From assembly GCA_030916895.1 (NCBI GenBank), contig JAUPVR010000004.1, positions 1-45,065 of the forward strand: a stretch of DNA of 45,065 bases. Reading direction: 5' to 3'. The notes under the pieces were generated by a model. That model saw only the letters and a program-made list of their open reading frames with translations, made no database searches and was not told the DNA's origin. This DNA comes from Patescibacteria group bacterium. GTDB taxonomy: Bacteria > Patescibacteriota > Minisyncoccia > Phycocordibacterales > UBA5272. Below are positions 1-45,065 of this stretch, one piece after another (position 1 is the stretch's first letter; each line of letters opens with the position of its first letter). A program made the translations under genes and the position numbers.

Positions 1-2
1 TC

Positions 3-254
3 GATAAGATAAGATCTTTTGGTCCTGATGTCGTTGCTGTTTCTGCTGGTTTTGATGCGTATAAAGACGATCCAATTTTGGGATTAAAATTTACAGAAGA
101 TGGATATACATATGCTGGTAAATTGATAAGAGATATCGGAGTAAAAACTTTTGCTATTTTGGAAGGGGGTTATCATAAAAAAATAGGAAGTTGTATCAGC
201 GCATTTGTTGATGGATTTAATAACCCCCAACAAGAAATAGGAGAATTTCATTAA
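3..254 (+). CDS. Histone deacetylase (HDAC/AcuC-like) family protein, 3' partial (starts before window)
   Basis: Manual translation of frame 3: DKIRSFGPDVVAVSAGFDAYKDDPILGLKF...FAILEGGYHKK...H*. It contains the HDAC-family SAGFDA..DP and LEGGY motifs. Not in the ORF track because the start is missing. Confidence 0.88.
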   Translation, partial: DKIRSFGPDVVAVSAGFDAYKDDPILGLKFTEDGYTYAGKLIRDIGVKTFAILEGGYHKKIGSCISAFVDGFNNPQQEIGEFH

Positions 255-282
255 TTGACAATTGATAATACTATGGTATAAT
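255..282 (+). promoter_or_regulatory. Consensus sigma70 promoter with extended -10
   Basis: TTGACA (255-260), 16-nt spacer ending in TG-G, then TATAAT (277-282). It directly follows the HDAC stop and implies the next gene starts at ATG 296. Confidence 0.75.
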
Positions 283-295
283 GATGTTGTATTAT

Positions 296-1471
296 ATGAA
301 TAGTATTATTAAGATAGTTAATAAGAATAATGCTTTACTTCCTGTCGACTTTAACTCTAAGGGGTGGAGAAAAAGATTAGCCAAAATCTTTAAAGAAGTG
401 GTTGATATTGAACCAGCCTATGATGATTTTAAAGCCGTTAAACAAATTTATGATGCAACTCAAAAAGATTTAAAAAACATAATCGGAACTAACGAATTAA
501 CAATTTTGATTGTGATCATCTCCATCCTTTGCAAAATCCACTTGTCTGATTCTTTTAGGTCTGATTCAAATAAAATTAGTGCAGTGATAAATTTTATAAA
601 AAAATTCATTACTGCAAAAAAAAGCACCGTTATAACTTTTTTGTGTTCGCATAGAGGTTACGGAATTGATAAACATAATGATGAATTGGTGGATAAAATA
701 CCGCAAGAGTATTTAGAAAATTTTGTAAATATAGTTATAGCTTTATGCGAAATTTTTCCACAAAAGCAAAAAACTTTTTCTGTCTATCAGCAATTTCCAA
801 ATAGACTGGTTTCACTTACGATGTTTCCATCAATGTTCAAAAAGTTTGCACAAGAAGGAGCTATAAATAAATTGTTCCAAAAAATTAATTCTCACATTGT
901 TCAATTATTAAGTTTTAAAGATAAATTTAGTGGAAAAAATATAAATTACAAAATAATTGATGTGTCTTCTCACAGTCAAGATGGACTAAATTATTTGGAG
1001 CAAAGATATGGCCCAAACTGGTATCTCAAAACAAATCTTGATGAAACTGATGAACTTGAGAACATTGCTCTAAATTTTACATTAAAATCTATGAAAAGAT
1101 TTTATTCAAATGAAGTGGATAAATTCCCCGATATTGTTAATGAGAATAATTATGATTCAGTTGCAAAGGAGGCCCTTGTGTTTGCGAGAAACTATTCAAA
1201 TATGTCATTGCCAGCCAAGGCTCTTGCTGAGACGGTTTTCTACTATGGATTAGGTATAAAGATTGTAGAAGATGATTTGTTTTATCTTGGTTTCGAAAGA
1301 GACCATCAGCTTTATCAAGAGTTGGCCATAGAAAAAGGTATAAACGATGGCCAAGTGTTTTTTAACAAAGACTGTAAGGGGGCCTTTCTGTACGCTAGAA
1401 GAACAAAAGATGCTAAAGTTGAAAATGGTATAGGAATAAAGGGTATTTCTTTTCGCCAATTTTGGCGTTAA
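296..1471 (+). CDS. Hypothetical protein (~391 aa), no recognised family
   Basis: Long ORF in AT-rich DNA, 5 nt from the next gene. ATG 296 is preferred because ATG 281 overlaps the -10 box. Confidence 0.75.
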   Translation: MNSIIKIVNKNNALLPVDFNSKGWRKRLAKIFKEVVDIEPAYDDFKAVKQIYDATQKDLKNIIGTNELTILIVIISILCKIHLSDSFRSDSNKISAVINFIKKFITAKKSTVITFLCSHRGYGIDKHNDELVDKIPQEYLENFVNIVIALCEIFPQKQKTFSVYQQFPNRLVSLTMFPSMFKKFAQEGAINKLFQKINSHIVQLLSFKDKFSGKNINYKIIDVSSHSQDGLNYLEQRYGPNWYLKTNLDETDELENIALNFTLKSMKRFYSNEVDKFPDIVNENNYDSVAKEALVFARNYSNMSLPAKALAETVFYYGLGIKIVEDDLFYLGFERDHQLYQELAIEKGINDGQVFFNKDCKGAFLYARRTKDAKVENGIGIKGISFRQFWR

Positions 1472-1476
1472 ATTAT

Positions 1477-3366
1477 ATGAAAAAAAGCAAGACAGATCAA
1501 TTAAAAAAACTTTCAGATTACCTCAGAGAACAAGTTTTACATGTGTGTATGACAGCGAATAATGGTCATATAGGAGGTTCGCTAGGTGCTGTTGAGCTTC
1601 TTACTGTATTATATTTTGGTGGTTTTTTAAAAATAGACTTAAATGATCCAAAGAATGTAGCTCGTGACATGGTTGCAATTAGAGGCCATGTTGGCCCACT
1701 TCGATATCCAATATTTAATTTATTGGGATATTTAGAGGATGATGAAATTAATAATTATAGAAAATTTGATTCAAGGCTTCAGGGTCATGAGGACTATCTA
1801 AAAACTCCAGGTGTAGACTTCTCACCATCAGGCTCCCTTGGGATGCTCTTGTCTTATGTTTGTGGTGCTGCGTTAGAAGGTAAAATCGCAAATAGGAAAA
1901 ATAATTTTTTTGTTTTTTTGGGTGATGGAGAAGAACAAGAAGGTAACATTTCTGAAGCTGCTCGTCACATCTCTCATTTGGGTTTAAACAATATTGTTAC
2001 AATAATGGATAAAAATGGAAAGCAATTATCTAATTCTACAGAAGTAACAGATTCAAAAAGCAATATTAAAAAAATTTGGGAAGGATATGGTTGGAAAGTT
2101 TTGGAAATTAAAAATGGGCACTCAGTAGAAGAAATTTATAAAGTTTATAAAAAAGCTTTGAGTATAAAAGATAGGCCGGTTTTTATTATTGCAAATACTA
2201 TAAAAGGAAACATGATGCCAGGATGCGAAGAAAGTTTTAGTGGATACCATACAGTATCAGTGTGCAAAGACGAAATAATGCTAGCAGCAAAAGAAAAATT
2301 TAGATCAAACATCGATAGTCAAACAGCAAAAACTATAGCAAAAAATAGTATTTCAAGCATCGATGATGCTTACAGAGCCGAAGGATTCAAATCTGTTAAT
2401 TTGTCAATAAGACCTGATGAAAAAACTTTAAATAATCCAGATGATTGTCAATCAGAATATTTCAAAAATCTTTCAAAAATATGGGACAAAGAAGATAGGT
2501 TGTATTTTTTATCTGCAGATACTACCCTGCATCCAGCAGTGGAATATATTCAGCTAAGAAAATTCAGTCATTATTTTAATACTGGTCTACGAGAACAACA
2601 TACTGCAGCCATGATTCATGGAATTAGCCTTTTTAATCCTAGTGCCAGAGCTATATTTAATACACTCGATGCTTTTTCATATCGCTGGATTGATCAATTA
2701 AATGCCTTATCTCAAGGTAATGGTAATGCTGTTATAATTGGTGACTGTTCAGGTTTAACAAACGCTAAAAATGGTAGTACACATCAAACTTCTAGTCAGC
2801 CACATGCAGTATCGAGTATCCCAGGAATTATATATTTAGAGCCGTGGGATAGTTTTGATATGTTTAATTGTCTAAATTGGGCAATTGGAAAATCAAGAGG
2901 TTTGGTATATATAAGATCAGGTAGATATAATGCAAGGTATTCTAATCCGAATTCCAATGTGATAGTGGACAAGCCTTATAACTATCCTTTAATTAAAAAT
3001 GAGAAACCTGAACTTGTAATTTTTGGTTCGGGAGTTGTTTTGAGTGAGGCGTTGGATGCTTGTGAGATTTTAAAAAAGGAAGGCAAAATAATTGACCTAA
3101 TTAATATTGTAAATCATTCTGAACTTGAGGATGTCGTAAAATATATAAATGCAAATACTCCGGTCCTTTTTCTTTACAACGGACAGGCAAATTTCATTAC
3201 TAAAAATATTTTACATACATTGGCAAAAACCCCAAATGTAACTCTACCTAAGATTTATGAAGTTGGCTTTGATCTTGGGCAGACAGGTGATTTAACGAGC
3301 CTACTAAAACATTACAAACTTGATAGTGAAAGTATCCTTGAGAAGTGTAAAGAAATTTTGAATTAA
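1477..3366 (+). CDS. Transketolase/DXS-like TPP enzyme, N- and C-terminal halves fused
   Basis: GHIGGSLG, LQGH, SGSLG, TPP-binding GDGE...EA...DKN, NTGLREQH and STHQ motifs, plus C-terminal transketolase domain. ATG at 1477. Confidence 0.85.
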   Translation: MKKSKTDQLKKLSDYLREQVLHVCMTANNGHIGGSLGAVELLTVLYFGGFLKIDLNDPKNVARDMVAIRGHVGPLRYPIFNLLGYLEDDEINNYRKFDSRLQGHEDYLKTPGVDFSPSGSLGMLLSYVCGAALEGKIANRKNNFFVFLGDGEEQEGNISEAARHISHLGLNNIVTIMDKNGKQLSNSTEVTDSKSNIKKIWEGYGWKVLEIKNGHSVEEIYKVYKKALSIKDRPVFIIANTIKGNMMPGCEESFSGYHTVSVCKDEIMLAAKEKFRSNIDSQTAKTIAKNSISSIDDAYRAEGFKSVNLSIRPDEKTLNNPDDCQSEYFKNLSKIWDKEDRLYFLSADTTLHPAVEYIQLRKFSHYFNTGLREQHTAAMIHGISLFNPSARAIFNTLDAFSYRWIDQLNALSQGNGNAVIIGDCSGLTNAKNGSTHQTSSQPHAVSSIPGIIYLEPWDSFDMFNCLNWAIGKSRGLVYIRSGRYNARYSNPNSNVIVDKPYNYPLIKNEKPELVIFGSGVVLSEALDACEILKKEGKIIDLINIVNHSELEDVVKYINANTPVLFLYNGQANFITKNILHTLAKTPNVTLPKIYEVGFDLGQTGDLTSLLKHYKLDSESILEKCKEILN

Positions 3367-3376
3367 TTTTCTTTTT

Positions 3377-4201
3377 ATGATAGTTATAAATAAGTCTGAT
3401 GGTGTAGTAGAAAAAAAAATAAACATTGATGATGGAAAGACGACGCTCAGGCATGGTTTCCAGAGATTTCTGAATATTAAAAAAATTACACAACCCATAG
3501 TTTCAGTAGTACATTTAAAAAATTCAACTATTTTATCTATTGATAATAATCAGAATTCTTTTTTAGTTAAATTGAAATATGTTGAAGGATGTCTTGTTTC
3601 AAAATGCGACTTAGATCCAGAAGTGTTCTACTTTGAATTAAGTAAAATCCATACTTGTTGGCATAATAGACTCGGCGAAGACTTTCTTGAAAATTTGGAT
3701 TGGAATTATTTTTCAAAAAAATACTGGATTTATATCAATGAAAATGAACCCGATCACCCATCTATAGGTTTTTTTAAAAAATATGAAGAATATATTAAGT
3801 TACATTTTAAACCAGCAATATGCCATAATGATATCCATTTTGGAAATTTAATTAAAATGGATGGATCAGGATATTGCTTATTAGATTTAGATGAGATTTC
3901 CATATCCGATTTTCGTAATGATATAGGCGTATCTTGTGCTAATATATTTTTCGACAAATACAAAACACCAACAGAATTAATTGATTTTTTAAAAAAATCT
4001 TTGAGTTCATATTTGTTGACCAGTAATATCTTAATTGTGGATGTACAAATTTGTTTAATTTACGGCTTGAGAAAATTATACAATGCTGAATTTTTTTATA
4101 AATTGACAGACAAGACATCAACATCATTGCAAGACATATTAGATCAACAAGAAATTTATTTATCCGCTATTCAGGAAATAGAAAAACGTTTATTGAAGTA
4201 G
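3377..4201 (+). CDS. APH/choline-kinase-like phosphotransferase
   Basis: Brenner-type motif ICHNDIHFGNLI and metal-binding LLDLDE. 10 nt downstream of the transketolase. Confidence 0.8.
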   Translation: MIVINKSDGVVEKKINIDDGKTTLRHGFQRFLNIKKITQPIVSVVHLKNSTILSIDNNQNSFLVKLKYVEGCLVSKCDLDPEVFYFELSKIHTCWHNRLGEDFLENLDWNYFSKKYWIYINENEPDHPSIGFFKKYEEYIKLHFKPAICHNDIHFGNLIKMDGSGYCLLDLDEISISDFRNDIGVSCANIFFDKYKTPTELIDFLKKSLSSYLLTSNILIVDVQICLIYGLRKLYNAEFFYKLTDKTSTSLQDILDQQEIYLSAIQEIEKRLLK

Positions 4202-4305
4202 TTTGTATCACTCGACGAGCTACCAAAATATATAAGGAGTGTTCAGCGTCACAACTTAACATCAAGGTTTGAGTCCGCAAGACCAACACCGTCGAAACAG
4301 CACCC

Positions 4306-4332
4306 CTGCCATTTCGGCGGTTTTTGTTTTTT
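4306..4332 (+). terminator. Putative intrinsic terminator closing the AT-rich island
   Basis: CTGCC-atttc-GGCGG hairpin (one G-U pair) followed by TTTTTGTTTTTT. Confidence 0.5.
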
Positions 4333-4373
4333 ACCCACACCCAGCGACCGGGATCTTGCTATATACTGAGTGT

Positions 4374-5093
4374 ATGCTCAAAGTACAAAAAATTACAAAA
4401 CTTTTCGGAAAGAAAAAAGCAGTAAATGGTGTAAGTTTCGAAATTAATAAAGGAGAAATTTTCTCACTCATCGGCCCAAATTCATCTGGTAAGACAACAA
4501 TTGTTAAAACAATTACAGGCCTTTTACGTCCAACGTCAGGCTCTGTTGAAATAGGTGGTATTGATGTTGCAAAGTTTCCAGAAAAAACTAAAGCACAAGT
4601 TGGCTATATTCCTGATGAACCAACTGTTTGGTCATATATGACAGGAGAAGAATTTTTGTACTTCACACAAGCCCTTTTTGGTGTTCCGGAAAGTAAAAGA
4701 AAGGCAAACATCCCAAAACTTCTCAAAATTTTTAAACTTCAAGGATCAGAAAAGGATTACTTTGAAGATTATTCACGTGGAAACAGACAAAAGTTCAGTA
4801 TTGTGGCGGCGATGTCTCATGACCCAAAACTTTTACTCATTGATGAACCAATTGTAGGTCTTGACCCGACCGGTGCAGAAATTGCAAAAAATATTTTTCT
4901 TGAATATGCAAAAAAAGGTGGGTCAATACTACTCGTAACACACACACTTTCTGTTGCACAGGAAATTTCCAACCGTATCGGTATTTTGAAAGATGGTAAA
5001 CTTCGAGCTGTCGGCACACTTGCGGAATTGAGACGAAAAGCTGGGCTTGCCGAGAGTGCTTCTCTTGAGGAGGTGTACATGAAACTTGCTTAA
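4374..5093 (+). CDS. ABC transporter ATP-binding protein (ABC-2 exporter type)
   Basis: Walker A GPNSSGKTT, signature-like YSRGNRQK, Walker B LLLIDEP, H-loop VTH. ATG 4374 lies 6 nt after TATACT. Confidence 0.92.
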   Translation: MLKVQKITKLFGKKKAVNGVSFEINKGEIFSLIGPNSSGKTTIVKTITGLLRPTSGSVEIGGIDVAKFPEKTKAQVGYIPDEPTVWSYMTGEEFLYFTQALFGVPESKRKANIPKLLKIFKLQGSEKDYFEDYSRGNRQKFSIVAAMSHDPKLLLIDEPIVGLDPTGAEIAKNIFLEYAKKGGSILLVTHTLSVAQEISNRIGILKDGKLRAVGTLAELRRKAGLAESASLEEVYMKLA

Positions 5094-5099
5094 CAAACC

Positions 5100-6770
5100 A
5101 TGCTCAGACTTTTCTTACAATTTGAATTAGGTAAGGTTAAAAAATACTTTAAGACAAAAACGACCGCTAAGGTTATTACCGCAGTTTTATTTTTGGTAGT
5201 TTTTGTATTTTTGGGTATGGGCATCTATGGTTTTTTTGCTTCTGGTTTTAGATATATCTATTTTGGCATTGAAGAAGAATTTAAAATACCACTATTTCTT
5301 TTTATCTACGAAACTTTTCTACTTATCTTGGCGGGTGTTATTGTTGTAAGTTCCATGGTTTCTGGAGTTTTCAACCTTTTTCGTGGACAAAATGACGCAT
5401 GGTTTATTGGTACACCTGGGTATAAAATTTTTCCGAAATTAATTTTTGTAAAAAGCCTCTTTGTGTCGATTTGGCCACTCATTATAATCTTCTTGCCGGT
5501 GGTGCTTGCATTTAATAAGATGTACCAATTAGGTTTTGGTAGTTTTCTCCTCATTATTTTTTCTGTCATACTGTTACTTGTACTTACAAATGCAATTACC
5601 CTTTCTTTAATTGTATTTATTGGGTATTTGTACTTCCTTGTTTCGAAAATTATCACACCCGTAGCTTTTCATTTCAAAGGATTTGTTGCCATTCTCCTTG
5701 TTACTGTTATTGTAAATTTAGTATACGTGTGGAAGGTTGTTTCTCAGCTTGACCTGGTGAGAATCTTTAAGGCAGATAATGCTGATGCAATAATTACAAC
5801 CGCAAATATAGGATCTTATTTTGAAGCATTTCCTACCCATTCTCTTGCGATGGAAATTCTAAGTTTACAGAGAGGAAATTTTAATGAAGCACTTACACAT
5901 GCCGGAAATCTAACCTTAATTGCACTTGTTGCTATTATTGCTTGGTGGCTTGTTTCCTACCTCTTTTATCCTCTTTGGCAGGTATTTCAGGAGGGAAATA
6001 ACAAAGAAACAGAAAAAAAGAATACACGATCAGGTAAGGTTTATCAATTTCAGGGGAGCCAACTAACGGCCCTCTTTAAGAAGGAATCACTTATTGCGAG
6101 TAGAAATTGGAAAAATGTTTTATGGTTTTCTTTTTTGGCATGTATCTGGCTTGTTCAGATAGGAGTAAGTGTCATCATGGAACATAATATTCGTCGCCAT
6201 GAAACTGATATTAGTGCAACGCTTGCCATACTTCAGACAATACAGTTTGTGATTGCAGCATATTTTATTTGCGCATTCACGTTACGGTTTGTTTTCCCCT
6301 CATTTTCAATCGAGAAAAAAACTTCATGGATTTTGGGTACAGCGCCTGTAAGTATGACAAGACTATTTTTTGGTAAATATTTTTTCTATACCTCCTTCTT
6401 TGTTCTCCTTGGACTCGTAATGAACTATATCAATGTTAATGTTTTAAATGTTTCTATCACACAAGCTCTCTACTCAACCACTCTTCTTGTTGTGACAATT
6501 GTTTTTGTCGTAACATTCGGTATGATTTTAGGAGCACTTTTCCCAAACAAAGAATCCGATGATCCAGGCGTTATATCAACAAGCATGTCCGGTCTTTTTT
6601 TCACAGCGTCATCACTTCTGTATGGAGGACTGGGTGCGTGGACACTTTATCAAGCGCTCACTAAAGGAGAACTGGTTTTTATTGAAGCCTTTGTTCTCTT
6701 TTCTTTGCTTTTAGTTGCCGTAATGCTTTCTCGAGTTTCTTATGTTATGAGACGAAGTATTTTTGATTAA
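5100..6770 (+). CDS. Putative ABC exporter permease (multi-TM)
   Basis: About 12-14 hydrophobic segments. Directly follows the ATPase. FPSFSIEKK-type motif seen in ABC-2 permeases. Confidence 0.8.
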   Translation: MLRLFLQFELGKVKKYFKTKTTAKVITAVLFLVVFVFLGMGIYGFFASGFRYIYFGIEEEFKIPLFLFIYETFLLILAGVIVVSSMVSGVFNLFRGQNDAWFIGTPGYKIFPKLIFVKSLFVSIWPLIIIFLPVVLAFNKMYQLGFGSFLLIIFSVILLLVLTNAITLSLIVFIGYLYFLVSKIITPVAFHFKGFVAILLVTVIVNLVYVWKVVSQLDLVRIFKADNADAIITTANIGSYFEAFPTHSLAMEILSLQRGNFNEALTHAGNLTLIALVAIIAWWLVSYLFYPLWQVFQEGNNKETEKKNTRSGKVYQFQGSQLTALFKKESLIASRNWKNVLWFSFLACIWLVQIGVSVIMEHNIRRHETDISATLAILQTIQFVIAAYFICAFTLRFVFPSFSIEKKTSWILGTAPVSMTRLFFGKYFFYTSFFVLLGLVMNYINVNVLNVSITQALYSTTLLVVTIVFVVTFGMILGALFPNKESDDPGVISTSMSGLFFTASSLLYGGLGAWTLYQALTKGELVFIEAFVLFSLLLVAVMLSRVSYVMRRSIFD

Positions 6771-6823
6771 TGATTTAACAACACTTCAAATAGTTTGGTG
6801 GAAACCTTTTTTACGTCTTACAT

Positions 6824-8086
6824 TTACACATTACTCCCTGCAACGTATCCAGTTGTCCAGCAAAGTTGCAAACTATATCCACCGGAGGGTCTATCAATAT
6901 CTAATACATCACCAATGAGAAAGAGGTTTGGCACAAGGCGTGACTGCATTGTCTTGAAATCAACTTCTGTAAGCGTAACGCCACCAGAAGAAACAATTGC
7001 CTTATCTTTCCCAAGTAAGCCTTTGACGGATAGTTTGATATCTTTAATATTTTTAATTAACTTCACACGGTCCTCGCTACTTACACTATGACAAGAAGTT
7101 TCTCCATCAATATCTGCAAGTTTTAGTACAATGGACACAAGCGGAGAGGGGATAAATTGACCAAGAACATTCTTTAACTTCTTATTGCTTTCTTCTACAA
7201 GAATTGACTGCATTCGTTGCTTTAGGGTTCCTGTATCAACAGATGGAAACATGTCGAGCGAAATGGTAACTTCTCCATACTTAAGCAGTTCACCCACATC
7301 TTTACTCATATTTAAAACCGTTGGTCCACTGATGCCGGTGTGTGTAAACAAGAGTTTACCCTTGTAGCTTTCTTGCTTTTGGTTATTTTGAAAAGTAGTG
7401 AGTTTGATTTCGGGGAGTGTAAGTCCACTTATTTTTTTTACCCACACATCAGAAAGTGTGATAGGGACAAGCGCACCAGTATCTTCTTTCACGGCATGTC
7501 CTAATTTTTTAAGCCAAACAAACCCTTCTCCTGTTGAACCAGTTTCTGGACGAGAAAGTCCTCCTGTTGCAAGGATGCATGATTTTGTATAAATATCATT
7601 TCCACTCTTGGTTTTGATAATAAGTCCACCATCTTCTTTGTCCATGGTAATTCCGCTTACGGTGCTACTTTTTTGTATAGTGACCTTTCCTTCTTGCATG
7701 TATTTGTAGAGTACATCAAATACGGTTTGTGCAGAGTCAGAGACAGGGAAGATGCGTCCCTCGTTCTCTTCTTTGGTTGCCATTCCTCGTTTATTAAAAA
7801 ATTCAAGAGTGTCTGTTACGTCGAACTGTGAAAATGCAGAAAAGAGGAATTTATCATTTCCTTTGTACTTTGCAAGCATTTCGCGAGTATTTGTTTTGTT
7901 GTTGGTTACGTTACAACGACCACCACCAGTGATGAGCAATTTTTTACCCAAAACAGTGTTCTTTTCAAGGAGAAGTACCTTCTTACCACGCTCTCCTGCA
8001 CGGCCTGCTGCCACCATACCCGCAGGACCACCACCGACAACAACAACATCCCACACTGTGTGTGTTTCTTTTTTCAATAAAGCCAT
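6824..8086 (-). CDS. HI0933/YhiN (BaiN-like) NAD(P)/FAD-dependent oxidoreductase
   Basis: GGGPAG FAD motif, GKKLLITGGGRCNVTN, ATGGLSRPETGSTGEG, LFTHTGISGP and GGYSLQ are all family hallmarks. Confidence 0.93.
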   Translation of the reverse strand: MALLKKETHTVWDVVVVGGGPAGMVAAGRAGERGKKVLLLEKNTVLGKKLLITGGGRCNVTNNKTNTREMLAKYKGNDKFLFSAFSQFDVTDTLEFFNKRGMATKEENEGRIFPVSDSAQTVFDVLYKYMQEGKVTIQKSSTVSGITMDKEDGGLIIKTKSGNDIYTKSCILATGGLSRPETGSTGEGFVWLKKLGHAVKEDTGALVPITLSDVWVKKISGLTLPEIKLTTFQNNQKQESYKGKLLFTHTGISGPTVLNMSKDVGELLKYGEVTISLDMFPSVDTGTLKQRMQSILVEESNKKLKNVLGQFIPSPLVSIVLKLADIDGETSCHSVSSEDRVKLIKNIKDIKLSVKGLLGKDKAIVSSGGVTLTEVDFKTMQSRLVPNLFLIGDVLDIDRPSGGYSLQLCWTTGYVAGSNV

Positions 8087-8199
8087 TATAGCACAATTTT
8101 GAAAATATTGACAGAGATATTTTTATATTGTTTTGTGAACAATTTTGACTAAGTATTTTAAAGAGGGTAGAGTACGTACTGAATCTTTTTCATTAAATT

Positions 8200-8622
8200 A
8201 TGGAAAGGGAAAAAATGATTATTGAACAGTTCTTAGATCTAAAAAAAGGTCATCGTCTTAGGAAACGAAACGGGGACGGATCAATCTATACCATTCTCGA
8301 GAAGTTCGGTCACGCACTTCTTGTTGTCCATGTGGCGATGGTTATTGACCCACATGAGTGGGAATACGAGAACGGTAGACGGGTTGAGCGTTTGAGTGAT
8401 CTTCGTCTTGGTGTCCTCATAAGGAAAAGGACCACAGGGGCTGAACTCTCCATCGTAACAAAACTTGTTACGGAACCAGGTAGGGAATATGCTCAGGCGA
8501 CAATTACAGACACGGTGTCATTGTCAGAGGCTAATGGTTGGATGCATGTCGTTTCTGTTGTTGTGCATCCACACTCAATTACCGACCTTGTTGGGGCAGC
8601 GCTTCATTTTAGGCGCCCATAA
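8200..8622 (+). CDS. Hypothetical protein with internal duplication
   Basis: 140-aa ORF preceded by TTGACT-17nt-TAGAGT. Two similar segments, DLKKGHRLRKR and DLRLGVLIRKR. Confidence 0.6.
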   Translation: MEREKMIIEQFLDLKKGHRLRKRNGDGSIYTILEKFGHALLVVHVAMVIDPHEWEYENGRRVERLSDLRLGVLIRKRTTGAELSIVTKLVTEPGREYAQATITDTVSLSEANGWMHVVSVVVHPHSITDLVGAALHFRRP

Positions 8623-8644
8623 TTAACGCGGAGGAAGGTAGACA

Positions 8645-8839
8645 ATGTTGCCACTCATTATTTTAGAGGTTGGTCCGTTTTTTGCCTATGGTTTCATCGT
8701 TGCCGTACTGTTTGTTCTCTTTGTTGCACTTCCCACCTCTCTTTATGTGTGGGTAAGGGGGAGACGTAAAGATGCTCCCATTCCTCGAGTAAACAAGGTA
8801 CGTAGGAATGATCCGTGGAAGAAACACGGTGATACATAA
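8645..8839 (+). CDS. Small membrane protein (1 TM, basic tail)
   Basis: GGAGG SD at 8630-8634, hydrophobic N-half, followed by a terminator-like hairpin. Confidence 0.55.
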   Translation: MLPLIILEVGPFFAYGFIVAVLFVLFVALPTSLYVWVRGRRKDAPIPRVNKVRRNDPWKKHGDT

Positions 8840-8856
8840 ATTCTGATAACCGCTGA

Positions 8857-8892
8857 AACAGTAACCGCGCTGTTCCAGCGGTTTCTGTTTTT
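8857..8892 (+). terminator. Putative intrinsic terminator
   Basis: AACCGC...GCGGTT stem extended by AACAG/CTGTT, followed by a T-run. Confidence 0.5.
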
Positions 8893-8994
8893 ATAAGAGT
8901 TATTATTTTAAAATGAGGGAAATCAAAAAAACAATTAAAACTATGAATTTAAAAATAAAAAAATTATGATTAGTTTTGCTATACTTAAAACTGT

Positions 8995-9372
8995 ATGAAC
9001 AACACAACATATATCAAGTTTTCGGTCTATGCGACACTTGCAGGAGTTTTGTTTTCTGGGTACCTAAGCGCGACTAAGCTTTTCTCAGAAATTTGCGCTT
9101 TTAATGAAAGTTGTGCGTATTTTATGGGATATCCAGCGTGCTATATTGGTTTTGCGATTTTCCTCATGATGTTTATTGTTTCAGTCGCGGGAGCTCTTGG
9201 CCTTGTTTCAGCAAAAAATCTCTCGGGGTCACTTAGCGGGCTATCATCTGTTGGGGTTTTGTTTTCTGGGTACATAGTTTTTCAAGAGAACTTTGCTTTT
9301 ACAACTTGTACACTCGGATTTCTTTTTTACGTCTTGATTTTCTTTGTGAGTGCAAGAAAACTTACTTCATAG
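8995..9372 (+). CDS. VKOR/DsbB-like small membrane protein
   Basis: Four TM segments, loop Cys pair ICAFNESC followed by FMGYPACYIG, and a later Cys in TTC. The canonical CxxC is incomplete. Confidence 0.5.
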   Translation: MNNTTYIKFSVYATLAGVLFSGYLSATKLFSEICAFNESCAYFMGYPACYIGFAIFLMMFIVSVAGALGLVSAKNLSGSLSGLSSVGVLFSGYIVFQENFAFTTCTLGFLFYVLIFFVSARKLTS

Positions 9373-9381
9373 GTGTGTCAG

Positions 9382-9421
9382 AAAATAAAAACTGCCTGTA
9401 CTATAAGGCAGTTTTTATTTT
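9382..9421. terminator. Bidirectional terminator between convergent genes
   Basis: AAAATAAAAACTGCCT...AGGCAGTTTTTATTTT inverted repeat. Confidence 0.75.
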
Positions 9422-9428
9422 ATAGAAT

Positions 9429-9815
9429 TTAGTGATGGACGTTTTGGTTGTGATGGTCTACAACACGACCGTAGTTATCCTCCAGGCGTTCGATGTCACC
9501 TTCATCAAATTCTCCCATCGCAACTTCTAAGAAAATAATTGGCTCATCAGTTGCCTCCATTCGGTGGATTGTACCGCGAGGAATTGTGTAAACCTTTCCA
9601 ACCTCAACCGGTGTTCGGTCATTATTTAGGGTAATGAATCCCTTACCAGAGAGGACTTTATGGAATTCATCTCGCTTGGTGTGTCTTTGAAGAGAAAATC
9701 CTTGTCCAGGAGCAACGGTGATTATTTTCACCGTTGAAACTTGATTCAAAGTAAATTGTTCAAATTGTCCCCAAGGGCGCTGTTCAACGAAGTGGTGTTC
9801 TAATTTGTCTATCAT
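9429..9815 (-). CDS. Mannose-6-phosphate isomerase type II, stand-alone C-terminal cupin
   Basis: RPWGQF, SLQRH..RDE and DIERLEDNYGR motifs typical of ManC C-terminal cupin. Confidence 0.85.
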   Translation of the reverse strand: MIDKLEHHFVEQRPWGQFEQFTLNQVSTVKIITVAPGQGFSLQRHTKRDEFHKVLSGKGFITLNNDRTPVEVGKVYTIPRGTIHRMEATDEPIIFLEVAMGEFDEGDIERLEDNYGRVVDHHNQNVHH

Positions 9816-9859
9816 ATTAGTTAAGTATACACGGGGAGCGTAAAATTTGTAGGGAAGAT

Positions 9860-10333
9860 TTATACAAAAATAATTTGTACACCATCTGTTTGTGCGCGTT
9901 CATAGAACTGTCCAACAGTGAGAATGCCATCCAAATCGTCTCGCATATCTTCTTTCTTTAGTTTAAACATATCCATTGCAAGCTTGCATCCGTAGAGTTT
10001 ACCGCCAGCGGCTTTAATCATATCCAAAAACTCAGGAACTGGAGGGATATCGAGCTCCTCCATACCCTTCATCATCATCGATGTTGCGAGTGCTTCCATA
10101 CCAGGAACAGCTCCAACGATGGTTGGAATGTGCATGGCTGGGTTACCGACAGTTGCAACATGTAAATGTTTTGCCTTTTCTTTGTGGATGGCCTCAAGCC
10201 CGAAGAAGGTGAAGAACATTTCTGCTTCCATTCCTTCGGAAAGGGCTCCGTTTGCAAGAACAAGGGAGGCGTAGACACTCTCAATTGTTGCTTTTGAGTT
10301 AATAACGAGAACGCGTTTTAGTTTTTTATCCAT
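9860..10333 (-). CDS. DsrE2/DsrE-like sulfur-carrier (DsrE/DsrF/DrsH-like family)
   Basis: AEMFFTFFGL and KLYGCKLAMDMF (conserved Cys) motifs of DsrE2/YrkE-type proteins. Confidence 0.85.
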   Translation of the reverse strand: MDKKLKRVLVINSKATIESVYASLVLANGALSEGMEAEMFFTFFGLEAIHKEKAKHLHVATVGNPAMHIPTIVGAVPGMEALATSMMMKGMEELDIPPVPEFLDMIKAAGGKLYGCKLAMDMFKLKKEDMRDDLDGILTVGQFYERAQTDGVQIIFV

Positions 10334-10351
10334 AATAATTAAAATTATTTT

Positions 10352-10663
10352 TTATAAACAGCTCATTGGCTTCATAATGCCTGCGATTTTTGAGGCATTT
10401 TTAAGGGGTCCCCCTGGAAATAGCGCATAAAATTCCTTAATGTCGACAAGTCCTGAAGATCCAACTTGGCGAATGGAGAGATGTGTTCCACCTGCATCCT
10501 GGTCGCGTAACCATTTGATGACTGCCCAATGTTTTTCTGTTAAGTCGTTAATACCCAGTTCTTTTGCAATTTCTTTGGCAATGTCTTCATTCCAATCACC
10601 CTTGTTGGTGAGGTATCCTTCCTCATTTACATCTACTTCTTTATTGGCAATAGTTTTTAGCAT
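10352..10663 (-). CDS. tusE: TusE/DsrC-family sulfur relay protein (single C-terminal Cys)
   Basis: EEGYL..DWNED.A, LTEKHWAVI, LFPGGP..NASKIAG.MKPMSCL. The penultimate Cys is present. The second DsrC Cys is replaced by Ser. Confidence 0.85.
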   Translation of the reverse strand: MLKTIANKEVDVNEEGYLTNKGDWNEDIAKEIAKELGINDLTEKHWAVIKWLRDQDAGGTHLSIRQVGSSGLVDIKEFYALFPGGPLKNASKIAGIMKPMSCL

Positions 10664-10668
10664 AATTT

Positions 10669-11925
10669 TTATTTCTTAATTTTCTTTCCGGCTAAAGGCA
10701 CACCTGGGCCGACAAAAGGAATCGATAATCCGCGCATCAGCACATTCCAGTATATATAGCGGAAGGCTAATTTGCCTAGGTGGTTTATCACCGTTGGTTT
10801 GAGTAAAGAGAATGGTCCAATAAAGGGGAGGGGAAATGTTCCTTCAACTGGTTCAATGTCGTAACCAAAATCAACTAAGAGAGCTTTCCCATCTCCTGAT
10901 TCTACGTAACAGTTTGCATGACCATCAAATTTCGCCGAAAGAGGTTTACCCTCAAGAAAACTCAAGATATTTTCTTCTAAGATTTCTGCTTCAAAATGAG
11001 CAACAGAGCCTGCTTTTGATGCTGGAATATTTGTTGCGTCACCAATAACAAAGATATTTTCATGACCGGTTGCTTGGAGGGTGTTTTTATCAGTCGGGAT
11101 GAAATTAAGTTCATCACCAAGACCTGAACGCGCAATGAGTGCGTCACCCATATTCGGTGGGATAGTCACAAGAAGGTCAAAAGGAACAGTTTTTTCATCG
11201 TAAGAACGAATAATATTTTCCTTTGCATCAACCTCTGAGATGGAGAAATCGGGTACAAGTTTAATATTTCTTTCTGAGAGCATGCCCCCCAAAACGCGCG
11301 ATGCTTCTGGTTTTGTAAAGGCACCTGAAAGTGGTGTAACATAAGTTATTTCCACCTTATCACGCATATTTTTTTTCTTGAAAAAGTCATCTGCAAGGAA
11401 AGAAAACTCAAGCGGAGCCACAGGGCACTTAATGGGCATCTCTGAGATGTGGATGACAAGTTTTCCACCGGGCCAGTCCTTGAGTGTGTTGTAGAGAGCA
11501 TTTGCGCCCTCAAACGTATAGAATTCATGCATATTTTTTCGCCACCTGTCGCCTATAAGGTTTGGAATTTGCTCAGGAGCAACTTGTGCTCCTGTTGCGA
11601 TGATGAGGATATCGTATGGCAGAACTTCACCAATATGAAGCACTATCTCTTTTTTTGTTGTATCGATTTTTTCGATACTATTTTGTATATAGGTAACACC
11701 ACGTGGGATAAAGTCACTCCTTCTTTTAACAACATCTTCTCTTCCATAGACACCAAAAGGAATAAAGAGAAAACCTGGTTGGTAGTAATGTTCACTTGCT
11801 TGATCAACAAGGGTGATGTCAAGGCCGTACTTTGTTCTGTGGTTTGCTAGTTTATTTGCAATCATGGTGCCGGCAGTACCCGCACCTAAAATGAGAATTT
11901 TCTTACGTGAAGAGATTTGTTCCAT
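10669..11925 (-). CDS. sqr: Sulfide:quinone oxidoreductase, type III-like
   Basis: GAGTAG FAD motif, HYYQPGFLF, IKCPVAPLE, GDATNIPASKAGSVAH and FDGHANCYVE, giving two catalytic Cys. Confidence 0.85.
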   Translation of the reverse strand: MEQISSRKKILILGAGTAGTMIANKLANHRTKYGLDITLVDQASEHYYQPGFLFIPFGVYGREDVVKRRSDFIPRGVTYIQNSIEKIDTTKKEIVLHIGEVLPYDILIIATGAQVAPEQIPNLIGDRWRKNMHEFYTFEGANALYNTLKDWPGGKLVIHISEMPIKCPVAPLEFSFLADDFFKKKNMRDKVEITYVTPLSGAFTKPEASRVLGGMLSERNIKLVPDFSISEVDAKENIIRSYDEKTVPFDLLVTIPPNMGDALIARSGLGDELNFIPTDKNTLQATGHENIFVIGDATNIPASKAGSVAHFEAEILEENILSFLEGKPLSAKFDGHANCYVESGDGKALLVDFGYDIEPVEGTFPLPFIGPFSLLKPTVINHLGKLAFRYIYWNVLMRGLSIPFVGPGVPLAGKKIKK

Positions 11926-11984
11926 GTAGTTTATGTTTTGGTTACTAATTTAGTTAGTTTATCACGCAATTTTTTCATGCACAG

Positions 11985-12013
11985 TTGACAGAAAGATTTC
12001 CAGGGTGTAACAT
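11985..12013 (+). promoter_or_regulatory. sigma70 promoter of the ArsR-grx-rhodanese operon (leaderless)
   Basis: TTGACA (11985-11990), 17 nt, TAACAT (12008-12013), then ATG 6 nt later. Confidence 0.7.
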
Positions 12014-12032
12014 TCAAATATGCATTTGAATG
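12011..12032. promoter_or_regulatory. ArsR/SmtB-type operator palindrome
   Basis: Perfect 9-4-9 inverted repeat CATTCAAAT-ATGC-ATTTGAATG overlapping the -10 box and the regulator start codon. Confidence 0.7.
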
Positions 12033-12298
12033 AAATAGCAACAACCATGAAGACAGTCGGGGAAGAGAGTAGGCTTAAGATACTCTGTACCCTCTTTGAA
12101 CACAAAAAAATATGTGTCTCCGATATTGCCTCTTCCCTTGGTATGAGTGTGGCAATTGTTTCTCACCACTTACAGGTATTGGAGAAAAAAGGTGTGCTTA
12201 CACATACAAGGAAGGGGAAGACCGTTTGCTATGACCTCTCAAATGAGCCAATTGTTAAAGATCTTAAGAAATTTATCTGTAAATATAAACAACCATAA
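12020..12298 (+). CDS. ArsR/SmtB family transcriptional regulator (BigR/SqrR-like Cys pattern)
   Basis: wHTH pattern RLKIL...VSDIASSLGMS...VSHHLQVL...G...RKGK.V.Y. Cys23 and Cys87 are placed like the BigR/SqrR sensing pair. Confidence 0.88.
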   Translation: MHLNEIATTMKTVGEESRLKILCTLFEHKKICVSDIASSLGMSVAIVSHHLQVLEKKGVLTHTRKGKTVCYDLSNEPIVKDLKKFICKYKQP

Positions 12299-12303
12299 AT
12301 ACT

Positions 12304-12555
12304 ATGAACACAATGAATAATTCAGTTACTGTTTACTCAACACCAACATGCCATTACTGCACCATGGCAAAAAATTTCTTCAAAACTCACAATGTTCCCT
12401 TTAAGGATGTTGATGTGAGTAAGAGTCGTGAGTCGGCAATGGAAATGATGATGAAGTCTGGTCAAATGGGAGTGCCTGTTGTCGATATTAATAGCAAGAT
12501 TATCGTTGGATTTGACCCGAACGCTTTTACTGACCTCCTTGGTCTTAAGAAATAG
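12304..12555 (+). CDS. Glutaredoxin-like protein (NrdH/YruB type)
   Basis: VYSTPTCHYC active site, SGQMGVPVV cis-Pro loop, IIVGFD. Confidence 0.92.
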   Translation: MNTMNNSVTVYSTPTCHYCTMAKNFFKTHNVPFKDVDVSKSRESAMEMMMKSGQMGVPVVDINSKIIVGFDPNAFTDLLGLKK

Positions 12556-12569
12556 TAAACACCAAAAAC

Positions 12570-12986
12570 ATGAAAAAGAATTTTATATACGTTATTGGAC
12601 TTACAATACTTGTTGGTGGTTTTCTGTATGTTTCTTCCCTCGAAAAGGAAGTGACATCGACTTCTGAAAAAGTAATTAAGCATGTGACGTTTGATGAAGG
12701 TGTGCAGGTTATTGCAGGGAACCCATCAATGGTGATTCTTGATGTGAGGACACCGGAAGAATATGCTCAAGGACACTTGGCGGGGGCGATTAATGTAAAC
12801 GTAGAAAGCGGTACGTTTGATGAAGAGATTTCAAAGCTTGATAAAAATACTTCTTATTTTGTATATTGTCGTAGCGGAAGGAGAAGTGCTGTAGCAGTAA
12901 GTCGTATGAAGGATTTAAGTTTTTCTTCAACGTATAATCTCCTTGGAGGAATTCAAAGTATAAATCCAACAAGTCTAGTGCGCTAG
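12570..12986 (+). CDS. Rhodanese-domain sulfurtransferase with N-terminal signal/TM anchor
   Basis: ILDVRTPEEY..GHLAGA and active site YCRSGRRS. Basic-hydrophobic N-terminus. Confidence 0.9.
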   Translation: MKKNFIYVIGLTILVGGFLYVSSLEKEVTSTSEKVIKHVTFDEGVQVIAGNPSMVILDVRTPEEYAQGHLAGAINVNVESGTFDEEISKLDKNTSYFVYCRSGRRSAVAVSRMKDLSFSSTYNLLGGIQSINPTSLVR

Positions 12987-13105
12987 ATAAAAAGGAAGCT
13001 TAGTTTTTTGTTTTGTATAAGTTCGCCACAGATTTAAGAAGGGCCCCTTTTTAGTTATTAACTAGTAAAAGGCTTCTGTCTCCTGTATCCTAGAAAAATA
13101 TCAAT

Positions 13106-13678
13106 ATGTATCTTCGCCTCATTGTAAACACACTTTGTGAGTTTGTTCCAATTGTCACATTTGTTTTGGTGAGCGAATACATCGGGTTTATTCAGGCGGT
13201 TTTCGCTCTTGTGGTTGCAACAGTAGTTGCTACGGCAGTTTCTTGGTATACCGAAAAACACATCCCTCGATTTGGTATTACCGCCGCAGTGTCTATTCTT
13301 ATTTTTGGTGCTCTTACACTTATTTTTAATAACCCATTCTTTATTATTATTAAAGATACGATTTACTATGCCGGTTTTGGTATTGCCCTCCTTCTTGGGT
13401 TTTATTTAAAACGGTCTGTCTTTAAATTCTTTTTTAATGATTTCTTTGCTATGACTGAGAAGGGGTGGAGAATACTTGAAACAAGGTGGGCGATCTTTTT
13501 TATTCTTCTTGCAGTTGCTAATGAATTTTCAAGGCAAATATTTCCTCCAGAAGCTTGGGTAGAATACAAGCTTGGGATTGTTATTATCACGTGGGTTTTC
13601 GGCTTTTATCAATTGACCCTTTCAAAGAGAGAAAGATTACCGGGAGCAAGTGAGCTTGGACTACGTATTAAAGAGTGA
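13106..13678 (+). CDS. yciB: Intracellular septation protein A family (YciB/IspZ)
   Basis: EFVPIV.F, IFGALTLIFNNP.FII.K.TIYY, MTEKGW..L..RWA.FF, EAWVEYK. Confidence 0.85.
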   Translation: MYLRLIVNTLCEFVPIVTFVLVSEYIGFIQAVFALVVATVVATAVSWYTEKHIPRFGITAAVSILIFGALTLIFNNPFFIIIKDTIYYAGFGIALLLGFYLKRSVFKFFFNDFFAMTEKGWRILETRWAIFFILLAVANEFSRQIFPPEAWVEYKLGIVIITWVFGFYQLTLSKRERLPGASELGLRIKE

Positions 13679-13735
13679 TTTTTGCGCTATACTAGGTAGT
13701 ACGTAAAGAAGATTAAAGGTCTTATAATAAAAACA

Positions 13736-13927
13736 ATGATATATTTTATTTCTCGTATTTTAATTGTTATTGGTGGTTTGAACTGGGGTGCTATTGGTTT
13801 TGGAATTGTTTTTGGAAATAAAGATTGGAACATTGCTCATATTGTTTTAGGGAATCTTCCGATGATTGAATCTGTTTTTTATATTTTGATCGGCCTTGCG
13901 GCTCTTCGTGTCCTTTTGCCTAGGTAG
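13736..13927 (+). CDS. DUF378 family small membrane protein
   Basis: LIVIGGLNWG.IG and YILIGLAAL motifs. Confidence 0.85.
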   Translation: MIYFISRILIVIGGLNWGAIGFGIVFGNKDWNIAHIVLGNLPMIESVFYILIGLAALRVLLPR

Positions 13928-14062
13928 ATTTACCCACAATAATTATTTTAGAGTATTAAGTGTCAGCAACACTCCAATCACAAGCCATCGTTGGGTTTGT
14001 TTGACTTATTATTATTTTTGGGTAAGGATGAGTAGCAGAGTAACAACTGTAAAAAGGGGAAA

Positions 14063-14524
14063 ATGATGCCTCGCATTGCACGGAACCTCCTCATGGTTTT
14101 TTGGATAGCGGTCATTCCATTTTCTGCACAAGCGTTGGAGGCAAAGCAATACCTTAATTTTAAAATCGTTATCCCGACAGTTCTTTTTCTTCAATCCGCA
14201 ACAGTCACTCAGGGTGTTGTCGTTAGTAACGAAGACGTGTCGCGTGGGTATGTGGATGTCCCCACCCAGTATGTCATTGTTTCTAATAGTAAAAAGGGAT
14301 TTATTTTTGAAGTAACACTTGGAGGCGCGCAATCCTTCACCGCCTTTCAGGTTATAAATCATAACACTGAAGCATCGACGAGGTTCTCTCTTTCGCTCAA
14401 TGCTATCAATACTTCAAACAAACAAATCTCTTTTACCCTGGTGTATCGCTTCTGGTTTAACCAGCCGGAAATACATCCCGGAATGTATCAGTGGCCAGTT
14501 GTGGTCACATTGATACAAAATTAA
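14063..14524 (+). CDS. Secreted hypothetical protein, possibly Ig-like fimbrial/adhesin subunit
   Basis: Signal peptide ending in SAQA, beta-rich sequence, C-terminal PGMYQWPVVVTL strand, SD AAGGGGA. Confidence 0.55.
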   Translation: MMPRIARNLLMVFWIAVIPFSAQALEAKQYLNFKIVIPTVLFLQSATVTQGVVVSNEDVSRGYVDVPTQYVIVSNSKKGFIFEVTLGGAQSFTAFQVINHNTEASTRFSLSLNAINTSNKQISFTLVYRFWFNQPEIHPGMYQWPVVVTLIQN

Positions 14525-14525
14525 G

Positions 14526-14553
14526 AAACGCCTGTATGAATGGGCGTTTTTTT
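14526..14553. terminator. Intrinsic terminator between convergent genes
   Basis: AAACGCCT...GGGCGTTT stem followed by a T-run. Confidence 0.65.
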
Positions 14554-14565
14554 GTTTTCTGTGTC

Positions 14566-14820
14566 TTATGGTTTGATTTTAAAAAATCTTCGTATTATTT
14601 TTGCGAGCCGGTGATACCAATGTTCTACGCGATGATTTTTCTTGACCGCATTTTCTAAAGCGCTTTGTACATATTTACTTTCAAAGGAGAGTAAGATGAG
14701 ACCAATTGTGATTGGTATGATGCCATTTAAAATAGGAAGCACTAAACCAAGAACCCCAACGAAGAGAAGAACGACGGCAAGCGTAATGCGAAAAATTTTT
14801 CTAACATGATTAACGTTCAT
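14566..14820 (-). CDS. Small membrane protein (PGPGW/DUF454-like)
   Basis: GVLGLVLPILNG..PITIGL.LLS pattern. ATG 14820 lies 10 nt after TG-C-TATACT. Confidence 0.65.
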   Translation of the reverse strand: MNVNHVRKIFRITLAVVLLFVGVLGLVLPILNGIIPITIGLILLSFESKYVQSALENAVKKNHRVEHWYHRLAKIIRRFFKIKP

Positions 14821-15013
14821 AGTGGGGCTTAGTATAGCAAAGAGATTCATTTTTGAAATAAATAAAAAAACAATTGGTTTATCCACAGACTCTTTTTATG
14901 TATGCGTTGTACACTATGGGCATAGAAGCTTGGTTGACGGCACGCTTTCCCCTTTGTTTATCATGAGTACATTCTTTCATCTTCCACCTCATATAATTTT
15001 TTAATGTAGCACC

Positions 15014-16129
15014 ATGTTTTATTCTCTCGCCTTTCTCCTCCTCGTTGTATTTGCGACAATTTCGTATGAGAAATATTTGCGTACGGAAGGTAAGGGGGGT
15101 GTTGGCAAAAAAAGGTTTCCAAGAATAAAGAGGGTCGAGCATCCACTTCATCGCGCTCATCGTAATCCTCTTATTTCACCGACACCGTATAGTCATTGGC
15201 AGTCGGAATGTGCTTTCAATCCAGCGGTTGTTCAAGATGAAGAGGGGAAGGTTCACCTCATTTATCGAGCTATTGGCTCTGATGGCGTTTCTCGTTTCGG
15301 CTATGCAGCAAGCAAGGACGGTTTTAACTTCGATGAACGATGTCCATATCCAGTTTTTGAGGCGGCAGCCCTTAATAATCCAAATCGCGGTATGCGTCGT
15401 TACGACCCAAAGCTCTATCCCTCCGGTGGAAGCTGGGGAGGATTTGAAGACCCTCGAACCGTTCTTATCAATGGTCGTGTGTACATGACCTTCATTGCTT
15501 TTGGTGGTTGGCAATCAATTCGTATCGGTCTTACTTCGATCGCGCTTTCTGATTTGAAACAAAAAAAGTGGAACTGGAAGGAACCTTTCTTTATTTCTCC
15601 AGAAGGTGAACGCCACAAAAACTGGGTACTCTTTCCAGAAAAAATTAATGGTAAGTATGCCATTTTTCACGGTATTGCCCCAAAGATTTATGTCGATTAT
15701 GTAGATTCTCTTACGGAACCGTTTACAATTCAAAGTCCTCGACCAGAAGGACCTCAGCCGGGACGTAAAGATTTTTGGGACAATCGTATGCGCGGTATTG
15801 GTCCTCCGCCAATTAAAACTGGTTTGGGGTGGCTGGTGCTCTACCATGCAATTGATAAGATAGAGCCACATAAGTACAAACTTGGTGCTATGGTTCTTGA
15901 TCTTCATGATCCAACGAAGGTTCTCTATCGTTCACCCGAGCCAATCCTTTCTCCTGATATGGATTATGAAAACGATGGTAAGCCAGGCATTGTGTACGCG
16001 TCAGGCGCTGTTGTGCGCAACAACATCCTATATGTCTATTACGGTGGTGGTGATAAACATGTCTGCATTGCACAAACCCCACTTAATGAACTCCTTGACT
16101 ACCTCGTGCGCCATGGGCAAGAAGTGTAG
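15014..16129 (+). CDS. GH130-related glycosidase/phosphorylase (DUF377) with N-terminal membrane anchor
   Basis: FNPAVV, LIYRA, EDPR, KNWVLFPEKINGKY, GWLVLYHA, YYGGGD. Hydrophobic residues 1-17. Confidence 0.85.
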   Translation: MFYSLAFLLLVVFATISYEKYLRTEGKGGVGKKRFPRIKRVEHPLHRAHRNPLISPTPYSHWQSECAFNPAVVQDEEGKVHLIYRAIGSDGVSRFGYAASKDGFNFDERCPYPVFEAAALNNPNRGMRRYDPKLYPSGGSWGGFEDPRTVLINGRVYMTFIAFGGWQSIRIGLTSIALSDLKQKKWNWKEPFFISPEGERHKNWVLFPEKINGKYAIFHGIAPKIYVDYVDSLTEPFTIQSPRPEGPQPGRKDFWDNRMRGIGPPPIKTGLGWLVLYHAIDKIEPHKYKLGAMVLDLHDPTKVLYRSPEPILSPDMDYENDGKPGIVYASGAVVRNNILYVYYGGGDKHVCIAQTPLNELLDYLVRHGQEV

Positions 16130-16157
16130 TAAATAATTTTTTTGATAACCAATCAGT

Positions 16158-18059
16158 ATGTTTAATGTAAAAAGAATAGAAGAAAATCCAATCTTATCAC
16201 CAAAAGAAGATCATCCATGGGAGGCGCTTGCAACCTTTAATGGGTGTCCTGTTCTTGAAGATGACGGAACGGTGCACATGGTGTATCGTGCCATGTCACA
16301 CCCAGATTTAATGGATGAAAAGCATTTAAGTATTTCTGTTGTTGGTCGTGCTGTTAGTAAAGATGGTATCCACTTTAGTTCACGCCACCCCTTTATTGTT
16401 CCCGAACATGACTTTGAGCGTTTTGGTTGCGAAGATCCGCGAATTACAAAATTAGATGGAAAATACTACACCTTTTACACTGGTATTTCAGAGTATCCTT
16501 TTGTGCCGGAGGGCATTAGAGTCGCGCTTGCAATAAGTAGGAACTTACAGACAGTCGATGAGAAACATCTCATTACACCATTTAACGCAAAAGCGATGGC
16601 TTTGTTTCCTGAAAAAGTTAATGGTAAATTTGTTGCGCTCCTTACACCAAACACTGATTTACCACCTTCAGAGATTGCGATTGCTTATTTTGATAAAGAA
16701 GAGGATATGTGGAATGAAAGTTATTGGAATGAGTGGTATAAACATCTGAAACAACACATTATTCCACTTCGCAGGAGGGAAGATGATCAAGTTGAGCTTG
16801 GTGCACAACCACTTAAAACAAAAGATGGATGGCTTGTTATTTATTCACATATCTTACACTATACAGATCAATCAAGGCGAACGTTTGGTATTGAGGCAGT
16901 TCTTCTTGACTTAGAAAATCCTCAAAAAATCATTGGTCGCACAGCGCGCTCTTTCTTAACACCAGAGGCTTACTACGAAACAACGGGAATGATTCCACGT
17001 ATTGTGTTTCCATCAGGTGCGGTTATCAAAGGGGACTTTGTTGAGCTCTACTATGGAGGGGCTGATACACATTGTGCGAAAGCAAAGATTCATCTACCAC
17101 ACCTTTTAGCTGTTCTTAAAGGTGAAATAAAACTTTTTGAACGAGCAAAAGAAAATCCAATACTTGCCCCTCGTGAAGGGAAAGACTGGGAAGCCCTTGG
17201 TGTTTTTAATCCGGCAGCTGTTGATATTGATGATACGGTACATATTTACTACCGCGCAGCAACAAAGACAAATGTTTCAACAATTGGTCACGCAACAGCA
17301 AAGGACGGTATTCATATTGATTTTCGAACAGAGGAGCCAATTTATAAGGCACGAACAGAAGAAGAAGGAATTGGTAGAACAGAGTATGCTGGGTGTGAAG
17401 ATCCACGCATTGTTCGTATTGAAGATATGCTCTATATGACCTATACCGGATATAACGGAAAACAGCCTCGTGTCGCACTAAGTACTATTTCGGTTAATGA
17501 TTTTAAAGAAAATAAGTATGAAAACTGGTCGTTACCAATTGCAATTTCTCCTATGGGGGTTGATGATAAGGATGCATGCCTTGTTCCAAAGAAATTTAAA
17601 AATGGGTACCTAATTTTCCATAGAGTTGCTCATCATCTGTGTGCTGACTATATAGAAACGCTTGATTTCACTAAGGAGCGACTCGATCAATGTATTGATG
17701 TTTTTGGTCCACGGCCTGGCATGTGGGATGGTCTTAAGGTTGGTATTGCTGGACCTCCTCTTGAAACTGAGAAGGGATGGATTCTCTTTTATCATGGTAT
17801 TTCTGAACTTGGCGAATACAGAATGGGGGCCGTTCTTTTAGATAAGGATGATCCAACCATTGTCATTGGTCGTACCGCATCACCACTTTTTGAACCCGAA
17901 GAGGAGTATGAAAAAGCAGGCATTGTTCCAAACGTTGTTTTCCCATGTGGAAACCTTGTTCGTGGGGACAAAGTTTATATTTATTACGGAGGGGCTGACT
18001 ATGTTGTTGGTGTTGCGACCGCGTCACTTCATAAATTGCTTGATATTCTGACACACTAA
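16158..18059 (+). CDS. Tandem two-domain GH130-related glycosidase/phosphorylase
   Basis: Two complete copies of the NPIL.P..W.A..FN / GCEDPRI / VFP.G / YYGGAD beta-propeller motif set. Confidence 0.88.
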   Translation: MFNVKRIEENPILSPKEDHPWEALATFNGCPVLEDDGTVHMVYRAMSHPDLMDEKHLSISVVGRAVSKDGIHFSSRHPFIVPEHDFERFGCEDPRITKLDGKYYTFYTGISEYPFVPEGIRVALAISRNLQTVDEKHLITPFNAKAMALFPEKVNGKFVALLTPNTDLPPSEIAIAYFDKEEDMWNESYWNEWYKHLKQHIIPLRRREDDQVELGAQPLKTKDGWLVIYSHILHYTDQSRRTFGIEAVLLDLENPQKIIGRTARSFLTPEAYYETTGMIPRIVFPSGAVIKGDFVELYYGGADTHCAKAKIHLPHLLAVLKGEIKLFERAKENPILAPREGKDWEALGVFNPAAVDIDDTVHIYYRAATKTNVSTIGHATAKDGIHIDFRTEEPIYKARTEEEGIGRTEYAGCEDPRIVRIEDMLYMTYTGYNGKQPRVALSTISVNDFKENKYENWSLPIAISPMGVDDKDACLVPKKFKNGYLIFHRVAHHLCADYIETLDFTKERLDQCIDVFGPRPGMWDGLKVGIAGPPLETEKGWILFYHGISELGEYRMGAVLLDKDDPTIVIGRTASPLFEPEEEYEKAGIVPNVVFPCGNLVRGDKVYIYYGGADYVVGVATASLHKLLDILTH

Positions 18060-18080
18060 TCTACTGTATACTGAATAAAT

Positions 18081-18830
18081 ATGCCGATTATTCCGAAAAA
18101 ACTCATCATGTTTGATCTTGATGGCACACTTGCCATCAGTAAACAAGCGCTCGACGAGGAAATGACAGATTTGTTAAGAAAGTTACTCGACCACTACAAG
18201 GTTGCGATTATTTCAGGGGGGGCACTTCCCCAATTCCAGAAACAAATTCTTGGCCCACTTAATGCAACGAAAGAACAGCTCGATAACTTTATCCTTATGC
18301 CGACAACATCGGCAAATATTTATACTCACGAGCAAGGAGAATTAAAGCATATTTTTGCCGAACTCTTGACTTCAGATGAAAAGAAAAAAATCTTTCAACA
18401 TTTAAATGAAGCCATAGATTTATTTGGTCTTCGTCCAGAAACACAGTACGGTGAACTTATTGAAGATAGGGGAACACAGGTTTCATATTCAGCACTTGGA
18501 CAAAAAGCACCACCTGAGGTTAAAGCCGTATGGGACCCAACAGGTGCACGAAGAGTTGAAGTTATTGCATATCTTAAGCCATTTCTTCCTGGTTTTTCAA
18601 TACGAAGCGGAGGTGGAACGACAATTGATATTACCCATGAAGGAATAGATAAGGCGCACGGCGTACACCAGGCAATGAAAATTCTCAATATCACACTTTC
18701 AGATATTGTATTTGTTGGAGATGCTCTTTACCCTGGGGGAAATGATGAGGCGGCTAAAACAACCGGCGTTGACTGTATTGAGGTAAAAACGGTTGATGAT
18801 ACAAAAAACTATATCAGAAGTATTCTTTAA
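18081..18830 (+). CDS. HAD-IIB phosphomannomutase (eukaryote-type PMM)
   Basis: FDLDGTL, IISGG, IEDRGTQVSYSALGQ.AP, GGTTIDIT..GIDK, FVGDALYPGGND. Confidence 0.85.
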   Translation: MPIIPKKLIMFDLDGTLAISKQALDEEMTDLLRKLLDHYKVAIISGGALPQFQKQILGPLNATKEQLDNFILMPTTSANIYTHEQGELKHIFAELLTSDEKKKIFQHLNEAIDLFGLRPETQYGELIEDRGTQVSYSALGQKAPPEVKAVWDPTGARRVEVIAYLKPFLPGFSIRSGGGTTIDITHEGIDKAHGVHQAMKILNITLSDIVFVGDALYPGGNDEAAKTTGVDCIEVKTVDDTKNYIRSIL

Positions 18831-18847
18831 GAAGACACCAGCAAACT

Positions 18848-19441
18848 CTATCGTTTATAGTGTGGAGTGATTGTTTTGTAAATGTATCCTGATGCAAGGA
18901 GGGTGATAGGAAATGTTATGAGGAATCCGACGCCAAGTGCAAGAATACCCAAGAAGTTAACAAAGAGGGCTACAACAGAGAAAAGGAAGAGTTTCCAAAA
19001 GTTTCCTTCGGTCATTGAAAAAATTTCTTGTAGCGATTCTCCAATGGTCTTGTGTTCATGTTCTAGTACGTAGTACTGGTAAAACATAAATCGAATACCA
19101 ATATAAATCCCTGGAATAATAAAGAGAAAGAGGCCAAGAATGGTAAGGGTGTGGACAATAATTGAAATAATGAGCATTCTCAAGGGTTTTTTGTAATTTG
19201 CAAAGTATTTTGTTAAGTCGTGTATTTTTGGTTTCCTATCATGGACAATTGTGAGAACAACACTAGAAAGGGAGAGAAGTACAAATACCTTTACAATATA
19301 GCCAATTAAAAAAACCTCTTGAAATATGCTAGTAATACCAAGAAAAATAAGAACAGAAAGTACTAAAAACCATACATGATCTTTCGTTTTTTCCCAACTT
19401 TTCGAAAAGATATTTTCAATGTTAAATGTGTGTGTTGTCAT
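18848..19441 (-). CDS. Integral membrane protein (DUF975-like)
   Basis: GLFLFIIPGIY..RF and TEGNFWKLF motifs, about 5 TMs. ATG 19441 lies 8 nt after TG-C-TATACT. Confidence 0.7.
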   Translation of the reverse strand: MTTHTFNIENIFSKSWEKTKDHVWFLVLSVLIFLGITSIFQEVFLIGYIVKVFVLLSLSSVVLTIVHDRKPKIHDLTKYFANYKKPLRMLIISIIVHTLTILGLFLFIIPGIYIGIRFMFYQYYVLEHEHKTIGESLQEIFSMTEGNFWKLFLFSVVALFVNFLGILALGVGFLITFPITLLASGYIYKTITPHYKR

Positions 19442-19505
19442 ATGATGTAAGTATAGCAATCTTTTTAAAAAAGTTTGGTATACTCTGTGTGTAACCAAAA
19501 GAATT

Positions 19506-19871
19506 ATGCACATAACAATCACAGGAGTACATTTGGAGATTACGGAAGCAATAAGGAACTATACGCTTGAGAAGATAAAAACAATCGAAAAGTATGTTCC
19601 AAAAGGGGATTCTAGCGCGCATGCGCAGATTGAGCTTTCTAAGACAACGCACCACCATACGAACGGGGATGTGTTCCAGGCGGAAGCTGTAGTGCACATA
19701 CGCGGAAATGATTTTACCGTTCGCACCACTCAGGATGATTTGTACAAAGCAATAGATACACTTAAAGATATGCTGACACGAGAACTTGCGGCATATAAAG
19801 ATAAAGAGAGGTCTATTCTACGAAGAGGAGCATACAAGGTTAAGCAGTTACTAAAGAAATTAACAGATTAA
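19506..19871 (+). CDS. hpf: Ribosome hibernation promoting factor / RaiA
   Basis: MHITITG.HLEITEAIRNY..EKI and DLYKAID motifs. Confidence 0.9.
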   Translation: MHITITGVHLEITEAIRNYTLEKIKTIEKYVPKGDSSAHAQIELSKTTHHHTNGDVFQAEAVVHIRGNDFTVRTTQDDLYKAIDTLKDMLTRELAAYKDKERSILRRGAYKVKQLLKKLTD

Positions 19872-19887
19872 GTAAATTAGGGTATTT

Positions 19888-20601
19888 ATGGATAATGATG
19901 TCAAATTAACATATGGGGTTATTGCAGGACTTGTTGTTGTCCTTGCGGTGTTAGCTTTTTTCTTGCAAGGAAGTTTGATTAGCTTAGATACAAACAATGT
20001 AGTGGAAAATGCAACTTCAACTCGTGTAATAACAACAAAACCAAAGTCAGACGACACAACACAAACGACATCATCTTCTAGCCCATCGACACCAACTATG
20101 GATTTACCAGAACAATATTCGAAAGCAATTATTACGACAAACAAGGGTAGTATAGAAATAACATTTGCATCTAGTACACCAAAGACAGTTGAGAACTTTG
20201 CAAAACTTGCAGTGTCTGGGTTTTACAACGGAACGCGATTTCATCGAATTATTAATGACTTCATGATTCAAGGAGGTGATCCACTTTCTAAGGATGTTAC
20301 CAAGAAGAACATTTGGGGGACCGGTGGACCAGGATACTCTTTTGCTGACGAGGTGTATCCAGAGACTGACAAGATGGTTCGTGGTGTTATTGCTATGGCA
20401 AACTCTGGCCCAAACACAAATGGCAGCCAGTTTTTTATCGTAACCGCCCAAGCCGGTGCGCCATGGCTTGTTGGTAAACACACCATCTTTGGTACAGTAA
20501 CTAAGGGTATGGATGTAGCCCTTCTTATTCAAAATGTTCAAACTGATGGTTCAGATAGACCAACGCAAGATATTCTCGTAGAGAAAGTAGAAATACAATA
20601 A
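19888..20601 (+). CDS. Cyclophilin-type peptidyl-prolyl isomerase with N-terminal TM and S/T-rich linker
   Basis: FHRII.DFMIQGGDP, AMANSGPNTNGSQFFI, HTIFG.V..GMD. Confidence 0.93.
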   Translation: MDNDVKLTYGVIAGLVVVLAVLAFFLQGSLISLDTNNVVENATSTRVITTKPKSDDTTQTTSSSSPSTPTMDLPEQYSKAIITTNKGSIEITFASSTPKTVENFAKLAVSGFYNGTRFHRIINDFMIQGGDPLSKDVTKKNIWGTGGPGYSFADEVYPETDKMVRGVIAMANSGPNTNGSQFFIVTAQAGAPWLVGKHTIFGTVTKGMDVALLIQNVQTDGSDRPTQDILVEKVEIQ

Positions 20602-20612
20602 TAGGGACTAGA

Positions 20613-20648
20613 AAAATCAAAACCGCACAATCGTGCGGTTTTGATTTT
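20613..20648. terminator. Bidirectional terminator
   Basis: AAAATCAAAACCGCAC-aatc-GTGCGGTTTTGATTTT perfect inverted repeat between convergent genes. Confidence 0.8.
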
Positions 20649-20675
20649 ATTTCTTCTTGTTTGCTCATCTTTTAT

Positions 20676-21557
20676 CTACCCCATGTATCCTCGTTTAAAA
20701 CTCTCAAAGTCCATTTTTGATTTTCCTTCAGGTGTAACTTCTAGAATAATGTCTTTAGCTGTTCCTCCAATAATTTGCGTTGATAGGTCAACAAGAGTTA
20801 CTTTTACACGAATTTGTTTTCCGTCGTGATTGTGAAAAAAATAAAGGCCAGGCCAAGGGGTGAGTCCTCTAAACTTTCTTTGTACTTCTTCTGCTTTTGT
20901 TTCGAGAGTTATTTCACCTAAACTTTTTTCTATTTTTTTACAAAATGTCGCCTTGTTGTGATCTTGCTCCTTTGGGACGAGTGTTCCGTCAAGATAATGG
21001 GAAAGAGTTTGAGAAAGTAATTCTCCCCCTAACTGTCCACAGGTAATTTCCATAGTTCCCGCCGTTTCCCTGGTATCAATCATGAATGCAGACTGTACAA
21101 GAATCGGGCCATGATCCATTTCTTTGTCTAGTTTAATAATTGAAACCCCTGTTGTCAGGGTGCCATCTAGTAACGTACTCTCAATTGGGGAAGCTCCGCG
21201 ATATAAGGGAAGGAGTGACGGGTGAACATTTAAAAAGCCGTGCCTCGGAAATGAAAGAATATTCTCGGGAATTATTTTTCCATAGGAAGCAACAATCGCG
21301 ACATCAAACACCTTAGTAAGAAGAGGGGAATTATGTGGAAGTTCGCGCAGTGTTTCTGGTTGGTACACAGGAATATTTTTCATCTCACACCAAGTTTTTA
21401 TGTGTGGTGCGGTTAGGTGCATATGGCGTCCTTGAGGGGTGTCCGGTTTTGTTACGACAAGCGTAGGTATAAAATTATTTCGGACAAGCGTTGCAAGCAC
21501 GCTCTCTGCTAGTGGCCCCGTTCCGAAAAAAACAAAAGAAAGAGAAGAAGGTTGCAT
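20676..21557 (-). CDS. fmt: Methionyl-tRNA formyltransferase
   Basis: FFGT, VVTKPD.P.GR, NVHPSLLP.YRGASP, MDHGPI. Adjacent to def. Confidence 0.95.
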   Translation of the reverse strand: MQPSSLSFVFFGTGPLAESVLATLVRNNFIPTLVVTKPDTPQGRHMHLTAPHIKTWCEMKNIPVYQPETLRELPHNSPLLTKVFDVAIVASYGKIIPENILSFPRHGFLNVHPSLLPLYRGASPIESTLLDGTLTTGVSIIKLDKEMDHGPILVQSAFMIDTRETAGTMEITCGQLGGELLSQTLSHYLDGTLVPKEQDHNKATFCKKIEKSLGEITLETKAEEVQRKFRGLTPWPGLYFFHNHDGKQIRVKVTLVDLSTQIIGGTAKDIILEVTPEGKSKMDFESFKRGYMG

Positions 21558-21560
21558 GTG

Positions 21561-22106
21561 TTATTTATGGCCGGCATTCATTTCGGCCTCCTTTACCTCC
21601 TCTTCTGAATATTCCTCTAACTCAAACCCGTGATCTGTAAAGAGTATTCCTTCAAGGTGGTCGGTTTCATGTTGAAATATTTGTGCGAGAAGTCCTGATG
21701 CCCCAAAAGAAAACTTATTTCCCATTTCATCATACGCTTCTACGGTTGCAGAAACAGAGCGATTGGTTTTTCCATAGATCCACCTAACAGAGAGACATCC
21801 TTCCTGCACATTGACATGTTTTTTTGAAACCTTGGTAAGGACGGGGTTGATAAAAACAAGAGGTTTCCACTTCGCTTCTTTCTTGTAAGCGCTTGGTGCA
21901 ATCACAAAAATCCTCTTCGTGATGCCAATTTGTGGTGCAGCTAAAGCAACGCCATCACTTTCTTTGGCTAGCACTTGCTGCATAAGCTTTATTGTTTCAA
22001 GTAATTCTTTTCCGCCGAATTCACTCTTTTTAATAGGTGAAGCGGTCACCCGAAGCGGATTATTTTTACTGTCATCAATTTGGACTATTTCTCCTAGTTT
22101 TTTCAT
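21561..22106 (-). CDS. def: Peptide deformylase
   Basis: GVALAAPQIG, EGCLS and QHETDHL motifs. Confidence 0.96.
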   Translation of the reverse strand: MKKLGEIVQIDDSKNNPLRVTASPIKKSEFGGKELLETIKLMQQVLAKESDGVALAAPQIGITKRIFVIAPSAYKKEAKWKPLVFINPVLTKVSKKHVNVQEGCLSVRWIYGKTNRSVSATVEAYDEMGNKFSFGASGLLAQIFQHETDHLEGILFTDHGFELEEYSEEEVKEAEMNAGHK

Positions 22107-22131
22107 ATCCTTACTCTATCATGTTTTTGTT

Positions 22132-23994
22132 TTACATAAAAAAATGAAGTGGGTTTACTTGAGGTTTTCCACTTTCAAGAACGTATCTTATTTTTTCGCG
22201 AAGCTCACGATCATTACTCCATGTTGCTTCTTTAATATGAATAAAAAGAAGAGTAATACCACGTCCAGCCTCGAACCAATCAAGAACATACGTATCAAAT
22301 GCTTGTGACATTTTTGCACGCATTTCATCGGAAAGGTTTTCAAATGTAGCTTTTACAACAATATAGTACGGAGGAAGCAATGTTTCCTCTCGCTCACGTA
22401 GCATGTCCTGGTATACCGTGACGTATGAGCTTGCTTGTAAGTGTCTAATGACGGGCATTTTTTTGAGACGAGTTTGGAGTATGAGTCGTCCGTTATGATC
22501 TTGGGTTTGTTTTACTTTTTCTGCAAGTTCTGTCACAAGAGTTATAATTTTTTCATCAGTTCTATATTCAGGAAGTGAGAATAGAGAATCAAGTGAGAGA
22601 ATTGTTGCTCCATCACATTCCTCAATCAAATTATGAGCCATTTCTGTTCCAATGAGAACAGCATACTGACTTTCTTTCCATTGCTTGTAAACTTTTTTGG
22701 CTTTGGTTCTTGTATTCGTGCGCTCGCTATCAATGACAAAAACCGGGAGGCCAAGGCGTTTAAGTTCTTCTTCAACACCCGTTGTTGCAATTCCAAGTGT
22801 CACCATTCGCCATCCGCCACAATGTCTACACGCCAGGGTGTTGTCTTTGTTGACGGAAACAACATGCTCACACTCATGACAGACATAGGTTCGTACACCG
22901 CCAATTTTGTGTAACACGTAAGGACGATTACATTTTTCACAGGCAAAAATAGTTCCGCAGTCTGCACACACCGTTGTCGGGTACATACCTTTTCTATGTG
23001 CGTAAAGAAAGTAGTGTCCTTTTTTTGCTTTTTTAATACCATGTAACGTCGCGAGTGTTTTGTGTGAGAGGTATGGTGATGCAGATTGGTTCTCATCATG
23101 CATTGGCACAATATCAAGAGGGGCATCATTTCTTGAGTGAAGTGGCATAACCTCAAACGCTTCATGTTTTTTGTAGAGGAGCTGTGCATCAAGTGAAAGC
23201 ATGTGCGAACCACGAATGAGTGGAAGACTTGTCTCTTTGGCAAGTCGTACAAGTACTCCCCGTATGTCATACCCATGATCTCCGTGTGTGTAATAGTACT
23301 GGCTGTGCTCACGTTCAATGACAACAAGACCTAAATCTTTACGTAACCAGGGAACAAGTGATGGGGTACTTAAGATAAGTAGGGGGTGTTCTTCTTGTTT
23401 TAGTTTTGAAATAGAAAGGGAAAGATTTTTTTCAGATAATCCACTATGAAATGGAACAACATAGTCTTCAATACCAAAAGAAAGAAGTGCCTGAGTATGC
23501 TCAATGTCACTTATTGTTGGAAAAAAAATAACGAGTGATTGTTTTTTTGCAAATGTTTCCCTAATGGTTGACTTATATCGTGTCATTCTGTCTTTATAGG
23601 GTTGCTGGAGAAGGAGATTTTCAAATCCACGGGCGTTTTCTGGTTGTACAAAGTCTGCATCAACAGAAAACATTTTTTCTGGGATAAGATCGTACATACT
23701 TTTTCCTAATGGGATAAGTTGATATGAAGCACTTTTGTCGAGCGCTTTCCATAAATTTTCATGAATATAAGATTTTTTGATAACTCGATTTATTTTTTTT
23801 ATGCGAAAGTTTGCATGTCGAAGTGACTGTTTCTCCTCTTTTAAAGGAGAGGCATTTATGACGATCGCACGACAAATGCGTTTCTTGATAGTAATTGCAA
23901 CAAGATCTCCAGAATGCAGTTCTTCTTTTGAAAAATAAGAAAGCTCTTCGTAGGGGATTCCGGATACAAGCGGAGCGACCGATAAGACGTACAT
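22132..23994 (-). CDS. priA: Primosomal protein N' (PriA), helicase motifs degenerate
   Basis: N-terminal 3'-binding-like domain and four CxxC pairs (CADC, CEKC, CHEC, CRHC), G...VEEEL, LQTR, LPPY. Upstream of def-fmt. No Walker A. Confidence 0.85.
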   Translation of the reverse strand: MYVLSVAPLVSGIPYEELSYFSKEELHSGDLVAITIKKRICRAIVINASPLKEEKQSLRHANFRIKKINRVIKKSYIHENLWKALDKSASYQLIPLGKSMYDLIPEKMFSVDADFVQPENARGFENLLLQQPYKDRMTRYKSTIRETFAKKQSLVIFFPTISDIEHTQALLSFGIEDYVVPFHSGLSEKNLSLSISKLKQEEHPLLILSTPSLVPWLRKDLGLVVIEREHSQYYYTHGDHGYDIRGVLVRLAKETSLPLIRGSHMLSLDAQLLYKKHEAFEVMPLHSRNDAPLDIVPMHDENQSASPYLSHKTLATLHGIKKAKKGHYFLYAHRKGMYPTTVCADCGTIFACEKCNRPYVLHKIGGVRTYVCHECEHVVSVNKDNTLACRHCGGWRMVTLGIATTGVEEELKRLGLPVFVIDSERTNTRTKAKKVYKQWKESQYAVLIGTEMAHNLIEECDGATILSLDSLFSLPEYRTDEKIITLVTELAEKVKQTQDHNGRLILQTRLKKMPVIRHLQASSYVTVYQDMLREREETLLPPYYIVVKATFENLSDEMRAKMSQAFDTYVLDWFEAGRGITLLFIHIKEATWSNDRELREKIRYVLESGKPQVNPLHFFM

Positions 23995-24114
23995 GGCCTT
24001 AAGTATACAGGAAAAAAAGTAATAAAAATATGCCTTATTTTTTGTGACATCAGTAAAAAAGCCTTATAAATCAATGATTGTATGATCGGTTTTTGTGTTA
24101 TAATGGTTGGCACT

Positions 24115-25128
24115 ATGGGATTTTTCTCACAAAAACTTGGCATTGATCTTGGTACCGCAAACACACTGGTTTATGTCCCAAAAAAAGGCGTTGTCCTTGT
24201 GGAACCATCAGTTGTTGCAGTTTCTGAGTTTGATAATCGTATTTTGGCTGTTGGTAATGAAGCAAAAGATATGATTGGTAAAACACCAGATTCAATCATT
24301 GCTTATCGTCCAATGCGTGATGGAGTAATTGCAGACTATCGAGTCACGGAAGCAATGCTTCGTTACTACATTAATAAAGCACTCGGTGGTTTTAACATTT
24401 TTAAACCAGACGTGATGATATCTGTTCCTGCGGGAGTAACATCAACCGAACGACGTGCAGTGATTGAGGCTGCGATTAAAGCGGGGGCAAAGAATGCGTA
24501 TGTGGTGAAAGAACCAATTCTCGCCGCAATTGGTGCTGGTATCAAAATTCACGAAGCGCAAGGAAGAATGATTGTTGACATTGGTGGAGGCACAACCGAC
24601 GTCGCGGTAATTTCACTTGGGGGTATTGTTTGTAGTACATCAGTAAAGTGTGCTGGAAATAAGATTGATCAAGCAATTATTGATCACATGAAAAAAACAT
24701 ACAATCTTTCGATTGGCGATCAGACGGCAGAGGAGATTAAAGTAACCATCGGAGCAGCTCTTCCGCTTGAGGAAGAGTTATCAATGAAAGTTAAGGGGCG
24801 TGATTTTATTGCCGGACTTCCTCGTACAGTTGAGGTTAAGACAAATGAAATTGTGAAGGCAATTGATAAAGAACTTCGTCTCATGATTAAAGCAATTAAA
24901 GATGTGCTTCAGGAAACTCCACCAGAGCTAGCATCAGATATTATCGACAACGGCATTATTATGTCAGGTGGTTCTTCAATGCTTCGCCATTTTCCAGATC
25001 TCGTTGAACGTCGTACTGGCGTAAAGGCGGTGCTTGCTGAAGATGCTTTCTTTTGTGTTGCAAAGGGGACTGGAATTGCACTTGAGCATTTGGATACATA
25101 CAAGCGAAGTATTTTCGCGAAAAAATAA
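24115..25128 (+). CDS. mreB: Rod shape-determining actin homolog (stand-alone MreB/Mbl paralog)
   Basis: GIDLGTANT, EPSVVA, DIGGGTTD, TPPELASDI. ATG 24115 follows TG-T-TATAAT. Confidence 0.93.
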   Translation: MGFFSQKLGIDLGTANTLVYVPKKGVVLVEPSVVAVSEFDNRILAVGNEAKDMIGKTPDSIIAYRPMRDGVIADYRVTEAMLRYYINKALGGFNIFKPDVMISVPAGVTSTERRAVIEAAIKAGAKNAYVVKEPILAAIGAGIKIHEAQGRMIVDIGGGTTDVAVISLGGIVCSTSVKCAGNKIDQAIIDHMKKTYNLSIGDQTAEEIKVTIGAALPLEEELSMKVKGRDFIAGLPRTVEVKTNEIVKAIDKELRLMIKAIKDVLQETPPELASDIIDNGIIMSGGSSMLRHFPDLVERRTGVKAVLAEDAFFCVAKGTGIALEHLDTYKRSIFAKK

Positions 25129-25131
25129 AGA

Positions 25132-25158
25132 ACCGCGCGATGCAAGCATCACGCGGTG
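25132..25158. terminator. Hairpin between convergent genes, overlapping a stop codon
   Basis: ACCGCGCGATGC-aa-GCATCACGCGGT, with an A-run on the left (U-tract for the minus strand). Confidence 0.55.
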
Positions 25159-26318
25159 TCGGAAAACAGGGTTCCTGTTTCAGAAACGGAAAAAGAACGA
25201 TCTTTGTACTTGGGTTGGAATACAAGAGGGTGTTCCCAAGTACTTTTTTGTGTGTAGGTTTTTGTACTGACCGGGCCGGTACAACACTTCTCAATCGGAC
25301 AAAGAACATCAGCGCCTTTTTGCCTCGTGCAAACGTCGCACATCTTGGCGCCATTTTGCCACAATGCATGTGCAAGGTCGACCTTACTTTTACTAAAGCG
25401 CGCACAGAAGCCACACAAGTAAGGACGCAAGACCCGTTCAAGCATGCTCGCGATGACCCGTTCTTTAAGCAAAACGGTTTTGGTTTGCAGAAAGAATCGT
25501 TGCACATGGACATCAACAGCAAACGCATCGTCCGGCATCGGAAACTTGCCAAGCTCTTCGTAAAAGAGGAAAAGGAGGGATGTTATTTTTGGTCCGAACC
25601 CAGGCAGGGAAAGCGAACCAACTTCTTTTCTCCAGTTCTTCTTAAACGCAAGGACTCCAGCAACCGTACCACCACAGTACTCAAGTAGCTTGATGGGATC
25701 TCCAGCAAAGCACTTGAACAACGTTCTGGCCTGGTGTGGCCAGTACCTGCTTGTATCTTCGGGGATGCCGAACTTGAACTCACGCAAGATTTTCTCAAGC
25801 TCACGCGGTTCAAGGTGTTGCGCTTCGCCACGGTACAGTCCTGGTTTTTCGTGGTAAAGAAGCGAGTGATTTCGGTATACGTTCGTGCTCTCTTGCCTCC
25901 TATCCGAACCAACTGTTGGAAAAAGCCACTGAAGGTGATCACGCGAACCAATTTTCATCGGCTCAATCGCTTTCTCTTCTTCAGATGTTCCGTCGAGATT
26001 GATTTGGGTCGGCACTTTTCCATGAAACACGCTTGGCATGAGAACGTTCTGTGGGGCGTTTGCAACGTTGTTGTGTTGGTAATGCCCCAATCCTCGATTA
26101 AACCAAAAAAGCATTTCAAGGAGGATGTCGTCCGCCCTTTTTGTATCAAACCACAGGCGGTCATTTTCGTAGGGTTCGCCAGATTTCGGCGGATCATACA
26201 GGCGCATCAGCTCTTCATCAAACAAGCTTTCGCCCGATGCTGATTTTCTTGGGGATGTAACCGCCGACGAGAAGAGCGCCGGCGTAATAATTCCTTTTTC
26301 CGGTGCGATGGCGCTCAT
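25149..26318 (-). CDS. HhH-GPD (endonuclease III-like) DNA glycosylase/lyase with N-terminal extension and variant Fe-S motif
   Basis: HhH LSLPGFGPKIT (catalytic Lys), AVDVHVQR (catalytic Asp), LWQNG..CDVC-x9-CPIEKCC. SD AAAGGA. Confidence 0.75.
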   Translation of the reverse strand: MSAIAPEKGIITPALFSSAVTSPRKSASGESLFDEELMRLYDPPKSGEPYENDRLWFDTKRADDILLEMLFWFNRGLGHYQHNNVANAPQNVLMPSVFHGKVPTQINLDGTSEEEKAIEPMKIGSRDHLQWLFPTVGSDRRQESTNVYRNHSLLYHEKPGLYRGEAQHLEPRELEKILREFKFGIPEDTSRYWPHQARTLFKCFAGDPIKLLEYCGGTVAGVLAFKKNWRKEVGSLSLPGFGPKITSLLFLFYEELGKFPMPDDAFAVDVHVQRFFLQTKTVLLKERVIASMLERVLRPYLCGFCARFSKSKVDLAHALWQNGAKMCDVCTRQKGADVLCPIEKCCTGPVSTKTYTQKSTWEHPLVFQPKYKDRSFSVSETGTLFSDTA

Positions 26319-26333
26319 CTCTATTCCTTTCGG

Positions 26334-27398
26334 TTAGAATTCAGCGTGGTACTCAGGAAGGGGAACTTCTTCTGTTTGTTTGCTTACCCGCCAAGCTTCT
26401 CTTGCTTCTTTCTGAAGCTCTTTTGACGGGAGCACTTCCACGCGCAAGCAATGCTTAGGAAGCGTTACCCTTTTTTTGTCGAGTTTCGGGTGCGTTGCAA
26501 TAGAAAGAGGGCACAGAGTGGTAACGGTATTCATCTTTCCATACCTTTGTTCAAGGTTTAGAAGACGCATCTCGTACCACTCTTTTTTCTTGCGCAAGGG
26601 AACACAAAGGAGATCAAGGATACGCTCAAGAAGGTCTCGGTACTTTGTTCTATTTTTCTTACTTAAGTACTCCAGGACAACAGCGATTTGTTCTTCGGTG
26701 TAGCGACGCTTCATTCTTGAGACGATAATCCGAACACCCTTGTGCGCTTCCATTTGTTTCTTTGAGTATCGAGCATGCTTTAATCCTTTTAGCTCGTATA
26801 TGACTTGTTTGGCAAATGACACTATAAAGTCCATATCTCGCCCTTGTCTATTTCTTGCCAAGAGCAAGTACTCAAGAAGGGTTGGTTCGTTGGGAACTGT
26901 TATAAACGCCCCACGAGGAAACTCGCGGTACGAGTTTTTCCCAATTTGCTTGCGAAAGATAACCAGCTTTCTTTTCCGCAAATCTTCATCGATGATACGC
27001 CCAATAGTTTCAGAAATGGTTGGCATGATTTTCACCAACTCTTCATCACAAAGAGGGGAGTACCAACGACGACGCATGACATATTTCTTTCCATCCTCTT
27101 TCCATCTAAATTCTTCGTACGGAACAGAGGGCCCAAAAGCGATTTCAAGACGAACCGCTTCGGAGATGTTCTCTCTGTGGGCATAGACGGGTCCGATGAC
27201 GGTAAGATAATTTCCACGATAGACAAAGTCAGGGTGGATATCAACAGACGCAACCGTGCCGTCTTTCGAAAGGGTAATCACAGCCCGGCTCAATGCACGC
27301 ATCATTGCCGTTTTTCTTTCCAGTTGTTCTTTTGCTCGTTTTGGTGTCCATCCACTTTTTAAGGGGACACCATCACGAAAACGTGTATCTGCTCTCAT
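26334..27398 (-). CDS. Hypothetical highly basic protein
   Basis: 354-aa ORF with SD AAGGAG and an upstream TTTACT-17nt-TAGAAT promoter. 15 nt from the glycosylase gene. Confidence 0.7.
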   Translation of the reverse strand: MRADTRFRDGVPLKSGWTPKRAKEQLERKTAMMRALSRAVITLSKDGTVASVDIHPDFVYRGNYLTVIGPVYAHRENISEAVRLEIAFGPSVPYEEFRWKEDGKKYVMRRRWYSPLCDEELVKIMPTISETIGRIIDEDLRKRKLVIFRKQIGKNSYREFPRGAFITVPNEPTLLEYLLLARNRQGRDMDFIVSFAKQVIYELKGLKHARYSKKQMEAHKGVRIIVSRMKRRYTEEQIAVVLEYLSKKNRTKYRDLLERILDLLCVPLRKKKEWYEMRLLNLEQRYGKMNTVTTLCPLSIATHPKLDKKRVTLPKHCLRVEVLPSKELQKEAREAWRVSKQTEEVPLPEYHAEF

Positions 27399-27552
27399 GG
27401 TGTGTCTCCTTGGGTTTATGTGGGGAAAGACGTTCTTTTTCTTTTTTTAAACGAACAGTCGGGTTCATTCTACGCGTATTTAGGTAAATAGTAAACATCA
27501 ACTTTTCCAGTGCTTTTTATCAAATTTTGCTATACTTTCAAGTACTACTTTT

Positions 27553-28215
27553 ATGTATCTGAAAGATTTACCAGCACACCATGCCGTACTTATTGTTCAC
27601 CATAACCGAAAGGAAATAGGGTCTTTATTGTGGGAAGAATTGGGTACCACTCCATCAATGCATAAATTTGTTGATCAGGCGGTGTTTGATATTGATACGG
27701 CACGTGAACTTATTGTATGGGCAAATACTCCGTATCACGAACCACGCTTTGCTATTGTTTCATTTCACACCGCAACACTTCCTGCGCAAAACGCAATGCT
27801 CAAGGTCCTTGAGGAGTCGAGTGAAGGAGTTCGTTTTGTGCTTGTCACATCAAACAAAGAGCACCTCCTTGAAACAGTGATTTCAAGAATGAGGTTTTTT
27901 GTTCCCGATAAAAAAGAAACTATTTCTTCCCTTGCTCAGGAATTTCTAGAAACTAATCCATCATCGCGCATGAAGCTTAAAGGTATTGTTGAACTTCTTG
28001 GGCAGGAAGATGAAGAGGGGCGTAAAGATAGAGAAGCAATTCGTGCTTTCATTTTAGGTCTTATCAACACACTCTCACGTAATACAAAGATACCTAAAAA
28101 ATACATCAAAGAAGCATTTGTAATGGCATCCTATGTGGGAGATCCATCAACCTCTGGTAAAACAATAGTAGAATATCTTTCCTTTTTACTTCCTAAGTGT
28201 GATACTATTGCATAA
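27553..28215 (+). CDS. holB: DNA polymerase III delta-prime-like subunit, reduced
   Basis: IDTAREL, AQNAMLKVLEE and LLETVISR (sensor/SRC-like). Lacks Walker A and zinc finger. Confidence 0.75.
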   Translation: MYLKDLPAHHAVLIVHHNRKEIGSLLWEELGTTPSMHKFVDQAVFDIDTARELIVWANTPYHEPRFAIVSFHTATLPAQNAMLKVLEESSEGVRFVLVTSNKEHLLETVISRMRFFVPDKKETISSLAQEFLETNPSSRMKLKGIVELLGQEDEEGRKDREAIRAFILGLINTLSRNTKIPKKYIKEAFVMASYVGDPSTSGKTIVEYLSFLLPKCDTIA

Positions 28216-28229
28216 CGATAATAAAAAAT

Positions 28230-28784
28230 ATGGCATATTCATTTACTAAAGCAACAGAGGAAAAAACAAAAATTTTAGAGTGGTTAGCAGCAGAGTACCG
28301 ATCCATTCAAACAGGACGCGCAACACCGCAGGTGCTTGATTTAGTACACATCGATATGTACGGTTCGCGTACTCCCGTTGCACACACATCATCTATAAAT
28401 GTTGAAGATCCTCGCACACTTCGGGTGTCTCCGTGGGATAAGGCCATTGTGCGCGACATTGAGAAGGCGATTAACGATGCAGATCTCGGGCTTTCCGTTT
28501 CCTCTGATAGCGATGGTCTTCGAGTTCACTTTCCAGCACTTACCACGGAAACAAGACAAAAGATGATTAAGCTTTTAAAAGATAGACTTGAGGATGCTCG
28601 TATAAAAGTGCGCGCGCTTCGCGAAGAAATAAATAAAGATATTGATGCCCGTGCGAAAGAAGGAGAATTTGGTGAAGATGAACAGCACAGGTATCGTGAA
28701 GAAAATCAAAAACTCGTTGACGCAATGAATCAAGAACTGGAGGTGCTTTTTGGAAAAAAGGAGAAAGAAGTACTAGGGGAGTAA
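28230..28784 (+). CDS. frr: Ribosome recycling factor
   Basis: I.TGRATP, PWDK, FPALT.E.R, KEKEV. Confidence 0.95.
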   Translation: MAYSFTKATEEKTKILEWLAAEYRSIQTGRATPQVLDLVHIDMYGSRTPVAHTSSINVEDPRTLRVSPWDKAIVRDIEKAINDADLGLSVSSDSDGLRVHFPALTTETRQKMIKLLKDRLEDARIKVRALREEINKDIDARAKEGEFGEDEQHRYREENQKLVDAMNQELEVLFGKKEKEVLGE

Positions 28785-28802
28785 TCTGGTATACTTGGTT
28801 GC

Positions 28803-29900
28803 ATGTCACTTTCAGCGATACTCCTTTTCTTTGTTATCTTACTTGCACTTGTCATTGTGCATGAATTTGGACATTTCATTGCCGCGAAGCTAACAGGCAT
28901 GCGTGTTGATGAGTTTGCTTTTGGTTTTCCGCCAAAGCTTTTCAGTAAAAAGAAAGGGGAAACAACATATTCATTCAATGCACTTCCTCTTGGGGGGTAT
29001 GTTGCTATTTATGGTGAAAATGGTGAACCTGATGATAAGGCCAAGCACGATCCGCGCGCGTTTGGTAATCGTCCATGGTGGGCACAGTTAGTAACGCTTG
29101 TTGCTGGTGTTGTTATGAACATGGTTCTCGCAGTTATTGTTTTCATTTTTATTTCTTATGGGGAAATTCGTGTTTCCGTAGATGATCCAGAGTATGGTGC
29201 GCGTGTCACAAAGCCAGAACTTGTTGTTGTTGAATCTTCTCCAGAATCACCTGCGTATAAAGCAGGACTTATCCCTGGTTCGGTGATTACAAATATAACT
29301 GGGCGCAAGGCTTCTTTTGCTGGTGTTAATGCAACATCTGCTGCGGAATTTATCAGGAAGCACATTGATGAGCCACTCACTATTACCTACATACTTCCTA
29401 ATCAGGCGCTCGCTTCAACAACCGTTACTGGCGTCTATGGAATTATTCCTGACAGAAAAGCGCTCGGTGTTTCGCTCGACTCTATTGGTTATGTTGATGC
29501 TGGTGTACTTGATGCTCTTGTTATTGGTGTTGAGCGAACATACAACATGACACTCATGACCCTTGATGGCCTTTCAATGCTTCTTGCTTCGATTGGGAAA
29601 GGAGAAAGTGTCATTGATTCACTTTCTGGTCCGATTGGTATTGCTCGTATTGTCGGGCAAACGAGCGAGTATGGCTATGATGCGGTACTAAATCTTGTTG
29701 CTGTTCTTTCAATTAATCTTGCGATTTTTAATATTCTCCCACTCCCAGCTCTTGATGGTGGGCGTATGATTATTGTGATTGGGGAAACAATAACAAGAAG
29801 AAAGTTTCCTCATAAGTATATGAGCGCAATTAATGCGGTCGGTTTTGTTCTCCTTATTCTTCTCCTTATTGTTGTCTCAGTAAAGGATGTCACTATGTAG
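28803..29900 (+). CDS. rseP: RIP metalloprotease RseP (M50) with PDZ domain
   Basis: HEFGH zinc motif, LPLGGYV, AGV.MN, SGPIGI, NILPLPALDGG. Confidence 0.95.
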   Translation: MSLSAILLFFVILLALVIVHEFGHFIAAKLTGMRVDEFAFGFPPKLFSKKKGETTYSFNALPLGGYVAIYGENGEPDDKAKHDPRAFGNRPWWAQLVTLVAGVVMNMVLAVIVFIFISYGEIRVSVDDPEYGARVTKPELVVVESSPESPAYKAGLIPGSVITNITGRKASFAGVNATSAAEFIRKHIDEPLTITYILPNQALASTTVTGVYGIIPDRKALGVSLDSIGYVDAGVLDALVIGVERTYNMTLMTLDGLSMLLASIGKGESVIDSLSGPIGIARIVGQTSEYGYDAVLNLVAVLSINLAIFNILPLPALDGGRMIIVIGETITRRKFPHKYMSAINAVGFVLLILLLIVVSVKDVTM

Positions 29901-29926
29901 TGTTTCCTCTGTGGTATAATTTTTTT

Positions 29927-31192
29927 ATGCGACAATCACACCTATTTACAAAAACAAGAAAAGAAAATCCAAGCGATGAAGTATCAAAAAACGCCGAACT
30001 TCTTATTCGTGCGGGATACATTCATAAAGAGATAGCTGGAGCGTACAGTTTTTTACCCCTTGGTTTACGCGTGCTTGAAAATATTAAGACCATCATTCGT
30101 GAAGAGATGAACAGAGAAGGAGGACAGGAAGTTTTTATGACCGCACTTCAAGATAAGAGTATTTGGGAAAAGACAGATAGGTGGGACGATGCAAAGGTTG
30201 ATAATTGGTTTAAGACAACCATTAAGGGTGGAGGCGAAACAGGGCTTGCAATTACGCATGAAGAACCACTAACAAACATCATGACGGGATTTATTTCGTC
30301 ATACCGCGATTTGCCACGGTATGCATACCAATTTCAGAATAAGTTTAGAAATGAAGCGCGAGCAAAATCAGGCATTATGCGTGGACGCGAGTTTCTAATG
30401 AAGGATATGTATGATTTTTCGAAAAATGAAGCCGAGCACAATGAGTTTTACAACAAAATGCGCGAAGCATACATTCGCACCTTTGATCGCTTAGGTATTG
30501 GCGAAAAAACATATGTAACATTTGCATCGGGCGGAATCTTCTCACCATTTTCTGAGGAATTTCAAACACTGTCAGATGCTGGGGAAGACATGATTTATGT
30601 TGACGAGAAAAAGAAACTCGCCGTTAATAAAGAGGTATACAATGACGAAGCGTTGGCAAAACTAAATTTAAAGAAAGAAGATTTAGTTGAAAAGAAATCA
30701 ATTGAAGTTGGAAATATTTTTCACTTAGGTACAAAGTTTTCAGTACCACTTGGACTTTTCTATACTGATGAAAAAGGGGAGAAACAACCAGTGTATATGG
30801 GTTCGTACGGCATGGGTCCATCACGAATCATGGGAACTATTGTGGAAGTGCTTTCAGATGAGAAGGGAATTGTTTGGCCAACCTCCATCGCTCCGTTTTC
30901 TCTTCACCTTATAGCACTCTATAAGAATAAAGACGAAGAAAGTTACAAAAAAGCAGAATCCCTATATAACGATTTAACTGCCAAAGGAGTTGAGGTATTG
31001 TTTGATGATCGTGAAGCAAGTCCTGGAAATAAATTTGCAGATAGTGATTTGATAGGTATTCCAATGCGCGTTGTTGTAAGTGAAAAGTCTTTGACAGCAG
31101 GAGGGGTTGAGATAAAAGAACGCACATCTGATACAAGTGAGATTGTGACTGTTGAGGAACTTTTTAAAACGTACCAAAAGAATTGCGAATAA
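29927..31192 (+). CDS. proS: Proline--tRNA ligase (short form without editing insertion)
   Basis: MRQS.LF, THEE, YRDLP, KFRNE.R...G.MRGREFLMKD, EVGNIFHLG, GSYG.G..R and anticodon-binding domain. ATG 29927. Confidence 0.93.
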   Translation: MRQSHLFTKTRKENPSDEVSKNAELLIRAGYIHKEIAGAYSFLPLGLRVLENIKTIIREEMNREGGQEVFMTALQDKSIWEKTDRWDDAKVDNWFKTTIKGGGETGLAITHEEPLTNIMTGFISSYRDLPRYAYQFQNKFRNEARAKSGIMRGREFLMKDMYDFSKNEAEHNEFYNKMREAYIRTFDRLGIGEKTYVTFASGGIFSPFSEEFQTLSDAGEDMIYVDEKKKLAVNKEVYNDEALAKLNLKKEDLVEKKSIEVGNIFHLGTKFSVPLGLFYTDEKGEKQPVYMGSYGMGPSRIMGTIVEVLSDEKGIVWPTSIAPFSLHLIALYKNKDEESYKKAESLYNDLTAKGVEVLFDDREASPGNKFADSDLIGIPMRVVVSEKSLTAGGVEIKERTSDTSEIVTVEELFKTYQKNCE

Positions 31193-31259
31193 AAAAGGAG
31201 ATCAAACGATATGATTAAGCCTTTTTTGTAACGAGTAGCTAGTGTAGAAAGGTATATCC

Positions 31260-31288
31260 ATTATACCATTTTATTTTTATTTTGTCAA
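31260..31288 (-). promoter_or_regulatory. Perfect sigma70 promoter on minus strand with no downstream ORF
   Basis: Reverse complement reads TTGACA-aaataaaaataaaatgg(17)-TATAAT, including extended -10 TG. Confidence 0.7.
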
Positions 31289-31325
31289 ATTAGTTTAGAA
31301 AAAATCGTTATGGTAGAATACCCGC

Positions 31326-32375
31326 ATGTTTGACCGATTTTTCCGCCATTTTTCAAACGATATTGGTATTGACCTTGGTACCGCTAACACGCTTGTGTAT
31401 TTACGTGGTCGAGGAATTGTCATTGATGAACCCTCGGTTGTTGCACTCAACGCAAAAACCGACCGTGTGGTTGCGGTTGGTAACGAAGCAAAGGACATGA
31501 TGGGAAGAACTCCAGCTCACATCAAAATTGTCCGCCCTCTTGTTGACGGTGTGATTTCTGACTATGAAGTAACAGAAGAAATGCTTTCATACCTTATCAA
31601 CAAAGCAAACGATATGGTTAAGAAATTTTTACGTCCACGTGTCGTTATCGGTATTCCTGTTGGCATAACGAATGTTGAAATGCGTGCTGTGTATGATGCT
31701 GCAAAATCAGCCGGTGCGCGTGAAGTGTACATTGTTGAAGAACCAACCGCTGCCGCAATCGGTGTCCACCTTCCAATTCATGAACCAGTTGGAAGCATGA
31801 TTGTTGATATTGGTGGAGGCACAACAGACATTGCCGTTATTGCTCTTGGTGGTGTTGTTCGTTCCAAAAGTTTGAAAGTGGCAGGAGATGTCATGAACAC
31901 AAATATTATTACGTACATTCGTGATGAATTCAAAATGCTCATTGGTGAAAAAACAGCGGAGCACATCAAGATGACAATTGGTTCAGCGGTTCCAGGTGAA
32001 CATACAGAAGAAATGACAGTAAAAGGGCGTGACTTAATTACTGGTCTTCCTCGAGAAGCGGTTATCACTGATACTGATATCCGTGAAGCAATGTACGGAC
32101 CACTTTCTCAAATCGTGGAAGCAATTAAGGAAGTTTTGGAAACAACACCGCCAGAGGTTCTTTCAGATATTATGTATAAGGGTATTACGGTTTCAGGGGG
32201 AGGGGCTCTCATTAGAAACCTTCCGGAACTCCTCAAAATGCAACTTAAAGTTCCTATCAACATTGCGGATGATCCTCTCACATGTGTTGCGCGTGGAACA
32301 GGTGTTATCCTAGAAGATATAGAGAGATATAAAGACGTTGTAATACAAAATACCGATGACATATCGTTCCGCTAG
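31326..32375 (+). CDS. mreB: Rod shape-determining protein MreB
   Basis: GIDLGTANT, DIGGGTTD, TPPE. Directly upstream of mreC. Confidence 0.95.
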   Translation: MFDRFFRHFSNDIGIDLGTANTLVYLRGRGIVIDEPSVVALNAKTDRVVAVGNEAKDMMGRTPAHIKIVRPLVDGVISDYEVTEEMLSYLINKANDMVKKFLRPRVVIGIPVGITNVEMRAVYDAAKSAGAREVYIVEEPTAAAIGVHLPIHEPVGSMIVDIGGGTTDIAVIALGGVVRSKSLKVAGDVMNTNIITYIRDEFKMLIGEKTAEHIKMTIGSAVPGEHTEEMTVKGRDLITGLPREAVITDTDIREAMYGPLSQIVEAIKEVLETTPPEVLSDIMYKGITVSGGGALIRNLPELLKMQLKVPINIADDPLTCVARGTGVILEDIERYKDVVIQNTDDISFR

Positions 32376-33171
32376 ATCAAAAGATAAAGGAAAGCACATT
32401 AAGACAAGTGTTCTTGTTTTTTGCGTGCTCATCCTTTCTCTTTTTTGGAAACCAACACAAGATTTTTTGTATCCAGTTTTTTCTCCAGTTCTTTCTACGT
32501 ACGTTGCGATACGTGATACGGGAACAGGAATTCCACACGCAGTTATTGCGTACTTTACAGATAGAAATACATACGAAAATAAAATTACTAACCTCGAAGA
32601 GCAAATTGAGTATCTTGAAAATGAACTTGCATATGCACATGTACTTACCGACTCTTTTGAAGAGGGAATTCCCCTTGATACTGGAACGACAACAGAATTA
32701 AACACACTGTCAGGTGGCCTATCAACGCTTAAACTGTATCCAATCATAAAAGACAAGACAACAATCTATAATACCATTCTCGTTTCTGGTGGTTTTGACG
32801 ACGGCATTGAAGAGGGCATGGTTGTTTACGTGCGTGGATACGAGGCTGTTGGCTACATTGCAAAGGTGCATAAGTCTTCCTCAGTGGTTAATCTTTTTTC
32901 TTCCGGTAACGAAGAAATTAATGGTGTCATTAAAGATATAGACACTTCACTTATTCTTTTTGGTGATGGTGGTGGTGCGTATCGTATTGAGGCACCAAAG
33001 AGTGTTGATCTTGCGGTTGGTCAAAAAGTGTTTTTGGCAGAGAACCAAAGCATGATACTTGGCACTATCGTTGAAGTTACCGATGATCCACAAGACACAT
33101 TTACACGTGCGTATGTCCGCGGAGCGTACAACCCAAATAGAGCACACATTTTCTATGTCGACTCCAAGTAA
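32356..33171 (+). CDS. mreC: Rod shape-determining protein MreC
   Basis: N-terminal TM, coiled coil (ENKITNLEEQIEYLENEL), G..DGIEEGM.V...VG.I..V. Synteny mreB-mreC. Confidence 0.85.
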   Translation: MTYRSARSKDKGKHIKTSVLVFCVLILSLFWKPTQDFLYPVFSPVLSTYVAIRDTGTGIPHAVIAYFTDRNTYENKITNLEEQIEYLENELAYAHVLTDSFEEGIPLDTGTTTELNTLSGGLSTLKLYPIIKDKTTIYNTILVSGGFDDGIEEGMVVYVRGYEAVGYIAKVHKSSSVVNLFSSGNEEINGVIKDIDTSLILFGDGGGAYRIEAPKSVDLAVGQKVFLAENQSMILGTIVEVTDDPQDTFTRAYVRGAYNPNRAHIFYVDSK

Positions 33172-33322
33172 GCATACCTGGTATAGTATTTTAATAATCA
33201 CATCTGCTCTAGGTATCGATGTCTTTCTTTCCACATCAACGTATCCGCTTTTGACAATTATTGTCTGTGGTATAGTAATTGTACTAGCGTATGTTTCGCC
33301 ATATATCAGGAAATCGTATTAA
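33155..33322 (+). CDS. 55-aa two-TM protein in the mreD position (possible miniature MreD)
   Basis: MSTPSKHTWYSILIITSALGIDVFLSTSTYPLLTIIVCGIVIVLAYVSPYIRKSY. Overlaps the mreC stop and the mrdA start. Confidence 0.4.
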   Translation: MSTPSKHTWYSILIITSALGIDVFLSTSTYPLLTIIVCGIVIVLAYVSPYIRKSY

Positions 33323-34979
33323 GCGCACCTATCGGGAAATTGATCCTGAGGACGTTTTTTTGGATTCACACAACATCCCAACATTTAACACCGATCAAAT
33401 GGAGGGGCATCTAGAAAGGCCATTACCAAGCTATTTCGGGTACCTTGTACTGATTACAATTTTCTTAGTGTTTAGTGTTTTTATTGGGAAACTTTATTCA
33501 ATGCAAATCAAGGAAGCTGATACCTATAGAGAGTTGGCTGATAAAAACCATCTAAAGAGTACGCCGATTTTTGCACATCGCGGAACGATAAGTGACAGAA
33601 AAGGAGAAGTGCTTGCATGGAATGATAGTGCGGGCGGTAATCACGAAATTCCTGAACGCAGGTATACAAAAATTCCTGGATTTTCTAATTTGCTTGGGTA
33701 TGTAAGCTACCCCAAAAAAGATGTAAGCGGTATCTTTTGGCAGGACACATATATTGGGAGAGACGGTATTGAAAAAGCATACAATGCAATCCTTCAGGGT
33801 ATGACAGGAGAGAAAATTATTGCTGTAAATGCCGCTCGAGAAATTGAATCGGAAAATGTGATTGTTGATCCAATTAAGGGAGAAAATATAAAACTTTCAA
33901 TTGATGGTGGTGTACAAGCAAAGCTCTACGAACGTATGCAGGCTCTCTCAGCAAAAGCAGGATTTACAGGAGGTGCTGCGGTTATTATGGATGTACACAC
34001 AGGTGAGATACTGGCGCTTGCAAGTTTTCCTGAGTATGACAACAATCTCATAACTAACGCAACATCAACTGAAGACAGAAATCGTGTGGCAAAAGATCTT
34101 GTCGATAAGCGAGGTAAGTTTATCAATCGTGCAATTTCAGGATTGTTTACACCTGGTTCAACAGTGAAGCCCTTTGTTGCAATTGCCGCACTGATGGAAG
34201 ATGTTATCACGCCAGAGAAACAAATTTATAGTTCGGGGGCTCTTGTTATCAAAAATAAATATGGCGGTCCAGACACTGTCTTTAAAGACTGGAAAGCACA
34301 CGGCTATGTCGATATGCGTGAAGCCCTCTCTGTTTCTTCCGATGAATATTTCTATCAAGTCGGCGGAGGGTACCAGACGCAAAAAGGTTTAGGGATTGAG
34401 AAGATACATACATATGCGACGATGTTTGGATTTGGTACAACAACAGGCATTGATTTACCAAACGAAAAATTCGGTACCATTCCGTCTCCAGAATGGAAGA
34501 AAAAAACATTCGGTGAGGATTGGCTCGTCGGAAATACCTATCACACAGCAATTGGTCAATATGGATTTCAGGTAACACCACTTGAACTTACTCGTGCGGT
34601 TGCGTCAATTGCAAATGGGGGATACCTCGTGACACCACACCTCTTTCTATCCCTTGATGTTGGGAGCTCATCTATTGGACTACAAGAACAAGATCTACGT
34701 GTTATTCGTGAAGGCATGAGAGAAGGTGTTCTTACTGGTACAGCAAAAGCACTTAATCTTTCTGGTGTCACTATTGCTGCAAAGTCAGGAACGGCAGAAC
34801 TTGGTATCACCAAACAACTCGTGAATAGTTGGATTTCTGGTTATTTTCCTTATGAAAATCCAAGGTATGCTTTTGTTGTGATTATGGAAAAAGGGGATAG
34901 ACATAACCCATATGGAGCTGTGTTTGTCATGCGCGAAACACTTGAATGGATGAGAGATAACACGGATTATACGAAATAG
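33291..34979 (+). CDS. mrdA: Penicillin-binding protein 2 (class B, elongation)
   Basis: TM anchor, RGTI.DR.G, PGSTVK (SxxK), SSD (SxD typical of PBP2), KSGT. Follows mreBC. Confidence 0.9.
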   Translation: MFRHISGNRIKRTYREIDPEDVFLDSHNIPTFNTDQMEGHLERPLPSYFGYLVLITIFLVFSVFIGKLYSMQIKEADTYRELADKNHLKSTPIFAHRGTISDRKGEVLAWNDSAGGNHEIPERRYTKIPGFSNLLGYVSYPKKDVSGIFWQDTYIGRDGIEKAYNAILQGMTGEKIIAVNAAREIESENVIVDPIKGENIKLSIDGGVQAKLYERMQALSAKAGFTGGAAVIMDVHTGEILALASFPEYDNNLITNATSTEDRNRVAKDLVDKRGKFINRAISGLFTPGSTVKPFVAIAALMEDVITPEKQIYSSGALVIKNKYGGPDTVFKDWKAHGYVDMREALSVSSDEYFYQVGGGYQTQKGLGIEKIHTYATMFGFGTTTGIDLPNEKFGTIPSPEWKKKTFGEDWLVGNTYHTAIGQYGFQVTPLELTRAVASIANGGYLVTPHLFLSLDVGSSSIGLQEQDLRVIREGMREGVLTGTAKALNLSGVTIAAKSGTAELGITKQLVNSWISGYFPYENPRYAFVVIMEKGDRHNPYGAVFVMRETLEWMRDNTDYTK

Positions 34980-35021
34980 TGAAAATCGACAGAACTCATT
35001 TTTTATGCTATCCTGTTTGCC

Positions 35022-35477
35022 ATGGAATATTTAACAATCGAAAAGAAAAACGCCCTCGAAGAAGAACTTAATCAGCTAAAATCAGTTCGCCGAAAGGAGA
35101 TTGCTGATGCTCTTGAATACGCAAAGTCCCTTGGTGACCTCTCAGAAAATGCAGAGTATCATCAAGCTCGTGAGGACCAAGCAAACTGCGAAGAACGCAT
35201 CGCGCACATCGAGCAAATTTTGAAGAATGCTGTTATTTTAAGTGACCACAAGGACGGATTTGTAAGTGTTGGGAGTAAAGTTGTCGTTTTAAAGAAGGGT
35301 GAAAAGGAAACACGAAATTTTGACATTGTTGGTAGTGAAGAAGCAGACTCAATCGCTGGAAAAATTTCTAACGAATCTCCAATTGGACGAGCTCTCCTTG
35401 GTAAAGTTAAAGGTGATACGGTAACATTTGAAACACCAAAAGGCCAAGCAACCTACACGATTAAATCGGTGGAGTAA
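35022..35477 (+). CDS. greA: Transcription elongation factor GreA
   Basis: GDLSENAEY and ISNESPIGRALLG. Confidence 0.96.
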   Translation: MEYLTIEKKNALEEELNQLKSVRRKEIADALEYAKSLGDLSENAEYHQAREDQANCEERIAHIEQILKNAVILSDHKDGFVSVGSKVVVLKKGEKETRNFDIVGSEEADSIAGKISNESPIGRALLGKVKGDTVTFETPKGQATYTIKSVE

Positions 35478-35495
35478 AGAAACAAGAGGAAAGAT

Positions 35496-35541
35496 AGATG
35501 ATAGAAGAAAATCGCCTTTTGGCGATTTTCTTCTATCATCT
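35496..35541. terminator. Long perfect palindrome (21-bp arms) after greA, probable terminator
   Basis: AGATGATAGAAGAAAATCGCC-tttt-GGCGATTTTCTTCTATCATCT. Confidence 0.65.
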
Positions 35542-35585
35542 TATATCGTGTATCCATCATCATTTTGTGTTATAATTTTTCCCAT

Positions 35586-37040
35586 ATGGCAACACTTTCA
35601 GAACTTCGCGCTGAGCGCGTCAAAAAATTAAAAGCACTAGAAGAAAAAGGCCAAGAAGGGTACCCTGGTGTTTCAAGGAGAACACATGACTTGGCGGATG
35701 TAATTCGTAACTTTAAATCACTCCACGATGACGCAACACAGATAATTGTGACTGGTCGTATTATGGCATCTCGCGGACAAGGGGCACTCATTTTCTTTGA
35801 TCTTTTTGATGGTACCGCAAAACTTCAAGCAGTTATTAAGCTTCCAGAATCAGGGGAAGAGGTACATTCGTTTTACACAAGTTTTGTGGATATCGGTGAT
35901 TTTGTTGAAGTTACAGGTACACTTTTTATCACAAAAGCTGGACAAGAAAGTGTTCATGTTACTAACATGCGCATGCTTTCAAAGGCGCTTCTCCCTCTTC
36001 CGGATAAATATCATGGTCTTCAAGATGAAGAGCTTCGTCTTCGTGAACGTTATCTCGATATTCTCACGAACCCTGAACTCCGCGAGATGATAGAAAAAAA
36101 ATCAAAGTTTTGGGAAGTGACTCGTGCATTTTTGAAGGAAAGAAAATTTATTGAGGTTGAGACACCAACACTTGAAGTAACGACAGGTGGGGCAGAGGCG
36201 CGACCGTTTGCGACGCATCATCACGATTTTGATTTGGACGTATTTATGCGTATTTCTGTCGGAGAATTATGGCAGAAACGCCTCATGGCCGGGGGTCTTC
36301 CTCGTACGTTTGAAATCGGCCGTGTGTATCGTAATGAAGGATCTTCACCTGAACATGTACAGGAATTTACAAATTGTGAATTCTATATGGCATATGCCGA
36401 TTACGAGGATGGTATGAATCTCGTGGAGGATCTTTATCGCACCATCGCTAAAGAAGTTTTTGGTACAACAACATTCACCACTCGCGGACATACCTTTGAT
36501 TTAAGTGAGGCGTGGGCGCGTCTTGACTATCGTGAAGAAGTAAAAAAACAAACCGACATAGATATTAACACCGCAACAGACGACGAAATTAAAAAGAAAC
36601 TGAATGAATTAAAAGTAACGTACGACGGAGAAAATCGTGAGCGTCTTGTCGATACACTTTGGAAACATTGTCGTAAGCAAATCTCCGGTCCTGCTTTTCT
36701 TATTAATCACCCGATACTGGTTGCTCCACTTGCAAAGAAAAACAAGGATGGTGAAACAGCACAGGTGTTCCAACCAATTTTAGCAGGTAGTGAATTAGGT
36801 AAGGGGTATACAGAGTTGAATGATCCAATTGACCAGCGTACACGCTTCGAGCAACAACAGTCGCTTCTTGAAGGTGGAGACGAAGAAGCTATGATGGCGG
36901 ATTACGATTTTGTAGAAATGCTTGAGCATGGCATGCCACCAACATGTGGTTTTGGGTTCGGGGAACGACTATTCGCTTTTCTTTCTGATAAACCAATTCG
37001 CGAAATACACACCTTCCCACTCGTAAAGCCAAAAAATTAG
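35586..37040 (+). CDS. lysS: Lysine--tRNA ligase (class II)
   Basis: LPDKYHGL.D.E.R.R.RYLD, GGAEARPF.THH, YRNEG, YTELNDP..QR, GMPPT.G.G.G. Confidence 0.97.
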   Translation: MATLSELRAERVKKLKALEEKGQEGYPGVSRRTHDLADVIRNFKSLHDDATQIIVTGRIMASRGQGALIFFDLFDGTAKLQAVIKLPESGEEVHSFYTSFVDIGDFVEVTGTLFITKAGQESVHVTNMRMLSKALLPLPDKYHGLQDEELRLRERYLDILTNPELREMIEKKSKFWEVTRAFLKERKFIEVETPTLEVTTGGAEARPFATHHHDFDLDVFMRISVGELWQKRLMAGGLPRTFEIGRVYRNEGSSPEHVQEFTNCEFYMAYADYEDGMNLVEDLYRTIAKEVFGTTTFTTRGHTFDLSEAWARLDYREEVKKQTDIDINTATDDEIKKKLNELKVTYDGENRERLVDTLWKHCRKQISGPAFLINHPILVAPLAKKNKDGETAQVFQPILAGSELGKGYTELNDPIDQRTRFEQQQSLLEGGDEEAMMADYDFVEMLEHGMPPTCGFGFGERLFAFLSDKPIREIHTFPLVKPKN

Positions 37041-37120
37041 ATTTGTTGACATTTACCTTGTTTTAATAAAAACTAGAGAAATACTTGTTCTGTTCTACCA
37101 TTCTTAAAAAGGGGGAGTTG

Positions 37121-37429
37121 ATGAGCCACTATGTCGTTCTCCTCGTTAATCTTGGGGAGATTGAAAAAATTCGAAAAGAGCGTTTTTTTGGAGAAAGAAT
37201 TGCTGAAGCGGTTCGCAATAATCATTCCCCGAATGATAACGTTCACATCATTTCCGAAGACGGCACTGTTCTTGCAACAGTTATCGGAACTGAATTTCAC
37301 ATCACCTCAACAAAAATTGTCATCGTTGAAGAGGGTGTGGGATGGCTTGCAAGTGGCACTTGGCGACCAGCGTGGTCAAAGGTTACCCACGTTGACGCTA
37401 CCGAAATGATTTTTGGAAAAAAAGAATAA
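37121..37429 (+). CDS. Hypothetical protein
   Basis: ATG 37121 with SD GGGGGAG, upstream TTGACA, and a downstream terminator. Confidence 0.55.
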   Translation: MSHYVVLLVNLGEIEKIRKERFFGERIAEAVRNNHSPNDNVHIISEDGTVLATVIGTEFHITSTKIVIVEEGVGWLASGTWRPAWSKVTHVDATEMIFGKKE

Positions 37430-37434
37430 AAACA

Positions 37435-37466
37435 AAAAGGCCACAGGTGAAAACCTGTGGCCGTTT
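37435..37466. terminator. Bidirectional terminator
   Basis: GGCCACAGGT-gaaa-ACCTGTGGCC flanked by A- and T-runs. Confidence 0.75.
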
Positions 37467-37484
37467 GCATTCTTGTCTGTCAGA

Positions 37485-37646
37485 CTACGGAAGCAGTACG
37501 ACGGGGCGCTTGAGCGTCTTTGAAATCTTGTTTCGCACTGACGAAGCAAGCCCAATAACTTCCGTTTTTGAAAGTCCGGTTACGAGAATCGTGAATGCGC
37601 CAGACCTTCTGTTGACGTTGGTTGCAACCATGATTCTTTTTCGCAT
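37485..37646 (-). CDS. Small hypothetical protein (53 aa, below ORF-track cutoff)
   Basis: Manual translation MRKRIMVATNVNRRSGAFTILVTGLSKTEVIGLASSVRNKISKTLKRPVVLLP*. SD AAAGGA overlaps the upstream stop. Ends just before the terminator. Confidence 0.45.
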   Translation of the reverse strand: MRKRIMVATNVNRRSGAFTILVTGLSKTEVIGLASSVRNKISKTLKRPVVLLP

Positions 37647-37655
37647 GATTTTCCT

Positions 37656-38012
37656 TTACCTGAAGCCTTTGATGTTTGGAATCACCTGATGAAGCTCGCA
37701 TCCGTTCTTGATGAGATAGTACCCGCGGGGAATGAAAATCCACAGTACAGGTTTTCTTACGGGGGTATTCCCTTCAAAACCAGACCACCCGAATCCATCA
37801 AACGTTGGAATCTTTTGTTGCCGATGGTAGTAAATAACTTGCCACCCATGTTTCTTCGCATATTCTCGAAATAGTTTTCTCCACCGAACAAGAGCGCGCC
37901 TTCGAAACATGCTCGGGGCATCACCAATTCTTCCTTCCTCGAGCGTTTTCTTTACAATCGCCCGGGACAAATCATCACAGGTAAGTGTCTCTTTTGGAAA
38001 CACAATGGCCAT
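37656..38012 (-). CDS. Hypothetical protein
   Basis: 118-aa ORF with strong SD AAGGAGG. Confidence 0.6.
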   Translation of the reverse strand: MAIVFPKETLTCDDLSRAIVKKTLEEGRIGDAPSMFRRRALVRWRKLFREYAKKHGWQVIYYHRQQKIPTFDGFGWSGFEGNTPVRKPVLWIFIPRGYYLIKNGCELHQVIPNIKGFR

Positions 38013-38110
38013 ACGGCCTCCTTATTTTGAACAATTGTTTTTTATCCTACAGCAAACTTTCTTTTTTCACTACTAATTTATAAAAAGGCTTATTTTCCAA
38101 GCACTTTTAA

Positions 38111-38188
38111 GTGGGAGATATCCACATATTTGTGTAGCACTTCGACACTAAAGTGGGGTATAATGTATTGCAGTGGGGCAATGTGGGA
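38111..38188 (+). promoter_or_regulatory. mraZ promoter with MraZ-box direct repeats
   Basis: GTGGG at 38111, 38153, 38173 and 38183, the last three in 10-bp phase, around TATAAT at 38159-38164. Confidence 0.7.
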
Positions 38189-38211
38189 GAATCGCTCCAA
38201 ATATAACAAAA

Positions 38212-38646
38212 ATGTTAATCGGCCAGTACACACACGAACTCGATCCAAAAAAGCGCCTCACGCTGCCTGCTAAGTGGCGCAAAGATCTCGGGAAAAAAGT
38301 TGTGATTACAAATGGCTTTGATGGTTCTTTATTTATTTTTACAGAGAAAGAATGGGGAAAGATCGCAGAGAAACTCGCACAGACCAGTTTCGGTAATGCC
38401 GACTCGCGAGGACTCAACCGTGTCATGCTTGCTCACGCTTTTGAGCTCGACATCGACGCTGCGGGACGCGTTCTTATTCCAGATACTCTCAAAGATCAAG
38501 CCAGTCTCACATCTAAAGTGGTGCTTGCGGGAATGTTCTCGCGCATTGAACTTTGGGATGAGGAGAATTGGAAGAAGTATTCAACGAAAGCTTTGGGAGA
38601 AGCTGACGCGCTTGCTTCTAAGTTAAGTGACCTAGGAATGCTCTAA
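38212..38646 (+). CDS. mraZ: Division/cell-wall cluster transcriptional repressor MraZ
   Basis: MLIG.Y...LDPKKRL.LPAKWR and DAAGRVLIP (two DxxxR motifs), RIELWD. Confidence 0.95.
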   Translation: MLIGQYTHELDPKKRLTLPAKWRKDLGKKVVITNGFDGSLFIFTEKEWGKIAEKLAQTSFGNADSRGLNRVMLAHAFELDIDAAGRVLIPDTLKDQASLTSKVVLAGMFSRIELWDEENWKKYSTKALGEADALASKLSDLGML

Positions 38647-38743
38647 ACGACCATTTATGAACATCGCCTTCTCAACAATTTTTTATCGTCTTCCTCAAAC
38701 AGTTGTTAAAAAAACTGTAAAGAAGACCACCAAGACACAAACC

Positions 38744-39640
38744 ATGCTACACACGCCGGTACTTCTTAAGGAATCAATCGAAGGACTCAGTTTAAAAAAG
38801 GGAGGCGTGTATGTTGACTGCACGGTTAATCGCGGAGGACACAGTATTGAAATCGCAAAAGCAATAGGCAAGACTGGGACACTTGTCTGTATCGACCTTG
38901 ACCAGGACGCGCTTGCGCAAGCAAAAGAAAAACTTGAGGGAATGAAGCGGGGAGCGCCAACATTCCATTTCGTGCACTCAAATTTTAGGCACTTGATGAG
39001 TATTTTAAAGAAACTCGATATTGATAAAGTTGATGGAATTATTGCGGACTTTGGTATTTCATCACAGGAATTGGAAACATCAAATAGAGGATTTTCGTTT
39101 CTTCGCGACGAACCACTTCAAATGACATTTGATGCACATCCGGGAGAGGACATGACAACCGCGTTTGACATTGTTAATTTCTGGAGCGAATCAACAATTG
39201 CTGATGTGTTGTTTGGTTTTGCGGATGAAACCTATGCACGACGCATCGCAAAAGCAATTGTTGAAACTCGTACCAAGGAACCAATCAAGACAACACTTCA
39301 GCTCGTTTCAGTTATTGAGCGTGCGGTTCCTGTTATGTATCGTCACAAAAAAACACACTGTGCAACAAAGACATTTCAAGCACTTCGTATGGCGGTGAAT
39401 GATGAACTTGGAAGCATTGAAGAGCTTCTTACGGTTGCCCCAGATGTTTTAAAGCACGGGGGAAGAATGGCGGTTATTACATTCCACAGCACCGAAGACC
39501 GAATTACAAAAAAAGGACTTCGCGCGCAACAGGATTCATTCATTTTTATTAATAAAAAAGCAATTATCCCAAGTGACGAAGAATTAAAAAAGAATCCTCG
39601 GTCACGAAGCGCACAGCTAAGAATCGTAGAAAGAAAGTAA
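38744..39640 (+). CDS. rsmH: 16S rRNA m4C1402 methyltransferase RsmH (alternative start 38657)
   Basis: HTPVLL.E, D.T...GGHS, RGFSF, FQALRMAVNDEL, ITFHS.EDR, NPRSRSA.LR. Confidence 0.96.
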   Translation: MLHTPVLLKESIEGLSLKKGGVYVDCTVNRGGHSIEIAKAIGKTGTLVCIDLDQDALAQAKEKLEGMKRGAPTFHFVHSNFRHLMSILKKLDIDKVDGIIADFGISSQELETSNRGFSFLRDEPLQMTFDAHPGEDMTTAFDIVNFWSESTIADVLFGFADETYARRIAKAIVETRTKEPIKTTLQLVSVIERAVPVMYRHKKTHCATKTFQALRMAVNDELGSIEELLTVAPDVLKHGGRMAVITFHSTEDRITKKGLRAQQDSFIFINKKAIIPSDEELKKNPRSRSAQLRIVERK

Positions 39641-39674
39641 ACATTAATTAAAAGCAAAACAGTCACCAAACACC

Positions 39675-40001
39675 ATGAAAAAACAAATCGCCATCTACAA
39701 AACCATGACATTCCGAGAGAGAATTGTTAATAGTATGCTCGTTACCATGGCTGTTCTTATGGTTTTGTACTGTCTTATTTTGCTTTCAATTGTGTTTTCC
39801 GTTATTGAACGTAAGCAAGCGATTTCTCAAACAAAAGACCTTATTTCTACTTTAAGTAGTATTGAAGGTTCATATGCAAATGAGATTTCAAAAATAAATG
39901 ATAGCGTCCTTTCCGCTAAGGAATATGTTCGTTTGGATGCTACGACACTTACTGTTCGCAAAGACCCAATTGCCGGGTATACTGTGCTCTATGAGCGATA
40001 G
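39675..40001 (+). CDS. ftsL: FtsL-like cell division protein
   Basis: Single TM followed by a heptad coiled-coil, in the canonical position between rsmH and ftsI. Confidence 0.6.
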   Translation: MKKQIAIYKTMTFRERIVNSMLVTMAVLMVLYCLILLSIVFSVIERKQAISQTKDLISTLSSIEGSYANEISKINDSVLSAKEYVRLDATTLTVRKDPIAGYTVLYER

Positions 40002-41736
40002 GGAGGCACCAGTACTTACAGAGAAACAAGAGCTGCGTTCTATATTTAGGGCACAGCTCTTGTCACTTTTGTGGCTTGTGATTCTTTTTATCGCAGTTTC
40101 TCGTGTTGTTCAGGTGCAGATTTTTAAACACGAATATTACACTGATTTGGCAGACAGGCAATACATCGCAAAAGTTCCTTCATCCTTTGATCGTGGTTCT
40201 ATTTTTTTTACAACACCATCAAAAGAAACAATTTCCGCCGCAAAACTTTCTTCGGTATATCGTGTAGCAATTGACCCAACAAGACTTGAAGACAAGGAAG
40301 GAGTATTTGAAGCCCTTTCGGAAAAAATAGCGCTCTCACGAGAAACTTTTTTTCTAAAAGCAAATAAGGAAAAAGATCCGTATGAAGAAATTGCTGTAGG
40401 TGTTCCTGAGGCTGTCGCAACAGATTTACAGAAAAAGAAATTTAAGGGAGTCATGTTTGTAAAAGACAATAAGCGCTCGTATCCGCAAGGGGACATAGGA
40501 GCACAAGTGCTTGGTTTTGTGGGAAGTGACGGAAAGAACGTGCGTGGACAGTACGGAGTTGAAAAGTATTATGACGATGTGCTAAGTCGAGGCATGGAAG
40601 AAAGGAGTATTAATTTTTTTGCGGAACTTTTTGCGGATATTGATGCAGGCTCTGTTTCAAATGTTGATGCTCGTGTTGGGGATGTTGTGCTTACGATCGA
40701 TGCAGAGGTACAACGACTCCTCCACAAGACGCTTGTTGAAACAAAAGCACAATGGCGCTCAGAAATTGTTGGGGGAATTGTCATGGATCCAAAAACTGGG
40801 GCAATTGTTGCGATGGATTCTCTTCCTTCATTTGATCCAAACGATTTTTCTCAAGTGGAAAATCAGGCGGTCTACCGAAACCCTCTCGTTTCAAGTGTGT
40901 ATGAAATGGGAAGTATCATTAAACCAATCACTGTTGCTTCAGCCTTAGATGCGGGCGTGGTGACTGAAGAGAGTACTTACTACGACACTGGCTTTCGTGA
41001 TCTAAACGGTTACAAAGTTCGCAATTATGATGAAAAGGCACGAGGCACAACAAAGATACAAACCATTCTTGATAAGTCACTTAACATCGGTATTGTTTTT
41101 TTGGTTGAAAGTCTTGGCACAAAACGATTTCAAGAATATTTTAAAAAATTCGGTATTGGAGAAGAGACAGGAATTGATTTGCCAAGCGAAGCCGGGGGCC
41201 TTGTTAAAAATTTACGAAGCAATGTTTTGGTTGATAGCGCAACAGCTGGTTTCGGACAAGGAATTGCAATTACACCCATTCAAACCATTCGCGCACTTTC
41301 AGCACTTGGAAATGGGGGATACTTACCCGCTCCGCATGTTGTTGATAGAGTTCTTTACAAAAACGGTACGGTCAAGCAAATTATTCCAGATCAAGGACAA
41401 ATGATTTTAGAGAAAGGAACAAGCGAACGAATTACAAGAATGCTTGTGCATGTGGTGGACACCTCTCTTAAGGACGGCGCGTACAAAATGCCACGCTATT
41501 CTGTGGCCGCAAAAACAGGCACAGCACAGATGGTAAAACCAGGGGCTGGATACTACGATGATAGGTATTTGCACTCATTCTTTGGCTATTTTCCGGCCTA
41601 CGAGCCACGCTACATTGTCTTTCTCTTTCATACCTATCCAAAAGGGGCTGAGTACGCATCCGCAACGCTTACGGAACCGTTTTATAAGATTGTAAAATTT
41701 TTGATTTCCTATTATCAAATTCCACCAGATAGGTAG
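39991..41736 (+). CDS. ftsI: Penicillin-binding protein 3-like (class B, division)
   Basis: RGSIF, YEMGSIIK (SxxK), SLN (SxN), AKTGTAQ. Position in the dcw cluster. ATG 39991. Confidence 0.9.
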   Translation: MSDREAPVLTEKQELRSIFRAQLLSLLWLVILFIAVSRVVQVQIFKHEYYTDLADRQYIAKVPSSFDRGSIFFTTPSKETISAAKLSSVYRVAIDPTRLEDKEGVFEALSEKIALSRETFFLKANKEKDPYEEIAVGVPEAVATDLQKKKFKGVMFVKDNKRSYPQGDIGAQVLGFVGSDGKNVRGQYGVEKYYDDVLSRGMEERSINFFAELFADIDAGSVSNVDARVGDVVLTIDAEVQRLLHKTLVETKAQWRSEIVGGIVMDPKTGAIVAMDSLPSFDPNDFSQVENQAVYRNPLVSSVYEMGSIIKPITVASALDAGVVTEESTYYDTGFRDLNGYKVRNYDEKARGTTKIQTILDKSLNIGIVFLVESLGTKRFQEYFKKFGIGEETGIDLPSEAGGLVKNLRSNVLVDSATAGFGQGIAITPIQTIRALSALGNGGYLPAPHVVDRVLYKNGTVKQIIPDQGQMILEKGTSERITRMLVHVVDTSLKDGAYKMPRYSVAAKTGTAQMVKPGAGYYDDRYLHSFFGYFPAYEPRYIVFLFHTYPKGAEYASATLTEPFYKIVKFLISYYQIPPDR

Positions 41737-41753
41737 GTCGAGGCGTGTCGAAA

Positions 41754-41788
41754 GTTTCTAAACCCTAGTCCCTAAAACCTAATCCCTA
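41754..41788 (+). repeat. Five tandem degenerate heptamers (nnnCCTA)
   Basis: GTTTCTA AACCCTA GTCCCTA AAACCTA ATCCCTA. Same family as the arrays flanking 42926-43279. Confidence 0.8.
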
Positions 41789-41807
41789 TTCGTGTTAGTA
41801 TGTGTAT

Positions 41808-42608
41808 ATGAAGCTAGCAAAATCAGACTCTAATAAACCAAAAAATACTGAAACCTCGTGGGGAAATGTTGCATCATGGTATGACACACACCTTGAAAAA
41901 ACAGGCGACACGTATCATGAAAAAGTGGTGTATCCGAACCTCGCTCGATTGTTAGGTGACATGAAAGGAAAGCATGTACTTGATCTTGCGTGTGGACAAG
42001 GGCAATTCTCTCGTTTGCTTGCAGAAGCTGGAGCGTCGGTTATTGGTATTGATTTGGGAAAAGAGTTGCTCGCAATTGCGGAAAAGAAAAACAAGCCGTA
42101 CAAGTTTAAGATTTTTTATTACAATACGACAGCTCACGATTTGTATATGATAAAAGACGGCACACAAGATATTGTCGTGTGTGTGCTTGCACTTCAGAAT
42201 ATTGAAAAACTGCAAGAAACTTTAAAAGAAGTTTCTCGTGTACTTACAAAAGAAGGAAAGTTTGTGTGTGTGCTTAATCATCCGAGTTTTCGTATTCCAC
42301 GCGCAAGTGGTTGGATGTATAACGAGCATGAACAAGTACAGTATCGAAGAATTGACGCGTACCTTTCTGAATCGAAAGTAAAAATTGATATGACGCCAGG
42401 AAGTGAGAAAGATAAAAAGTTCACTGTTTCATTTCATCGTCCACTCCAGGTGTATGTGAAAGCATTTGCAAAGGCGGGGATGGCAATTACTCGTCTTGAA
42501 GAATGGGAGTCGCACAGAAAAAGTGAGAAAGGACCAAAGCAGAGACTAGAAGATAAGGCACGAAAAGAAATTCCACTGTTTATGTGCATTGAATTAAAGA
42601 AAATCTAA
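41808..42608 (+). CDS. Class I SAM-dependent methyltransferase
   Basis: VLDLACGQG motif I, GIDL, R.L...G.F, FHRPL..Y. Confidence 0.9.
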   Translation: MKLAKSDSNKPKNTETSWGNVASWYDTHLEKTGDTYHEKVVYPNLARLLGDMKGKHVLDLACGQGQFSRLLAEAGASVIGIDLGKELLAIAEKKNKPYKFKIFYYNTTAHDLYMIKDGTQDIVVCVLALQNIEKLQETLKEVSRVLTKEGKFVCVLNHPSFRIPRASGWMYNEHEQVQYRRIDAYLSESKVKIDMTPGSEKDKKFTVSFHRPLQVYVKAFAKAGMAITRLEEWESHRKSEKGPKQRLEDKARKEIPLFMCIELKKI

Positions 42609-42612
42609 AGCA

Positions 42613-42644
42613 AAGAAAGCGCGACCTTACGGTCGCGCTTTCTT
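42613..42644. terminator. Bidirectional terminator
   Basis: AAGAAAGCGCGACC-ttac-GGTCGCGCTTTCTT perfect inverted repeat between convergent genes. Confidence 0.8.
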
Positions 42645-42653
42645 ATTGGTACT

Positions 42654-42881
42654 TTACTTTTCAAACAATCCTTGCAATTCTTTCTGATACTTCTTCATCA
42701 CATCAAGTGCCGCGTACATTTCTGGTTTGCCTTGCTTTTTCAAAACATCAATTTCTTTTGCAATCTTTTCAAAAAGTTTTGGGTCTTTTTCAACCGCCGT
42801 TCGTAGCATTTCTTGTTGCTCTTTTGGAAGGTTGCGTGAACCAAATTTTACTGCCTGTTTTAGGAAAAAATCTTTGAACAT
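42654..42881 (-). CDS. Small helical hypothetical protein (75 aa)
   Basis: Clean ORF ending at the terminator. Amphipathic helical sequence (EKDPKLFEKIAKEI). Confidence 0.7.
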   Translation of the reverse strand: MFKDFFLKQAVKFGSRNLPKEQQEMLRTAVEKDPKLFEKIAKEIDVLKKQGKPEMYAALDVMKKYQKELQGLFEK

Positions 42882-42917
42882 AGGGGTAGGGGCTAGGGGT
42901 TAGTAGTTAGGGACTAG
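42881..42917 (+). repeat. Heptamer array (TAGGGRY), left flank of four-helix-bundle gene
   Basis: TAGGGG TAGGGGC TAGGGGT TAGTAGT TAGGGAC TAG. Confidence 0.85.
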
Positions 42918-42925
42918 ATAATCCT

Positions 42926-43279
42926 TTAATTTGATAATTTGCTAATCATAGCATTTAACATTTTCATGACTTCTGTGTGAAGTTTTGTAAGAGCAGTATA
43001 ATCTTCTTTTTTCAATAGTCCAAGGTCTTTCGATAATTCAATTTGTGCTTCCAATTCTGCGCCGGATCCGAAGGCAATTCTCAAAAATTGAACATATTCT
43101 TTCTTACTTCCTCTTGCATTTCCTTCGGCAATATTTGAAATAATAGAAACAGACGCTCTACGCATTTGAGAAACTAGGCCAAAAATTTCATCCTTGGGAA
43201 AATTTTTTGTTGCAGAATAAATTTTTAGAGATAACTGATATGCTTTTTGCCAAACAAACAGTTCTTTATAGGATTGCAT
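42926..43279 (-). CDS. Four helix bundle protein (23S rRNA IVP / Avd-like family)
   Basis: YKEL.VWQKA, FPKDE.FGL.SQMRRASVSI.SNIAEG..R, FL.IA.GS..EL. Confidence 0.93.
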   Translation of the reverse strand: MQSYKELFVWQKAYQLSLKIYSATKNFPKDEIFGLVSQMRRASVSIISNIAEGNARGSKKEYVQFLRIAFGSGAELEAQIELSKDLGLLKKEDYTALTKLHTEVMKMLNAMISKLSN

Positions 43280-43285
43280 GTATTT

Positions 43286-43317
43286 CCTAGTCCTTAGTCC
43301 CTATAACCTAGTCCCTA
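43286..43317 (-). repeat. Heptamer array, right flank, inverted relative to left flank
   Basis: Minus strand reads TAGGGAC TAGGTTA TAGGGAC TAAGGAC TAGG. The first TAG is the stop codon of the DsbA gene. Confidence 0.85.
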
Positions 43318-43974
43318 CTGTGCCTTTGCTTTTTTAATTAATTCATTAAATTCTTCAGGTGAACGAGGACTGTCGATTAGTTTGCCGTTTAAGAAGAAAC
43401 TTGGTGTCCCTGGGAGTTTCAAGCGTATTGCTTCTTGGTATTCTGCCATAACCTTCTTTTCAATTGCCTCACTTTTTAGATCTGCTTCAAATTTCTTTGC
43501 ATCAAGACCAAGCGATGTTGCGTAGGTGACCATCATACTGCTCGCGTTTAATGCTCCAGACCATTCAGCTTGTTTTACAAAGAGGAGATCATGCATTTCC
43601 CAGAATTTTCCTTGAACCGATGCCGCCTCGGATGCTTTTGCAGAGATGAGGGCATTTTTGTGAATTTGCATGAGTGGGAAGTGACGGAAAACGACCTTCA
43701 AATCTTGTGGGTTATCTGCAAGTACTTTTTGAATAAGTCCTTCGTATACCGCGCATGCTGGACACTGGAAGTCAGCGAATTCAACAAGGGTTACTTTTGC
43801 CGTAGGGTTACCACGAACATGATCGGTTTGTGTTACTTCAACAACACCAACAGGTTCTTGTCCGCGCGTACCAGTTACATAGAAATAATATGCGAGCACA
43901 AGCACGATAACAGCTACTAATCCGAGCACAAGTTTCATTTGTGGGGTATCTAATGATTTTGGCAATAATTTCAT
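43315..43974 (-). CDS. DsbA-family thioredoxin-fold protein with N-terminal TM
   Basis: VEFADFQCPAC, FRHFPL, GKFWEMHDLLF, GTPSFFLNG. ATG 43974 lies 9 nt after TG-C-TATAAT. Confidence 0.92.
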   Translation of the reverse strand: MKLLPKSLDTPQMKLVLGLVAVIVLVLAYYFYVTGTRGQEPVGVVEVTQTDHVRGNPTAKVTLVEFADFQCPACAVYEGLIQKVLADNPQDLKVVFRHFPLMQIHKNALISAKASEAASVQGKFWEMHDLLFVKQAEWSGALNASSMMVTYATSLGLDAKKFEADLKSEAIEKKVMAEYQEAIRLKLPGTPSFFLNGKLIDSPRSPEEFNELIKKAKAQ

Positions 43975-44009
43975 ATGGGAATTATTATAGCATAGAGGGG
44001 GGAAAGGAA

Positions 44010-44038
44010 AGGCGGGGCTTGCTTCGCAAGTCCCGCCT
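44010..44038. other. GC-rich hairpin between divergent promoters
   Basis: AGGCGGGGCTTGC-ttc-GCAAGTCCCGCCT (one G-T pair), no U-tract. Confidence 0.5.
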
Positions 44039-44052
44039 GGTACACTAAAATA

Positions 44053-45045
44053 ATGAAGAAAAAAGCTACCAATAAAAACGAAACCATAATTTACCAGACA
44101 AAATCTGGTGCACTTGAACTTCGCGGAGATTTTAAGAAAGAAACTGTTTGGGCAAACAGAATGCAAATGGCTGAAATGTTTAATGTTAATCCACAGGCAA
44201 TATCAAAACATATTCAAAATATATATAAAGAGAAGGAATTGGAACGAAAGACAACTAGTTCCAAAATGGAACTAGTTCAAAAAGAAGGAAATAGAACAAT
44301 TTCGCGCGAAGTAGACATATATAATCTCGATATTCTCATTGCGGTTGGGTACCGAATTAATTCCGTCACAGGTACAAAATTCCGCCAGTGGGCCACAAAA
44401 ACACTTCGCGAGCACCTCACACGCGGTTATACGCTCAATAAAAAAGTTATTCTCAAAAATTACGATCAATTCATCAAGAATGTTTCAGACATTCAAGCGC
44501 TTTTGCCCGCACATGTAACACTCGACCCGAAGCAAGTTTTGGACTTGGTGAAAGAGTATTCAACCACATGGGCAAAACTTGATGCTTACGACAAGAATGC
44601 ACTCAAAACCGAAGGTGTTAGTAAAAAGAAAATCAGACTCGCTTCAGGAGAATTACTTTCGGCAATTGAAACATTCAAAAATGAACTTATCAAACAAGAC
44701 GAGGCAACAGAAATTTTTGCACAAGAACGAGCACGTGGAAACATTGAAGGAATACTTGGAAACGTCATGCAGTCATTTGGTGGAAACGACGTATACAAGA
44801 CACTTGAAGAAAAAGCGGCACATTTTTTGTATTTTATGGTAAAAAATCATCCATTTGTTGACGGCAACAAGCGAACAGGAGCTTTTACTTTTATTTGGTT
44901 TTTGCGTAGATCGGGAGTAAAAGGTGCGCGCAATATTAATCCTTCCGGACTTACCGCCATCACACTTCTCATTGCCGAAAGTGATCCACGACATAAAGAA
45001 AAATTAATTGCACTTGTGGTAGAATTGTTGCACATTAAGAAATAA
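44053..45045 (+). CDS. RhuM-like N-domain fused to Fic/Doc domain
   Basis: RhuM-type YNLD..IAVGYR.NS..G.KFRQWAT..L and Fic/Doc motif HPFVDGNKRTG. Confidence 0.9.
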   Translation: MKKKATNKNETIIYQTKSGALELRGDFKKETVWANRMQMAEMFNVNPQAISKHIQNIYKEKELERKTTSSKMELVQKEGNRTISREVDIYNLDILIAVGYRINSVTGTKFRQWATKTLREHLTRGYTLNKKVILKNYDQFIKNVSDIQALLPAHVTLDPKQVLDLVKEYSTTWAKLDAYDKNALKTEGVSKKKIRLASGELLSAIETFKNELIKQDEATEIFAQERARGNIEGILGNVMQSFGGNDVYKTLEEKAAHFLYFMVKNHPFVDGNKRTGAFTFIWFLRRSGVKGARNINPSGLTAITLLIAESDPRHKEKLIALVVELLHIKK

Positions 45046-45065
45046 ATTATATGTACCCTATGAAG

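Follow-up and report, generated by a model that had tools for sequence, protein, structure and literature searches.

The closest described systems are the ORF-bearing intervening sequences of 23S rRNA (helix 45 of Coxiella burnetii, Leptospira and others), in which a gene of the IVP/S23p family lies within an inverted-repeat stem loop, on the strand of its host and with no promoter of its own. To our knowledge, this protein family, first encountered within rRNA intervening sequences, has not had a function assigned to it since. In C. burnetii the ORF is reported to occupy the loop of a 28-bp stem that is cut by RNase III, with two to three tandem heptamers preceding it (PMC4990558). Insertion sequences in the rRNA genes of CPR bacteria, scattered over several rRNA sites, also encode 23S_rRNA_IVP, and their ORFs are listed in Table S4 of the report (J Bacteriol 2024, PMC11270868). 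They share both the phylum-level group and the protein family of the cassette described here, but that report deals with rRNA genes only, and in its main text the terms "inverted repeat", "heptam" and "tandem repeat" do not occur.

The present cassette was found in a patescibacterial contig (the window, i.e., the whole 45,065-nt stretch that was analysed), and it has the arrangement of the 23S rRNA intervening sequences: an IVP/S23p gene on the host strand, without a promoter of its own, and complementary borders, the stem of which has the ORF in its loop. The likeness extends to one relative (L021), whose heptamer-armed cassette shares the strand of the SSU (16S) rRNA gene that encloses it (RF00177, 549 bits). 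Unlike the 23S intervening sequences, the copy in the window sits between two protein genes in a putative mRNA rather than in an rRNA helix, and its arms are whole heptamer arrays, one of which supplies the upstream stop while the other runs right up to the start of the downstream gene. Furthermore, its heptamers are dispersed genome-wide, and whereas the Coxiella stem is cut by RNase III, cleavage of the window cassette is putative.

Three further systems invite comparison. In REP/REPIN systems, a single-copy RAYT gene is flanked by inverted short repeats whose family is dispersed intergenically, the cognate families differing from genome to genome, and RAYTs are HUH Y1 transposases. The flanking repeats of our cassette are likewise dispersed in, and specific to, their own genome, but the IVP protein is a four-helix bundle without a catalytic family, and PF01797 was not found in the source genome (G000, 93% complete). 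Avd, of the diversity-generating retroelements, has a homologous fold (38.6 bits to Pfam bAvd and 38.7 bits to NCBIfam Avd), yet these scores fall below the curated cut-offs of 40 and 80, respectively; the window gene also lacks an adjacent reverse transcriptase (RT) and template/variable repeats, and RT does not follow IVP in 41 genomes. Finally, the STRR heptamers of cyanobacteria are tandem 7-nt intergenic units of no assigned function, and the STRR1 unit resembles the ACTGGGG/ACTAGGG units encountered in this analysis. Our literature search yielded neither a published link between STRR heptamers and IVP genes nor a published description of the heptamer-armed IVP cassette architecture.

Table 1. 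Features of the cassette locus and its surroundings in the window
Feature	Position	Strand	Evidence
DsbA-like thioredoxin-fold protein gene, upstream host, 219 aa from ATG at 43974	43315..43974	-	Pfam Thioredoxin_4 E 9.8e-29, DSBA E 3.9e-20
5' arm, five heptamers TAGGGAC TAGGTTA TAGGGAC TAAGGAC TAGGAAA	43283..43317	-	Sequence read, Tandem Repeats Finder
Cassette gene, 117-aa four-helix-bundle protein, 23S_rRNA_IVP / TIGR02436 family	42926..43279	-	PF05635 E 5.6e-40
3' arm, five heptamers TAGTCCC TAACTAC TAACCCC TAGCCCC TACCCCT	42882..42916	-	Complementary to 5' arm
75-aa protein gene, downstream host	42654..42881	-	Genus-conserved
GC-rich hairpin then T-run, 3' of 75-aa gene	42607..42642	-	By eye; absent from consensus-scan list
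Solo array, same heptamer family, C-type arm (CTAAACC CTAGTCC CTAAAAC CTAATCC CTA)	41754..41788	+	Repeat calls

On the minus strand the upstream junction reads ...GCA CAG TAG GGAC / TAGGTTA / TAGGGAC / TAAGGAC / TAGGAAA / TAC ATG, and the downstream junction TAA AGGATTATC / TAGTCCC / TAACTAC / TAACCCC / TAGCCCC / TACCCCT / ATG. The stop codon of the dsbA-like gene, TAG (43317-43315), is thus itself the first triplet of the 5' arm, and the 3' arm abuts the ATG (42881-42879) of the 75-aa gene, as an earlier note on this DNA had described, with coordinates right within one base. Tandem Repeats Finder called a period of 7 with 4.6 copies at 43286-43317. With TAG or TAA recurring every 7 nt, the 5' arm carries stops in all three frames, and its AGGA stands 8 nt ahead of the ATG of the cassette gene. 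The downstream host is present in 52 of 53 genus genomes, and Pfam and NCBIfam searches matched it to no family; the hairpin and T-run beyond it are likely the terminator of a dsbA-cassette-75aa transcription unit. Within dsbA-IVP-p75, a promoter and terminator scan of the minus strand returned nothing above chance, and in the 3.3 kb surrounding the cassette Rfam detected no RNA gene.

The cassette protein is a clear member of its family, scoring 136.3 bits against PF05635 (cut-off 33.8), 131 bits against TIGR02436 (cut-off 24) and 140.8 bits against NF008911 (cut-off 137). Residues N49, I50, A51, E52 and G53, in the S-x-x-S-N-I-A-E-G core, are invariant among 25 aligned relatives, and the protein matches the solved pentamer PDB 2gsc in sequence (E 2.4e-19, a sequence match only). 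The gene is single-copy in the source genome (one match). In five related pairs dN/dS ranged from 0.075 to 0.14 and, judged by these ratios, the protein is under purifying selection. It matched no nuclease or recombinase family in Pfam, NCBIfam or PADLOC, and no defence family in PADLOC.

The earlier note had also proposed that the two arms can pair imperfectly in several 7-nt registers, which proved real: a repeat search matched the arms over 37 nt at 70% complementarity, over 23 nt at 74% and over 15 nt at 87%, in registers that differ by 7, 14 and 21 nt. The arm-arm duplex is predicted at -31.8 kcal/mol, compared with -18.2 +/- 3.6 kcal/mol in 1000 shuffles of the 3' arm (z -3.8; 2/1000 as good), so the prospect of there being no stable pairing, which would have told against the proposal, can be set aside. 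When the 467-nt transcript was folded, as had been suggested, the picture was mixed: a helix between the 5' and 3' arms closes the minimum-energy fold, but the fold as a whole is no more stable than those of shuffles (z -0.75). In most cases the predicted duplex extends past both codons, with the stop inside it in 17/21 and the start in 16/21, figures that are rough since weak outer pairs were added and start calls are crude. Of 26 loci, only 11 had the stronger duplex on the sense strand rather than the antisense strand (p 0.32), and of 78 loci only 44 did (p 0.28); with no excess of stability on that strand, the arms give no detectable sign of having been selected for G·U-tolerant pairs in the sense RNA.

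Comparison within the genus established the cassette as an insertion. At all 30 loci examined, dsbA lies upstream of the 75-aa gene, but the IVP gene is present at only 2 of these 30 orthologous junctions, with a further carrier (G021) outside that set. At 13 of the 30, the gap between dsbA and the 75-aa gene is 13 nt or less (e.g., TAAatATG), contrary to the possibility that the locus is vertically conserved and has no empty sites; several other junctions retain C-type arms on their own or an inverted pair with no gene inside. The three carriers are scattered over the tree of dsbA plus the 75-aa gene, which needs three changes, at least two of them forced by starred branches. A sister genome (G063) is without the IVP gene, the copy in G018 is a pseudogene with an internal TAA, and the gene is absent from 17 of 41 relatives. 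In contigs from three other studies the IVP region is 98-99% identical, compared with 92-96% for dsbA, and these contigs break at the arrays; DNA contigs of four other runs likewise cover the cassette and break at the arrays, with none joining across the empty site. The cassette is an insertion absent from related genomes and a discrete accessory unit. No direct repeats are visible at its borders when compared with the empty sites. None of the 44 + 5 window ORFs scanned matched a Pfam family of transposases or reverse transcriptases, in agreement with the earlier note, and the genome-wide search for mobility enzymes covered Y1_Tnp, RVT_1 and Phage_integrase.

The same armed layout recurs well beyond this locus. 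In 26 loci from relatives, identity at lag 7 reached 0.44 and 0.43 in the two arms, versus 0.24-0.31 at other lags, and the cognate arm duplex averaged -33.8 kcal/mol versus -19.8 for non-cognate pairs. In a wide set of 79 loci from many phyla, found with a 7-sequence alignment and including records of Flavobacterium, Winogradskyella, Lacinutrix, Faecalibacter and Fibrobacter, lag 7 was best in 50 upstream and 46 downstream arms and lag 8 in 19 and 14; here the cognate duplex averaged -45.8 versus -31.0 and was the best of 13 in 36/79. The heptamer sequence varies from locus to locus (L003, for example, has TAGTGGC arms), yet within any one locus the two arms correspond, with a period of 7 and sometimes 8. 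When no less than 75% identity across 21 nt was demanded at a lag of 7 or 8, a strict criterion, both arms were periodic in 19/100 and at least one in 64/100, as opposed to 0/100 and 3/100 (either arm) for control windows 320 nt further out. Inverted arrays flank the genes of both the relatives and the wide set, a check for which the earlier note had asked, and largely in the polarity of the window cassette: over the 105 loci the G/TAG-rich arm is 5' in 66 and reversed in 2. Upstream arms contain 291 TAG triplets versus 74 in downstream arms, and all three frames are stopped in 65 of the former versus 37 of the latter. The upstream neighbour is co-oriented in 25/25 of the relatives' loci and 62/74 of the wide set. 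Rfam found no RNA gene in 20 wide-set loci with atypical neighbours, none of which has an rRNA or tRNA context. Taken together, the empty orthologous sites, the scattered carriers, the layout around the 26 + 79 homologues and the copy inside a 16S rRNA gene bear out the proposal of a self-contained insertion unit, and very probably we are dealing with a discrete, recurrent, hairpin-armed cassette.

The arrays bracketing the gene are real, but they are not special to this locus: a second one lies in the window (Table 1), and the source genome, with its one IVP gene, holds about 23 arrays of the same heptamer family. This genome-wide nature of the repeats had escaped the earlier note. Strict TAGGGAC arrays number 13 in the source genome versus 0-1 in shuffles, and the TAGGGAC dimer occurs 17 times there, while it is lacking in 33 of 42 genomes and occurs at most 5 times elsewhere. 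In G027, TAGTGAG/TAGTGGG and TAGTAAG/TAGTTAG units appear at both cassettes and solo sites. Members of the heptamer family also occur here and there as solo arms and as hairpins that enclose no gene, and some of these retain remnants of a cassette; the hairpin C15:1659-1750, for instance, keeps the 9-mer AAATACATG that spans the start of the cassette gene. Arrays of the source genome adjoin rpsT, rpsB, tsf, nusA, clpB, secF, sodA and similar genes, and 11 of them precede a start codon by no more than 13 nt, all in the same C-type sense orientation. Over 41 genomes, array counts follow IVP gene counts (rho 0.77, the genomes being related and hence not independent). Nevertheless, G029 and G036 carry 20 and 21 arrays, respectively, with no IVP gene detected, which indicates that a resident gene is not needed for arrays to be present. 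An array load of 20-80 per gene is high for pure decay products.

Two enzymatic partners were considered and rejected. RVT_1 occurs in 15 of 41 genomes and is absent from the array-rich G019, G011, G014, G016 and G018; the sole RT of the source genome is an orphan that SMC and RNase R genes flank on a different contig. The HUH/Y1 transposase family PF01797 occurs in 22 of 41 genomes and is absent from the source genome, from G019 (237 array hits) and from G014, G016 and G018. Three weak IVP-like/Y1 neighbourhoods were seen. In G031 a RAYT-like gene with palindromes truly adjoins a 143-aa weak IVP-like gene (E 1.6e-3), in G007 a weak IVP-like match and a Y1-like gene are separated by nusB, and in G008 the weak IVP-like match near a Y1-like gene is a DGR-type bAvd; these do not amount to a general Y1 link.

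Several readings can be set against these results. That ordinary intergenic repeats or terminator-like filler simply happen to enclose an unrelated small gene is scarcely credible, common as arrays without an IVP gene are in the intergenic regions of the source genome, because complementary periodic arms, built of a different heptamer each time, bracket the same gene family at the 26 + 79 other loci, because either arm is periodic in so few of the control windows, and because at the orthologous site the cassette is either there as a whole or missing as a whole. We also regard it as quite improbable that IVP is a trans-acting regulator, with the arrays as its mRNA or DNA binding sites at the starts and stops of housekeeping genes and its own arrays serving autoregulation. 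One gene facing many sites of one heptamer family, start-proximal arrays of a single orientation beside housekeeping genes, and a protein under purifying selection would all suit such a regulator. The start-proximal orientation, however, follows automatically from G-first hairpins that retain the 3' arm; moreover, arrays occur in genomes without the gene, they come and go at orthologous sites, and the gene itself is dispensable, as its absence from many relatives and its decay in G018 attest.

Rather unlikely, in our judgement, is a hairpin element acting at the DNA level, whose arrays would be copied or recombined to new intergenic sites as cruciform or single-strand hairpins, with the IVP pentamer as a nucleic-acid-binding accessory factor, much as RAYT is with REP/REPIN, and with RNA pairing incidental. 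In its favour, dispersed arrays share the heptamer family of their own genome's cassette (in the source genome and G027), array numbers track IVP numbers, a sense-strand G·U bias is absent, and the higher identity of the IVP region than of dsbA, together with the breaks at the arrays, fits an exchange of cassettes through their arms. On the other hand, the protein belongs to no nuclease or recombinase family, HUH Y1 was not found in the source genome, G019, G014, G016 and G018, RT does not track the arrays, and as many as 21 arrays occur where no IVP gene is detected. A role confined to DNA would also leave the near-universal co-orientation with the host and the G/TAG-first polarity unexplained, and it is these two features that fit a role in RNA or translation. 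With the suggestion of the earlier note that the RNA of the unit may be subject to folding-out, processing or mobilisation, co-orientation and fixed polarity are compatible, but a sense-strand G·U bias is missing; the alternative offered there, a protein that binds its own repeats, is conjectural.

On balance, we lean slightly towards regarding the locus, RNA-level reading included, as an accessory cassette of the intervening-sequence type. The mechanism that we prefer by analogy with the 23S intervening sequences, though tentatively and at somewhat less than even confidence, is looping-out at the RNA level with processing by RNase III, an enzyme that the source genome encodes. On this account the IVP gene, without a recognisable promoter or terminator, would lie in the loop of an imperfect hairpin of about 35 bp, its arms being the inverted arrays of 7-nt units; the cassette, an insert in the tight operon junction of dsbA and the 75-aa gene, would owe its transcription to read-through that comes from dsbA. 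In that case the 5' arm may provide the dsbA stop, stops in three frames and a purine-rich ribosome-binding stretch for the loop gene. Upon pairing of the arms in the transcript, the gene would be looped out and the dsbA stop and the 75-aa start enclosed in one helix, which may be opened by terminating ribosomes, so that the translational coupling of the empty sites is kept, and which may also, or instead, be cleaved by RNase III in the manner of 23S rRNA. Spread and loss would take place at the DNA level, with recombination between arrays of one family as the simplest candidate route, and gene-less hairpins and solo arms would be the decay products of cassettes.

A broader scheme, speculative and itself unlikely in full, would see a two-part system across bacterial phyla. 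The IVP pentamer would recognise the periodic duplex of its cognate arrays (three 7-nt units being about two helical turns), and would maintain or spread hairpins through intergenic junctions; the hairpins would be operon-neutral inserts whose G/TAG-first arms stop upstream translation in every frame, the insert being folded out and the upstream stop and downstream start kept together. If true, it would link an orphan protein family both to rRNA intervening sequences and to the long-unexplained heptamer repeats of bacteria. In any case, the IVP/S23p family is paired here with a definable nucleic-acid partner, namely a pair of arrays in inverted orientation, built of 7-nt units that vary in sequence between copies. 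IVP cassettes occur within mRNA operons and within rRNA, and decayed ones mark the junctions of housekeeping genes. By this token, the intervening sequences of rRNA would be only one of the places where a more general cassette lands, and the dispersed heptamer repeats of small genomes may owe their origin to it. For annotation, TAG-phased heptamer arrays at gene junctions could be flagged as scars of IVP cassettes. The solo array of the window sits 13-19 nt upstream of the start of a methyltransferase gene, which in other genomes lies upstream of dsbA.

The cassette in the dsbA/75-aa junction, as drawn in the earlier note, is made of a four-helix-bundle gene with inverted heptamer arrays around it, set between a stop and a start codon; this proved correct, the arrays, the arm-arm duplex and the PF05635 match being in agreement. 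The product of its ORF is a member of PF05635, the 23S_rRNA_IVP family (E 5.6e-40), also matches TIGR02436 and NF008911 (NCBIfam) and is a relative of 2gsc, a pentamer of solved structure (E 2.4e-19); it fell under the cut-offs of both Avd models (Pfam and NCBIfam) and gave no PADLOC family match. For the five of seven pairs of IVP genes that allowed a computation, dN/dS was 0.075-0.14, with dS close to saturation. We take the cassette to be an intervening-sequence-type accessory element of transcribed junctions.

Layout of the cassette and its host genes in the window
Feature	Position	Strand	Basis or remark
dsbA-like gene	stop TAG 43317-43315	-	Thioredoxin_4 E 9.8e-29, DSBA E 3.9e-20 (Pfam)
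5' arm, five heptamers TAGGGAC TAGGTTA TAGGGAC TAAGGAC TAGGAAA	43317-43283	-	sequence reading
Cassette ORF, 117 aa	43279-42926	-	begins three bases past the 5' arm
3' arm, five heptamers TAGTCCC TAACTAC TAACCCC TAGCCCC TACCCCT	42916-42882	-	nine bases past the TAA of the cassette ORF
75-aa gene	42881-42654	-	ATG directly abuts the 3' arm

The dsbA stop codon is itself the opening triplet of the 5' arm, whose period is 7 (Tandem Repeats Finder), and an inverted-repeat search returned arm pairs of 37, 23 and 15 nt with 70-87% complementarity, in registers offset by multiples of 7. The arm-arm duplex reaches -31.8 kcal/mol, against -18.2 +/- 3.6 with the 3' arm shuffled, a value equalled in 2 of 1000 shuffles. 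Folding of the 467-nt transcript, which the earlier note had called for, predicted a minimum-energy structure closed by the arm-arm helix, though the fold as a whole is not better than shuffles (z -0.75). A hairpin and T-run can be read downstream of the 75-aa gene, and a promoter/terminator scan found no promoter-like or terminator-like site above chance in the interior from dsbA through the 75-aa gene.

At this site the cassette is an insertion, and a polymorphic one. Of 53 genomes in the genus, 52 were found to contain the 75-aa gene, with dsbA immediately upstream in 30/30 loci examined, and the empty sites that the earlier note proposed to look for are frequent: 13 of the 30 junctions are tight, with gaps of at most 13 nt (e.g., TAAatATG), 15 have gaps of 18-128 nt, and two, those of the window and of genome G018, hold an IVP gene. 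Genome G021 (L003), outside the 30-locus set, is a third carrier, and the sister genome G063 is without the IVP gene. The three carriers are dispersed on a tree built from both flanking proteins, a pattern that needs three changes, at least two of them forced by well-supported branches. Their heptamers differ, being TAGGGAC in the window, TAGTGGC in G021 and GGTTGTAGG in G018, whose IVP gene contains an internal TAA. Some of the 15 longer gaps carry solo C-type (CTA/C-rich) arrays (L043, L053 and L034), and one (L044) an inverted array pair without a gene. The dsbA stop is TAG in 11 of the 17 loci with gaps of at least 18 nt, all carriers and scar loci included, and in 3 of the 13 tight junctions, a small hint that would fit a stop supplied by the array.

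Contigs of other studies matching window positions 42737-43969 (runs X5-X8, soil and sludge metagenomes) are 98-99% identical in the IVP region (10/562, 4/373 and 2/200 differences in three studies) and 92-96% identical in dsbA (51/646 and 17/256 differences), and they end at the heptamer arrays. These contigs give a weak hint of either cassette exchange via the arms or strong constraint on the gene.

The build is conserved well beyond this junction. PF05635 genes were found in 24 of 41 related genomes (0-8 copies per genome), and among 27 such ORFs whose flanks were inspected, 26 had both flanks measurable. In these 26, lag-7 identity stood at 0.44 (upstream) and 0.43 (downstream), other lags giving 0.24-0.31, and the arms match each other: the mean duplex energy was -33.8 kcal/mol for cognate arms and -19.8 (sd 7.2) when arms of different loci were paired. 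A wider scan, with one genome per species, yielded at least 591 relatives, of which the best 80 were used; their records are labelled Patescibacteria, Gammaproteobacteria, Clostridia, Bacteroidota, Fibrobacter, Nitrospirae, Desulfobacterota, Acidobacteria, Planctomycetota and others. Among the 79 of these with both flanks, the best period was lag 7 for 50 arms upstream and 46 downstream, and lag 8 for 19 and 14, respectively; the cognate duplex averaged -45.8 against -31.0 for non-cognate arms and ranked best of 13 in 36 loci. The flank check suggested in the earlier note came out in its favour, matching periodic arms recurring in both sets. Under a strict test (an arm counting as periodic when identity reached 75% or more at lag 7 or 8 across 21 nt), 19 of 100 loci had both arms periodic and 64 had one or more, against 0 and 3 in control windows 320 nt farther out; many arrays are therefore short or degenerate. 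One cassette, with CTGGAAN arms, lies within a 16S rRNA gene, in the orientation of the rRNA (L021 in G040; RF00177, 549 bits).

Period-8 arms mark a minority of the wide-set cassettes, such as L084 (CCTCCTAA x9) and L103. At L156 (G007:C19, 805-1244) a divergent 120-aa PF05635 gene (E 2e-11), between nusB-NUDIX and an RNase III gene, is framed by complementary arms of period 7 whose polarity is reversed, CTAA units standing ahead of the gene and TTAG units behind it.

Cassettes and their hosts are co-oriented: in the relatives, the upstream neighbour in 25/25 and the downstream in 23/25 loci (about 12 distinct sites), and in the wide set, by crude ORF calls, 62/74 and 60/74. The arms have a polarity of their own, with GC skews of +0.29 (5' flank) and -0.30 (3' flank), TAG counted 291 times upstream vs 74 downstream, CTA 103 vs 290, and stops in all three frames in 65 upstream vs 37 downstream flanks; by both counts 66 of 105 loci are G-first and two reversed. 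Because a G-first hairpin reads identically on either strand, this polarity belongs to the hairpin and not to gene direction, and it sets stop-rich, purine-rich sequence before any loop gene.

The heptamer arrays form a family spread over the whole genome and linked to the IVP gene. The source genome of the window (G000; 660 kb, 93% complete) has a single PF05635 gene. Strict TAGGGAC-type arrays number 13 there, five shuffles giving 0-1, and a looser rule yields 23. Cassette heptamers of other genomes gave 0-6 arrays in G000, the top counts coming from units at most two changes off TAGGGAC. The dimer TAGGGACTAGGGAC (at most one mismatch) occurs 17 times there; G016, G018 and the sister G063 have five copies apiece, five genomes one or two, and 33 of 42 none. 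In G027, too, the dispersed arrays are built from the heptamers of its own cassettes. Across 41 genomes, four-unit TAG-every-7 matches had a median of 31 with PF05635 (n=24) vs 3 without (n=17) and followed PF05635 count (Spearman rho 0.77, kinship inflating independence); 14-21 matches occur even in some complete genomes that lack PF05635. Of the G000 arrays, 11 are found at most 13 nt upstream of a start codon, all with the C-type arm in sense; one ambiguous case has the other orientation. G-type (TAG/G-rich) arms come after stops, mostly ahead of a terminator; adjoining genes include ruvA/rpsT, secD/secF, sodA, clpB, nusA, rpsB/tsf, map and dnaB. On contig C15 (1659-1750) an arm pair without a gene encloses a 37-nt loop that opens with AAATACATG, the 9-mer across the cassette gene's start in the window. 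This and the scars seen at the dsbA junction point to cassettes decaying into hairpins and solo arms.

Two individual arrays of G000 may be recorded here. One of the same family at window 41754-41788, C-type on the + strand, lies between a PBP gene stop and a methyltransferase start, with neither partner arm nor IVP gene; another, TAGGGAC-type, runs in-frame within a class-V aminotransferase ORF (L145, C8:1344-1371), where the sole unit that would put TAG in frame is TGG.

As to mechanism, the arms may pair within the dsbA transcript, looping out the gene, while ribosomes terminating at the TAG would open the helix and so preserve the coupling of the empty site; RNase III, which G000 encodes, could cut the helix alongside or instead of this opening. 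Measured roughly, the stop lies within the predicted helix at 17 of 21 loci and the start at 16. A search of RNA runs found none that contains the locus. The main rival would be a hairpin element working at the DNA level in the manner of REP/RAYT. The genome-specific repeat families would suit it, and so would the missing G·U bias: the sense duplex was stabler than the antisense in 11/26 loci of the relatives (p 0.32) and 44/78 of the wide set (p 0.28), so that the arms have no detectable G·U signature of sense-RNA selection, a result that speaks against an RNA-level reading. The rival leaves orientation and polarity unexplained, however, and lacks an enzyme.

Two candidate drivers were rejected, namely reverse transcriptase, found in 15/41 genomes and missing from several array-rich ones, and the Y1 HUH transposase, whose family occurs in 22/41 genomes and in neither G000 nor G019. 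A Pfam family scan of ORFs found no transposase family in the window or the cassette, as the earlier note had stated for the window. An orphan 437-aa reverse transcriptase gene does lie in G000 (L062, C10:29310-30014), between SMC-type and RNase R genes, with no Avd or repeats noted nearby. At L024 (G031:C4, 426-1698) a 247-aa Y1_Tnp-like gene with GCAGGTCAAACCTGC-type palindromes, resembling RAYT with REP repeats, immediately follows a 143-aa gene that is weakly IVP-like (E 1.6e-3).

Among published counterparts, the Coxiella 23S rRNA element is described with heptamers and a stem, and its cutting by RNase III has been demonstrated (PMC4990558). IVP ORFs are reported in CPR rRNA insertions, in a text that leaves repeats unmentioned (PMC11270868), and IVP genes within cas loci (PMC3936711). 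In none of the three was a description found of heptamer-armed operon cassettes or of their tie to dispersed arrays, and a full-text literature search gave no match for the IVP family name paired with 'heptamer'.

Several neighbouring features deserve mention. A small dispersed element with the motif GAAGATGTCGTAAGCCAGTAGGCGTCGAC inside a GTCGA...TCGAC inverted repeat occurs in G063 (L032, ~1382-1530), at G000 C9:2521, C9:3492(-) and C29:17373, and partially at window ~41738-41758; in G063 it occupies the dsbA/75-aa junction, flanked on each side by a 28-bp direct copy of the 5' end of the 75-aa gene. Divergent from dsbA, window 44053-45045 (+) encodes a 330-aa RhuM/Fic-domain protein (PADLOC candidate defence family PDC-S23, E 1e-108). 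Finally, the DsrE-like, DsrC-like, pyridine-nucleotide-disulphide oxidoreductase, ArsR-type regulator, glutaredoxin and rhodanese genes clustered at window 9863-12983 look like a sulfur-relay set within this 660-kb genome.
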